Of a stretch of DNA of 64,000 nucleotides, positions 1-64,000 are shown piece by piece. The DNA is taken from contig OZ038379.1 of NCBI GenBank assembly GCA_964036045.1, positions 22,816,001 through 22,880,000 of the forward strand. The letters are read 5' to 3'. Below the pieces are notes generated by a model. The model was not told the origin of the DNA. It saw only the letters and a program-made list of their open reading frames with translations, and searched no databases. This DNA is from Eutreptiella sp. 'Long Island Sound 2002' (taxonomy: Eukaryota; Protista; Euglenida). Numbering within the stretch: position 1 is the first letter of the stretch; each line of letters starts with the position of its first letter. The position numbers and the translations under genes are program-made.

Positions 1-3000
1 GCCTAGGTCCAATCATTTCTTAGCTTCTTTAGCATCACCTACCTACACCCCGCTTCAAGGCATCATCCACTGGGGGCAAAGGTGAGGGGGTCCGTACACG
101 AACATTGAACACGATGCGACGGTGCATTTGGATGCCACACCACATGGCCTTCAACAGAGGACTCGATTGCTACCAATTCCCCACATGGAGAAGGCGCAAT
201 GACTTTGCCTATTACTTCCTCTCCAGTGGACTGAGTGTATGTGACACTTAAGCCCTTGGGCATCCATGCCATTGACATTGCTAAAAATGGTGGTACTGTG
301 AAATGCAAAAGGGAAAGTAGCAATCAAACATGGGTCATGTGGACTGCTGGGTGAGGTACAAGCAATACGATAGGCAAATTGGGGACCTCAAAGCTTCAAA
401 TACCATGTTTGCAACGCCTATTGGGGAGCAAGAGACGTGGTTCTCTCAGAAAATGCACCCTAACGATCTATGCATCCGGGCATGTATTCTACACCAGTGT
501 AACTTGCAGTCAATTCGCTCTCAACTAGGGGTGTGGGTTCTTGGCACAACCCCAATATACGGACTGCGAGCGCACCGTGTCCATGACTCCCCAATTGAGC
601 ACTCGCCATGAAAGTCACAAGCTTCATGCTTTGCTTATCTGTGGCAGATGTCATGCAATTGTCTACCTTGTTTTACACCCCAAAGGTGGAGCAACCTGCT
701 GTCAACGTGCAGCTCCCCAGCGCAAAAGTGCCAACATCGCCGATGTAATGCTACTCCATGTGCGGTGGACAAGCCACCTCTTGTTCCAGCCCACCCTACA
801 ATCGGCACCGAGTTGAATGGGACATGCAGTCCAAAATCATACGGTCCAAGGTGCTTGTGCTGTCAGACAATGAAAGGCAGTGGTGGAGTGCCCAGGTGAT
901 CCATTTATCCCTCGCAATATCCTTCCTTTGCTTTCCTGCTGACCACCACAGCTGGGGCTCAAATCCAGGACCTCTTGGGCAGGTGTCGTGTGCTATGACA
1001 GCTGAGCCAGACAACCTCCTTGTGGTGGCTTGGAGAATGAGGCGAGGGGGGGGGGGGGGGTGGATGAAGGCTAGGGATACTTCTGGGTGTACGCACTGGT
1101 TTGCATTTTGAGAAACAAATTGTTTACATTGCTTGTTCCAAGCCACTGGGGGAAAATGGTTTTTGGTAGGTGAGAGTGGGACAGTTGTCCATGCTCCTTG
1201 TGCCCCTTGGCGTGCTTGACCAAAATCTTCCCCAAGACATGAAGTTTGGAGGATGGAGGTTAGAGGGTGGGGGTGGGGGAGGTGCCCTTATGCGCACACC
1301 TCCCCTTTCCAGTTACGCCTGGTAACTGGCGTTCGCCCTGAAAACACGCCTGTTGAGTGATGCAAAAGGCCAGGGCCACCATACAGAGGGTAGTGCTCCA
1401 ACAGCTTCAGGCAGTCACATCATAACTGTGGATATGTCCAGTGAACTTTGTCATTTTGCTGAGGGGTCACACAAACTTCAAGTTTCAGGGAGGAATTCCT
1501 GAAGCGTTGCAACACTGGTCCCAGAAAGAGCAGTCACAAGCGTCCGCACTGCCCAGCACACACGGACAGCCTACGGTACGGGGGGTATCAGTGAAACACA
1601 CTCCATCCACCACCAGCCCAGGCAAGAGCGCAGGTATAATTCAAAGAAAAAGAAGGCAAACTGGAGTAGCACAGCAATGCCGGGCTTGGACCAAAGAGAT
1701 TAATGGTCCCACAGACTGCAGCACCACAGCGCGGGGGCACTAAGACAGGGGGCCCGGGCATCGGTTTGCAACTGCAGGGAAAGGTAATCTTGGGTCCGTA
1801 ATCAGATCCAACGGTCATGTTTATATTTCGTCCTATGGTTTGACGGAGCGGCACAGAGAGAGATTTCTGGGCACGTTGATAAATTGTTGTACATATTGTC
1901 TGGGATCACACCACAGGACTATGTGGGGCACTGGTCGCGATAGTGTGTACTAAGGGTCTCCTCAGCAAACACTGCAGCTTTACAGCAACAACCGCACTCC
2001 TTTGTAAGGCCTGCTTCTTCCTCTGCGGGCTGTGCCCACGGTGCTGTGGCACCGGCATCGGTCTATGATAAGAGAAAGGCATGCGCACTCCCATCTCAAC
2101 ATGTGCGGTGGCCTAGGATAATTCTGCCAATCGTTACATGTACCCGTCCCCGGGTCCCCTTCATCGGTATGGCGTTATTGTGTCATTATGGTGCTGTGTG
2201 ATGTTGCTCGTGTCTTATCGTTGTCTGATGTGTTCCGTTTTAATCGGCACATCTGTGCTGGGCCCTCCTGCCCTAATGTCTGTTTTTATGGACTGCATGT
2301 GAAGTAATATGTGCATCAAGGCAACAACAGTGTGCAGTGGGTGCAGTGCAGCAGGTTCAGGGAGAGGCTGCACATCAGCAGCGGTTTTGCCCAAGAACAC
2401 AGCTCCATATGTTTGCCGCTGGGTCATCAGCTTAAGATTTGGGCGCCTGCAGTGCTGCCACACAAAATAGAATATACAGTCAGAGAGGGTAGCTCCAGGG
2501 TATACAGTGTGCAGATGGCAAAGAATGCTCAGCACAGGGCACCCTGTCTGGTTTTAAATTCAAAGGTAGCAGGCTGTGAGCATGGTGGCGTTGTGCATGC
2601 ACCCGGTTGCACCTGTGCACAACTGCAATCAATTTTTGGGGGGATTGCTGTAAAGGCTCAGTAGGTGTGCCAGTTGGTGGGGCGGGGGGTGGGAGACCTA
2701 ATGAAGGTGAGCTAAGCGAAGGTGTAGGTGGAAGCTTTGGTAGACCAACCTTGTTGAACACACAGCCATCCATCAAGAGCTACTGGATTGCAACCACTCA
2801 AAGGCACATAACTTCAAAAAGGAGCGGGAATGACAGACAATGTAAATTGGCATTAGAAACCAAAACGCACTGTCACACCGGGAACCCACTGCATCTATGC
2901 TTTTGGGATCGGACGGCTGCGGGGGGGGGGGGGGGAGGGGGGATACTAGCACAAGCGCACCGCCCTTTTGCGCAACAACCAGCAATGTTTCACCATCTCA

Positions 3001-4696
3001 CGTCAATGTTTTGCAAAAATTCGCAATTTGACCAGGGGCTGGTCGTTGCGCAGAGCGGTCGTTACGCACAGTGGGGGGAGGGGGGGCGCTGGCAACAGTA
3101 GCTCCCTTCAGAAAAACTGCTTTCATGTGAATAATCCATCATCAATTTCGCAATTGCTGCAGCTGGTATCGCATTCAAATCTTTGATGTCTTGGGGGCGC
3201 CCACACAGCACCAGTTATTTGGGTGACTTTACCAAAACCAACTTCAAACCACTTAACATCAAAACCTGGCATGCACAGCAGAATGTGTTGCCAATCTGCT
3301 CCGTGAACATGGCCCTTGGGCTTATGATTTGGAGGCAACTAGGGACTGTGTTGAAGTACACATGTGCAGAGGGAAATCCATTGAGCACGCCCATGTCACA
3401 AGTATGCTCACACTCACGACCAGTACAATAGTAGAGGTCGCATGCTGAACATTCTGGCATGTCGCGTGTTCCACAAACTTGGCAAATTTCTCCGGCAGCT
3501 CATCAAGGCGGCGTACTTGCGCAGGAAATGCCAACACCCCTTTGTCCAACCTGCTGATGGCCCATTGAACACAACACGCATACATACAACTCCACATTTG
3601 GGGCAGCTTGAAACCCCCATTTGCTCTCGTAGTTTTGTGCTGTGTTGGAAAAAGCTTAAAATAGAGGCCAGGTATTTTCGGCGGTACAATTTGCACTGCG
3701 TTGCACTGCATCTTAGTGTTGCCTACACGCGGCGTACGGTGGATTCCCTGCCAATTGGGGATCTGGAACACGGAACTACACAAAATGCATAGCGCATGCA
3801 ACGCCCCCGTTTGACCTTCCCTGAGGCCTTCGATTCCACTCACAATCTGCAATAGACCACACCTCTTGCTCCCTATCACGCATTGCTCAACACTGGGCAG
3901 CTCAGTGGTGCATGCCCAATGTTGCTTTGTGGAAAAGGCACAAATAGCACAGGGGGAGAAGGCAGCCCCCTTTGGGAAATGATTGCACACGTCTCAATCT
4001 TGACACCTGGTTCTGTTGACTGCCTGCCCCCCTGAAGCGCCGTGAATGAGGTGGCAGAAGCTGGCTTTCTGTCCTAATTTCGCCATATAGTAAAGGGATG
4101 CTTGGGCAGTGCAGACTTTAGAACCTGCTTGTCACAGCATGATTCGAGCATGCCCAACAGCGGGACTGCAAGAGGGAGATGGAAAATTCCACGGTAGTCA
4201 TCATCTTCTCATGAGGAGGTCAGCAATGGGGAAAACTAGGTGTGCAACCATGGAGACTCTGGTTCCTGTTCCAGTGCGACTTATGCAATCTTATACAATA
4301 CACCAGGATATGCCGGTTCAGGGCTCCCTTTGACAGGTGAAAAAATAACAGACGCTTCCATTACGCTACGGCGTCGGTCAAAGCATCTCCACTCAGGCAA
4401 CAACTGCTGTCAGATCACGCCCAACCGCCGTCCGCAACCCGTCGGTTAATCCGCATTGCTGTCGGTTGTGAACCAACCGCCGTCGGCGTTAGGCTGTCAT
4501 TAAGGACTGTCATTACCAAAAGTAAGAAAACTAGCACAGCGGCCTTCACTGGTTCTCAAGGCTGCGCATGTTGACACCAGCATCCAACGCACTGCAGTTT
4601 GGATTATCACACCATTTCATAAAATGCAGAGGAAGAAAGTACCGAGCACCACAAATCTCTGGGCTGAGACCTTCTGAGATGCCCCTGCCCCGATCC

Positions 4697-5488
4697 CTAC
4701 CCTATACTCTCATACCGCGGTTGATCCCCTGAGGGTCGTCTAAACAAGTGCATCTGCTCTTCAGACATCTGGCGGACTCGCAGCATCCGCAGGACAACCA
4801 TCAAGACAGCCACACCACAGACATACTGCCAATGGTCCAGCCCCCACTCCACCGCCGGCTTTACTCTCCCTTCAATGCCTCGTGCCAGGCGCTGCACCGC
4901 CCCCAGGTCAAACATCGGAGATGGTGAGGGGCTCTCGTCAGGAGACGGCGAGGGTAAGGGGCTGGGGGAGGACAAGGGACTCGGGCTGGGCAAAGCCGTG
5001 GGCGATGGCGGCAAGGCCGCAGCCCCATCCAGCACAGGCGACTCGGGGCTGGGCGCAGGCACGGGTGTGTACGTGACCTGCAGGGGGCCCGCCTCCATCG
5101 TGTGCGAATCGATACGGGACACACACACCGCCGGGTGTGTTTTGGAACAGTATTGGTACGAGATCTCGGGGGTTCTCCCAAATATCTGGTTCAGGTCGTC
5201 TGGCTGGCAGGGCCCAACCTGCAGGTTGTTACTGCCAGCGATCAAGCAGTGGTCCTTCACTGAGTACGTGCCCGTCAGCCCGTCTTCTTTCTGGCTGGTG
5301 TAAATGAACCGCTGCCGGTGTTCTGTAGCATCGCACGGGAGGTAGTCAAGGACGTCGCTCTTAGAGGAGGCTTGCAGGCAGCAGTGAGGTAGTGAACCTT
5401 CCTCGTGCAACAGGAAGTCAGAATGATCTCTGGCCTCGATGAGGGAGCAAAAGGCAGCGCAGAAGATGACGACCACACCCCAGAACAT
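4697..5488 (-). CDS. Intronless type I membrane protein: signal peptide, ricin-B/R-type lectin-like subdomains, Ser-Pro stalk, one TM helix, short tail ending in YESI
   Basis: 263-aa ATG-initiated ORF with an in-frame stop just upstream. Hydrophobic N-terminus MFWGVVVIFCAAFCSLIEA; two repeats CLQASSKSDVLDYLPCDATEHRQRF and CLIAGSNNLQVGPCQPDDLNQIF resemble ricin-B subdomains; (SP)n linker; TM segment WQYVCGVAVLMVVL followed by basic RMLRVR. Confidence 0.8.
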   Translation of the reverse strand: MFWGVVVIFCAAFCSLIEARDHSDFLLHEEGSLPHCCLQASSKSDVLDYLPCDATEHRQRFIYTSQKEDGLTGTYSVKDHCLIAGSNNLQVGPCQPDDLNQIFGRTPEISYQYCSKTHPAVCVSRIDSHTMEAGPLQVTYTPVPAPSPESPVLDGAAALPPSPTALPSPSPLSSPSPLPSPSPDESPSPSPMFDLGAVQRLARGIEGRVKPAVEWGLDHWQYVCGVAVLMVVLRMLRVRQMSEEQMHLFRRPSGDQPRYESIG

Positions 5489-8400
5489 GGGCCCACATAC
5501 AAAACCTCAGAAAGGACATGCAGCACACGTGCGGCACTAACCATCTCTCCCTTCATCCACCAGCCCCCCAGTGGGTCACCCTGGGAGACCCATACCGGTG
5601 ACCGCAATCTGCGTAAAGGAATCCGGACCGCCTTCAAAAGCAGTAGCACCTGAGATTGTTTTTTTTTTGGTGTGGGGGGGGGGGGGGGGTTCAGGTTCAG
5701 TCAAGCCCCAAGATAGAAGAATCTCACGACATGTTTCTCGGACTCTAAAATTCGTTTCCATCCATCCTGAGCTCGTTTCAGTCGGATGTGCGATGCGATG
5801 CTTGCAGCAAGATTAAGCTTTGCAGACCCCCTTTGCTTGTCGCACCCTCGTCCCTGTGTCACAACTTGGTTGATGGTCTTGGTACGTGCTATTGACCTTG
5901 TTTATGTGGAAAGCACTGATGGTGCCACACGACGGCGTTCGTGGTGTTGAATGTCTTGTTCCCCATGCCAGCGCCCGCAAATACACCACAGACGGCAACC
6001 TTCACGCGCAATTCGTACAGTGGTTCATCAAAAGTGGGTCAAATCAGCCACCAAATACAAAATTTGTCCCCATTTGTACGTCTGCTATCAAACTTCTCCC
6101 GTATCTGCACCAGCCTGATATCCACATACAACGGCACTTGGCGATTCGTTCGGCAATGTAATCTGAGCCAGGAATACTCTTGTGCTGTAATACCCACAGA
6201 ACAAAAATCTGGGGGCTTGGTATGATGAAGAAATTCATCTATGCGGATATTTGTTTGATGTGAACATTCGTTAATTGTCTCAACTGACCCCGCCTGCACC
6301 CACACTGGATTGAATGGTGAATCATTGGATTTGGAAATGGATTTGCCCTGTTTGACAGCAGAATCACCAGCCGAATGTTGAAGTAGCGCAGCAGTGCGAA
6401 AAAAATCTGACGACCACCACCACGTGGTGTTGCCTGCTGTACTGTGAACCTACCGTCTGGTGTCATGTAAAAGACTTATGCTGTTGCGTTTTCAACATCT
6501 GTGTGCCCACCAACCCCGTCTCACGACACAACAACACTTCCATGCTCTCTACTCACCAACGACTGGTGGGCACACAAAACATGTGGAATCTTTTTTGAGG
6601 GCATGTGTATGATTTCTCACATTTCTGGATTTGAAAGCGGCCGCTTTTTTGCCCAACGTGCACAGCGCCTGACGCGTCCCTTGTATTCCTTGGGCCATTG
6701 GAAAATTTTGCCACAGTTGCTGCTGGAGAAAAAACAACCCCAAAACGGCTTTGGAACGAGATGGCTGACTGCACTTTTCCATGCCATACCAACCTGATGA
6801 CATGCACTTCCGATGCACCCGTACCAAAGCTGTTGTTGTTCCGCACGATGGTGTCGAAAATCTCAGGCACAATGAGAGCATCATCAGTTTCGCGAACAAT
6901 GCCTGCTTTGCTTGAGCATGTTGCATCGCCACGCTGACAGTTAGTTGTGTTGCAAACACTGTGCACAGGCGGTGCACAAAAATGTGTGCAACTCATGGTT
7001 GCGGACGTTGTTCCCAGCTTTACAGGTCATCATGGCAACGAGACGCAGCCAGGGACAATGAAGAAGTCGGACACCGAATTCAGCAGCAACCCTGACATTG
7101 GGGCCAGTTTGGGCACATTACAGTTGGGGGGCACATGGGCTGCACAAATGCCAGCTTGAGGGGTGAGGGTAGCTCTGGGCATCTGGAAATTACCTTTCCA
7201 TGACTCATCCCTCCCTGTTGTTGACAAAATTACCTCCGTATGTTTTTCTCTGATTGTAGTGTGTGAATCATGTGCTCCCATAATGGTTGCACATGAAACA
7301 AACATTCGTCAGTCATCAGCAAGTCAGCGGAGTCATCAGCGAGCTGTTGAGACCGCAGATCACTCCCAACAGCGCTCAATGGCCAAAAAGGGTGAAGGAA
7401 AAAAGAAGGTTTTCAATCCTTTACTAGTTTCTTTTTTCAGTGTGGGTGGTCACTATAATAAAAAAAACGGTTTCGAAAATTCCACTGCCTCTGGCAAGCC
7501 CACCTCGCAGCCCCGACCCAATGGCGGAGGTCCAGGGTCCTATCTTCAGGTACCTCTGGCCAGCCCCTTTTTTTACCCCTAACCTGGGGGCCCACAGGCG
7601 AGGATTCTGCCGTTTCCAAGCCAGCATGTGTTGGCTGGGGATTGCTTGTCTGGCGTGCGCTCAGCACGCTACTTTTGGGCAACTGCACTAGACTTTTGCT
7701 TGGACCCAGATCTACCCTCCCATTGAGAATAAGGCACGCAGACAAAGAAAAATAACAATGCCCAAGGCATGTAGAAAATGACACTTGTCATTCCACACTC
7801 ACGCAGCAAAGCCAATGAGTCTGCAGCCACCTGTGCGACATACAGATGTCCAAGAAGCGCGAGGGCCCATGAAAACACGTGTCCGACGCATGCAACTTTG
7901 GTGATCGAATTGATCACAACCCTTCATACACTTGTTTGCACTAAATCATGCAGATTCCAGCAGCTTCAAAGACGTTGAAACAGGTGGATTGTCCCAGTCC
8001 CAAAGTGAGGGGAAAAAAAAGTTGCAGAACCTGTGCCCGTGCCTGTGCCCGTGCCCTTGCCTGCACCGGCGTCTCCGGACTACATCACGCTGTGCCGTAT
8101 TGGGCTCCCCGAATCAGGGAGCAAACGTGGATACATAGCCCTTGTTGTATCTGGGTTTCCAAAGTACAGAGGAGACAGGGCTACATCACTCGTGAAGAAT
8201 CAGGGTCCCCAAGGCAGTGAGGAGTGAATGGCAAAATAAGCCCTTCTGCATTGGGGCTACAAATTAGATTGGTGGCTGCATCAAAAGCAGGGAGGAGAAA
8301 ATTTGGCTCTCTAACCTATGCCATATCAGTTCTCGAAAGGGGAGAGGGCGCAGGTTACCCTTGCACATCATGGCCAAAACGCGGATTGGTGGTTGGCCAT

Positions 8401-10574
8401 GTAGGGGTCCCGCAGGCGGGAGGGACCCTAAATGGCTACATAAACCCTGCCCCACAGCAGAGAGTAATTTCATGGCTACATAGATCCTGCCATAGCACAT
8501 GTGTTCCTGTGGCAACATCCAGGCAGAAATTATTCGCATGTAGCGCACATGCCTTCCTTTCCCTGTGCGCTTACCGGCGACTGACCATCATTCATGGTTA
8601 GTGAAAGCATGGTGTCAAAAGATCAGTGCCACACCATACATCTGACAATGAACAAAGAACCCGCAAAATCAATAGATGCAGGGGAAAATGCGGGAAAATG
8701 TGGGGAATGGCAGCAGCCCCCCACCTTGCGCATCCTATGACAAAGAAGGATTGCAAAACGTATTGCGAGGATGACCCAAGCCTGCCCTGGCATCCGCAAG
8801 CTCAAATGTATCCCCCGGGCTGCACTTTTCGCAGGTGACCGTCTTCAAGTGTTGTCCTTGGCAGCTTATTGCATGATCTGAATGTCCATTGCAAAGTGTT
8901 GGCTGCTAATATTCCAGCTCAGGCACAACACCAGGTGCTGAACAGATCAGTATTGGGAGGTCAAAGGGTCACAGGGGTTCGGGCTGAGTGCAGTTGGGCG
9001 AGAATGTTGGCTGTGAGGAGTTATGAGGTGAGACCTGGAGGGAATATACTTGGGACTTCGGAGTGTTCTGTCGCAGTCACCGTCTGGTCGCAAAGAGTGC
9101 TTAGGTTTGAGTCAAGGTGGCACACATACACCTGTGTGTTGTACTGGCCTGGGCATGGAGCAGTTGCATCCGGAATGAAAACTATGGACAGCCGCTGGAA
9201 TCCTTCGGATCCAAACCCAAGGGGCCTCAATGTACCAGCAGCTGCTGTTGCTTGCCTCCCAACTATAGTGCGTTACTACATGCAGTTGCTGTCGAGACTG
9301 CCAGCCGCCACTGCCTGGTCGCATTTCTGCGATCCAAAGCTACAGGCTGTCCTTGTGCAAGGGAGGTCCCAGAAAGTTATCGTTCCTTGCAGGACAACCC
9401 TGGCTTGGAAAGGCCCAAGCAGGCCCAAAATGATCATAGATGTCTCAAAATGGCCACGAACTGCCCCATAACTCACGGTAATGGCCCCCAGGTGACCAAT
9501 ACTACCTTCAGACACGCCTCTAATGCCGACGACTTGAACACAGCCACATCTTGGGCAGGTTGGACAAGGATGCACTCCCTTCCTCGCGTTTTTTGTGTCA
9601 GAAACCCATTTGGTTAACAGAGTAGATTTAGACGCAAAACTGGCATGGTCAGTCAGGCATGAGGTTTGCTTGGCCTAGCAACCCAATCCCCCCCTTGGAT
9701 TCTGCAATATTCTGCATTTTCATCAAACGGATACTGATGCACCCAGGCTTGTTTGAGGGTACGCTTGCCATCGATGTTTAGCTGCACCTCCTGTATGAGA
9801 ACAATAGCGTCCGCAGGCAGGTCAATTTCCCAACAAAAAGAATCAATGAGGTAAGTCTGCCAGCGATTTTGTGCACGGTTTTTCCTGTTTTTCCAATTCA
9901 GTTATGATGGCCCACATGCTTTTGACCTTGTGCCGTGTATTGTGCTTTCCCCAATTCGATTTACGATAAAGCAGTCATATCAGCTTTTGTCAATTGCAAA
10001 AAGCAAGTGCAAGTTGCACTGTTGTGTATCGAGAAACCTGGACCTCATGAGAAATCGGCTCTGAACCATGCGCCACGCACTCCCAAACTCACCACCCAAC
10101 CAAGACACTGGAGCTCCACAAAACAGGTGCACGTAGCGTAAAATAATCCTGAACCCATGTTACCCTCATTTGGTGAAGGCTGTACAAAGCTTCTATGTTG
10201 CTCCCAGCGCTGGTTGCTTTATGTTTCTCTTCATTTTTCATCCCGCTTCACAAGGTGTAGGTGTTCCCACTAGGAACATCCAATGCAGCGGGATTGCGAG
10301 GGGTTGGACCAAATATTTTGGTGGGGCAACTTCCAAAAATTCTTAGAAACCCTGATTAATGCCAAATAAATGTCCTCTACAGCCCTCGCAGTCTTCGGCC
10401 CCCAACAACGCTGAACCACTTTCAATCACCTGCAACAACATTCAACGTCCCAAAAACCCTCAACATCCCTCAACATCCCTCAACAAAAGTCAACAACTCT
10501 CAACAGCCTTCAAACCCCTCAACATTCACGGCTGTAGGGGGTGATGGGAGGGGTAGGGGGAAGTGTCATGCAAG

Positions 10575-11300
10575 TTTTCCAAAAGAGATCCTGGACCATT
10601 GGGGATGCTCAAACAAGTGTTTTTAGCCCACTTTGAGCCCGTGGTGACGTGTTTTGGCCCATGGAAAATCCCAAAATGCCTTGAAAAGGGGCCCTTTTGG
10701 GACCAAAAATGGGTCAAAAATGGGGCAAAAACGCATTTTTCCAAAAATGATCTTGGACCATTTGGGGATGCTCAAACAAGTGGCTTTTAGCCCATTTTGA
10801 GCCCGTGGTGACGCGTTTGGGGCCATGGAAAATCCCAAAATGCCTTGAAAATGGGCTGTTTTGGGACCAAAATTGGGTCAAAAATGGGGCAAAATGTGTT
10901 TTTCCAAAACTGATCCTGGACCATTCGGGATGCTCAAACAAGTGTTTTTAGCCCATTTTAAGCCCGTGGTGACGCGTTTGGGGCCATAGAAAATCCCAAA
11001 ATGCCCTGAAAATGGGCCATTTTGGAACCAAAGATGGGTCAAAAATGGGGCAAAATGTGTTTTTCCAAAGTGATCTTGTGCCCTGTACCATTGGGGGTGC
11101 TCAAACAAGTGTTTTTAGCCCACTTTGAGCCTGTGGTGACAGGTTTTGCTCCATGGAACATCCCAAAATGCCTTGAAAATGGGCCGTTTTGGTACCAAAA
11201 ATGGGTCAAAAATGGGGCAAAATGTGTTTTTCCAAAATGATCCTGTACCCTGTACCATTGGGGATGCTCAAACAAGTGTTTTCAGCCGATTTTGAGCCTG
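10575..11300. repeat. ~162-bp tandem repeat, about 4.5 units
   Basis: GATC anchor recurs at 10587, 10749, 10912, 11072, 11239; unit includes ccatggaaaatcccaaaatgccttgaaaatgggc. Confidence 0.95.
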
Positions 11301-12149
11301 TGGTGACGCATTTTGGCCCGTGGACCTTTTCGGGTGCACAAACAAGTGAAATGATCCCATTTTCAGCCTGTTTTGAGCCAGTTTAGCCCCCTTCGCCACA
11401 TGTATGCACCAAGTTGTACCCTTCGCACGTAACTGAGAGCTGTATTGCGGAGCCACCTAGAGTTGGGCCCTAACTATTCGGGGGAGGGGTGTAGATTAGA
11501 GGATACATATGTATATCACCACAACCCTCTCCCCTTAAATCTAGCTAACAAGCAACAAGCAAGCAAGCAAGCAAGCAAGCACTTCTCCTTTCTGTTTTGG
11601 CTATTGCTTCGCCTCATCGCTCTGGGCTCTACTCTACTCTAGCCACCCTAGAGCCTAGGTGGTGGCCTTGCCAAATCCAAGCTGTGAGCCAAAAGCTCAC
11701 TGGTGGCGCCCCGGGGCGGGGGTGCCCTCCCAAAACTGCGCATTTTGTGCCCCAAAAACAGGCTTTTTTTGACCAAAAGTGCCCCACAACCCAGTCAAGA
11801 CGGACAAACGAAGGGAAACGGTGGCTACACTCCACATGCACGATATGCCTGAGAAACGGCCCCAAAATGGCTAAAAATGGCCAAAAATGTGCGCCGCTTG
11901 TGTCAAACAGCCCCAAAACCGAAAACGGGCCGTATCTTGGCCTACGTGGCTCAAAACCGAATTCCGAGGGCACCTAGTCCACCCACAACCCCCCCACTTT
12001 TTGTGGTTTCCAAGCCTCAAATTCGCCCAGTGAGACGCCTAGACCCCCGTACCAGTGGTCAATTGGTGGGGCGGGAGGGCAACCCGGCCCGCGCACGGTG
12101 GGGGCCAATGGTGGGTCCACTAGAGCCCCCGGGGCGAAAAAAAAAACAT

Positions 12150-12990
12150 TTTTTCCAAAAGAGATCTTGGACCATTGGGGATGCTCAAACAAGTGGTTTT
12201 AGCCCGTTTTGTGCCTGTGGTGACGCGTTTTGGGCCATGGAAAATCCCAAAATGCCTTGAAAATGGGCTGTTTTGGGACCAAAAATGCGTCAAAAATGGG
12301 TCAAAAATGTGTTGTTCCAAAACTGATCCTGGACCATTTGGCAATGTTCAAACAAGTGTTTTAGCCCATTTTGAGCCCGTGGTGACACATTTTGGGCCAT
12401 GGAAAATCCCAAAATGCCTTGAAAAGGGGCCCTTTTGGGTCCAAAAATGGGTCAAAAATGGGTCAAAAACGCATTTTTCCAAAATTGATCCTAGACCATT
12501 TGGCAATGTTCAAACAAGTGTTTTTAGCCCATTTTGAGCCCGTGGTGACGCGTTTGGGGCCATGGAAAATCCCAAAATGCCTTGAAAATGGGCCGTTTTG
12601 GGTCCAAAAATGGGTCAAAAATGGGGCAAAAGCACGTTTTTCCAAAACTGATCCTAGACCATTTGGCAATGTTCAAACAAGTGGCTTTTAGCCCATTTTG
12701 AGCCCGTGGTGACGCGTTTGGGGCCATGGAAAATCCCAAAATGCCTTGAAATGGGCCGTTTTGGGACCAAAGATGGGTCAAAAATGGGGCAAAAGCACGT
12801 TTTTCCAAAAGAGATCTTGGACCATTAGGGATGCTCAAACAAGTGGTTTTAGCCCGTTTTGTGCCTGTGGTGACGCGTTTTGGGCCATGGAAAATCCCAA
12901 AATGCCTTGAAAATGGGCCGTTTTAGGACCAAAAATGGATGAAAAATGTGTTGTTCCAAAAGTGATCATGGACCATTTGGGGTGCACAAA
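12150..12990. repeat. ~162-bp tandem repeat, about 5 units, same family
   Basis: GATC anchor at 12163, 12325, 12487, 12650, 12813, 12964. Confidence 0.95.
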
Positions 12991-14936
12991 CAAGTGAAAT
13001 GAGCCCACTTTGAGCCCGTTTTGACCCAGTTTAGCCTCTCCGCCACATGTAGGCACCAAGTTCTACCCTTGGCACGTACCTTAGAGCCATATTGTGGAGC
13101 CACGGCTGGGGAGAGGGGTGTAGATTAGAGGATATATTACTACACCCCTCTCCCCGTAAATCTAGCTAACAAGCAACAACAAGCATCAACAAGCAACAAG
13201 CAAGTAACAAGCAAGGACTTCTCCTTTCCGTTTTGGCTATTGCTCCGCCTCATCGCTCCGGGCTCTACTCTACTCTAGCCATCCTAGCCTAGGTGGTGGC
13301 CTTGCCAAATCCCAGTTTTGAGCCAAAAACTCACCGGTGGCGCCCCGGGGCGGGGGCGCCAAGTCGGGAGGCGCCCTCCCAAAACTGCGCATTTGGTGCC
13401 CCAAAACAGCCTTTTTTGGCCCAAAACGGCCCCAATACCCAGTCAAAACGGCCAAACAAAGGCAAATGGTTCCTACCCTCCACGCACGCCTTGATTGCCC
13501 CGATTGCCCCGTGACCAAGAGCCCTTTCTTGCCCGCGAGCTCCACAATATGTCCGAGAAACAGCCCAAAAATGGCTAAAAATGGCCTGAATGTGCGCTGT
13601 TTGTGTCAGACAGGCCCGAAACCGAAAACAGGCCGTATCTTGGCCTACGTGGCTCAAAACCGAATTCCGAGGGCACCTAGTCCACCCGCAACCCCCCACT
13701 TTTTGTGGTTTCCAAGCTTCAGAATCGATTTCAGTATTAGCGGGCCAGGCAGTGACGATAATTGAACACCCAATCAGTCTACAAACCACAATTGTCCAGA
13801 CACTCTTTTCCCAAAGGGGTAGTGATATCTAATTCAACACTGCAAAGGGCATGTGTGTCCACATCCACCTGTTCGTGGTCAACGTCTGGCTGGCACTTGA
13901 CAGTATCTCATTGCAGACTGTCTCGATTTTCGCGTAATCTCTGTGTTTGTGGTGTGCACATAGCACTGGTTTGGCAGTCTGTCAGACTCCTGCTTTGTCA
14001 CCAGATCATTCTGTACAGCTTGTGGACAGTCAGGGTTTGAAGGCAGTCAGGGCCAGAGAAAGCCTGGTCGGGCTTTTGCGAGGGTATGTGGACAGGTTCA
14101 GGGCTTGGAGTGGTTCTTGGGATTGAGGCCTGAATCGGGCTTAGGGTATATCTGCAGCTACAACTTTGCTCAGAAGCAGAGTAATCCCCCCTTGATGAGC
14201 CAGCCCCTTTTCCACATCCATGCATATTCCTGTAACACAGCCCATGGCGCTTTCCTTCTTTGCCAACCTCGAATCAATGAATTTGGTGCCCCCCTATTCC
14301 AAGAGAACATTCTCCAACGCAACTAACACACAACCCCCACAAACCTTGATAACTCTCCGGCAATATTGGGGATATCCCAGGAGCTGATCACACAGGGTCA
14401 GCTTCTGGAAGCATTGTTCTTCAGTGTCGCAATGGACATAGTGCCCGACCACAAGAGCAGGGCCCATCCCCGCCAAGCCACCCACGGATAAACGTTGGCA
14501 TGCCCCAACGGAGCACGTCGCTTCCGTTTCTGCATCCAGAGACGTGTGGGGGGGGGGGGTCTCCAAACACGGTCGGCTGCCTGGCAACCATTGCTTTGCA
14601 ATGAATGGTCGGTTGCATTGGTGGAAAAAGAGGCAGTGGCAAGGATCACCAGCACAGGCTGCATTCTGAGAGCAGGGGAGTGTCGTCTGGCCGACACTCA
14701 CCCCTGAATGCCTTAAATGCACAGCGTCGTACAAAATGTAATGTGTGTGAATGTTTTGTGCATTGCAGAAATTGTAATTCGTGAATTGCAAAACGACTCA
14801 CACATATCACCGCCCCATTATCACAGCGCAAGGAGCGAGGCAGCCCGACTGACGAGGGTGTTGAAGGTTGGGTTTCATGTGCGAGGTGGGTGATGGGCAC
14901 CGGGCTGGCGAGCGGTGAGCTGAACACCGCCTTAAA

Positions 14937-14998
14937 CATGGGGGGTGCCCAAGTGCAGCCCTTGAACCCGACACCCTGGAATATTTCGGCCCCCTGAA
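14937..14998 (-). repeat. Dispersed repeat, reverse-complement match to 61176-61238
   Basis: Reverse complement ttcagggggccgaaatattccagggtgtcgggttcaagggctgcacttgggcaccccccatg aligns with ttcaaggggccaaaatgtttcagtggtgtcggggtcaacgactgcacctgggccgcccccatg. Confidence 0.75.
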
Positions 14999-17686
14999 GG
15001 GGGGGCAACTGGGCTGGGGCCCCAGGTACCCCAACACGCACATCTCAAAGTGATCCCCTAGTCGCACTGATCGTTTTGAACACACATATGTGGGGTTTTT
15101 GAAAAAAAAAATTCTACCCACTGCGGGGTCCAGTCCCAGCAGCTATGTTTGGGGGCTAGTTGGGGGAGGTCAGGGGTCAGAAAACTTTTTCATGTTTCGC
15201 ATGGATATTTGGATTCCCCATGAAATTCGGAGCATTTTGAGTATACACACACGGGGTAAAACCGAAATTTTAGCCCCCACCATATGCTAAAAAAAGTACT
15301 TCCAGCGCCGTTGGCGTCAAATTGGACCAAATGTGATCCGGACCTTCTAAACATTTTGGCCTTTTGAGGACGGGGTCCTTTGGGGCGGTTTTGCACATGC
15401 ACATGAACGTTTTGGCACAAGCTTTGGGGGAGCAATTTGCTGTGATAGCTTTTTTACTCATGAAGTGGGCTCTACAACCCGTTTTGGGGTCAAAAAATGG
15501 CGAACATCAGCCTGGAACGTGACATCCTTGACTTAGTTTTTCAAGTACCACTTTCCTTCGCTGTGTCTAACTATGCAAATTCACAGCCAATTTGGTTCTT
15601 CAATGTGGTGCCACAGGCGCTGTGGAAGGATCCAAATTTTTGGCCCAAAAATTGTCGTGCCCCAGAGATGAGGTCGGATGGTCCCTATGGACACACACCA
15701 ACTTTTTTTAACATTAGGAACTGTCGAATGTCCTTTCGCACCACCCTAATTAGCTCCTAAACACTCCGTCACCCTCCCGCCTTCATCAGTTACCCGTGCA
15801 ACCTGTCGATTGGTCGCCCACATTGCCCTCCAGCCATCGTTGGCCATCCTTCAACCTCCATCGGTTGCACTCCCGTCACATCGGTGACCCAGTACCCGCG
15901 TCCAACCGCCATAACTTTACCCTCAACCGACTCTGGCCCCTCGGACTGCCGTTGCTCACCCCCAGCTTCCTGGGAAACACCGGTCAGTCGAGAGGTCAGA
16001 GCACACGATTGCTGCATTCGATTTGAAGATCCCGTTCTCCCGGCGCGGGGACAAAAGCCACGGCCTCCGCACTCCTAGAGGCCCGTGGTCGAGACTTTGG
16101 ACCCGGGTTTTGACAACGATGGCAGGAAACACTTCTGTACATGTGCTTGCGTGTCCGTGGTCCTCAAAAATATGACTCATGCCCCAAAATACCCCCAGCC
16201 GCGTCACGAGGTACACAAGCCCCGGAAATTTTGACCGGAAAAACCAGACAAAATTTCTAAAAAGATGAGGAAAACGTTACACAAGGTCCGCTGAAGCTCC
16301 ACTGCCGCTTCGTGATGGCTGTGAAATATTTCTGCAGATGTGGTGTGTTACTGTTCCCCTTGCGTTGTTTCTCGGTGATAACCAAGTGGTCGCAATGGTC
16401 GTGTTGAAACTCCCGGATAAAATGGTGTGTCCACAACAGGCAAGGCAACCATGCAGTTGAAACGTCGCCAACCCCCAGCAACCCATGCGGAGCACCATGT
16501 GGACGATCGGTTTCTCCAAAGTTTGAGAGCTGTGGTTGAGAATCGACAAACCTTGGGTTGTTGCCGCCAGATCCTTGAACATCAATCAAAAGAGGAAAGA
16601 AGGAGGGGGAAATTGCAAAAGAAACTGTTCAACGCCCCTCCGGTACATCCAAGAAAAGGAGAGTACACAGCACATTGCCACTGTGCAATGTATGGAAAAT
16701 CCAAGTAATACGTCATGCCGAACGAATTTCCAAAACAAAATGGCAACAGCCATTTGATCTACCAAACCTGGTCCGATGGATGATGCAGGATGCGGCGTTG
16801 TTCCCAAACTAACAAAAAAAAAACTGACGTGCAGTAGAGCCAGCGGCACTGCTAACGGTGAGGCAACAGGCACAACCAGGGGCACCCAAAATGCCCCATC
16901 CGTGCCGCCATCCAACTTCCAATGTCCCTGCGGCGACGTGCACCGCAGCGCACAACCAAATCCAGGGCGAGGAACTGTCTGCAAGATGAAACTTACAGCG
17001 AAGTCCAGGCACGGGCAATGACTACCTGAAGTAGACAAAAATTGCAGATGTGGCACAATCCCCTCTGGATCAGAATAAAGGTTAGCATCGCAAAGGATGG
17101 CCTTGTGGACAGTAGTTCCAGTGAGTAGCGGAAACTGTACAATTGCATCGCAGCAGACAACTCACAAAAACACAAACAAACTCTCGCCGCATAGCCATGC
17201 TAGATGCTTCCTGGCACGAATCGACATGATCATTGAAACCGTGACACCACACCTTCCAAGGGTTCGATGCACTCGTATTGTCATCAGGCCGTAGTGTGCC
17301 GTAGATAAAAAAGCCGCGAACCTGAAATACAACGGCAGCATAACGAGTGTGTGCCGCCAGTACACAACACTTGGAGGCCCAACTCAGTGGCGTGTACACA
17401 CTGCTATGCAGAAGGACGATTGATCACGTAGCATGACCACCATTGAAGGCATTTGCTGAGCAAGGGGCATGTGATCCGCATAATCACATATTTCCGCACG
17501 AGGCTACTACAAAATTGCTTGGCACGCATGACACCAAACGTCGCACGGCCACAAATGTTACTATGTTAGCGAGCAGCAAGCATCAACTGAACAGCCCACC
17601 CACATGCGCATCGGTGAACGTGAGGACGCACGCGACACTGCCCTGTGTGTTCACTGTGGGGCACATGGGTGCCCCCTGTTATGGCA

Positions 17687-17766
17687 TGACCTAATGGTAC
17701 AGTGGACACACATGTGGCACCAAGTAAATAAATAGAAAATATACTACGTCACTGGTTCGATTCCCC
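17687..17766 (+). promoter_or_regulatory. Candidate Pol III internal promoter (A-box and B-box)
   Basis: tgacctaatggta followed ~55 nt later by the near-consensus ggttcgattcccc. Confidence 0.4.
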
Positions 17767-20598
17767 ACTGTCCCGTAGCGCTGCTAGAAACACTCAGCGT
17801 CTCAAATAATTTTTTCCTAATATCATGAGGTACGCGGCAGATGTCCTTCGTCACAGACTTATGATGGTGTCTTCTCGATGCTACAAATGGATGTATTTTC
17901 AAGCTGCGGCAAGGCATGGCATTGCCTCAAGTGTTGCGCCACACCTCCGCAATTTGTACCTCCGCAACTTAGTTGAGCCTTTGGCTCGTTGCCATTGGCA
18001 CCGTGTTTGACAATCCCGAAACCAGCTGGGCCCACCACTTGGCAAGGAAATTTCATACTTTTGTTCCTTGCTGTGGGAAGGCCTCACAGCTGTGTTGGCC
18101 ACCCAAATACCTTTTTTGCAGAACTGCCTGCAAAACACTGCATCTTGAGAGATTGGTACGGCTGACAGATGACCGTCTTCTGACGGCCACCGTGGCCTGA
18201 CTTGATTGTCTTGCGCATTGCCCCTGGTTCCTCCCACCGACCCTGGTCTGGCCTTGCTATGATGCGGTAAACGTGCCCCGCAGTGGTGGCTGCTACTGTG
18301 CCCTTTGACTTTGTGGAGGTTTGGGACTACTTTTTATCAAAACTACATGGCAAACATCCTGAGATCCTTGAAAACACAAAGCGGGGCACAAGCAGGGGAA
18401 CAATAAGCACTTTCTGGGAGTAGAGGCACTGACAGCACAGTTGCTCTGGGCTCAACCCAATCACCCCAAGCGTCACTGGCAACACTGGCTGAGGAGGACC
18501 AAATGCAAGCTCCTAAAGGAGCTTTTGGGAGGGCTAGGGGAGGAGTGGGTGGCCGAGGACATGGAAGGTGTGGAGGGGGGAGCAGGGACCGATACCCTGG
18601 ATTCTGACATTGTCCTAACAGATCCGGAGGACGGGGGGGACCCCATGGGACAAGTTTACGTGGGGTGTTTGGGTTGGGATGGTTCGGAATCAGCGTGAGT
18701 ATGGGCACTCCAGAATTCTGGATAGACACTCAAACCCCCACATTGCACAACATCGCCTCTGCCTCAGCACAGCCGTGCAAGAAACTCACCTCGAGGTCAT
18801 GGTACGCATGCAACGCTGCCATGCACTCCTTAGTCTGGTTCATGATTTCCCATGCATTCTCGCACTCTTGGATGGACTGCAGTGCCTGTTTGGCCCGCTC
18901 CTGCAAGGAATGAAGTGGACTTGCGCCAGTGCGACAAACATGGCAGTCGCATGCACGGAAACCTAAAACCGCCAGCGCCCATCATGCTCCCTACGAAACC
19001 GAACGAAATGTTACATGCAGGACAATCCGTTGCGATTTTAGGGGGCACGGTGGGTAAAATTGTGCAGGGAGCGCCGCGGAGGGACCAGCACCGGTTAAAG
19101 GTGTTTTTTTGAACAATTTGATCCGGTGGCAACAATCCTGCCTAAATTGCGCTATGGCAGCAATCCTGTCTAAACTGCGCTATAGGAGCGGCACATGCAC
19201 AATCCAGACGGACCATGATTGCGCTGCTGAACTGCCGCATGTACAACACGCGTGCACACACATGACAAGCAAGCCCAGGTCTGCTGTGGACATGCCCCGG
19301 CAGACCCCATCTATAACCTTCGTGAACCGGTCGTTTGAACGAGCGATTCACGAAGGCGCGAATTTGTCCACTTTTTGTTGTGTATTGCCCACTATTTGGT
19401 GCCACTGTGTGTGTTTCTTGTGCCCCCATTCACGAAGGGTACGTCCCCGCCACACACCCCTCTAGGGATACCCTGCTGTGGTCATGGCAAGGCTGAAAGA
19501 TAATGTCTATGTTGTACTGTGCAGCATACTGGGTGAAATGCAAGCAAGGTTGCGGGTTGCACTTGAGTCCCCGCTGCAAGTCATTTATGGTATTGCATTC
19601 AAATGGGAGGAGCATGGTATGCAGGTAAATTGGTGTGAATCCATGCTCACCCGCTGTGAGGGACGATGGGCGTTGTTTCGTAAGGGAGTGTGTTTGAGTC
19701 TGCCTATGTCCGCGCAAGAACACCAGGACGACTATGAGTGGGCGAAGTGGACGCCAATCACCTCCCCCAATGTGCCCGCAAGTACTCCGTATATTCCTAC
19801 CGTCACTGGCACTGAAGTGCATGTGGAATGCTAGTGATATGCAGTGTATGGTGCTGAACTTGAGATCCATATTCTGGGGGCTGGGGGCGAACCATTACCC
19901 TGTGGCTTGGTGGAAACCCCCGCTCTCTGATGCGCTACTCACTGCTTGACACAGTGCCTGAAGCCAGATTTGAGCAGTAGGTACCGCAAGGAGCGAGGGC
20001 CTTCCCCCAAAATCGCAACCCCCAATGACTACAGTACCTACCTGATGTGCCTCGGATGCCCCTAGAAGGTTAGGCGAGAGCAAGCATAGGCACCAGAACT
20101 TAGGGTCAACTGGTTGGAGGTGTGGGATGGGCATGATCCTGCCCTTGAGTGGTGCCGTTTGACGCCAATGCACTAGCGTGCAGAGTGCAGCCAGCCGGGT
20201 AGGGGGAGGGCGAGCGCAAGTGCTTGCGCTGGGAGCAACAAGGGAAGGGCGCTGGGAGCCCATTGCACGGGCTCCACCGGTGCCCATTCCCTTGTTGCGA
20301 CAGGCCCTGATTGTTTTGAATTCATGTTTTGTTGTGCTTTATGGGTGTATGCATCGTAGACAGGTTCCCACAGGTCCCATAACGCTACGACCGTTAGCTG
20401 CGAAAAGAAAGGTGGGGTACACAGGAGGCATGCGTGCATGCCACAGTGAAACCACAATTTTGAGAACATGGGAGTGATGGGCGCATTGTACACTTGTTTG
20501 TGTCGGCAGCCAGACACCACAGGTTTTCACACTGTGCAGCCTCATGATCATGATTGTCCATTGACTTTTGCACTGTACCCATTCGCTCGTTAGGCTCC

Positions 20599-20752
20599 CA
20601 ACACAACACAACACAACACAACACAACACAACACAACACAACACAACACAACACAACACAACACAACACAACACAACACAACACAACACAACACAACACA
20701 ACACAACACAACACAACACAACACAACACAACACAACACAATACAACACAAC
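20599..20752 (+). repeat. (CACAA)n microsatellite, about 30 units
   Basis: Near-perfect pentamer array; its reading frames give the spurious (VLCCV)n and (HNTTQ)n ORFs. Confidence 0.98.
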
Positions 20753-22854
20753 GCCGTGTGTATGTTTGTATGCCTTTCCTCCAACAAGCCTTCATTTTGC
20801 CTACACAATTGAACAAATTTTTTTGGTAACAACATGATAGAACCTTGAACCAGCCACCATGCAGGACAAACTTGGGGAGCCGCGCTAATGCCCAGCAGCC
20901 GCCGCTTAATGGTGCGACAGACGCAGGGGGACATTTTGTTCGTTGTGGTACGCTTTGATTTGTGCTACTGTGGTTCACAGACAGTCTGTCGGTTTGATCC
21001 ACTCCTTTTGCTAAGGCTGAAATCGGCCTAACGCCGATTAAACATCAATGTTTGAATGGTAGCCAAAGACTTTTTTTAGGCTCATCAAATATCTCATGAA
21101 CAAGTGGCCGTCCACCATAAGAACGCTTATGGTGGCCACCCTCGACACACAATCACTGGCCTGCCGCGACCAGTTCATCCTTCGTGTCAGGCAGGTTGGT
21201 GTCCCGCAGCGACTCAATGACAGTGGGGTTGCACGTGCACACCTACCTACGTGACGAACAAATGACCCGCAAGTCGTGCTAGATAGGAAAGAAGCCACAC
21301 TATACAATTCCAAAAAGAAACTTATTCACTTGCAATGCGAACATTTGCGAATGGGCAAAAAAGTACTTCTCGGGACCGAAACCACCGCTCATGAAAAGTG
21401 GCATTGCGCGTTGGACGAGCCATGAGCTCACATTCCCAAATCATGTCCCACTGCGGGTGTCCACACTGCGTTTTTTTGCACGAATTCCACATGCACCTGT
21501 TCTTGTGTTTGTTTGTTTGCTTTCACCAGTGTGTTTGCGCAAAGTACATGGAGTCAGTTATGTCCAAAAACACATGCAGGGTGCAAATTCAAACCTCTGT
21601 AATCAGCGGTACCCGGTCACATTTTGCAATGCCAAATAACTCATACACCCGGAGGTAACTCTCGTCATTGGCATGAAGTTGTAATGTCAACCAGTCCTTG
21701 AAGTTTGGTGCCACCTGATGACAATGCCAAAATGTGGCCCAATAAGGTGATGATAAAAGATGATGACACAGCTACCATTCATCTCTAAAGACGTGGACAC
21801 ATCCCAGTTTCTCAAAAGTGGTACAGATTTGCGTTGAAACTGCCTGTGCAAAATGCATGCAAAAATGTATCAGTCGCGCAAGACTGATACACTTTTTGGT
21901 ACACTTTACAAATGGTTTCGCCTCTTGAAGTGCACTTTTATAATTTCTTGTCAATGACTTATCTATGTCCCTAAAATGCCATGGTCCATAACTGCCTTGC
22001 GTCCGTCCGCGTGTGCCCCGCATTCCCCCCACGTCTAAGCCACCCCCCTTCCCAATATGCACCAAAAAGTGTACGTGTTCAAAACTACGCAAAAGTGTAC
22101 CAAAAGTGTACTTTTCAGGCATAGTAGCTGAGGACATACGGGTGGGTACCGTTTGCAGTGGAGCAAAAAATGCAAAAGACAGTCCACCCAATTACACAGA
22201 AAACAGCTAATGTTCAAGGAGACCTCCTCAAGCTTCAACTGGTGCTGGGCTCTCTTCTTCAAGCGCATAGCACAACCTCCTTGCACTGCGGAGCAAAACA
22301 AAAAGACAAAGACACTAGGCACACAGCCTTTCTACAACAGGAGCAGTCCATAGTGCTGGCACAATGAGGGGCGCGTCGATCCCCTGTGAGGTGAACGAAC
22401 CCACAGTATTGCATCGGTTCCCACCAACCATCAAACCTTGTCCAAAAGGACGTCCATGTCCATCACGTGTCACTGGGGGAAAGAACGAGGTCCCAATACA
22501 GCGGTATAAACTCCATAACACCTGGCATACACAAGGTTGCATCATGCGGTATAGTGCACGTCTACCTGCATGCACACGTGCACGTCTACCTGCCATTTTG
22601 TCGGGACCTGTTCATTGAACATTGGATCAAATGCCCTGTGTTTACACCACAAACACCACAATTCCGACGCTTGCTGCGAAATGCGGTTTTCTTATGGGGA
22701 CTCCACTGTTGCCCTTTGCAAAATCAATCTTCCAAAATATACCAACACATTGCATTTGGGTTCCTATCTCATGAACTTCAAAACAAACGACATGGATATG
22801 GACCAAAACTGCAAACTGGCACCCTTCCCGATTATGTTCAGTGTACGATGTCCA

Positions 22855-23000
22855 ACGGCGTTGTGTTGTGTTGTGGTGTGTTGTGTCATGTTATCTTATG
22901 TGGTGTTGTGGTGCAGTGTTGAGTTGAGTTTTGTTGTGTTGTGTTGTGTGTTGTTGTGTTGTGTTGGGTGTTGTGGTGTTGTGTTGGGTGTTGGGTGCCG
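22855..23000 (-). repeat. Degenerate (CACAA)n array on the minus strand
   Basis: ttgtgttgtgttg-type repeats on the plus strand. Confidence 0.9.
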
Positions 23001-23001
23001 T

Positions 23002-23195
23002 GTTAAGAAATGGGGACATGGGGCAAGGGCAATGCAGCAAGTGCGTTGCTTGGGCAATTCAAACAAATAGTTGGGAGGAGGGGGGGGGGTTGTTGTGTTA
23101 AGAAATGGGGACGTGGGCCAAGGGCAATGCAGCAAGCTCGTTGCTTGTACAGTTCAAACAAATGGCCGGGAGGGAGGGGGGGGGGTTGGCAAGCC
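23002..23195. repeat. Two tandem ~96-bp units
   Basis: ttaagaaatggggacxtgggxcaagggcaatgcagcaag at about 23002 and 23098. Confidence 0.9.
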
Positions 23196-23199
23196 AGTT

Positions 23200-25250
23200 G
23201 AGAAAATGGACAGGCAACCCTGGTTGGGTTGCCTGGATGTTGTTGTAGGTGCTGGATGAAACTTGGTGACGAAGCTTGCCATCGCTTGATGCCTTTACGA
23301 GACAGTTGTGAGAAAGAGGTGTCGGCACAACACAACACAAGCCTACACAAGTTGATCTCGAAGAAGGGGTCCATGTGAGCGACAAAGCCAATAATCACCG
23401 GGCAAATGAAATCAATACCATAGGCACAATACAAAAGTTGGTGGCTTAGAGGATCAAGGCAAGGCTGGGTCCTGAACCAAAACATCAAAGGTGTGCCCAT
23501 TGGTGGGTACCTTAGTGCACAATTCATGTGCATGTGGACTCTTATTCACGAAATCACATTTATGGAGAAGCCAAGTCCATTTTTTGACCGTGTATTGCTG
23601 GGCTGGGACAGACGCACCCTGCCTGCTATCACCTTGAAGCCTGGTCCAACCCTCACCTTCCCTAAGGCAGCGTGGGTGCCCAAAGATACACACACTTATT
23701 AATAACATAACACATGTGTTTTATTTGTTTTAATTCTGCTGGGTTGTGTTACATAGTGCCGCATTTTGACTCACGTACCAGAACAAGCCCCATGAATGTG
23801 CATTTGTGCCCAGTATCATGATTGTTTGATACCACTGCTCTTGTGGTTACACGTCCCTATGCCTGCCCATTCAAACAAGGTGTGCTCATGCAAATCCCAA
23901 TGGCCAAACCGCAATAGGTCATACAAAGGAATCACCCGAAGATGTTGCTCGGTTGCATCCAGCAAACGTTCCCCTCCCTTAGCATGCTGAACTGGAAACT
24001 GCCTCTCATTCCGCGGTGCTCTAGGACTCGCTGCGCCGCCTGTTTGATAGCATCCAGCACCCCGTCTTTTGGCAATTCCCAGTATGCGTTGTCTATGTCG
24101 CACTCCGCCAGCTCAGTGTGGTGCATGAACCATTTCCCTGTGAGTACCAAAAACTCCCTGATTCCCATCAGGCTTGGTGTACCCACATGGGTTGTGCAAT
24201 GTGCAACTCTTTGAGGAGCAAACACAAAGGTCTTCCCATGAGGCGGGTGAAACAACTCAAAAAATGCATGGAATGTGAAATCACTAACCCGAAACGCATC
24301 ATTGTCTGCTTTGCTGGACTTCCACTTGAGGAGTTGGAAAGCAGAAGGGGCACGACCCCACAGTGTTTTTGTCATCAACTCTTCCACCACGGTCGCATTC
24401 CTTTTTTCCAGGGACAGCGATGCTTTTTTCAGTGAGGAATAATGCACATTATTCCTCACTTTCATTTCCAGGATACCATGTTGTGCCCCGCTTTTTCTTG
24501 TCTCAACACTGACCAGAGAGAAGGGCGAGATCAGCACTGTCACCTGTGACATATGCCATTCATGGATCGCAGAACAAATGGCATACATGTCAGTGGGTTT
24601 TTTGTCCCACACAAAAACAGTTAACCGCGTGACCGTAAGAAGGCATCACATTCAGTCAAATAGCTGTTTGCCGTCCAGGGGAATTTTTTAGTATATTCCT
24701 GACTGTCTTGTGTCAGCATGTGTGTGGAAAAATAGATGGCGCATCACATGAGTCAAAAAACGAATCAAACTGCTCATGCAACTTTTGGGTGGCCAGTTGT
24801 ATGAAATCTTCTGAAGGCAGGGTTGCATTTCGCCCATTCTGCAGCATAACAGGATGAAGGACTCCCACTGTTCCGTGCGGCAAAAGTCTCACGGGGTAGT
24901 AGGACAAAGCAAGCGGGCAAGCACTCTCACAAAGTAGCGTCATCAATGAATCATGCTGCTGGGCTCCTTGAAACAGGACAAGGAATTTATGTCTTGAGTA
25001 ACGGCAGTTGCATCGCACATGGGGGAGGGCATTGCCAATGATGCTCTGGTATTCCGTAGAAGGCACTGTGAACTCCCGGATCACATGCGTTGGGCCAATA
25101 GATATTTGCCTCCATGGCAGTTTGGACCCCAATCTGCAATGTTGTGCTAACACAGTCCCAACAGAGAGGCAGAAAGTAGATCCGACGAACAAGTTTTAGC
25201 AATTTCAACTCTTTTATTTGGCTGCTTGGCAAATGCAACAAACAACCTGG
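23200..25250 (-). mobile_element. Degenerate reverse transcriptase, Penelope-like; segment ~23465-23861 is inverted
   Basis: Minus-strand ORF has APSAFQLLKWK, LAECDIDNAYWELP (RT motif A-like) and, after a frameshift, LYDLLRFGHWDLHEHTLFEWAG. The expected continuation WVLNQNIKGVPIGGYLSAQ (motif B-like) lies on the plus strand at 23466-23522. Confidence 0.65.
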
Positions 25251-26898
25251 TCACTGGCCTCATTTGTCGTTGACTTGTTAATGTAGGCAGATTTTGGTGC
25301 CAAACTGCGTAATGACTCACTGTCTTCTCCGGGCTCTGTGACATCCATGCTTGGATTCAATAGTGCCCATGCAATTGATGAAGACCAAAACCTTAAAATG
25401 CAAAAGTGTCAATGTGTCTGTCATGGCTCAAAAAGACGCCACCACACTTTTCGGTGACAAGGGAGGCAGGTTCTGCTTGGACCACTCTTCCCTCTTCCCA
25501 ATATTTAGGGCATGTGTTAGCGCCGCAAAAACAAGGATGGCGCATTCATCAATGTTGCTGGCTTCATCGAAGCTATCTAACAAGATGCCAAGCGACATTT
25601 CCATCCACATCCATGGTGGACTCCCCTCAAAAGCAACCCTCATATAAATGTCCTCAGGAGGACATAGGGGGCGATGCTGTCAAAGCACCTAGACAAGGCT
25701 CATCACAAATGCATTTGAGCTATCGCATGACGAATCAAACATGTGAACAATGTAAACGCCACACACATGGTGTTTTGTCTTCAAGGCGGCCCTTGCTTAC
25801 ATTCACCCTGCCTTACCCACATCCTATATTTAATCACTTGCAATGCTATGTATTATTCCCAGTACACAAGGCCAAGCAAAAGAGAGTGGGTAGACATGAG
25901 GGAGCACAAGCTCCCCATTGACATTTGTAGGCCCCAACTTCAAACATGCATGTTGCCTAGCTCAAGTGGTGAGGGCACTATCACAAATGCCGGAGGGCAC
26001 TATCACAAATGCTAGAGGCGACAAAGGATAGCACAGTTTTTGATGCTCGCTTTCGTCCAAAACTTCCCCTCGACATGTGCAAATTTGCGATGGCACCATG
26101 TAGGACTCCTTATCCATTTATAGATGCACGGCCTGCGGCCTATCTCGACACATCGTCAGTGAGTTGTTTTCGTGTTGTGCACCGCCTCTCTATGCTCGTC
26201 TAAATGAGGGCCATACCACCATTTTTGACGAAATACGTATAATGCTCAAATTGCAAGAAAAGACGTGCAAAGACAATTAATCGTAGAATATACCTAGGTA
26301 CATATCATGATTATCTTGTCACTTCACAGTCACTTCACAGGGGCAATGGGTCCAAAGAGGCAGCCAGGACAGTTTAGCCAACTACATGAGGTCCAAACCC
26401 GTTGGGCCAAAAAATAAGTAGCACCGAAAACAATTCGCGAGGCACCCTAAGGCCTATGTTGCTGAAAATGGCGGTATAGGGAACAAGAAAATTGCCAGAA
26501 TTGGCGAATGCAAAAATGTTGGAAACAACGAACCCATTACTTACTTTGCATGTAAACGCGTGCAAGGCAAAACTAGGGCTTGGCACAGCATCCATGGGGC
26601 TTGCATGAATACACCAATAGGGCAAAAATATTGCAAGCAACTCTGGTATGCCAAGAACCCCAATTCTGCACTTCACCTGCAATTCCGTAGCGTGACAGTT
26701 TTTATGTGCTTTTGACACCATTGAGCTTGTGCTCTGTCATTGCATTTGCATTGTGTACTAGTGCTCAGTGATAGCCTTGGTCATTACACGCAATGTGTTC
26801 AGGTCTATAGCAGCCTGCACTCCTGCTTGTGTACTAGTTGGATGCACTCACCTAACCACCTCATGAGGTCACCATCACACATGGGGCTGGTTAGACCA

Positions 26899-27015
26899 TG
26901 TTTGGAAGTGGACTTCGGCTATTCACCGCGTCTCGAGGGCCGGTGCGAAATGCAAGATCGTGTTTGGAAGCAGACTTCGGCTATTCACCAGGTCTCGAGG
27001 GCCGGTGCAAAATGC
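26899..27015. repeat. Two tandem ~61-bp units
   Basis: tttggaagxxgacttcggctattcaccxxgtctcgagggccggtgcxaaatgc occurs twice. Confidence 0.9.
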
Positions 27016-28500
27016 GAAGCACGATTGATGCAGCCATATGCACTGAATCATGTGCAAGCCTCCTGCAACTTAATCAACAATTTTAGCACATTGCGTGCTC
27101 TTCAAAGTGGTTGCAAGGAAGGAGGGACCGAGGGAAGGAGTTTTGGCCATGGTTCCCCACATATTTACTTTGCTGGGGCGGACGTGGCTATGGGCATGGA
27201 CATTTGGTTTCTTGCTTCTCGAATTTCAAAGTGTGTGTGGAATCTGCACAACTCTTCGGCCCATGTCACGTTGGGTTGTGCCCGATTGTGCCTTTGTCAC
27301 CCAAAGTTATAGAAAGAAAGCCTCTTCGGACAATGCTACTGTTGAGCGCACCCGCTTGTGCCTTACGTGGTGCCAAATTGGATATCATTGGAGGTAGTGA
27401 TTGAGGATTCACGTTGCCCAATTTTGAGATCTGTTGACAACTTCAATCGCGGTGGTGCACACTCGACCTTTGCCCATCGTGGCTCAATGTCAAGACAACA
27501 ATTATAGAGTTGGAAATAGGCAAAGAAAATCGAAATCTATGCCAATGGCGACATTGGACTGAAACTTCCTCAAACTAATACAACAGCTCCTTTGCTGGGC
27601 GCAAGCACAAATCAATTCATGCCAAATGAGTTTATGCTGGCCGCTTGTGTGCATGTATGGTGAAAGACGCACATGCATTGACTCCCTTACGCCCGTGCAA
27701 GCCCACTCATAGTGGGACCCCGGTGGTCATACCAATTTAGTGAGCGGTACACGAAGCAAACAACGCAAAAATCTCTTCAGAAGGCCATTATCGGGCTGCA
27801 GTACAACAAGAGCGTAAGACTTTTGTTCGCCGCACGCCAACCATGGTGTTTCACCCAAAGATTTCGATATTTCACGTTACACGTAGCTTCAAACCGCAAA
27901 TGAACCATGCACCTCTCCGGCAATTGGTTTTCTCATCCCGGTCTTTCGTGGGGCCTTTTCCCTTCTTACATTGTGACATGTTTGTAAGCAAAAACATTTC
28001 AAGTGAATGACGAGGCAACATCTCGACACCGAGTGCCATCAAGTGCCCCAACATGCACAAAAGTCCAAGGTATCGCAGTTTCGATGCCCATTTTGACAAA
28101 ACCGGATGGTACTTAGCTCATGTCCCATTGCACAGCACAAGAGGTCTCCAAGCAAAAGATTCGAACAAAAATTCAGATATTAATTCCCAGTTTCGGTCGG
28201 TCGACCGGTCGGTCAGGAGTGGTTTCTAGTCGGAAAATAACAATGGGCCAATGAAACTACAAGGCACTGGTCCTTGTGGCGAGGGGCCATTTTCCTGCTG
28301 GAGGCGGTACTGGATAGGGCACTGGCGACCGTCGAAATCGACCCCACTATGGATGCGGATTCATCACATTTTCGAATGAGGATCACTTGCTATCTACCCG
28401 TGTCACCTAATCATTTTAACATAGATAGCCATCAAACTGATAGCCAAGCAAAATCATGCACTGGCCCCAGTAATCACTGCCCCAACCGCAGTGGGTACAA

Positions 28501-28521
28501 CCCCTTTTGGCACCTTTCTAG
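28501..28521 (+). promoter_or_regulatory. Candidate upstream splice acceptor (trans-splice site or 5'UTR intron acceptor)
   Basis: ccccttttggcacctttctag ends 31 nt before the ATG. Confidence 0.4.
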
Positions 28522-28552
28522 GCGTGCAATACCTCACTTCGGGTCACCTGAA

Positions 28553-28965
28553 ATGGGCAAATACGGAACCAACGGATTGAACGAGAGCTCGGAAATGTAT
28601 GCTGTTCAGTGCCCAGAAGACGGCAGTGCAGCTCTGAGGGCGTCACATGTGGCAGACATGGACCCCCGGGCGTCGCACGAGGAAAGGCGTCTTAACGACC
28701 CAGAATATCTCCCATTTCAAAAAACAGCAGACCTTAGCCCCGAAGACGCTTGCGAAGAATCTTCAGCGGGTGCATCATCCAACCTCTCTGTCGTGGATGA
28801 TGCAAGTGACGTAGTCAGCTTGGGTGAGACCTCGACACGAACATATCATTCCGAGTACCTGATGCCGTTCAAAATTGGGGCAACCAACAACGAGGCCAAC
28901 ATAATGATGTGGAAAGGCTTGCTTCATCCATGCGAACAGACCAATCCTCCGGCGTGCAACCCCAA
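28553..28965 (+). CDS. eIF4G: eIF4G exon 1; contains YHSEYLM (28844-28864) and the start of Cys module 1
   Basis: ATG preceded by pyrimidine tract plus AG (28501-28521); reads MGKYGTNG...TRTYHSEYLMPFK...LLHPCEQTNPPACNP; donor aa|gtatgc, phase 2. Confidence 0.78.
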
Positions 28966-29070
28966 GTATGCCTGCATTGGTGTTACAAATCGAGCCCAGC
29001 CTCTAGACTCCGCTGTAGGAAGGTTTCGGTGGAGCTACGTTGCTTGAGCTCTCCTGCTCCTCACTTACAG

Positions 29071-29224
29071 TGCACCCTGCCCGCTTCGTGACGTACCTCG
29101 AGAATGGTGCCTTCTCTGCCTGCATGGGAAGGTTCACGACGAATGCGTCGGAGAAAAGCCACCTACGCACCCTTGCCCAAGGGTCTGGGGAAGTTGTCGA
29201 TACGGTGACCGCTGCATCTACAAG
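29071..29224 (+). CDS. eIF4G: eIF4G exon 2 (Cys/His modules)
   Basis: Acceptor ctcctgctcctcacttacag; reads APCPLRDVPREWCLLCLHGKVHDECVGEKPPTHPCPRVWGSCRYGDRCIYK; donor aag|gtgtgc, phase 0. Not present in this frame in the supplied ORF track. Confidence 0.85.
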
Positions 29225-30489
29225 GTGTGCAATATGCACTACCCTGTTTGTACCTAATTTGCTGCAATGTTCCACTGTTCAGTCAGAGTGAGGCTTGCCT
29301 TTTTCTTCGGGAAAATTCACTATTGGACACTGTGGCCCTCACCCTATTTTTCTTGGGTCCTCTTTATCTGCACCTGCGTAAAAAGCGTGCGCAATCAATG
29401 CTGCACAGAATATTAGAAAAAGCTGTTCTGCTTCAGTCACACAGGGTATGGTGCCAGGTAGGGGGGCCACCTCTGTTTAACCCTGAAAGCACTTTCCTTT
29501 GAAAATGAACAAGAAGGCCAATAGCCTGGAGTGCGTGTGTTATGTTTGCTTTTTTGTTCGAGTGTGTGCCTTGTGCTCCTGTTGTGAGGTCCAGGAACGA
29601 CAAACTGCAGGCATTGGTCAGTTTCACTAAGAGCAGGCGCGCGCGCGTACGCACACAGACACACGCATGCACAAAGTGTACCACACCTTTGCACATTTTG
29701 TCAAGGCCAGGTTTGCGTTGTCTCTGCGCAGTGGCATACGCAAATTGCTCAAAAAAACCCCATGGAATCCACCTATTCGGGGACTGCTAAGGGGTTATAA
29801 ATTGGTCTGGTTTTGAAATCAGTGCCGTAGCGCTTCAATTCGTTCCTCCAAGACGAATTATTCGTCAATTCTGTGGCGAACAGTGTGATTGCTGTGGTTT
29901 TGTGGCACACCCAGTGCAGTCCGTCCCATAGTTTAAACGCGGAACTCTGTGCTCCAACAACATTCCAAAAAGGAGGCTGATCTTAGTTAGCTGCTCACAG
30001 TTAGTTTAGCTGCAGCCCACCTGAGCTGCCCTTCGCAGGTATTGCGTGTCATTTTGAAATACTGAGTTAACACCGAAGCGCAGAGCACCGCGTTGCCCGG
30101 TGCGCTTGCCCACCTTGCCTCAACAACTATGCAACACTGGAGTATTAACGATGAGATTCACGTTTTTCACGAGTGAACCACAGCTGTGTGTACAACTATA
30201 CTGGTGCACCGTCGAAACTATGACCGTCGTGACAGAAGTTGCAGCCAGAGAAAAGCAACGGAATTCGGTACCAGTAACAGTGAGCAATGCTGTTTCCCAA
30301 GACGCCAGCAACTGCCACCACAGTGTTTCGGTGCAAATTTTTAGGCGAATGCCCCACCCCCCGTGACTTCGTATCACAAGGGCTCACTCAGCACAGTAGC
30401 ATTTTCCGTGCCAACCCAGTCAGAGGTCAGATAGCAGTATCGGGATATACCAAGAATCCCATGCGTGTTGCTTTCTCTTTTGCACGCAG

Positions 30490-30810
30490 GACATGCCCGC
30501 CATTTGGTGCCTTCGGTGTCTTCGGAGAATGCCACACGGCCACTGCGATCTCATGAGGCCCCCAGATAACCTCGAGGTCTTTGCGTTTGACAAGCTTCCT
30601 GGGGGACCGCCTGGGTGTTTCCCCGCGGAACCGGTGATGACAGACGCAGCCCCCAGTCACCCTCGCGTCGCGCCTCTCGACCCGAATCTCGTGGCATACG
30701 ACCCCGTTGCCCAGCAGTTCCCCTACGACTCTGCCACGCCTCAGCTCGACCGCGTTCCCTCGAACTATCAGCCTGAAGGAGAGCCGCCCGTGGCGGAGTA
30801 CACCCCAACG
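30490..30810 (+). CDS. eIF4G: eIF4G exon 3
   Basis: Acceptor tctcttttgcacgcag; DMPAIWCLRCLRRMPHGHC completes module 2, then Pro-rich sequence; donor acg|gtatcg. Confidence 0.85.
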
Positions 30811-31014
30811 GTATCGCTTCTCGCCTGCTGGCAAGGGGGCACTCAGGCTCAGGACGCAGTTTTAGAGCCAGCCCGGCTTTCGGTTATCGAGGTGCGAAAC
30901 ACTGCTCGCTTTTTCTCACAGAGGAACCTTCACGCGTGATTGCAAAACCCTGGATTCTGGGTGGCACACTTTGAAGTTCTTCTTTTCAATTCCGGACTGT
31001 TTCTTCCTCTGCAG

Positions 31015-31431
31015 GAATTCAACACGCCTCAGTTTCCCTGTGGCAACATGCCCAGCTCCATGCACAAGGACGAGCAGGAGCTAGATTACGGCACACCAGG
31101 TTATCGCAGCCCGGAGAACGAAGAGGGATTCCACCCCGGCCCCGCTCCCAACCCCGAATTTGATGGTTATGGTGGCCCAATGTACGAATTCCAGGCGCAC
31201 CGTGAATCTCAACCAGAAGAGCCCCGGCCGCCATATGGGTATCCTCCTGGGCCTGGCCCGGCACCTGAAGCGGCAGCATACGGATACGGTTATGCATCTT
31301 CCCGCGAACCTCAAGATGACGGGTTTGCGGCCTTTAACGGCTTCCCGGAATGTGGCACACCAGCCGCTGGTCCATGTTTCGGTTACCGAGGCCCACGCGA
31401 CGAAGCCCTGCAGACTCCACATTCTTTTATG
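31015..31431 (+). CDS. eIF4G: eIF4G exon 4 (Pro/Gly/Tyr-rich)
   Basis: Acceptor ttcttcctctgcag; EFNTPQFP...TPHSFM; donor atg|gtatgt; phase 0-0. Confidence 0.85.
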
Positions 31432-33051
31432 GTATGTCAACAGTGAATCGTATGCGTTCTTTCAAGGGACGACGCACGTTCTGCAGGGGTCGAGTGCAGT
31501 CCGGACACTGATACAACGGGACACTCTCAAACCGAAAACACATTCCGATGGTTTGCATCCAACCCGACGTCGATCACCTGCACCATTGCGATAGGATTGG
31601 TTCAAAATTTCCTTTTTGCTATTCTCGTCGTGTCTTCACCCGAAACTGCACAGGGGATATGGCTTTTTCAACCAGCTCGGTCCAAACCGAAATCTGGTTG
31701 CCTTGGGGTCAGGGGCGGTAAAATATAGCTGTGGAGACCTGCAGCATCACAGACTAAAGCCCCCCTAACCTCATTCAATCATCAAGGGCGTGATATGAAT
31801 CGGAGGCGATAGATGGCAGTTTGCACCGAAACCGAGGCAACAGCAGGGCCTTCCAGTTGAGGCCAAGGTTCAATGAGTGCACCTTGGCTGCGGGTGAAAA
31901 ATGCCAAAGCTACCCGGGATGATCAAAATTCGTTCCTGTTTATGCTGTATTTCTGTGTTGTGTTGTGATGCGCGACTTGCAAACAACGCAGAAACGTGCA
32001 TACGCGTGGACATCCTCCAAAGTGTCGCGCAAAATCCATTTGTTGGGGTCATCATAACGTCCGGGCAACCATCGTCACTGTTCCACCGATTGGATCTCTT
32101 CCGGCTCCAAAAAAAAAATGTTGTCAACCACCACCACGTAGCAGCAGGCCCTTCTCATTGGGCAAAGCAGCGTCTCTTTTGGGCAAAGCAGCGTCTCTTT
32201 GTAAGAGCATGCCGGAGCACATCTTTTTGACATATGGACGTTTGTGTCCACGCAATATCGCCCACGATGTTAAACGCCTGTTGGTCTGCTTGGTTTGGAA
32301 GATACCCCGTCGCTTGAAATGCGAACCCACAAAACTGCAGCGGACCCCAGGCTGCAGCAATTTGAGGGGCTCGGCAATCGGATGGTCCAAACTGCCAACT
32401 GTAAATGCCAGGTCTGTAGATGGCTCCACATGCATGTAATTGGTGAGAGCAACGTTGCACATTTTTGGGTTGAGTTTTTTTTTTAAGAGAAACAAAGTGG
32501 CGCTGCAAGTCCAAGAATGTAGAAAAGAAAAAGAACAAGAAAAATGGTGGCTAAATATTTCTATGCCACGCACATTAGTTCCTAGTCCATACCTACGGGT
32601 GGCTATCTTTTTTGTGCATTCAGTCTGTACTTATTCGTGTCCCCGACTTTCCAATTTGGAAGACAATCTTTGTGTGCAAAATACAATTTATGGATCACCT
32701 TTGGATTGACACGTGTACGAAGACGCAAGCCTGTTGCAAGGCGCTTGCAAAGCACACTACTCAAAAAAATTAGCCCAGCGTTGGAGTGTCCCAAAACCAA
32801 AGTTACGAATGACGTTTGCGAAAAGGCAAATTACCTGCATTTACCCCTTGGTTTTAGATAATTAACCTCTGGGGCATCATTCTGCCTCGCAGTGTCTCCA
32901 TAATTTTTTTTGAGACATATGAAATCTGCTACAAGTGTGCCCTGCTTGCCTCCTTGCATGCTCATATGCTTATCTCACCCTGAAGCCTAAGAAGGTAGTC
33001 AAGTGTTGTGGTGAAACCGAAAGTGCCTCTGCTCTCCCCTTGAACCATCAG

Positions 33052-33358
33052 GATGCAGAACACCCCAGTTTTGCTGGCTACCCAGCAAGCCGGGGCCCTT
33101 CTGGAGACTTTGGCGAACCTTTTCCGAGTCCATCATACCCTACACACCGCAAGTTCGTTGAGCCATTCACCCCCAGCAGTGCGCCTGCAGGATGCCGCCC
33201 CGAACCATTTCTAAGGCATGAGTACGAGGGTTACGGAAAGGGCAAGGGCAAGGGATACAGTGTGGGACCAGACGAACCACCAGCTTCCCCAGAATGGCAG
33301 CATCAAAGCAACCATTTCTCCAGAAAACGTGATCAAGCAGGCCGCGATTGCTCCGAAG
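33052..33358 (+). CDS. eIF4G: eIF4G exon 5 (Pro-rich, GYGKGKGKG)
   Basis: Acceptor ccttgaaccatcag; DAEHPSF...GRDCSE; donor gaag|gtgtgg, phase 1. Confidence 0.8.
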
Positions 33359-33515
33359 GTGTGGCCTCCTCATGCTAGTTTGCTCCTAAAATGTCGACGC
33401 ACAGACACAGCCCATCGCACGCTCCGTTGCAGCCTCGCACGCACACAGCCCCTGCACAATTTTAAATTGCACACAAAGCCCCTGCACTACTTTGCAGCAT
33501 CACATGCGGTTATGA

Positions 33516-34700
33516 TCTAGGGTCACTGAGCCGGTGCAACCAATAAGGTCTTATAACCCTCTTCACCGAGCTGGAGGAACCAGTAAGGTTTTATCACCCC
33601 TTCACCAAGCTGGTGGAACCAGTAAGGTTTTATGTCCCTCTTTAAGGTCTAGCCCGGACGTACCCTTTCTAGCAAGCAGCAGCAGCAAGCACACGTCAAA
33701 TGGCAAAAAAAGCGGAACTCCGTTGTGGTGGTTCAGATTCAGCTGAAATTTTGCTGGATGAAACCTGCGAGTATGAACCACACACAAATCACACGAAGTT
33801 GGAGCTAGAACCCAACAATGGCCGGGATCGGGTGCCACAAGTGGCAGTGGTTCAAACCCCGTCAAAAGTTGCCAACAAACGCCTTCTGGCCAGTTTAAGT
33901 GTCTCGGATGTGCCTCGGAGGGTGCCGTTTGTATTGGAAGCAACCTAGATGGTGAAGAAGCGCTTTGGGGCACCCTCACGTGGCTATTTGCACCCAAATC
34001 GCAGCCTCTAGAACGCCTTTTTGGCGTCAACAATGGCCAACATGATCCTTGAAAGTGGCTTTATGCACCTTCTTTTTCGAGTCCCACCTTCCTTCGCTGT
34101 GTTTGACTGCCATGCCTTGTGCAACCTTGTGGTGATAAGTAGTGATGAACAGGAACAGCGCAAGGTATTTGCACACATGCCACCAACATTAGCCTTTAGG
34201 AGTGGTACACTGCACACATGCTAGGGCAGGGTAGACGGGATCACGTGTGGGTCAAAACGTTGTCCAAGATAAGTTTTTTCCTGAAGTTTTCCGTACACCA
34301 CTGGGGGTGCCTGAACAAGTGGATGTGGCCCTTTTTGAGCCTGCGGTACCCCATTTTGGGCCCCAAAAGATCTAAAAAGGCTTAAAAATGGGCCATCTTG
34401 GGCTGAAGAAGGTAAAAACATTTTTTTTCACAAGTTGTTCTGGTTTTTTGGGCATGTTCGAACGGGTGTTTTTTTAGCCCGTGTTGAGCCTATGGTTACC
34501 CGTTTTGCTCAAACATCACAACAAGTGCTTGAAAATGGGCTAGTCCACGACCGACGCAGGGTCCAAAAGGGTTTAAAAATGCATTTTTTTGAAAAGTGGA
34601 CCCGTACCATTTGGGATGCTTATGCAAGTATTTGTGGTCTGTTCGGAGTCCACAATTACCTTTTCAGCCCTCGGACCCATGCATTGCCACATTGCATGTC
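33516..34700 (+). mobile_element. Single diverged copy of the modular element (subfamily C) in eIF4G intron 5
   Basis: Starts tagggtcactgagccggtg, repeats tcaccgagctggxggaaccagtaagg, then (CAG/CAAG)n, core and about one 162-bp-like unit; collinear with the reverse complement of 41900-44230. Confidence 0.7.
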
Positions 34701-35425
34701 GGCGCATATGCGCCAATGTATTGCAGCCATATCAAGTTAATTTGTTGGCTTCTGCTTTGCTTCTTCCTTTCTTGTATATACCTTTACCAGGACTGAATAT
34801 TGGAGCCCAGCTGGTGAGGACAGGAATATCGCACACGATCAACCATGCACTGCACAGATAGCAAACCGCGCACTTTGTCCATGCCCTGATCCTCATCCTT
34901 GTTTGTGCCCGTGTTTGTATCCCCGCACAGACCCCGAAAACCTTTTGGAAGGAAATGCAAATAGACAGTGTCTGTTTCTGGTGTGTGTCACTGGCATCAT
35001 TTTTTTGCTCAATTTGGTGCAGAATATGGTAGTACAGGCCCATCTACCCCCCTCCGTAAAGCTCAGAGGACAGCGCAACAAGGATTGTGTGCAACATTTG
35101 GAAGTTACGTCTGAGGTGGGTGGTATGGTGTGAGGCAGGGAACCTGCAGCCCTGCACCCTGCCAACACCGCAGGGTGACAGGTGGCCCAGTGAAATTGTG
35201 GACACGTCCGTTTGCCCCTTGCCTTTGAGAAGGAGTTTCACCTTCAACGCGCATGCGTGTGTCATCTTGTAGCTGCCTGTTGCTAAGATGTTGTTCCCCC
35301 CCCCTGGACCGAAACACGCACTGGTGCCGTGCAATCAATGGTGCTTGCCAGTGAAAGCAAGCCATGCTATGGACCGCTTTGCTTTGCTTTCCAGCTGCCC
35401 CTCTCCCTTGTCCAATTGTGTTCAG

Positions 35426-35513
35426 GTCCAGACCATTATCGGTACATGCGCTCAAGGTATTTCCCTGAACGTGAACACAGCTACACACCGGACTCTTGTC
35501 GTGACCCCAACAG
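35426..35513 (+). CDS. eIF4G: eIF4G exon 6
   Basis: Acceptor ttgtccaattgtgttcag; (G)PDHYRYMRSRYFPEREHSYTPDSCRDPN(R); phase 1-2, exactly what is needed to bridge exons 5 and 7. Confidence 0.78.
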
Positions 35514-36426
35514 GTGTTGTTGTGTTCTTAGTTGGCATGCGCTCTCATGTGCGCCACGTCTTGCTTGCAGCTGCCTCAACGGCCTTGGTGGGCACTCTGC
35601 GGTCTTCATGCAAACGCTTATCGCGTGACAAAAGGATTCAGGCCTCATTTGGGGCAGGAGGGTTGTTGCCAGGCCCAATTCAGCGGATGGTGTGAGATTG
35701 ACCAGCCGCAAGAAGCGCCTTAGCGATTTTGGGGTACACTGGCTTACATAGGCCAAGGTGGTAAAGCATCCTAATTTCCCTGAGTGTGACAACCAAAGTG
35801 CTCAATGAGGACCATGGCCAATTTACTGGCGACGTGCACTGCACAAAGCATAGCAGGATTGCGTGCCTCACCAGAGCCCCAAGCAGATCCTCCCCTCCGC
35901 GAGAAAATTTTCGAGTCCCAAAACAACAGTGAGCTGTAAACAGCAAACTGTGTTGTGGGCCGCAGCTGTTCTTCCAATGGTGGGTGGTTAGGGGGACCCC
36001 AAGCAATAAATCATCGGGGAAGTTTTTGTCTCACAGCGAGAATGCAGGAATGTTGCCATGAAGCTGCTGTCACCCACCACCCAAACCGAGACGCCTACAC
36101 GCTTGTACAGAGGATTTGCAACGTCTGTTTGTCGTTTGGTGTGTGGTGGCCCGAAAAAATGCATGAATCACCTCGCCGTCATACACGGGAAACGCCGCTT
36201 GACCTCCTTTTCGGGCCTATTTGCGTGCCAACCTCCCCCCCCCCCCCGGGGGGGGCAGCATTGGGTGCCCTTGTAGAATCCTTATTTTGTGTGTGTGTCT
36301 GTTCCAATCGTCTATTTGCGGAGGAGCCATGCGTTGGTGTGCAGGGCACCCCTCGGCATGCTAGATTGCCCACCTTGATTTTGTGCAACGCTAGTCTGGT
36401 TTGCTTCCATTCGTCTGCTCTTGCAG

Positions 36427-36838
36427 GGAGTATCCACCTTCGAGCCCGATGGGCCATCCTCGTGACCACCATATGGATTGCTTGATGGATGCCTCTCGAG
36501 GGTACCCCAAAGATCGCCCCGCTGACCAGTGGGAATATTCGGACCACGCACGTGATTTCCCCTCTGAGCATTACCCACGGGAGTATCCCCGCAGTTATGA
36601 GTACCCAAGGGATCACCCTCGTGATTACCCTCAGGACTACAACCGGGATTACAGCCGTGATTATTACAACCGTGAGTATCATCGAGACGGGCCGCGGGAG
36701 TACCATCGTGGAAATCGGTGGGAACACCCAGGCAGGCAATACGGTGGCAGAGGGCATCCATGGTATTCCAGGTTTCCTACGAATGATATGCACGAGCACC
36801 GGACTGTGGAGGCGGTCAGGTCCGAGCTGTCGAATCAG
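36427..36838 (+). CDS. eIF4G: eIF4G exon 7 (RDY/REY repeats)
   Basis: Acceptor cgtctgctcttgcag; EYPPSSP...AVRSELSNQ; donor cag|gtctgc. Confidence 0.87.
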
Positions 36839-37389
36839 GTCTGCAGTAGCGTGGCTGCAGGATCAAGACAGCACAGGGATGCCCAGGAAGACGGTTTGCT
36901 TGCGGTGGCGGGTCTCGAGACCTTCCTCGAAAGCCTTCTGTTGGTTGTTGAACCGAAATGAGCCCTTGAGCGTGGTGTTAGATCTTTTGCCTTTCGGGAC
37001 CATATCATGTTTGCGACACAAATGATGGCGTTGGGCTGTGTCAACGCTCCCGGTTTGTCATAGCCCTTCTCCTGCCCTGTGCCCTCCAGCAGTTCACCAG
37101 CACGGGCGTCTTCCCGGAATCTGAGTCTCAAAAACGTCCCCGCGCAAAGCTGCTGTCCTGTGCATGCACTCAGTGGGCGAACCCACGGCGCACCCCTCAA
37201 ACAGACCACTGTGGGCACAGCCGTGAGGCACCTGCGCTGGGGGCGCTCTCTGTGCTGGGCTGGGCACATTCTATTTGGCTCGGGACAGTTCTGTTTCCAG
37301 TTCTCTGGATAAGTTGAAGTGTGGCTGGTTTCTGCCAGGTGTTTGCGGCAGGGCTAATTTGTTTCCATGCCCGATGTGATTGGTGATTG

Positions 37390-37494
37390 GTGATCCGTCC
37401 TATCACCATATGCTGCATGATTGGCCGTTTTAGCACAGCTTGGTGATCCGTCCTATCACCATATGCTGCATGATTGGCCGTTTTAGCACAGCTT
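37390..37494. repeat. Exact ~52-bp tandem duplication in eIF4G intron 7
   Basis: ggtgatccgtcctatcaccatatgctgcatgattggccgttttagcacagctt occurs twice. Confidence 0.95.
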
Positions 37495-37730
37495 GAAAAG
37501 GGAGGGCTGGGGTGGGTCACAAGCATGCCATGAATACAATAGAACGCCATGAATACAAGCAGCTGTGGCGTGGGGCAGGGGGGAGGACCAACCCAGTTAC
37601 ACTCAGCTCATGCGCCGATTTCTGGTGGAATGACGGCATCCAGATCACCACCATTTACTACGACACTTTTGGAGATTGCTTCTTCTACTTGTGCTCCACT
37701 TTATTCCAGACAAGTCCCATGTTTCCTCAG

Positions 37731-37913
37731 GTTGCCAACCCTTTCAAGCACCAGCGCGAGCACTGCCAGAAGGATTTTGTGGCAAAGAAGGTGCAGGGGA
37801 TTCTGAACCGCATCACGCCTGAGAAGTATGAGACTCTGTCTCAGCAACTGGTGGACCTGATTGCCCCGCACATGGCTGAGGAATCCGAGTCCACCACGGA
37901 GATTTGCAAGGAG
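37731..37913 (+). CDS. eIF4G: eIF4G exon 8, start of MIF4G
   Basis: KKVQGILNRITPEKYETL matches the eIF4G MIF4G opening motif (ILNKLTPxxF); boundaries cctcag|gtt and gag|gtgtga. Confidence 0.92.
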
Positions 37914-40090
37914 GTGTGATGAGCAGGAGTAAGTCAGCACACATCTTGGCTCCTGGAATGTTCCCCCCCCCTAGCTCTGCCTTTGGGCTGGTGCTCTCCA
38001 CCACAAATGATGTGGGAAAGGTAAACAAAAGGCCAGGGGTTTCCGGATCCCCATGGTGTGACAAATCAGTGGTGCGCTGCATTTCCAGACATTTTGCGGT
38101 AGAGTGTGCTCGCTGTGCCATAGGCCAAGAGGTAACCGATTGCTTCGTACTAGGAGTACGGTCCCACCAAATTTCATGGGGATGACAGAATGTGAACCCT
38201 ACCAGCGCTGGCAGTGGAATGACACCACAGAGGCAGTGTGCTGCAATGGGGTGCAGTGGACAGACATTCCACTCTCACCCACAAAATTGAACTACCCATC
38301 CCCATTCCCTCCTCCCCCCCCCCCTGTCACCTATCAACAACAACAATGGTTGACCTCAGCTAAGACACAGGGCATACGTGGGGAGGAGGACGAGTCCGCT
38401 TTCGCGTCGGCCAGGTGAGGAAATTTTGGAGCATAAAGGCAAAGCAGATAACAAAGCAGCAGAGCGGAGCGGTGAATTCTCTTATTGCATGCTTTTGTCC
38501 CCTTGCATCCACAAACATGCAGGAAATGTCTAAAGTTGGCAGAACACGTCTCCTGTAGCATGCAGTGTCTACACACTACAGAACACTTTCACTAGCGGTA
38601 CAGGCAGTGCTGTCATTTTACTCGTTATTGGGCGGTAAAATGATGGCACGTCGAAGAAAACTCACCTTCTATCTCGTGGTGTCTCATGTTTTCTTTCAGC
38701 AGCCACAATATCCAATACAAATTTGCTGTGCATTTGCTTATTTTTTTTTTTTGCAATTCGTCTCTTCTAATGTAACTGGATGTCTCCACCGCACAGGCCT
38801 GATGGCAAGGACCAATTTAACCCATGTTTATGAAATAAACGTAAGTTTAACACGCAGTGACCTGTCGTCTGTGTCTCAGACCCACTGAGTTTTTTGCCGT
38901 GGCTCACTGACCCCAAATATGCATTGTTCGATGGACACGTTTCTGCTTGCCTGGGATGTGGGTACACACGACAACAGTTCAACAAAATTCATTTTACGGA
39001 TGTTATCAAGCACCTGAATGGCTTTGAGGGAAAAAATACTGGTTGGCGCAAGTGTTCTCGTCCGTTCATTGGCTCGAGAAGAGCATGGACCGCCATTCAT
39101 GCCATGTGGAGCATGTGGAGCAAAAGCTGTTGGCAGAATTTGGCATTGCCATTTTGCATTCCCCATGGGTGAATCTTGAAGTGCCCAGTCCACCGATTTA
39201 CATTCAATTTGGGGGTTTTTCAAAATGCTATGGAGACGGGGCACTGCCACCCCTCAGATTTCACAGGGAACTAGGATGCTGAGCACGATGGCCCCATTAG
39301 TCTGCATCAGTGGTTGAGAAAACATTCTTAACAAATCTGGACAGGGCCCCCTATCTCCTGGTGTCTTGGTGAGCACCTTGTGCTCCATTTGTGTATTGAG
39401 CACTGCTCTCCTCTCCACGGTAGTGTGGATGAATGCCAATTTGGTCAAGTTGGATATTGGACAGAAGCCCACAGTTCCATGGTGGGCTGCATTATTGCAC
39501 ATGTGCAACCAGCACCTTTACACTGAAGCAAGCTGCAAGTGTAGCCAGCTCACTACCACAAGGTAGGGCGCAAAGCTGAGTGTTGTGTTCCACTACACTA
39601 TTGTATTCCGCCAGATGTGTCAGCATGCCGTTTGGAACGGTGCATCGTATGCACCATGGCACGCAACCCATACAGAAGCTGTGGTAAAATGGCCCATCAT
39701 GCAGCACACCAATGATGACAAACGCTTGATCTGGAGCGCTACATAAATCACATTGGTGGTGGAGGGTATGCGGCTGGGAGAGGCAGAAGTGGCATACATT
39801 TTGTGGACAGGCTGGTCCTGATCCCAATCAACACGTACGTGGTTGTGACCTCCTGGGGCTCATTGGTTCATAAAACCATTCGTTTTTACAAGCAGGAGGG
39901 AGGGGGGTTTGTCCAATTGTCAAAACCATCTCATTCTCAACGGATTCTATATTGCACCAACACATCGCTAGTCTGCTTTTCAATTCCACTCAGAGCTGGA
40001 ATGCAAGTTTCTCCCACATTCCCCTCATTGTATGGGCACCTCAGTGGCATAAAATGTTGTTTGCATGCACCACGCCTGGGAATCATACAG

Positions 40091-40239
40091 GTGAGCACAA
40101 AAATCTTCGAAAAGGCAGTTGGGGAGCCCCAAAACAGTACCATGTATGCTGATTTAGTGCAGCTGTTGCACATCACACAGCAGAGACTGACTCGCGAAGT
40201 TCGTGCTACCGGACGGCCCGCTGCTGCAGCCTCAATCAG
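40091..40239 (+). CDS. eIF4G: eIF4G exon 9 (MIF4G)
   Basis: VSTKIFEKAVGEPQNSTMYADL matches IFEKAxxEPxFxxxYAxL; donor ag|gtatgt, phase 2. Confidence 0.92.
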
Positions 40240-40724
40240 GTATGTCTCGTGCCATGGTGGATGGCTGGTCTCCTGAGGTGTCCAAACACATGCACTCTTT
40301 GGTGCATGCTTCCTTAGACTCCTTTCACAAATGCATCCTGACCTGGATTGTACTTGGAGTCTGCTGTGCACTGCTCTGATCCTCCTGGGTCCCATGGTGA
40401 ATCAGAAAGGGTTGTCAGGGCATACAGATTGGTCTGGTATGAACAGCACAACCATCAGAGTTCAGTAAGTTGGTCAGGGTGTCAGTCCTGTGGCCCTCCC
40501 AGGCAGGTGAGGGGGGGGGGGGTTCGGGGTACAGGACCATAGGAAAGCCGACCATGGGCACGTTGGGTTTTCAAAGGGGGGGGGTCAATAGAGCCCCCAA
40601 AATCTTGGGGGGGGGGGGCTGGGTGGGAAAGGGGCTCAATGGACAAGGCACCATTCTTGCATAGAGAAGAGGAAGAGGCACCGCTTTGTCTCTTGTTCAT
40701 GTCTTCCCACTATGGGGAATCCCA

Positions 40725-41150
40725 AGAAGGCAGGGGTGATGTCCCCCCTTCTGATTTCATCCCCTCTTTTGGGGACCACCGAGAACGCACAGGTTACAAA
40801 GCAATTCCGCCCATTTGTGGGCCCCCGAGAAGGCAGGGGTGATGTACCCCCTTCTGATTTCGTCCCCTTTTCTGGGGAAGCCTGAGAGCGCAGGGATTGC
40901 ATAGCAATTCCGCCCATTTGTGGGCCCCCGAGAAGGTCGGGGTGATGCAGCCAGTTCTGATTTTGTCCCCATTTCTGGGACCCCGAGAGCGCAGGGGTTA
41001 CGAAACAATTCCGCCCACTTGTGGGCTCCCGAGAAGGCAGGGGTGATGTAGCCACTTGTGGTTTTGTCCCGTTGTTTTGGACCCTCCGAGAATGCAGGGG
41101 TTATGCAGCAATTCCGCCCAATCTTGGGCCCCCGAGAAGGCAGGGATGAT
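40725..41150. repeat. ~102-bp minisatellite, about 4 units
   Basis: aaggcaggggtgatg anchor near 40728, 40830, 40933, 41034, 41137; a partial unit recurs near 44860-44910. Confidence 0.9.
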
Positions 41151-41399
41151 CAACCCCCCCCCCCCCCCCCCCAATTGGCGGCCGAATTCGGCCGACCTCG
41201 CCGATTTGTTCCGCCAATTTGTTGGGTTTCTGAATTTTGCCGATTCTTTGGGTTTCTGTTATTTTGCCCATTCGTTCTGCCGAATTGTTGGGGCCTCTGG
41301 GATTGTAAAACCTTCGCGCCCTGACACTTTGAAGAAGGCCAAACAGCCCCGCGTGCTGAAAAACATTACAGTCGCACAGAGGGTGGAGAAGTACGGTTC

Positions 41400-41620
41400 C
41401 TCTTCTTCTGGCAGGCTTTGTGTGTGCATGGAAAACCAATTTTCTCAGCAAGACAAGTGACAAAAAATGCCAAAAAAATCGGTCCTGGATTTGATCCCAA
41501 GGGTGATCCCAGGGTGCATACCATTGGACCATTGCCTTGTACTGCCATGTACTCAGGTCAGGTCAGCTCAGCTCAGGGACCATGTACAGACTGAGAGACG
41601 ATTGCAAATGAGTGCTGCAC
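41400..41620 (-). mobile_element. SINE-like element with tRNA-derived head
   Basis: Minus strand A-box-like aatggtccaatggta (41519-41533) and B-box-like gggatcaaatcc (41487-41498); flanks similar to 44440-44660. Confidence 0.55.
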
Positions 41621-41880
41621 CCTGGGGGGCGGCCGGGCCCGGTCCTTGTATGCGACCCCCAGCCCCCCCCCCCCCCCCCGGGTTTTGAAAGATAGTGGTG
41701 CCGGGTCGGCCACCAACAAGTGTCTCTAGAGAAAACTGTCCTTTTTTTTTCATACTGTGTGTTGATACTCAAAATACTCAAAATTTTGTAGAGAATTCAT
41801 ATTTGTGTAAAAACAACAAGAAAAATTTTTGACTTGAAGGAGGGCTACAGGAGGGCTACAGGCCCTAACAGCAACCACAA

Positions 41881-44235
41881 CCCTAGCCCTAACCCTAATC
41901 AAGACTGAATATTGGGACCGAGCTGGTGGGGGAAGGAACATTAGATATGAATGGTGAGGGACACCAATGAGTCACACATTGAAGGCCGTTGACAAAGTGG
42001 AATCAGCTTGCAAGTGATCCCCTTCACCACAAGGCCCACTTTCAAGGCTTTTGCGGACTTGTGAGGGGCCAAAATGCCCCAAAATGGCCTCAAAATGGGC
42101 TCATTTCACCCGCTTGTGCACCCCAAATGGTGTGGGATGAGTTTTGGAAAAATGCGTTTTTGACCCATTTTCAACCCATTTTTGGTCCCAAAACAGCGCA
42201 TCTTCAAGGCATTTTGGGATTTGCGGAGGACCAAAATGGGCCACCACAAGCTCAAAACAGTCCAAAAACACTTGCTTTAGCATCACACATGGTCTAGGAT
42301 CATTTTTGAAAAAAGTCATTTTTCTGCCCCATTGGACCATATTGACCCATTTGGGCACCCACCTGTTTGGGCTTGAGCTTGCAGCTTGCCGCAGCCTACT
42401 GGGCCTGGGTACGGGGGTCTAGGCGTCCATTTGGGCAATTTTGAGGCGTGGAAACCACAAAAAGTGGGGGGTTGCGGGTGGACTAGGTGCCCTCGGAATC
42501 GCGTTTTCAGCCATGTAGCCAAAGATATGGCCTGCTCTTGGTTTGTGGCTGTCGCCCGCCAATCTGCACAAAATTTGGGGCTTCTGGGGGCCTTTTTGGG
42601 CCGTTTCCGGGACATATGGTGGAGTTAGAGGGCCGCAAAGGGCTCGTTGACACAGGATAGTCAAGCCGCACATGGAGTGTACCCACACTTTCCCTTTGTT
42701 TGGCCGTTTTGAATGGGTTCTAGGGCTGTTTTGGGCCAAAAATGGCTGTTTTTGGCCCTAAACTGCAGTTTTTGAAACTGAGGTCCGCCACTTGCGACAC
42801 CCGTTCCCGGCCGCCACCGTAGAGTTTCTGGCTCATACTTTGTGTGGTTGTCCCTCACACCCATAGGTATCATCCACCAAAATTTCAGCCGAATCCGAAG
42901 CACCACGACGGAGTTCTGATTTTTCCCCATTTCGCGCGTGCTGCTTGCTGCTGCTTGCTGCTTGCTGCTGCTGCTGCTAAACCTGGTAGGTCCACCCTAT
43001 ACCCTAAAAAGGGTTATAAAACCAAGACTGGTTCCACCAGCTCGGTGACCCTAGCCCTAACCCTAATCAAGACTGAATATTGGGACCGAGCTGGTGGGGG
43101 AGGGAACATCAGCTATGACTGGTGAGGGACATCAAGAATGATTCACACATTGATGGCTCTTGACAAAGTGGAATTAGCTTGCAAGTGAACCCCATCACCA
43201 CGAGGCCCACTTTCAAGGCTTTTTGGACTTCTAAGGGGCCAAAATGCCCCAAAATGGGCTCAAAATGGGCTCATTTCACCCGTTGACGCACCCCAAATGG
43301 TCTAGGATGAGATTTGGAAAAATGCGTTTTTGACCCATTTTTGACCCATTTTTGGTCCCAAAACAGCGCATCTTCAAGGCATTTTGGGATTTGCGGAGGA
43401 CCAAAATGGGCCACCACAAGCTCAAAACAGTCCAAAAACACTTGCTTTAGCATCACACATGGTCTAGGATCATTTTTGAAAAAAGTCATTTTTCCGCCCC
43501 TATTGGACCATGTTGACCCATTTGGGCACCCACCTGTTTGGGCTTGAGCTTGCAGCTTGCCGCAGCCTACTGGGCCTGGGTACGGGGGTCTAGGCGTCCA
43601 TTTGGGCAATTTTGAGGCGTGGAAACCACAAAAAGTGGGGGGTTGCGGGTGGAGTAGGTGCCCTCGGAATCGCGTTTTCAGCCATGTAGCCAAAGATATG
43701 GCCTGCTCTTGGTTTGTGGCTGTCGCCCGCCAATCTGCACAAAATTTGGGGCTTCTGGGGGCCTTTTTGGGCCGTTTCCGGGACATATGGTGGAGTTAGA
43801 GGGCCGCAAAGGGCTCGTTGACACAGGATAGTCAAGCCGCACATGGAGTGTACCCACCGTTTTCTTTTGTTTGGCCGTTTTGAATGGGTTCTAGGGCTGT
43901 TTTGGGCCAAAAATGGCTGTTTTTGGCCCCAAATTGCAGTTTTTGAAACTGAGGTCCGCCACTTGCGACACCCGCTCCCGGCCGCCACCGTTGAGTTTCT
44001 GGCTCATACTTTGTGTGGTTGTCCCTCACACCCATAGGTATCATCCACCAAAATTTCAGCCGAATCCGAAGCACCACAACGGAGTTCTGATTTTTCCCCA
44101 TTTCGCGCGTGTTCCTTGCTGCTTGTTGCTTGCTGCTGCTGCTAAACCTGGTAGGTCCACCCTAGACCCTAAAAAGGGTTATAAAACCAAGACTGGTTCC
44201 ACTAGCTCGGTAACCTTAACCCTAACCCTAACCCC
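41881..44235 (-). mobile_element. Two tandem ~1168-bp copies of the modular element (subfamily B) with CCCTAA-like hexamers at both ends and at the junction, in eIF4G intron 9
   Basis: gactgaatattgggaccgagctggtgg at 41903 and 43071; core ggactaggtgccctcggaatc is the reverse complement of 11950-11985; hexamers at 41881-41898, 43049-43066 and 44211-44235. Confidence 0.88.
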
Positions 44236-44439
44236 CCCCCCCTTCACCCCCGGTTGGACGCCCCCCCCCCCCCGACCCCCGGCAGGAACATCCCCCGACC
44301 CCCGGCTGGACCCCCCCCCCCCCCCCTACTCCCATGTATTGAAAGATATTTGGGGGGTGGGTTGCATCAGGACCAGTTGTAGTCACCCCCCCCGGGGGCT
44401 GCACACCCACCCAGCACACAGTGGGATGCAAATGGGAAG

Positions 44440-44660
44440 CCTGTGTGCATTTTTCTTCTTCCAAGAGGCTTTGTTTGTGCACAAAGAACCAATTTTCTCA
44501 GGGGGACAAGTGAAAAAAAATGCAAAAAAATTCCGGTCTGTAAACAGGGGGAATTGAACCCACGCCAGCAAAAATGTGTGCCTGGGCATATACCACTGGG
44601 CCACCATTGTGCACTGCTATACAAGTGCTCAGGGACCATGTAGAGACCGAGAGACGAAAT
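44440..44660 (-). mobile_element. SINE-like element with tRNA-derived head, related to 41400-41620
   Basis: Minus strand ggtggcccagtggta (44591-44605) and gggttcaattccc (44548-44561); shares cagggaccatgtaxagacxgagagacga with the 41575 copy. Confidence 0.6.
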
Positions 44661-44999
44661 TTTTTTCGAAAATTGAGAGATATTTTGCGTTTCCACATGA
44701 CTGCAACTATTAAGCAACCATAAGGAAGGTGTGTTCGGGGCCTGGGACTGAGATCCAAGGCACCGGGAGCCTGTCTTGCCGAAAAATTGGTGCGCCGATT
44801 TGTTGGGGTTTCTTCCCCCATTTGGGGGGGGGGGTTGGATGATGCTGCCACTTTTCATTTTGTCCCCTTTTCTGGGTATCCCCAAGAACGCAGGGGTTAT
44901 GTAGCAACTCAGCTGCAAGTGTGCGTGCTGTGCACAACCGGTTTGCTCACTGCTGCAAGCAGCAGTTTGCAAAAGCCAAGGAGGACCTCAAACGGCGTT

Positions 45000-45600
45000 G
45001 TGGTATGGTTACCCTTGGAGTGAAGGTTGAGGTGGAACATTTGCTCCGCCAAGCACGTGGTTTGGGTTTGAATTGGCAATGAATTGTTGCAAATTTGAAG
45101 CGGTTGCTGACTTATTTGGACTTGAGTGCCTCTAGCCCTAAGGCTCAGCTCATGCAACACGTGTATAATCACGCCGATTCCCTTCATACATATGTCGGTC
45201 TCCCTAAGGACAGTGCATTTGTGCTTGAGGAACCCATGGCTGATGAGGCCGAAGGCGACGATGAAGACATTGTTTGTGTTCATTGCCTTAGTGGTGATGC
45301 ATATCCTCATTTGTGAAGGTGCACATTCTGCCACAGTTGGATGGCACCAGTTGTGCTTGACTCCAACCTTGCACGAGGTTCCTGCTGGTTGCTGGTTGTG
45401 CCCGGAGTGTGTCTCTGGAGTGGTCCAGGTAGCCGCTTGGCTGACCTTGACTATGCTCTTTCAAGGGCTACAACGGAGGCATCTACTACCTCCGGCTCTA
45501 CTTCCAACTCCAATTCCGACTCAAGCTCCAACTCGGGCTCGAGCTCTTCCTCTGACTTTGACTGTGACTCTGATTGACTCCAACTTTGACTGTGACTCTG
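45000..45600 (+). pseudogene. Frameshifted PHD-finger ORF relic, probably TE-derived, in eIF4G intron 9
   Basis: CVHC (45275) ... frameshift ... LICEGAHSATVGWHQLCLTPTLHEVPAGCWLCPEC, followed by a Ser/Asp-rich tail. Confidence 0.7.
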
Positions 45601-46099
45601 ACTAGGTCATGTGGTTCTCATGGAAGCTCTTGGTGGGGCGCTACACACATGTGTACCCGGAATTGACCGGGGACCGAGTGTCCTTAAGCACAAATACCAC
45701 CGTTATTTGAACCACGAAGGTCCCGAGGTTGGTTTTGTGGGGTTCCGTCAATTGAGCCTTTTGGGGGGTGGGGGGTGTAGCCAAGGGGCTCTATCAATCC
45801 CCCCCCCCCCCAATTGAAAGCCCGTCCACCCATGAGCCCAAGGCTGTGAAGCATTTTGCAAGGAGGCCACGAAAACTATTGAACGTCGTACCAGATATTT
45901 CGCTAGTTTGCTCTCACCCAGAGGCATGAGTGACCCAGGCTGACATCGATGAGTTTTGGACTCAAAATTTGGAATCGTTAAAGCCGCATGGCACATGCCA
46001 GCTGGCCAGGTGTCCAAAGTGTGCTCTGACTGTGGTGTATTTGTGTTATGCATGGCTCCCATGTACGCCCACTATCTTAAATTGTTTCCACATGTGCAG

Positions 46100-46209
46100 G
46101 ACACTGATCCTCAACCGCTGCCAGAGGCAATTCTATTCTGTCTGTGAGCCATCCAGTGACCCTGAGGAGTTCGAGATTCTGCATGCGAAGCACCGCAAAA
46201 GATGCCAAG
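46100..46209 (+). CDS. eIF4G: eIF4G exon 10 (MIF4G)
   Basis: (R)TLILNRCQRQF matches FRxLLLNRCQxEF; phase 2-1. Confidence 0.92.
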
Positions 46210-46814
46210 GTGCGATCCTTCAGTGGGACGCCTAGTCGTTGTAGGGCTGCTCATCCCCTCAATCAACCCCTTTGGGCTGCCTGCTTCCTGTGCTCTTCCC
46301 CTACATTGCCTTTTGTAAAACCACTCCAAGATAGAAATTGGAATGGCACAACAACAGAAGGGGCACTGGAGCTTTGGCAATAGATGGTGAGCTTTTGGTA
46401 AAGCATTTTACTAAGAAAGTCAGAAGGAAGGCATCTGGATTTAAATTGATGAGAGGGGTGAATCTACATAAGCACACAATTGATCTGAAGTTCTCGGTGC
46501 ATCAGGTCAGCTGGAGCAACCTGACCCCGTTGTGGCTGTGCAGTGCCTCAATCTTGGGATTGTGTTGCAATGAAACGATTTCCAGTGTTTGTTACTTGGA
46601 CAAAATTTTCATCCTACCTCCGTGCACATGCGGAAGGGGGACAAGGATATTGCCCAATCACTTTTTGCGTTCCCCCTGGGAAGCACGGCCTAACAATGCG
46701 CAGAGGCGTTTCTTTTACATTTCAAGAAATGTGGAGTGCTGCCTGTGTTGCAACGTTCACTCTCGCGATGATTGCAAACCCTCTGGTCTCCAATGTTGTG
46801 CTTTCTTGCTGTAG

Positions 46815-46936
46815 GTAACGCGAAATTGGTGGCTGAGGTATACCGCCGAAAGCTCCTGCCAGGGCTGATCATCGAAGAAGTCATCCACTTCCTGGTGAAG
46901 GACGACAATGTGGTGCCAGTTGCAGACCGGATGGAG
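46815..46936 (+). CDS. eIF4G: eIF4G exon 11 (MIF4G)
   Basis: GNAKLVAEVYRRKLL matches GNIKFIGELFKxxML; phase 1-0. Confidence 0.92.
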
Positions 46937-47827
46937 GTATTTGCACACCACAGGAGTGCTGGCCGAGGCGTGCATATGCGGTAAACGGCATTTGTTCGGC
47001 TTAATTGAAGATATGATCTTGCCCCAGGGATTCAGGTTGGCTACTGGACTCACTGATTTAGCTTAGCGGTGTTTGGCAAACCCCCTTTGTCCTCTGCAAG
47101 CGTGGACACCTCTGTTGGTGTGGGCACGATACAGTGCCTGTTGTACGGGCCCTGAACAGTCTCCCGTCGCATCTATTGCACACTGGTTCCCCATGGTGTG
47201 TTGGCCGGGCTGGTTCCCCACCTGGCAGCTTTGCATGGTGGATCGGCTTGCCTGGTAGCTCAGAAGTCAGCTGTGGCTGACGTGGTGGCTCAGCACCTCT
47301 GTTTCTGGTGCTTTCTGCTCCCTGCCACAGCAGAACGCTGGGTTTCATGATGTATGAGGAAGCTTTGCTGTAACCCTGGTAGCTCCAAGCCTCAGTGTCC
47401 AGCAAAGAGGGCTTTGCCCATGGACATCTTTGGGCCCAGTAGCCATGGTGGTTGTGAGGTTGCTCTCGTTTCAACTGAAGCAGTAGTTTCTTTTTATTTC
47501 TTGAATTTTTTTGTGGTTGTTTTGGGTAGTCGGGTGAAAAAGATTCTAAATAGGGTGACAGAAACGAGGTAATTTTGGTTTTTCTCATTGTGGTTATTGG
47601 GCTCATTGTGTTATTGGGTCACGTCTTTTGCGAACTAGGGTTGCAATTTTTCTCTTGTGCGCCTGTTTGGACACAAGCAAAAGGTAAGACCATTCTGCAG
47701 TGTGATAGGTTTTTTGAGCATGCTCATCTTCAATTTTTTCCCGCTTTTGACGAAGCTGAGGCAGTGGAGGTTACTATTCTCCAGGCAGTGGGTGGGTATG
47801 ATATAGGCCTTGTGCGATTCTTTTGCT

Positions 47828-50766
47828 CTTGGGGTGCACTGTGTGCACGCGAGCGCCTTAAACGTGGGGCGCGCAGGTGCGAAAAGTGCCGTAAACACCA
47901 CGGAGGTTTCCATTAAGTGTAGGGATTGCCAAAGGGGGGATAGTAGGCAGTTTGGCACATTTCTAACATAAGTGTTTACGGCGCCAGCGCCGTAAACGTT
48001 TACGGCGCTGGCGCCGTAAATAGTCAAGAGTATTGGAGGGAAAGCAGTCAGGAAGCAGGGATATTTGAGCCCCTAGAGACGACACCCCTCCTTGGATCCC
48101 TGTCTGATGGAGAAGGGCAGAGATGGACAAATTGGGAGGAACCTTCATAGTCCTCTTGTTGCATCATGCTGATATGGGGGTGAACTCAAAAGCTTTTTAC
48201 ACAAGCCTAACGGGACACACCACCAATGGGCAGTGGGTACACATTTACGGCGCCAGAACCGTAAATGTTTATGGCGCTGGCGCCGTAAAATGAGAGGGGG
48301 TAATTTCTGATGATTATCGCGACAATGGGGTTGTTGTGGCAGTGCCCTTCACCAGCACCAGCCTACGGCATACATGACTTGCCACATTCAACACCATGGC
48401 AAAGAAAATGATGCTTGTGGCAAAAGTTTAATGACAATTTCGTTTTCGGAAAAATGATCCAAACACACTTCAAGCGAGCGAGAAGAGGGAGGGGCAGCAG
48501 AGCAAGATTCTAGAGCATATGTGGACATGGAGATCGGCTCCAAAGTCTTGGTGCGGAGCGACCGACCGTCCAAGTAGAGCCCAGTGTTAGGAGGTTGTGT
48601 CGCATCTCGTGCCCAAGGATGTGCGCACACTGCCCAACCAAACCATTTTTTTGGAATGCGGCACAATTGATTTTGCATGTGCATCAAAGATTGTTGCTCC
48701 ATTCCCGAAACAACCTGTCAACTCCCTCAAGGTGGACCAAATTGTGCGAGTTCGAGCTCCATCAAGTCTCAAACCGATGATGAGCCCGATTTCAACCAAT
48801 TCAAGTGGTGCAAGACGCCAAGGCATAGTAGCCTTGTGAGCACCAACTTGCGAAAGGGCTTTTTCTCGATAGCCCACTCGCACTGTACCGATGAATTGCT
48901 AGCGTAGCCTCATGACCAACTAGTCTACGGTTGCCTTTTGTTTAGATGGCCTCCAATTGTGGCCCCGAAAGTCGAGAGCGTCATTTGCCTTCTCACTTTC
49001 GCAAGTCGGGAGTCGATCTTTCTTCCGGGTGCATCTAAACACGGTGACAAATGTTAAAACTGCACCGCACAAACTGCCATATGCAGGGGTCATGAAAATA
49101 TGGGGGTGATCTCAAAAGGTTTCCACACCAACTGAAGAGGATCCAACAGTTGAAACTGTTAGGTTGTGTTTTTGGGGGTGGTTTGGAACGGGCTGTAAGA
49201 GCCAGAAATTCTTCCAAGTGGGGAGCCCCCCAGTCTCACTCTGCAGTGCACCACCTTCCTGAATCTCTTGGTTCCGACGATTGCTGTGACAATGGGGGTT
49301 TTGTGGCACTGCCCGTCATCAGCACCAATGACAAATGTGACCGGCATGTCCTTGGGTGCACCCTGGCCCATGTGTGCTGCAATCGTGTGTGTGTATGCGG
49401 TCTAGCTGAACCTAGGGGAGCTGGCAGGGGAAATCCATAAAGGCCATAAAAATTTTGCAAAAAGTGCAATACTTACAGCAAAATGTGTCATTGCACGGGG
49501 GTGCAATCAAAATTCTGAGCTGCCAGCCCCCCCAGGTTCAGCCAGACCGCATACACACACACGATTGCAGCACACATGGGCCAGGGTGCACCCAAGGACA
49601 TGCCGGTCACATTTGTCATTGGTGCTGATGACGGGCAGTGCCACAAAACCCCCATTGTCACAGCAATCGTCGGAACCAAGAGATTCAGGAAGGTGGTGCA
49701 CTGCAGAGTGAGACTGGGGGGCTCCCCACTTGGAAGAATTTCTGGCTCTTACAGCCCGTTCCAAACCACCCCCAAAAACACAACCTAACAGTTTCAACTG
49801 TTGGATCCTCTTCAGTTGGTGTGGAAACCTTTTGAGATCACCCCCATATTTTCATGACCCCTGCATATGGCAGTTTGTGCAGTGCATTTTTAACATTTGT
49901 CACCGTGTTTAGATGCACCATGAAGGGCACTGCCACAAAAATCCCATTGTCACGATAATCATCAGAAATTACCCCCCTCTCATTTTACGGCGCCAGCGCC
50001 ATAAACAGCCAGCACCGTAAATGTGTATCCACTACAGAATGATCCCCCCCTGCCCATTGGTGGTGTTCACTGGTGTGTCCAGCTGCCATTGGCCATGATG
50101 GGGATCACACGGCACATATGGGAAGCACCAGTGGACTATGCAGGTTCCTCCCCATCTAGGCATCTCTGCCCCACCCCTGTAGTGAGTAACAATATTTGCA
50201 CCACATTCTGCTGTTTTCCAAGCTCTTGACAGCCGTCTTTTTCTACCGCGTTGGCGCCGTAAACATTTTCGCAGAGAGACTTTAATGGAAGCAGAATCTC
50301 TACATCGAAAATTACGAAGAGGTGATATTTTGACAGGCTGTTTGAACTGCAGAGATCAATATTGCCCTCCTTGCAGTTGTCCAAATAGACGGAAGCCTTA
50401 CCTCTGGTTTGCAAATTAGATCTTGCACCTATCCTTCTCTTTTTCATTTCTTTTTTCTACATTCCTCCGGGGCTGCCAATGAACCGTTGTACCACATGTG
50501 AACAAGGCCCAGGGTTTGACATATTGGTACAACACGTTCCTAGAAATGTGTTTTTCAGGTAAATTTCGGTGTAGAGAAAATGCAAAATTTGACCGAGATT
50601 CGTCAATGTTTACGGCGCCGGCGCTGTAAATTTTCCATTGGTTCCCCATTGGTGATTGATGGGGATAGAGCCCTCTCAAACACATGTTTTCCAAAAGTGT
50701 GTATTTTTTACGGCGCCCTAGGTTTGGGGGTTTACGGCTGTATCTGCGCGCGTAGTGCACCCCAAG
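47828..50766. mobile_element. Fold-back / TIR-type element in eIF4G intron 11
   Basis: Nested inverted repeats, many ggcgccgtaaa motifs, 13-bp terminal IR cttggggtgcact/agtgcaccccaag, ttgct on both outer sides. Confidence 0.55.
49028..49919. repeat. Near-perfect inverted repeat: 400-bp arms (49028-49427, 49520-49919), 92-bp spacer
   Basis: Arms are reverse complements by direct reading; the ORF track shows mirror-image ORFs (49150+ / 49797-, 49159- / 49576+). Confidence 0.97.
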
Positions 50767-51000
50767 TTGCTCCTTTTCTTCTTTTTGGTGCTTTGAATTT
50801 TTTTTGGGGGGGGGAGGGCTGTTGGGTTTGCTTTGGGATTGATTTAGAGGCAACACGTGTGCTAATTTTTGTTGCGACAATGGTTCGCTGAAAAAGTTCG
50901 TTGTGCGTGGTAAACAGCACAAATTTTCGGGTATGCTCCTTCGTTTTTCATCTGCCCCCCTCTTTTTGATGTGCTTATTATTGACCAACATTTGCATCAG

Positions 51001-51135
51001 GTGCTCAGCGCCCTCTTAACCGTGGCTGGCCCACAAATGGACTGGGAGCGCCCTGTCATTTGTGATGCTTGGCGATGCATTCTAGAAATGAGCTCAAGCG
51101 AGAATGTGGTTCCTCGAATCCGCTTTCTCCTGCAG
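51001..51135 (+). CDS. eIF4G: eIF4G exon 12 (MIF4G)
   Basis: VLSALLTVAGPQMD...VVPRIRFLLQ matches LCxLLTTxGxxLD...RIRFMLQ; phase 0-0. Confidence 0.92.
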
Positions 51136-51761
51136 GTGTGCTTCGTGCGTGATGGTAATCATGGATTGCTGGGGTCACCAGTCAGTCTGGGTTCCCCTGG
51201 CTTGTGGCTTGGTTGTCATGACGCCAGAGATTTTGCTCTCCGGGCCGCCCTGCTGCCTGCGTGCTCCCCGCTGCACAGTTCCTCAGTAGTGGTGTTCAGC
51301 AGAGGATGCGAACATGCAAACGTGCAAATTCATCAATTTGCACATTTGCACACAACATTGGTTTCTGACAATGATGACCTCCAATTTTTTTTTGGGCGAA
51401 GGCGCCTGGTGCGTATCCGAGGTGGCTGTTCTGGATAAGAGCAAGGACCCTGTGTCTGGTGGGTTGTGCTGAAGCATGGGCAAAGGTGCATACCAAATCT
51501 TTTTTGTGGGTTTGAATAGGGTTGTGCTTAGATTTGTGGGTGGCTGGTGGGCCAGATTTCTGGGGTGCTCTAGGAGGTCCATTGGTTGAGGTAATGAAAG
51601 GTGCTGTGAAGGAAGAGGGGGGGGGGGGAGCGCTCATCTGTATGGCTCCAACATGCACTGGGAGGGATGGGCACAAGGGCAAGGGGTTGTCTGTGTGTCT
51701 CCTACATGCACTGTATAGCTCCCATGGACCCATTCCATGGTACTGTTTGCCCGGCACGCAG

Positions 51762-51893
51762 GACCTCATCAAGCTACGCCAAAACGATTGGAATCCACGC
51801 CGGTCCGTAGATTCCCCGAAAAAGCTTGCCGAAGTCAACAAAGATTTTCCACAGCCAACTTATGCTGCATGGCATGGAGGTTTGTGGTTTTGA
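51762..51893 (+). CDS. eIF4G: eIF4G exon 13, probably terminal
   Basis: DLIKLRQNDWNPRRSVDSPKKLAEV matches DVIDLRxxxWxxRRxxxGPKTIxQI; TGA at 51891-51893, T-rich sequence follows. An alternative donor at 51880 cannot be excluded. Confidence 0.85.
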   Translation, partial: DLIKLRQNDWNPRRSVDSPKKLAEVNKDFPQPTYAAWHGGLWF

Positions 51894-53379
51894 TGGGGTT
51901 GGGAGTGGCATAACGCTGTGCTTCGTTGCGTCACCTCTCATTGAGGGTGGACGTGAACTCTGCAGCGCGTGGGCCAGTTGGCGCGGTGAGGGCTGCAGAA
52001 CAGGCAATTGGCAATGTGTTTTTGGCTTGGATTTTTTCCTGCCCCATTTTGGCTCGCCTACGCTGACCTGATTCGACCTAACTCTACGTAGCCCTATGTT
52101 CTTTGACCTGAGACCCTTGCTTTGATGCAAAGCTCTGTTTTGTGGTTTCTTGGAGTTTGGCCACTAACAGGAGGGTCAGGGCACACATATTCTTCCAAAC
52201 GGAAAGCCTAGAAAGGGGGGATTTGTTCTTCGTTTGATTGTTATTTGATTCTTCAATTTTTTAGCTTGGCAGGGCTCCCCATGATTGGACAAGAGCTGGG
52301 GAGAGGGTTCAGATGTTAGTTGAATTGAATTATTCTCTGCATTGACTCAAAATGAGATTTACACGCAAGTTTGCACATCCGTACAGCCAATGGTGGCAAG
52401 CTTGTCCAAGTGCGGTCTGGCCAGGCACTTTGCTTGTGGTGAAGGGTAGGTGGCTGAGGTTCTTGAAAGTCATGGTCGTCAACATTTCTGGACACCACAC
52501 ACTGCAATTTTTTTCAATCTCAATTTTCAGAGAGCATACCTCTCGGCCTCGTCCCTTATTGTGCCAATTTGGTGGGTTTTCAGGGGTTGGTGCCATTGTC
52601 GCCTGATTTCTGCCAACTGAGTGTTCCGAAGGTGGGGTATGTGGGGTATTTTTGGAAAGCCTGTGAAAAAAGATATTCGGAACACCCGGGTCTGCATGCT
52701 GTGCTGACGGCATGTTTGATGTTTTCGTCCATTACCATTGACGGTTTGGTTTTTTTTTTGCCCGCTGTGGTCCGGTTTCAGACACACTGCACTGCACCCC
52801 TTCCCCCATTACTCCAACATATGGGTGTATGAGGATCAAGTCATTCAGGTGGAATTGTTGCATTTGATGTGTAGAAGACATGTGCAACATGGGTCCCCTC
52901 AACACCCCAATATGTTGAAGACTACCTTGGACACCCGGGCGATGCCTGATGCAACTTGCAGCACAAAGCTCACCAGAGTCCAAGAAATCAAAGATGTTGA
53001 TTTGGATTCAATGTGTCAAAATGCATCCACCTATCTCCTTTCACACAGGGGGCGCCCAGGTGCAGTCTCTGACCCCCCCCCCCCCCTCTTTGGGGGGCCA
53101 AAATGTTTGAGACGTCCTGACCATCGTACAAGCCAATATGGAGAAATTGGCTTGTATCACCTTGAAGAGAGGTTGTTAGATCAAGCCCATGCACATGCGT
53201 CGTATACCCCTTTTTGGGGATCGTTCGCGTAACATACCCCAAGGCATGATAATAAATGATACCCATAAAAAGCGCATTTCTGACGGCCATGTTGTCAATA
53301 TATTGAGTGTCACCGTCGGATGCGATGGCTGCGCCAATGGCTGCTCCGTACATTTCAGCCTTGTAGGATTGCTGTGGGC

Positions 53380-54750
53380 CCGGGTGCGAGGATGCAAAGA
53401 GGCCCTTTTGTCACTGCTGTGCCCGCCGCCTAGTATTCCGAGCCCGCAATCTCAGCTGTTTGAAGGCTGCCGTCGGAGTATAGGGACGTTCCGTGGGGTT
53501 CGGTCGTACGGCTCGTGGGCGCGGCTTTGTGTACCATGCCAGCACCGCTGTGGACAGCATGGGCGGCACCTGTGGGTCGCGGGGGCATGGTGAGTTGGCC
53601 GCGCAGTTGGCATACACCATGTAGGGCGTGGTACTGGTGCCAGGCCACACGCTCCTTGAGGTCTACCCACGGTGTTCGGGGGATGTGGTCCCATAGGGAC
53701 TGTGGTATGCGAAGGCACGAAACCGGTGTAGGTCCGCCGCCGACGCCGTGTTCCACCATTCAGTTGCCGTATCTTGCCACGGTCCCTAGGTGCTAAGCCA
53801 TATGTTGCGAAATGCGATTTTCCAACGCATGCAGTGGATGAGGCGTTTGTGGACGGTAGTGCCGTGATGGAGGGGACAAAAGGGGCATTTGGGGGTGGTA
53901 TGGTCCCATGGCGCGCCCATCCCATCCCATCGTACCTGGCCCAAGAGCCATTTAACCCAGAGCATGCGTCGGTCCCCACGCATCGGTAGCCAGGATACCC
54001 AGTGCGCACTGTCGAAAGTGACAACACGCCTCCGCTGGAGGATCCATTTCCGCGCTGGAGTGGGGGTGGGCCCGCCGCATATTGCAATATCTTCGGGGCG
54101 CCGGGGTCGTAATCCGGCATGGGTAGGCACGCGCTGTCCTCCGCAATCAAGTAGGGTATACAGGTCCCCAGGAGAGAACATGGCGGCGGGATGGCTGCGC
54201 CTCTCAAGAGGCATCCCACCGTAGAGCGGTGCGCACATGGGACCGGCCGCAGTCATACCACACCAGGTCATGGGCGGTGAAATATCTCAACCAATGCCTC
54301 TGTTCCACTGCTGCAAACCCAGGGGCACAACAGGTAGCCTCGGCGATGCAGTATCTGGCCCAGCCTTGGTTTCTGCATCAGCGTGCCGTTTTCGGGGCCT
54401 CACTGATGGATTCATACCGCTACGTGCGAGATGATGTGGTGCCGCCATCACAGCACTGGCACTCCCTTGTGCGACGTGCTAGAGTGTGGATCACCTCCGC
54501 AGACTGGCACTACTAGCGGCATAACGTTGAGCTCTTTTCGGTGATGAGCCAGTTGTGGGCATGTGAGCGCGCCGCCCACCGGGTGGAGTCGCCTCAGCCT
54601 AAACGCCAGTGCCGCACAAGGCCCGGCATCCTGGGCCAACGCCCGCCACCGGACATGGCCCCTGCAAAAGCGACGAAAGCTTGTCACCCTTGAGGACCTG
54701 TGGGGAATGGCACACACATGATCCAGCATGTCTTAACCCCCTTAACTCTT
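53380..54750 (-). mobile_element. Degenerate 3' part of a non-LTR retrotransposon
   Basis: Frameshifted coding-like text including CPFCPLHHGTTVHKRLIHC, resembling the LINE C-terminal zinc-binding motif. Confidence 0.55.
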
Positions 54751-55175
54751 ACGCATTATAGGCTTGCCATATGGCGTGGCGGTTTTGCCTACCGCATCAG
54801 AGAGCCCTCTGGTATATGCATGTGAACTCTGGGTCTTTGCCATGTGCCCCGCGTTGCGGGGATCCACTATCACATGCACCACCGGTGCCTAGCATAGAAC
54901 ATTGCAAGAGAGAGCAATATTCTTCCATCACCGGGGGCAATTTTGGGGGATACCCGGCGAGGTGCGTGCGATATGCTTCGGTGGGGTCGCTTCCCCCGTT
55001 TTAGATACGGCTGGGTACGACCCCCGGAAAACCGCTCGGAAGTTCTCCTCCCCATACACCCAGGCTGGGAACCACCCCTCCGTTACGCTTGGCTATGCAG
55101 CAGAGAGGCTAGGCTCTGTGCAGGACATGAATTTTTTTTTGAAAAAACGATAGGGGGCACTATGGGCCTCCTAAG

Positions 55176-55277
55176 GTTTTGGCAGCCAGCTCGAGCCCCA
55201 AAACGCAACCAATATCGCTTGGAATGTTCTATGGACCTTCCAGCCGAGGTTCCATGGAACGCTCGGAAGAAATTTTG
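55176..55277 (+). repeat. ~100-bp direct repeat, copy 1
   Basis: gttttggcagccagctcg...caaaacgcaaccaatatcgcttggaatgttctatggaccttccagcc...gctcggaagaaattttg. Confidence 0.92.
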
Positions 55278-55669
55278 GTGGCATTTGCGGAACCTGAACC
55301 TATTGGAACTTTAGTAGGATGCTTGGTGCCTGCTTTGCCTGCAAGGTGGTCCATGAACAATATTTGTGAACAAGATTTGTGTATTGTGTCCATTGTCAAT
55401 TGCACACTCTAAAGATGCCCGTTTCCTATGCCAGAGAACACTAGGCCGAATCCGGTAAGACGAGTGAAGATCCCTGCCTCGAGCTACTCCCCGGCTCGAG
55501 AAGGAGGCATTCAGGGGCTTTCTTTCTTTCTTTGCGTTCACATGCTTTGCGTGCCATTCCCGGTACTTACAAATATTTGTGAACGAGATTTGTGTCTATT
55601 GTGTTGGTTGCTCCTCTCTGCACCTTGTGCTCTTGTGTGACGTTGCACCTTCTGCTCCGCCATTCGCAA

Positions 55670-58600
55670 TAGACATGTCCAACGCCAGCCAGGGCAGTGC
55701 ATCCTCTTCCGGCCCCCAGGACCCCAAGGGCCCCCACCAGGACGGAGGAAGTTTGGAGTTTGAGGCAGAGATGATTGATGCTGACGTCGTCAATGTGGAA
55801 TTACCTGAACCCGGGGACATACAGTCCCGTCTTCAACATGCCTTGGCGGCACTATGTCTGAGGCATAAGCCGTCTGAGGCAATTGAGCCCCGAATGTTAA
55901 GGGTTTTTCTAGATACAGTCACACCTAAGCAGTATGCCATTTCACCCAAAGATACGTTCTGGCAATGCTCATGCATAAAAAATTTGAAATACCGGTTTTA
56001 ACCACCAGGGAAGCCGTCGGCAAGACAACTCCCTCCAAGCACGAAACAAGTTACGGCATACAGTATAGGAATCTTTGTATAGTTGGCCCTGACCCCAAAT
56101 ATAACATAAAGCACACGTTTGCCGAAGAGGCAAATGAGGGTCTCCGTGACCACTATAAATTCCTCAAGTCTGTATTTTCAACCCACCCTGAGCCAATAAT
56201 TCGCGAGCTGAAGTGGATGCAGACTCATGTGCTGTCCTGGTTGCCAAGATGCCAAGGTCAAAAAGCGCAGTAAAAAAATTATAACTTGTAATGTTCAGTT
56301 CCCCCCCCTCTCTTTTGTACACATCCCCTTTGACGTGTTAAGGGTCATCATCAATGACGCCTTCTGTGAAGCGCCGCACGCAACCATCCATAGTACGTTG
56401 AAAGCCACTACCAGTGGCACCCATGTCACTGAGGTGATGAGGGAGACTCAGGGGTGGCGGGTATGGGAATCCGGGGGTTTGGGAAAAAGTGGTGACCCCC
56501 CCCCCCCCCGAGGGCGAGGTATTGAGGACAGACCTGCGGCCAACATATCACCCCCATGGCCCCCCACAGGGTATAGAGTTTTCTTTGGCCCCCGCCCCAA
56601 AGCCAAACCAGTCCGCACCAAAACGGGCAAAATTGTCGGTTATGGACTCCTGGTTGCAAGCAAAGGGTGATCAGTCCGCACCCCCAGCCACAGGGGATGC
56701 ACCGTTTTGGTAAGGCCACTTTTCTAAATGTTTGCCATCTCTGCTGCCATGGCTGCGCGCTCCGGCTCTGCCGCTGGCGCCAGGCCAAGGATTTCTTCCG
56801 GCCGCCTTTTGGCCGCTTCCCAATCGCCCTCGGCATCTTCATCCCCATCCCCGTCGGTGTCAACCCCCCTATGGGCACCCCCGGCCCCAGAAGCACCACC
56901 AGCGGCAGCAGAAGAAGCAGCATCGGTAGCAGCGGAAGAAGAAGCAGCCGGAGAGGCCGCAGCACCACAGGTGGCCGCGGCAGAAGCATCAACATCAGCA
57001 GCCGGCAGTGGCGGGCGTGGCCGTGGCAGCGGTGCAAGTGCAGTACTACCTGCACCTCTGCACCAAGAAGAGCAGAGAAAGGGTGGCAGTCCAGGCCAGG
57101 TTCAACCCCGGCCCTAGGGTGACCTGGCAGACCAAGGCTGCCATCACCAGTAAGTGAACCCTGGGGAGGGTTGAAAAATTTGGGGTCCTCCCCCCCGCCT
57201 TCCCAGTGGCCCTGCTGCAGGGACCCTCCCCTCCAACAAGCCACCCTAACCTTGGGCCTGTATGCTGATGGATACCAGCCCAGGGGGCGTCCCAATGTAA
57301 ACACTACAGTTTGGTTGCCTGACTGCAGATCACCACCATCTGTGGTCAGAGTGTCGGCAAAAGGGGTGCGTGGCATATCCCTGGGTCAATAAGCATGGGG
57401 TTGCCACACTGTTTCTGCACAAGGGGGGGGCGTCTAAATGAGTTGCGGGGTTCCCACAAGTTCCAGGGTGTATCCAACCTGGCACGGGTTTATATTATAC
57501 AACCAGTATGACACAACACCAAAGGAGGAGCCTCCAGACTCCTTGGTGTTATTGGCCAGACCGTACCCGGGCCGTACAAGCATGAGTTGTTGAAGGTGAT
57601 AGCGCAAGTTGCTAGGAGATACCACCCTGGATCTTTGCCTCCTGATAACAGGGAGCACCAGCGCCTCGTGCGAGGAAGGTTCCAAGCAGGCATCAGCTTC
57701 ACTGGCCGAGAGGCCCGCACTGTGATGGGCAGACTGGCGGGGGGCATGGTCCTCCCATTGCCCTTCCATTCTCTGGTTTGGCCTTCTGCCACATAGTACA
57801 CCTATGGTACGGTTGCACTACATTGGCAACTGCAGCATGGCAAGCTATGGGTTTGGTGTACACACATATTGTGCACATCATTCCGGAATTTGCGGAAGAA
57901 GGTTGCACTGCAACCCTATATATGCATGGGTGGTCCCACACTTGGTTTCACCGGCCGCGGACCCCCATGCTATAATGTGATGAGGCAGGGGAAAGGGATC
58001 TCCGGGTGGCCAAAAGATATGCTCCCGTGACTAGTACTAGGCAGGATGCCAGTATAAGTGAAAGTTTGAAGCATGAGCTGTATGAAAAGTTTTTGCGTAA
58101 GAAAAAGAAGATCCCCACTGCCAAAATTTGGGCCCCTGTCCATCGGAACCTTGTTTTGGAGGCTTGCATGGTTGCTGCCAATGCACTGTGGCAGACAGTC
58201 TTCCAACGCCTGTTACGGCACTTGATGTCTTGTCAAGAAGCACGTGGCTGCAAGTTATCTATGCACCCAGCAACCAATTCGGTTAAATGCACTTTTCCAG
58301 GTGCAGTGGTATCAAATCCTGTGCCGCACGGCGTAAAGATCTCAAGGGCAAGGGAAAGGGTAAGGGTAAATCTGATGTGGGGCCCATCCACAAACCGGTG
58401 GATTCTAACCAAGGTTCCGTTCTTGTGGTTCCTGCTTCGGAGGCGGAGGACAGTGCTGCCTCATTTCAAGGTCCAAGTGATGTCAGCGACCACTAGCGTG
58501 TACAACCAATGAGGTAGGCAAAGTTGTTGCGCGTCCCCATTGTTGATAGCGACATAGAGCAGCAAGTTGTGTTTCCCAAAGGCAGCAGTAGCAGCAGCAG

Positions 58601-58910
58601 CAGTAGCAGCAGCAGCAATAGTAGCAGCAGTAGCAGCAGTGACGGCGGGAGTAGTAGCAGTCCTGAGAATGATGATTCTGAGGATGGTGATGTGTACGTG
58701 TCTGGCGGCTCTACAATATGTGCCGCAGGGTCAGATTCTTCATCATCATCTCATGACACCCCTGAACCTCAACCGCAACCCAAGAAGTATCGGGGTACGG
58801 CTTTACAGAGTCAGGGGGAGCGGGTGTTGGATGTGGACGCCATGTCAAGTGATGGTTGTTCTGTGCATATGCTCAGTGAAGGGGAGTACAGCATTCACAA
58901 TTCCAATTAA
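55670..58910 (+). mobile_element. Decayed DNA-transposon-like ORF, interrupted at about 56460-57780; C-terminal part resembles RAG1/Transib
   Basis: Coding-like frames at 55670-56460 and 57781-58910; the latter has TLYMHGWSH...CDEAGERDLRVAKRY...SLKHELY in one frame with a single stop. Confidence 0.45.
57150..57780 (-). mobile_element. Degenerate non-LTR RT fragment
   Basis: SRPVKL (RPIxLL-like), RRQRSRVVSP and PFADTLTT (FADD-like) occur in RT order across frameshifts. Confidence 0.4.
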
Positions 58911-59140
58911 GGACAACTAAGGACAAGTATTTCAAATTTTTTGAGCATGAGCATTGCCAACAATGTATCTTTGGATATGGATTCATTGTTCCAATTCAGG
59001 ATCACTGTTCTTTTCTTTTTTGCATGTTGCTTTGCTGAGGTCAGGTATATGGGTAGACAACATTGCCCTCTCTCAATGTAGCAAATTTCAATGGAAAATC
59101 GCCTGGAAGTTTTCAAAGTTGCCCGGAAAAATGCTCGGAA

Positions 59141-59242
59141 GTTTTGGCAGCCAGCTCGGGACACAAAACGCAACCAATATCGCTTGGAATGTTCTATGGA
59201 CCTTCCAGCCAACCGTCCCCGGGTAGCTCGGAAGAAATTTTG
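59141..59242 (+). repeat. ~100-bp direct repeat, copy 2
   Basis: Same sequence as 55176-55277 with a divergent ~15-bp patch. Confidence 0.92.
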
Positions 59243-59654
59243 CTGCCAAATTCTGAAATGTACCGTGTGATACGAGTCCCATTTGGTGACCATAAGTGCT
59301 CAGCGTTTCCAAAAATCCCCTGCAAAATGCCCAGCTTTTTCCTGCCATTTTTTACTTTCTATGCTGTGCGTTCCAGCGCCATGTGTTTCATATGCTGGAG
59401 ACGCCCACTTTCCCAAGCACAGTCTTGAGTACTCTTTGAACTTCTGGAGTCAGTCAAAAAAAAAATGATACCCATAAAAATAATGCCCAATAAAATGATC
59501 CCCCAATGGATTTTTTGATTCTGAGGCCTCTATCCCCTGAAACTGGATATCATATTTTTGGGGAGGGTGGGGGTAAAAAGTTTGTGCTCAGAAGGATTTG
59601 AACAAGGGTCAGGTACAGCAAAGTTTGAGGTCGATCGACACGGGTGGTGGTCCG

Positions 59655-59719
59655 CCGGCTAGGAATTGAACTGCCGACTTGACTGTTGGCGGAGGGATGC
59701 ATTACCATTGGACCGCCGG
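59655..59719 (-). pseudogene. tRNA-Gly(GCC)-like relic or SINE head
   Basis: Minus strand ccggcggtccaatggtaatgcatccctccgccaacagtcaagtcggcagttcaattcctagccgg has A-box, GCC in the anticodon position and B-box; stems pair poorly. Confidence 0.55.
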
Positions 59720-60199
59720 TTGCTCCGGTGCAAATGGGGCTCCCCACTACTTGTAGCCGAGTCCGTCGGTGAAAGAACCCAAACTGTGTGTCTCTATTTG
59801 CCTCCTGCCTGCCTGCTTGCCCGACTAACTGCGTGACTGACTGCATGCTTGACTAACTGACTGGTTTGCTGACTATCAGCTTCTCTTTGAGGTGCACTGT
59901 CGCAGGCAATAGAATTTTTGGTGTCCCGTTTAAAGAGGCTGGGAGAACCGGTCACCCCCATATGTTTGTACTCAAAATGCTCCGTTTTTTCTCCCCCACG
60001 GGTGGGCCGTCTCCTCAGTTCAGGTACGCTACTCCCCCCCCCCCCCCCCTCCTTGCCCTCCGGGCCCACTTAGTTACCAAGGGTCAATAGCTGCCGGCCA
60101 TACATAGGGTGGCGCCGAAGGTGCCCGAAAATTTTTTCCCTTGCCCACGTAGCACTCCTCCCCGCCCAGGCGGTGGAGCACCCCAACACTATCCTTGAA

Positions 60200-60335
60200 C
60201 CCAACCTTGACTCTAACGCCATCCCAACCCTTAGCCTGCTCCTAACCCTACACCTAACCCTAACCCTGACCCTAACCCTAGCCCTAACCCTCGCCCTAAC
60301 CCTAGCCCTAGCTCTCACCCTAGGCTAGGGTTAGA
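60200..60335 (+). repeat. Degenerate interstitial telomere-like (CCCTAA)n array
   Basis: cctaaccctaaccctgaccctaaccctagccctaaccctcgccctaacc, ending with a switch to ctagggttag. Confidence 0.88.
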
Positions 60336-62971
60336 GTGAGTATTGGGGTCCAAAATGGAGAGCAATGATATGGCAAAAGCAGCCATGAATGAAATTTGGC
60401 GGATGATGTTCAGCCCAACCTTGTGCCAACCCCCCCCCCTCCCCACCACCCCGAATTGCCCCATTTGGACCCCCCCCCCCCAAACGACCCTCTCGGCTGC
60501 TCCCCCCCCCCCCCATTGCCCCTCCCTGAACCCCCCCCCCCCCCCCCTGTACGCCTTCGGCCCACTTCTACTGGGGGGGGGGGGTCGCGTACAAAAGCAA
60601 GGAGACGGCCCCCCCCCCCGTGTTCTCCCCATTTTCCTTGGGCCCCCAAGAAGGCATTGTGCAGCATTCTGAGTTTGTGGCCATATCGATCTTTCCCCAC
60701 CATGGGGACAAATGGGGACAAATGTCATTCGTTGCTCTTTGAAGATCCCGCCCTCGAAGCTTAGCCCCGGCACGGTTGGCAGTGAAATTTGTCGCCGGGC
60801 CATGATACTGTTGGATTCAGCGCCCGTTTCGCCGAAGATTTGTCAGCCCTTTCGCCAATGCTGTAGCTTGCAATTTGAACTACTTCGCGAAGTTGTTCCA
60901 TCAAACCATCCATGCTTTGGTGAGTGGTGAGGAGGGAGAGTGGATACCTCCGTTGTTGTATGCTAACCCCTTAGGCCACTGCGTCCTGCCACTTTGTTCA
61001 TGGTAAGGTTTATGAGAAACAACATGAGTGGAGATCATTATGAGATGATTGGCTTTTGGCGTGAGTAGACCGGGAGGTGGCTGCACGGGGTGCTTAGGTG
61101 TGAATATTGCCTGGATACCGCGGTGGTTCAAAGAAAGGCATGTTTTTTTGGTCCCAGCCCCCCCCCCCCCCCTCTTTCAAGGGGCCAAAATGTTTCAGTG
61201 GTGTCGGGGTCAACGACTGCACCTGGGCCGCCCCCATGTCTTTTCTCTTTCCTCCAACTTCACAATATGTTGCACCCGGGGGAACACCTATGAGTTGGTG
61301 TCCCACACGAGTGCGCCGAGCAGCTTGAGGCCCAAAATCCTTGAAACGCCAAAAGGTTTGTCCTGGGTACTCAAAAATGTGATACCTAACCCCCCCTCCC
61401 CAAACCCACATATTTCTGAAACGATCTTTTCTCACAGATTTCAAAAATTATACACAATCCCCCCCCCCCCCCCCCCCAAGGGAACGAAATTTGGCACATT
61501 GCACCGAACGGTTAGAAAACCTGGGAAAAGTGCCCAAACCCACCGAGTCGGCACATTATGATGACACCCCGAGAGATATTCGGGTCCAATAAAGATCACA
61601 GATACCATGAACAACTTGTATATGACAGCCTCTTGTCCTTCCTGTGCTAGGATCAAAGGTTGGTTGCACAGTCATGGGAAACGAGTGTGGATTTAGTTGG
61701 GCTTGCACTGAAGGAGCAGACAGCACAATTCCAAACGTCCATGATCATTTGCAACTTAACAGGGACTGTGCATGGATTTAATCTCGATTCATTCATTGCA
61801 AATCTCACTGCATCTATATGTGGTTCCCATTGCGGGATAAATGACTCTGATCCTCGACAATGCTGCTGTCTGCGGCTTCATTGCAAATCCCACTTAAATA
61901 CATACCTGGTTCCTATGACATCGCAAATGACCCTAATTTTGTACACTTTGAATGTTGTGGTCTACTCCTTCATTGTGAGTGCCACTGTTTTCATAATGGA
62001 AATGGGATATAGATTCACTGGGATTCACAATGGAGAAGCAGACAGCAGCATCTCAAGTGTCCAGCATTGGGGTTGTAATGGGAACCAAGCATGGAATTAA
62101 TGGGATTCACGGTGAATGGGATGTTTTGGCCACTGCAGCAGCACTGCTTGTGGAGGCTGTGGGCTCAATTTCTGTTTGCTTTGCACCCTGTTCTGAGTGA
62201 GGTCACGTTTTTTTCGTATCTGTATGTGCAACCATGGGAACATGTTTACTCGTTTAAGTTTGCGCTAATGCTTCTTGTTGCCCCCCATCCTAAAGCATCA
62301 ATTTTGAGCCCGCACTGCCTGTACGCCATTCTCTTGCCAGGCCACTACTGAGTCAAGAACATGCTCCATGCCTTGTCCATGCACAAAGTCTGGGCAGCGT
62401 CACCTCCCCTTCTTCTCCCATGTGACGGTACCACCTCTTGCAAGGCCCCGCATCACCTCTCTGTCTCTGACTGTGTGGTGTGTTGCCAGAGGCAGAAGCC
62501 ATCCACCAAGGGGTTTACATCGCTCTTGCTACCCATCCCCTCAAAGCATAGTCTTCTCTGTGATGGGTGGGGAGCAACCGAGGTCATACCTCCTGATGAA
62601 TGCAATCCTGACCATGCTGATGTGTTGCATACCGAGTGTGGGCGTGTACCGCAGCATGTGTTGTTCATTGTTTCCTTCTCTCCTGTCTTTCACTTGGGGG
62701 ATCCTACCTCTTGGTGCTGCTCTGGCCACCTTGGTGCTGGGCAGTGGTCTGCGCCAGTCCTGGAGATAGCGTGTATCCCAAAAACTAAAATTTCTGTATC
62801 ACACTGTATCCCAAGCTTCCGGGGGTGTGTATCATGTGTGTGTCCCGACTTTCAAGAGTGTGTATCACAGGTGTGTCCCACCTAGCTGGATTTGCGCTGG
62901 ATTTGCGCTTTTTTTAGACATCACTTCAAGCTAAGAACGCTCGCTCTGTTGCACTGATGAACAAGCTGGTA

Positions 62972-63035
62972 GTTGTAGCTCAGTTGGTCACGCACTGCTC
63001 TGGTCAAACAGGGAGCGTGAGTGCAATTCCCTCTG
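62972..63035 (+). pseudogene. tRNA-like relic
   Basis: gtagctcagttggt A-box-like and gagtgcaattccc B-box-like at tRNA spacing; no good acceptor stem. Confidence 0.45.
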
Positions 63036-64000
63036 CATGCTTTTTTCATATGTCAGTTGTCTCATCATGAAAGTAAATGTGGTATGGGGGTTACAGCTAC
63101 AGTGATGGTGACATGTTACCTGTGGAGGATGGCCAAGATCTCTTTTCTCTCTTCATGGATTTCATGTATCACACGTGGGTCCCAGGCTGGTGAAGTGTGT
63201 GTTGTGTATGTATCCCCCCCCAAAAAAAAGTGCGTATCTCACACCAGCGGTGATACGCACTATCTCCAGGCCTGGTCTGTACCAGTGTACATCCGAATGT
63301 GGCCGAGCATTGGTTCTTGGGATTTTCCACAGGGGCTTGGGTCAAAGCCCAAAGCAAATGCTGACGGGGCGTGGCCGTGCAATTCTGCTTCGCTGTTCCG
63401 CCCGTTGTCTCAGCACACGCTCTTAAACCATTGTGCCGAGCAACCACCCCTGGTGCTTGTCACCCCTCCCGTCTGGCTGGCTAACCGTCACTGGATCGGT
63501 ATTATGGCCCCAGGGGTGCAAGGACCCCCCCCCCCCCCCTGTTTTGTCCACATGGACATCCCGCTTTTAGGATTCATTTCATTACTGCAAGTCTGGGGCA
63601 AATTTGGGACAACACGCTTTTGCGCCAACAAGCACAATGGTGTCAGTGGCATTGCAGGGGCATACTGTCCACATGTCGTGGTGTCGACACACGGGACGTT
63701 TTTTCTCCCTACAGCATCCCCTGCCGTCTTGACCACTTCCTCGTGCATCCCCTGCATCTAAGACCTGCATTTCGTTTGGTCGGGCATGCTGGCTCCCCCA
63801 CCCCTTGGATTGGGGCAGCTGTGACAACCATGCTCAAAGTCACAGGACTGCAGTGCGAAAGTAAGCATGCAATCCTTTGCGGTCATGGTTTGTGCATGCA
63901 TCCCTGTGATAATGCATCAAGTTGCAGGGAAGCGTCCCAGGCTTGCTCCTCGTTCTCATGGCGTGTGTGCGAACGCCAGACGCCTTTTTCTACACATATA

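Follow-up and report, generated by a model that had tools for sequence, protein, structure and literature searches.

The window analyzed here, a stretch of 64,000 nt of Eutreptiella DNA, contains a gene whose joined exons seem to encode two Cys/His-rich units within a protein of the eIF4G family. This locus raises the question of whether such a tandem module really exists, and what it might do on a translation initiation scaffold. A first-pass annotation had proposed the splice junctions that bring the units together, 28965/29071 and 29224/30490. Both are present, to the nucleotide, in RNA contigs X1-X3, which stem from three independent estuary metatranscriptomes (different samples, different studies) and have 0 mismatches, so that the splice model was borne out in all three data sets. 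The contigs contain two further junctions, 30810/31015 and 31431/33052. The first three introns are all of the GT..AG type, the GT of intron 1 being located at 28966.

The gene comprises 13 exons (28522-51893, + strand) and encodes a protein of approximately 980 aa. The mature mRNA starts at 28522, directly downstream of an AG acceptor for spliced leader (SL) trans-splicing (28520-28521, +) with a pyrimidine tract upstream. Contigs X1, X3 and X5 begin at 28521, and the loose end of X3, ATTTTTTTTC followed by a G, corresponds to the 3' end of the euglenid SL (SL sequences for comparison from PMC4778363 and PMC3621762). Exon 1 (28522-28965, +), defined by RNA contigs and translation, contains the start codon (28553-28555), which is the first AUG after the SL. 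Exon 2 (29071-29224, +) is delimited by RNA junctions; it completes unit 1 and then encodes the N-terminal half of unit 2. Exon 3 (30490-30810, +) had been thought to run past 30810, where the RNA contigs end it. A linker rich in Pro, Tyr, Gly and Glu begins in exon 4 (31015-31431, +; RNA contigs). Exon 5 (33052-33358, +) is likewise covered by RNA, its end being set by a loose end that maps at 35428. The start of exon 6 (35426-35513, +) is supported by RNA; its donor and all junctions of the following exons are predicted. Exon 7 (36427-36838, +), predicted using tblastn with the homolog P0027, GT..AG sites and the reading frame, encodes an Arg/Tyr/Pro/Asp-rich linker. The MIF4G domain is predicted to start in exon 8 (37731-37913, +; homologs P0003 and P0027) and to continue in exon 9 (40091-40239, +; homologs); even on their own, these two exons match consecutive parts of the Pfam MIF4G profile (positions 2-28 and 37-67, respectively). 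Homolog alignment predicted the remaining MIF4G exons 10 (46100-46209, +), 11 (46815-46936, +) and 12 (51001-51135, +) as well as exon 13 (51762-51893, +) with the end of the domain and the stop codon. The contig remainder beyond 33360 amounts to about 2.16 kb, which fits the 1.33 kb of remaining coding sequence plus a 3' UTR.

The assignment of the host protein to the eIF4G family was upheld by the MIF4G domain and an N-terminal eIF4E-binding motif. In the Euglena longa ortholog P0003 the MIF4G domain was detected with 89 bits (PF02854, E 4.5e-25), and window exons 8-13 align to P0003 at 55-69% identity, exon 8 being 55-70% identical to P0003 and P0027. The best relatives with solved structures (PDB sequences) are eIF4G1, eIF4GII, eIF4G2 and yeast eIF4G (E about 1e-22). 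The YxxxxL-phi motif YHSEYLM (aa 98-104; 28844-28864, +) lies 27 residues before unit 1, and some 500 residues of low-complexity linker separate the units from the C-terminal MIF4G domain. Aligned motifs are present in Ploeotia (two paralogs) and Entosiphon (YSENYLL, YDIDFLL and FSEEQLL), with 25-27 residues to the module, and a helix is predicted on the motif in Ploeotia (AF2). In deep-branching euglenids the motif extends to L-L-x-F, an extension which is present in human eIF4G as well. The E. longa ortholog P0003 has no canonical motif, and neither MA3 nor W2 nor a PABP-binding region was seen in the Eutreptiella protein.

The two units read in the joined exons as originally described. Putative zinc unit 1 (aa 125-163) is encoded by 28925-28965 and 29071-29146 (+), intron 1 (28966-29070) separating its second and third Cys; putative zinc unit 2 (aa 171-208) is encoded by 29168-29224 and 30490-30546 (+), with intron 2 (29225-30489) located after C-I-Y-K. 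Each spans approximately 38 residues with the pattern H-P-C-x6-8-C-x5-C-x9-C-x2-C-x5-H-x2-C, and the two are 33% identical. Twelve of the 29 Cys of the whole protein fall inside the 84 residues spanning both units. A second copy of the module was looked for elsewhere in the window and none was found. Homologs, for whose retrieval exon 2 by itself was sufficient, have kept the Cys and His residues: all eight putative ligands (H-P-C, C, C, C-x2-C, H and C) are invariant in 25/25 units, and all 16 ligands of the unit pair are invariant in 10 proteins. The pattern is real and not due to chance, since it is conserved in relatives. That a chance Cys-rich stretch or a wrong splice model has produced it is practically inconceivable given the exact RNA junctions, the absence of the eight-ligand pattern from 20,000 shuffles of the protein and the invariance of the ligands across five euglenid genera; this explanation was rejected.

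Searches of domain and structure collections showed that the eight-ligand unit (H-P-C...C...C plus C-x2-C...H-x2-C) matches no curated domain. Single window exons and ten homologs were used as input for Pfam, and the E. longa and Ploeotia orthologs for structure comparisons. Pfam returned CCCH models only, all below threshold and on the segment from the second to the third Cys (PF00642, PF18044, PF18345; best scores 20.2-22.7 bits vs a cut-off of 29, and 16.6 vs 20.5). The expectation that no described domain would match was thus confirmed: NCBIfam gave no match, the PDB profile search and Foldseek against PDB no significant match, and VIA-align against 48,161 chains no hit with Z >= 2. Swiss-Prot AFDB, the viral BFVD and the ESM Atlas (features and shape) gave no significant match, and Rfam had no match over the whole window. 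The weak neighbours in PDB, AFDB and Atlas are all CCCH proteins. The AF2 models are confident (pLDDT 85.5, 90+ over unit 2), and by DSSP both units have the same pattern: the first Cys is followed by a helix, and the second and third Cys flank a 3-10 turn.

The first half of the unit had been described as a CCCH finger in spacing, with Asp instead of His. The three Cys are indeed spaced as in the CCCH ligand pattern C-x6-14-C-x4-5-C-x3-H, the closing His being present in only 1/25 units, and Asp does take the place of His in the Eutreptiella gene. In relatives this position, +4 after the third Cys, varies (D in 12/25 units, otherwise G, N, K, E and others), and Asp is not a ligand, because it is not conserved among the units. 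The fourth ligand is more likely to be the invariant His of H-P-C. In four relatives (P0011, P0013, P0014, P0017) a canonical CCCH finger, significant in Pfam, comes after the H-P-C-x6-C-x5-C half, so that this half must satisfy zinc alone with H, C, C and C. Most likely each unit would hold two zinc ions: site 1, formed by the His of H-P-C and the next three Cys, would be a CCCH-like finger that has lost its C-terminal His and uses a His from in front instead, and the C-x2-C...H-x2-C knuckle would form site 2. A cross-braced arrangement, in which the two halves share ligands, would be the alternative to this sequential partition. With eight ligands per unit, four zinc ions are expected in the tandem pair and not two, as had been suggested for the tandem module.

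Tandem units followed by MIF4G are also present in E. longa (P0003), Ploeotia (P0022 and P0024), Entosiphon (P0023) and Lentomonas (P0004). The two breaks in an E. longa-like genomic read-through (P0005) coincide with the positions of Eutreptiella introns 1 and 2. The unit is found outside eIF4G as well: other euglenozoan proteins, among them predicted ones of trypanosomatids, have single units, and E. longa P0019 contains two single units with all eight ligands together with canonical CCCH fingers. The N-termini of the module-only relatives P0006, P0008 and P0015 read Y-T-H-N-P-Y or S-H-D-P-Y, in agreement with the MKT1-binding consensus from the literature. The distribution of the unit seems to extend across Euglenozoa and to take in predicted RNA-binding proteins of trypanosomatids. 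Scans of IMG/VR with the module alignment and P0009 detected no relative. A scan of metagenomes found one locus (L003) with the first half only.

We consider it probable that this gene encodes an SL trans-spliced, euglenid eIF4G-family scaffold with tandem CCCH-derived, two-zinc RNA-binding units. The best reading of the sequences is that the unit would derive from a CCCH finger and was duplicated and fused to eIF4G. The pair probably binds single-stranded RNA, because its first half keeps CCCH hallmarks in a basic-aromatic-Gly stretch, the helix and the 3-10 turn as well as in its aromatics: an aromatic residue is found at +2 of the second Cys in 23/25 units and at +2 of the third Cys in 18/25. 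Because the pair adjoins the eIF4E docking site, it would come into contact with the 5' end of capped mRNAs and would thereby give the cap-binding complex a part that reads sequence. Since the pair probably binds RNA, a ribosome-recruiting factor may in this way read mRNA directly and might select among mRNAs, as the first-pass annotation had proposed.

It is possible, though we think it unlikely, that the units are zinc modules which do not bind RNA and have a structural or protein-binding role instead, for example as a clamp extending the eIF4E interface or as a docking site for another factor. As a clamp, the module would replace the 'non-canonical' 4E-binding segment that other eIF4Gs and 4E-BPs have C-terminal to the canonical motif, which would agree with the conserved spacing of 25-27 residues between YxxxxL-phi and the units. 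The second half, W-C-x2-C-L-x-G-x2-H-x2-C, is unlike any RNA-binding finger and has a faint RING-H2 match (zf-rbx1, E 0.038), but structure comparisons with PDB brought up no RING, PHD or B-box domain. Unit 1 of the Eutreptiella gene and of E. longa is without basic and aromatic RNA-stacking residues (C-N-P-N-A-P-C-P-L in Eutreptiella), and at least this half of the module may have lost RNA binding in these two organisms. Most units, however, retain the basic and aromatic CCCH-type signature, and outside eIF4G the unit is found together with canonical CCCH fingers (P0019) or in small proteins that have an MKT1-type motif (P0006, P0008), a context typical of mRNA-binding regulators.

The host protein might also be a MIF4G-type regulator, a repressor or mRNA-specific activator comparable to DAP5 or a 4E competitor, whose fingers target a subset of mRNAs while a conventional eIF4G encoded elsewhere serves bulk initiation. 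The single HEAT domain, the failure to find MA3, W2 and a PABP motif and the E. longa ortholog lacking the 4E motif would agree with such a role, but yeast and trypanosomatid eIF4Gs are not known to have MA3 or W2, either. The MIF4G domain is nearest to bona fide eIF4G1/2/3, and the 4E motif with its extension in deep-branching euglenids resembles that of human eIF4G. Five specialised eIF4Gs exist in the kinetoplastid relatives (PMC5862402, PMC5750579), which speaks for a regulator; on balance we regard this explanation as improbable.

If the tandem units do bind RNA, their target could be the SL itself, which would turn euglenid eIF4F into a composite recogniser of cap and SL that favours trans-spliced mRNAs; we offer this as a speculative idea with a low chance of being correct. 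The module would lie on the first post-cap nucleotides, because just one short linker separates it from the helix that docks eIF4E. In euglenids the SL provides these nucleotides; its 3' end reads ...CUAUUUUUUUUCG, a U-rich tract. Tandem CCCH fingers prefer such U-rich tracts, and TIS11d binds UAUU half-sites. If the idea is true, selection of SL mRNAs would be built into the initiation factor, a task that kinetoplastids and nematodes solve otherwise.

Post-transcriptional control is thought to dominate in euglenids. The eIF4G scaffold is normally blind to sequence, the choice of mRNAs being left to eIF4E paralogues, 4E-BPs and separate RNA-binding proteins. With a zinc-finger pair that is conserved and fused next to the eIF4E docking site, the cap-binding complex would have a direct, hard-wired means of reading RNA. 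The pair occurs in a lineage in which over half of the assembled transcripts share one spliced leader (53.6% in E. gracilis, PMC4778363). Given the apparent trypanosomatid occurrences, structure and specificity of the unit would also inform parasite biology.

Among known zinc fingers, the CCCH (C3H1) fingers, such as the TTP/TIS11d tandem, MBNL1 and CPSF30/Yth1, are the closest. The first half of the unit has their C-x6-8-C-x5-C spacing and, following its second Cys, their basic-aromatic-Gly signature. The helix and 3-10 turn of the AF2 models are reminiscent of the TIS11d fold; no significant superposition was obtained. TZF domains have a similar tandem arrangement. In contrast to CCCH fingers, the units lack the His four residues past the third Cys (His at this position in 1/25); they have an invariant His two residues before the first Cys and an obligatory fused second site, C-x2-C-x5-H-x2-C. 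This second site, C-x2-C-x5-H-x2(3)-C, also differs from the CCHC zinc knuckle (PF00098, C-x2-C-x4-H-x4-C) and has no Pfam match. One unit superposes over 46-47 residues on three trypanosomatid AFDB entries annotated as 'C3H1-type domain-containing' or 'putative RNA-binding' (G0TY62, G0UYN3, Q4DVG7), with rmsd 1.4-2.2 A, 30-35% identity and E 0.006-0.05, predicted models being compared with predicted models. These three proteins and P0019 differ from the Eutreptiella protein in having single units in other architectures (canonical CCCH fingers, other regions) without MIF4G. The three accessions are not mentioned in the literature searched, nor is the unit in the trypanosome CCCH census.

With eIF4Gs the Eutreptiella protein shares the MIF4G/HEAT-1 domain and the N-terminal YxxxxL-phi motif; it differs from the human and yeast proteins and trypanosomatid EIF4G1-5 in the two eight-ligand units between 4E motif and linker. 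The first-pass annotation knew of no eIF4G with zinc fingers, and we found none in the literature searched: the word 'zinc' occurs 0 times in a trypanosomatid review (PMC5750579), and a multispecies survey (PMC5862402) does not mention a zinc module for eIF4Gs. The same logic is seen in the MKT1-PBP1 route of T. brucei, in which an RNA-binding zinc-finger protein recruits MKT1 and, through it, EIF4E6-EIF4G5 (PMC3985637, PMC8051951), so that selected mRNAs acquire an eIF4F-like complex by way of an RNA-binding zinc finger. The protein encoded in the window contains no H(N/D)PY motif. Unlike in T. brucei, finger and eIF4G are one polypeptide in Eutreptiella, and an adaptor would not be needed.

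The window between 28000 and 31500 was read directly, and joining the proposed exons reproduced exactly the two Cys/His strings that the first-pass annotation had described. Its two splice junctions, 28965/29071 and 29224/30490, are confirmed by RNA contigs from three estuary metatranscriptomes, which are joined exactly at these positions and are 100% identical to the window in the region 27800-33700. On the plus strand, comparison of the contigs with this region places the end of exon 1 at 28965 (the GT of intron 1 is at 28966), exon 4 at 31015-31431 and the start of exon 5 at 33052; exons 2 (29071-29224) and 3 (30490-30810) are defined by both the sequence and the contigs. All four junctions, including 30810/31015 and 31431/33052, are of the GT..AG type. 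The next contig segment aligns at 35428, showing that an intron is located at 33359-35425. A run search with 28500-31500 returned runs from the source organism as well as four estuary metatranscriptomes containing 41-50% of the sampled words, approximately the exonic share. One RNA contig reaches upstream of the spliced leader (SL) acceptor (28447-28521), and low-depth contigs lie within intron 2 (29196-29521); these probably represent unprocessed pre-mRNA (outron, intron) or DNA carried over into the metatranscriptomes. A 2013 contig of the source organism is short of one base at both 28874 and 28877, where three other RNA data sets match the window, and sequencing errors of the old reads are the most likely cause. 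Rfam yielded no match at threshold anywhere in the window.

Three RNA contigs start at 28521, directly after a pyrimidine tract and AG, and one of them bears the extra 5' sequence ATTTTTTTTC, which together with the next G is identical to the conserved 3'-terminal sequence of euglenid SLs. The SL of Euglena gracilis is TATTTTTTTTCG (PMC4778363), and that of Eutreptiella sp. ends with ...CUAUUUUUUUUCG (PMC3621762). The match at the contig 5' end shows that the gene is euglenid and that the mRNA of this eIF4G-type gene is SL trans-spliced.

The complete gene model comprises 13 exons (28522-51893) encoding a product of about 980 amino acids. It was guided by the Euglena longa ortholog P0003, a second relative (P0027) and frame-keeping GT..AG sites; exons 6-13 are based on homology, and junctions beyond exon 6 are predictions. 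RNA contigs extend about 2.16 kb past 33360, compatible with the remaining 1.33 kb of coding sequence plus a 3' UTR. The spliced product contains an acidic N-terminus including YHSEYLM (aa 98-104), unit 1 (aa 125-163), unit 2 (aa 171-208), a low-complexity stretch of about 500 residues rich in Pro, Tyr, Gly, Glu and Arg, and a MIF4G domain encoded by the predicted exons 8-13. An M-G-K-(Y/F) start is common to the window protein (28553-28576), P0003 and the Entosiphon protein P0023, making N-myristoylation at the conserved Gly2 a possibility. Intron 9 (40240-46099, 5.9 kb) is packed with repeated blocks (40500-44900), among them near-identical ORF pieces at about 42141-42625 and 43311-43796 and numerous short repeated peptide-like units around 40600-41150. 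An ORF on its plus strand (45126-45602) has a faint PHD-finger match (E 0.05) and a C-terminal W-L-C-P-E-C, and probably belongs to a transposable element and not to the eIF4G gene.

Membership in the eIF4G family is well supported by sequence comparison, and a role as initiation factor is putative. The MIF4G domain of the E. longa ortholog scores 89 bits on PF02854, and two window exons on their own match consecutive parts of this profile. The only solved sequence relatives of the domain are human eIF4G1, eIF4GII and eIF4G2 and yeast eIF4G, down to E 6.5e-22. Neither MA3 nor W2 is present in the product; yeast and trypanosomatid eIF4Gs likewise do not contain these domains. YHSEYLM satisfies Y-x4-L-phi and aligns to YSENYLL-S-F (Ploeotia), YDIDFLL-R-F (Entosiphon) and FSEEQLL-Y-W (second Ploeotia paralogue); 25-27 residues separate the motif from the first H-P-C in every aligned protein, and an AF2 model predicts a helix on the aligned Ploeotia motif. 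In the alignment, the E. longa ortholog does not contain the motif.

A search with exon 2 alone (51 aa) against 1.84 billion representatives identified 19 proteins, ten of which align across the entire exon at 44-67% identity. Named matches are from Euglena longa, Ploeotia vitrea (two paralogues), Entosiphon sulcatum and Lentomonas, and their full-length forms keep the order of tandem units followed by MIF4G. The Cys/His residues are conserved in the homologs: all 16 are invariant in the alignment of the ten proteins, and when units are compared singly, 25/25 carry every one of H, P, C, C, C, C, C, H and C. The proposed replacement of the CCCH His by Asp was read correctly here, but this column is Asp in only 12 of 25 units, and Asp is therefore not a ligand. 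P0005, genomic read-through sequence from an organism resembling E. longa, is interrupted at the two sites where introns 1 and 2 fall in the window gene, so these intron positions are common to both. Among the metagenomic relatives, P0006 (L002:3909-4676) lies on a gene-dense locus of 64% GC with largely ORFan neighbours. P0009 (L001:1061-2173) is a compact protein of 370 aa with tandem units and a MIF4G-like region, encoded on a gene-dense, apparently intron-less 27.6-kb metagenome contig of 20% GC; a SNF2 fragment, an SF1 helicase and ORFans are among its neighbours. The source of this contig could be a giant virus or a protist with a very AT-rich genome; two IMG/VR scans, with the module alignment and with P0009, yielded no relative.

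For domain and structure searches, orthologs were used in place of the window's own spliced module. In Pfam, the top matches were CCCH models, all of which scored below the cut-offs and covered the stretch from the second Cys to the third; NCBIfam contained no match for the unit. For the E. longa tandem pair, AF2 gives a confident model (mean pLDDT 85.5, >90 across unit 2). The Ploeotia model repeats its secondary-structure pattern: in both units a helix follows the first Cys, a 3-10 turn links the second Cys to the third, and C-x2-C lies on a helix. The pair has no significant structural match in Foldseek/PDB, VIA-align (48,161 chains), Swiss-Prot AFDB, BFVD or Atlas, and its weak neighbours are all CCCH proteins. 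In AFDB clusters, unit 2 superposes on the predicted trypanosomatid proteins G0TY62, G0UYN3 and Q4DVG7 (46-47 residues, rmsd 1.4-2.2 A, 30-35% identity), annotated as 'C3H1-type' or 'RNA-binding', a suggestive resemblance concerning one unit and predicted models on both sides. The eight-ligand unit is also found singly in non-eIF4G proteins, such as P0019 (Euglena longa, 606 aa), which lacks MIF4G and combines a canonical CCCH finger with two single units. In P0011, P0013, P0014 and P0017, an H-P-C-x6-C-x5-C half is followed by a Pfam-significant canonical CCCH finger replacing the C-x2-C...H-x2-C half. Since this finger requires four ligands of its own, a zinc site in the first half must be completed by the leading His. 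Homology to this set suggests that the ligands of the window units are arranged sequentially as well, with H, C, C, C forming site 1 and C, C, H, C forming site 2; each unit would then hold two zinc ions and the pair four.

The first half retains a basic-aromatic-Gly position in 23/25 units and a second aromatic position in 18/25. These positions touch bases in CCCH fingers, and mainly because they are retained in most units the module is expected to bind single-stranded RNA. In both the window gene and E. longa, unit 1 keeps all ligands but no longer carries these aromatic and basic residues, and in this lineage RNA contact may fall mainly to unit 2. That the tandem module reads the spliced leader just after the cap is a hypothesis we consider unlikely.

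In the literature, we found no description of an eIF4G with zinc fingers, as the first-pass annotation had supposed, nor of this eight-ligand unit. A review of trypanosomatid eIF4F never uses the word 'zinc' (PMC5750579), a multispecies survey including Euglena gives MIF4G alone for all eIF4Gs (PMC5862402), and a motif of this kind goes unmentioned in a census of trypanosome CCCH proteins. The components, an eIF4G and a CCCH-derived finger, are of known kinds; the ligand layout and its fusion to eIF4G have no description in the papers found. Three small metagenomic proteins (P0006, P0008 and P0015, 234-260 aa) consist of an N-terminal motif and tandem units without MIF4G. They start with Y-T-H-N-P-Y or S-H-D-P-Y, compatible with the MKT1-binding consensus of trypanosome RNA-binding regulators, (Y/W/T)(R/T/Q)H(N/D)PY (PMC3985637), which agrees with an RNA-binding reading of the module. 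In trypanosomes, MKT1 recruits EIF4E6-EIF4G5 (PMC8051951), whereas in the euglenid protein finger and eIF4G are apparently fused in a single chain.
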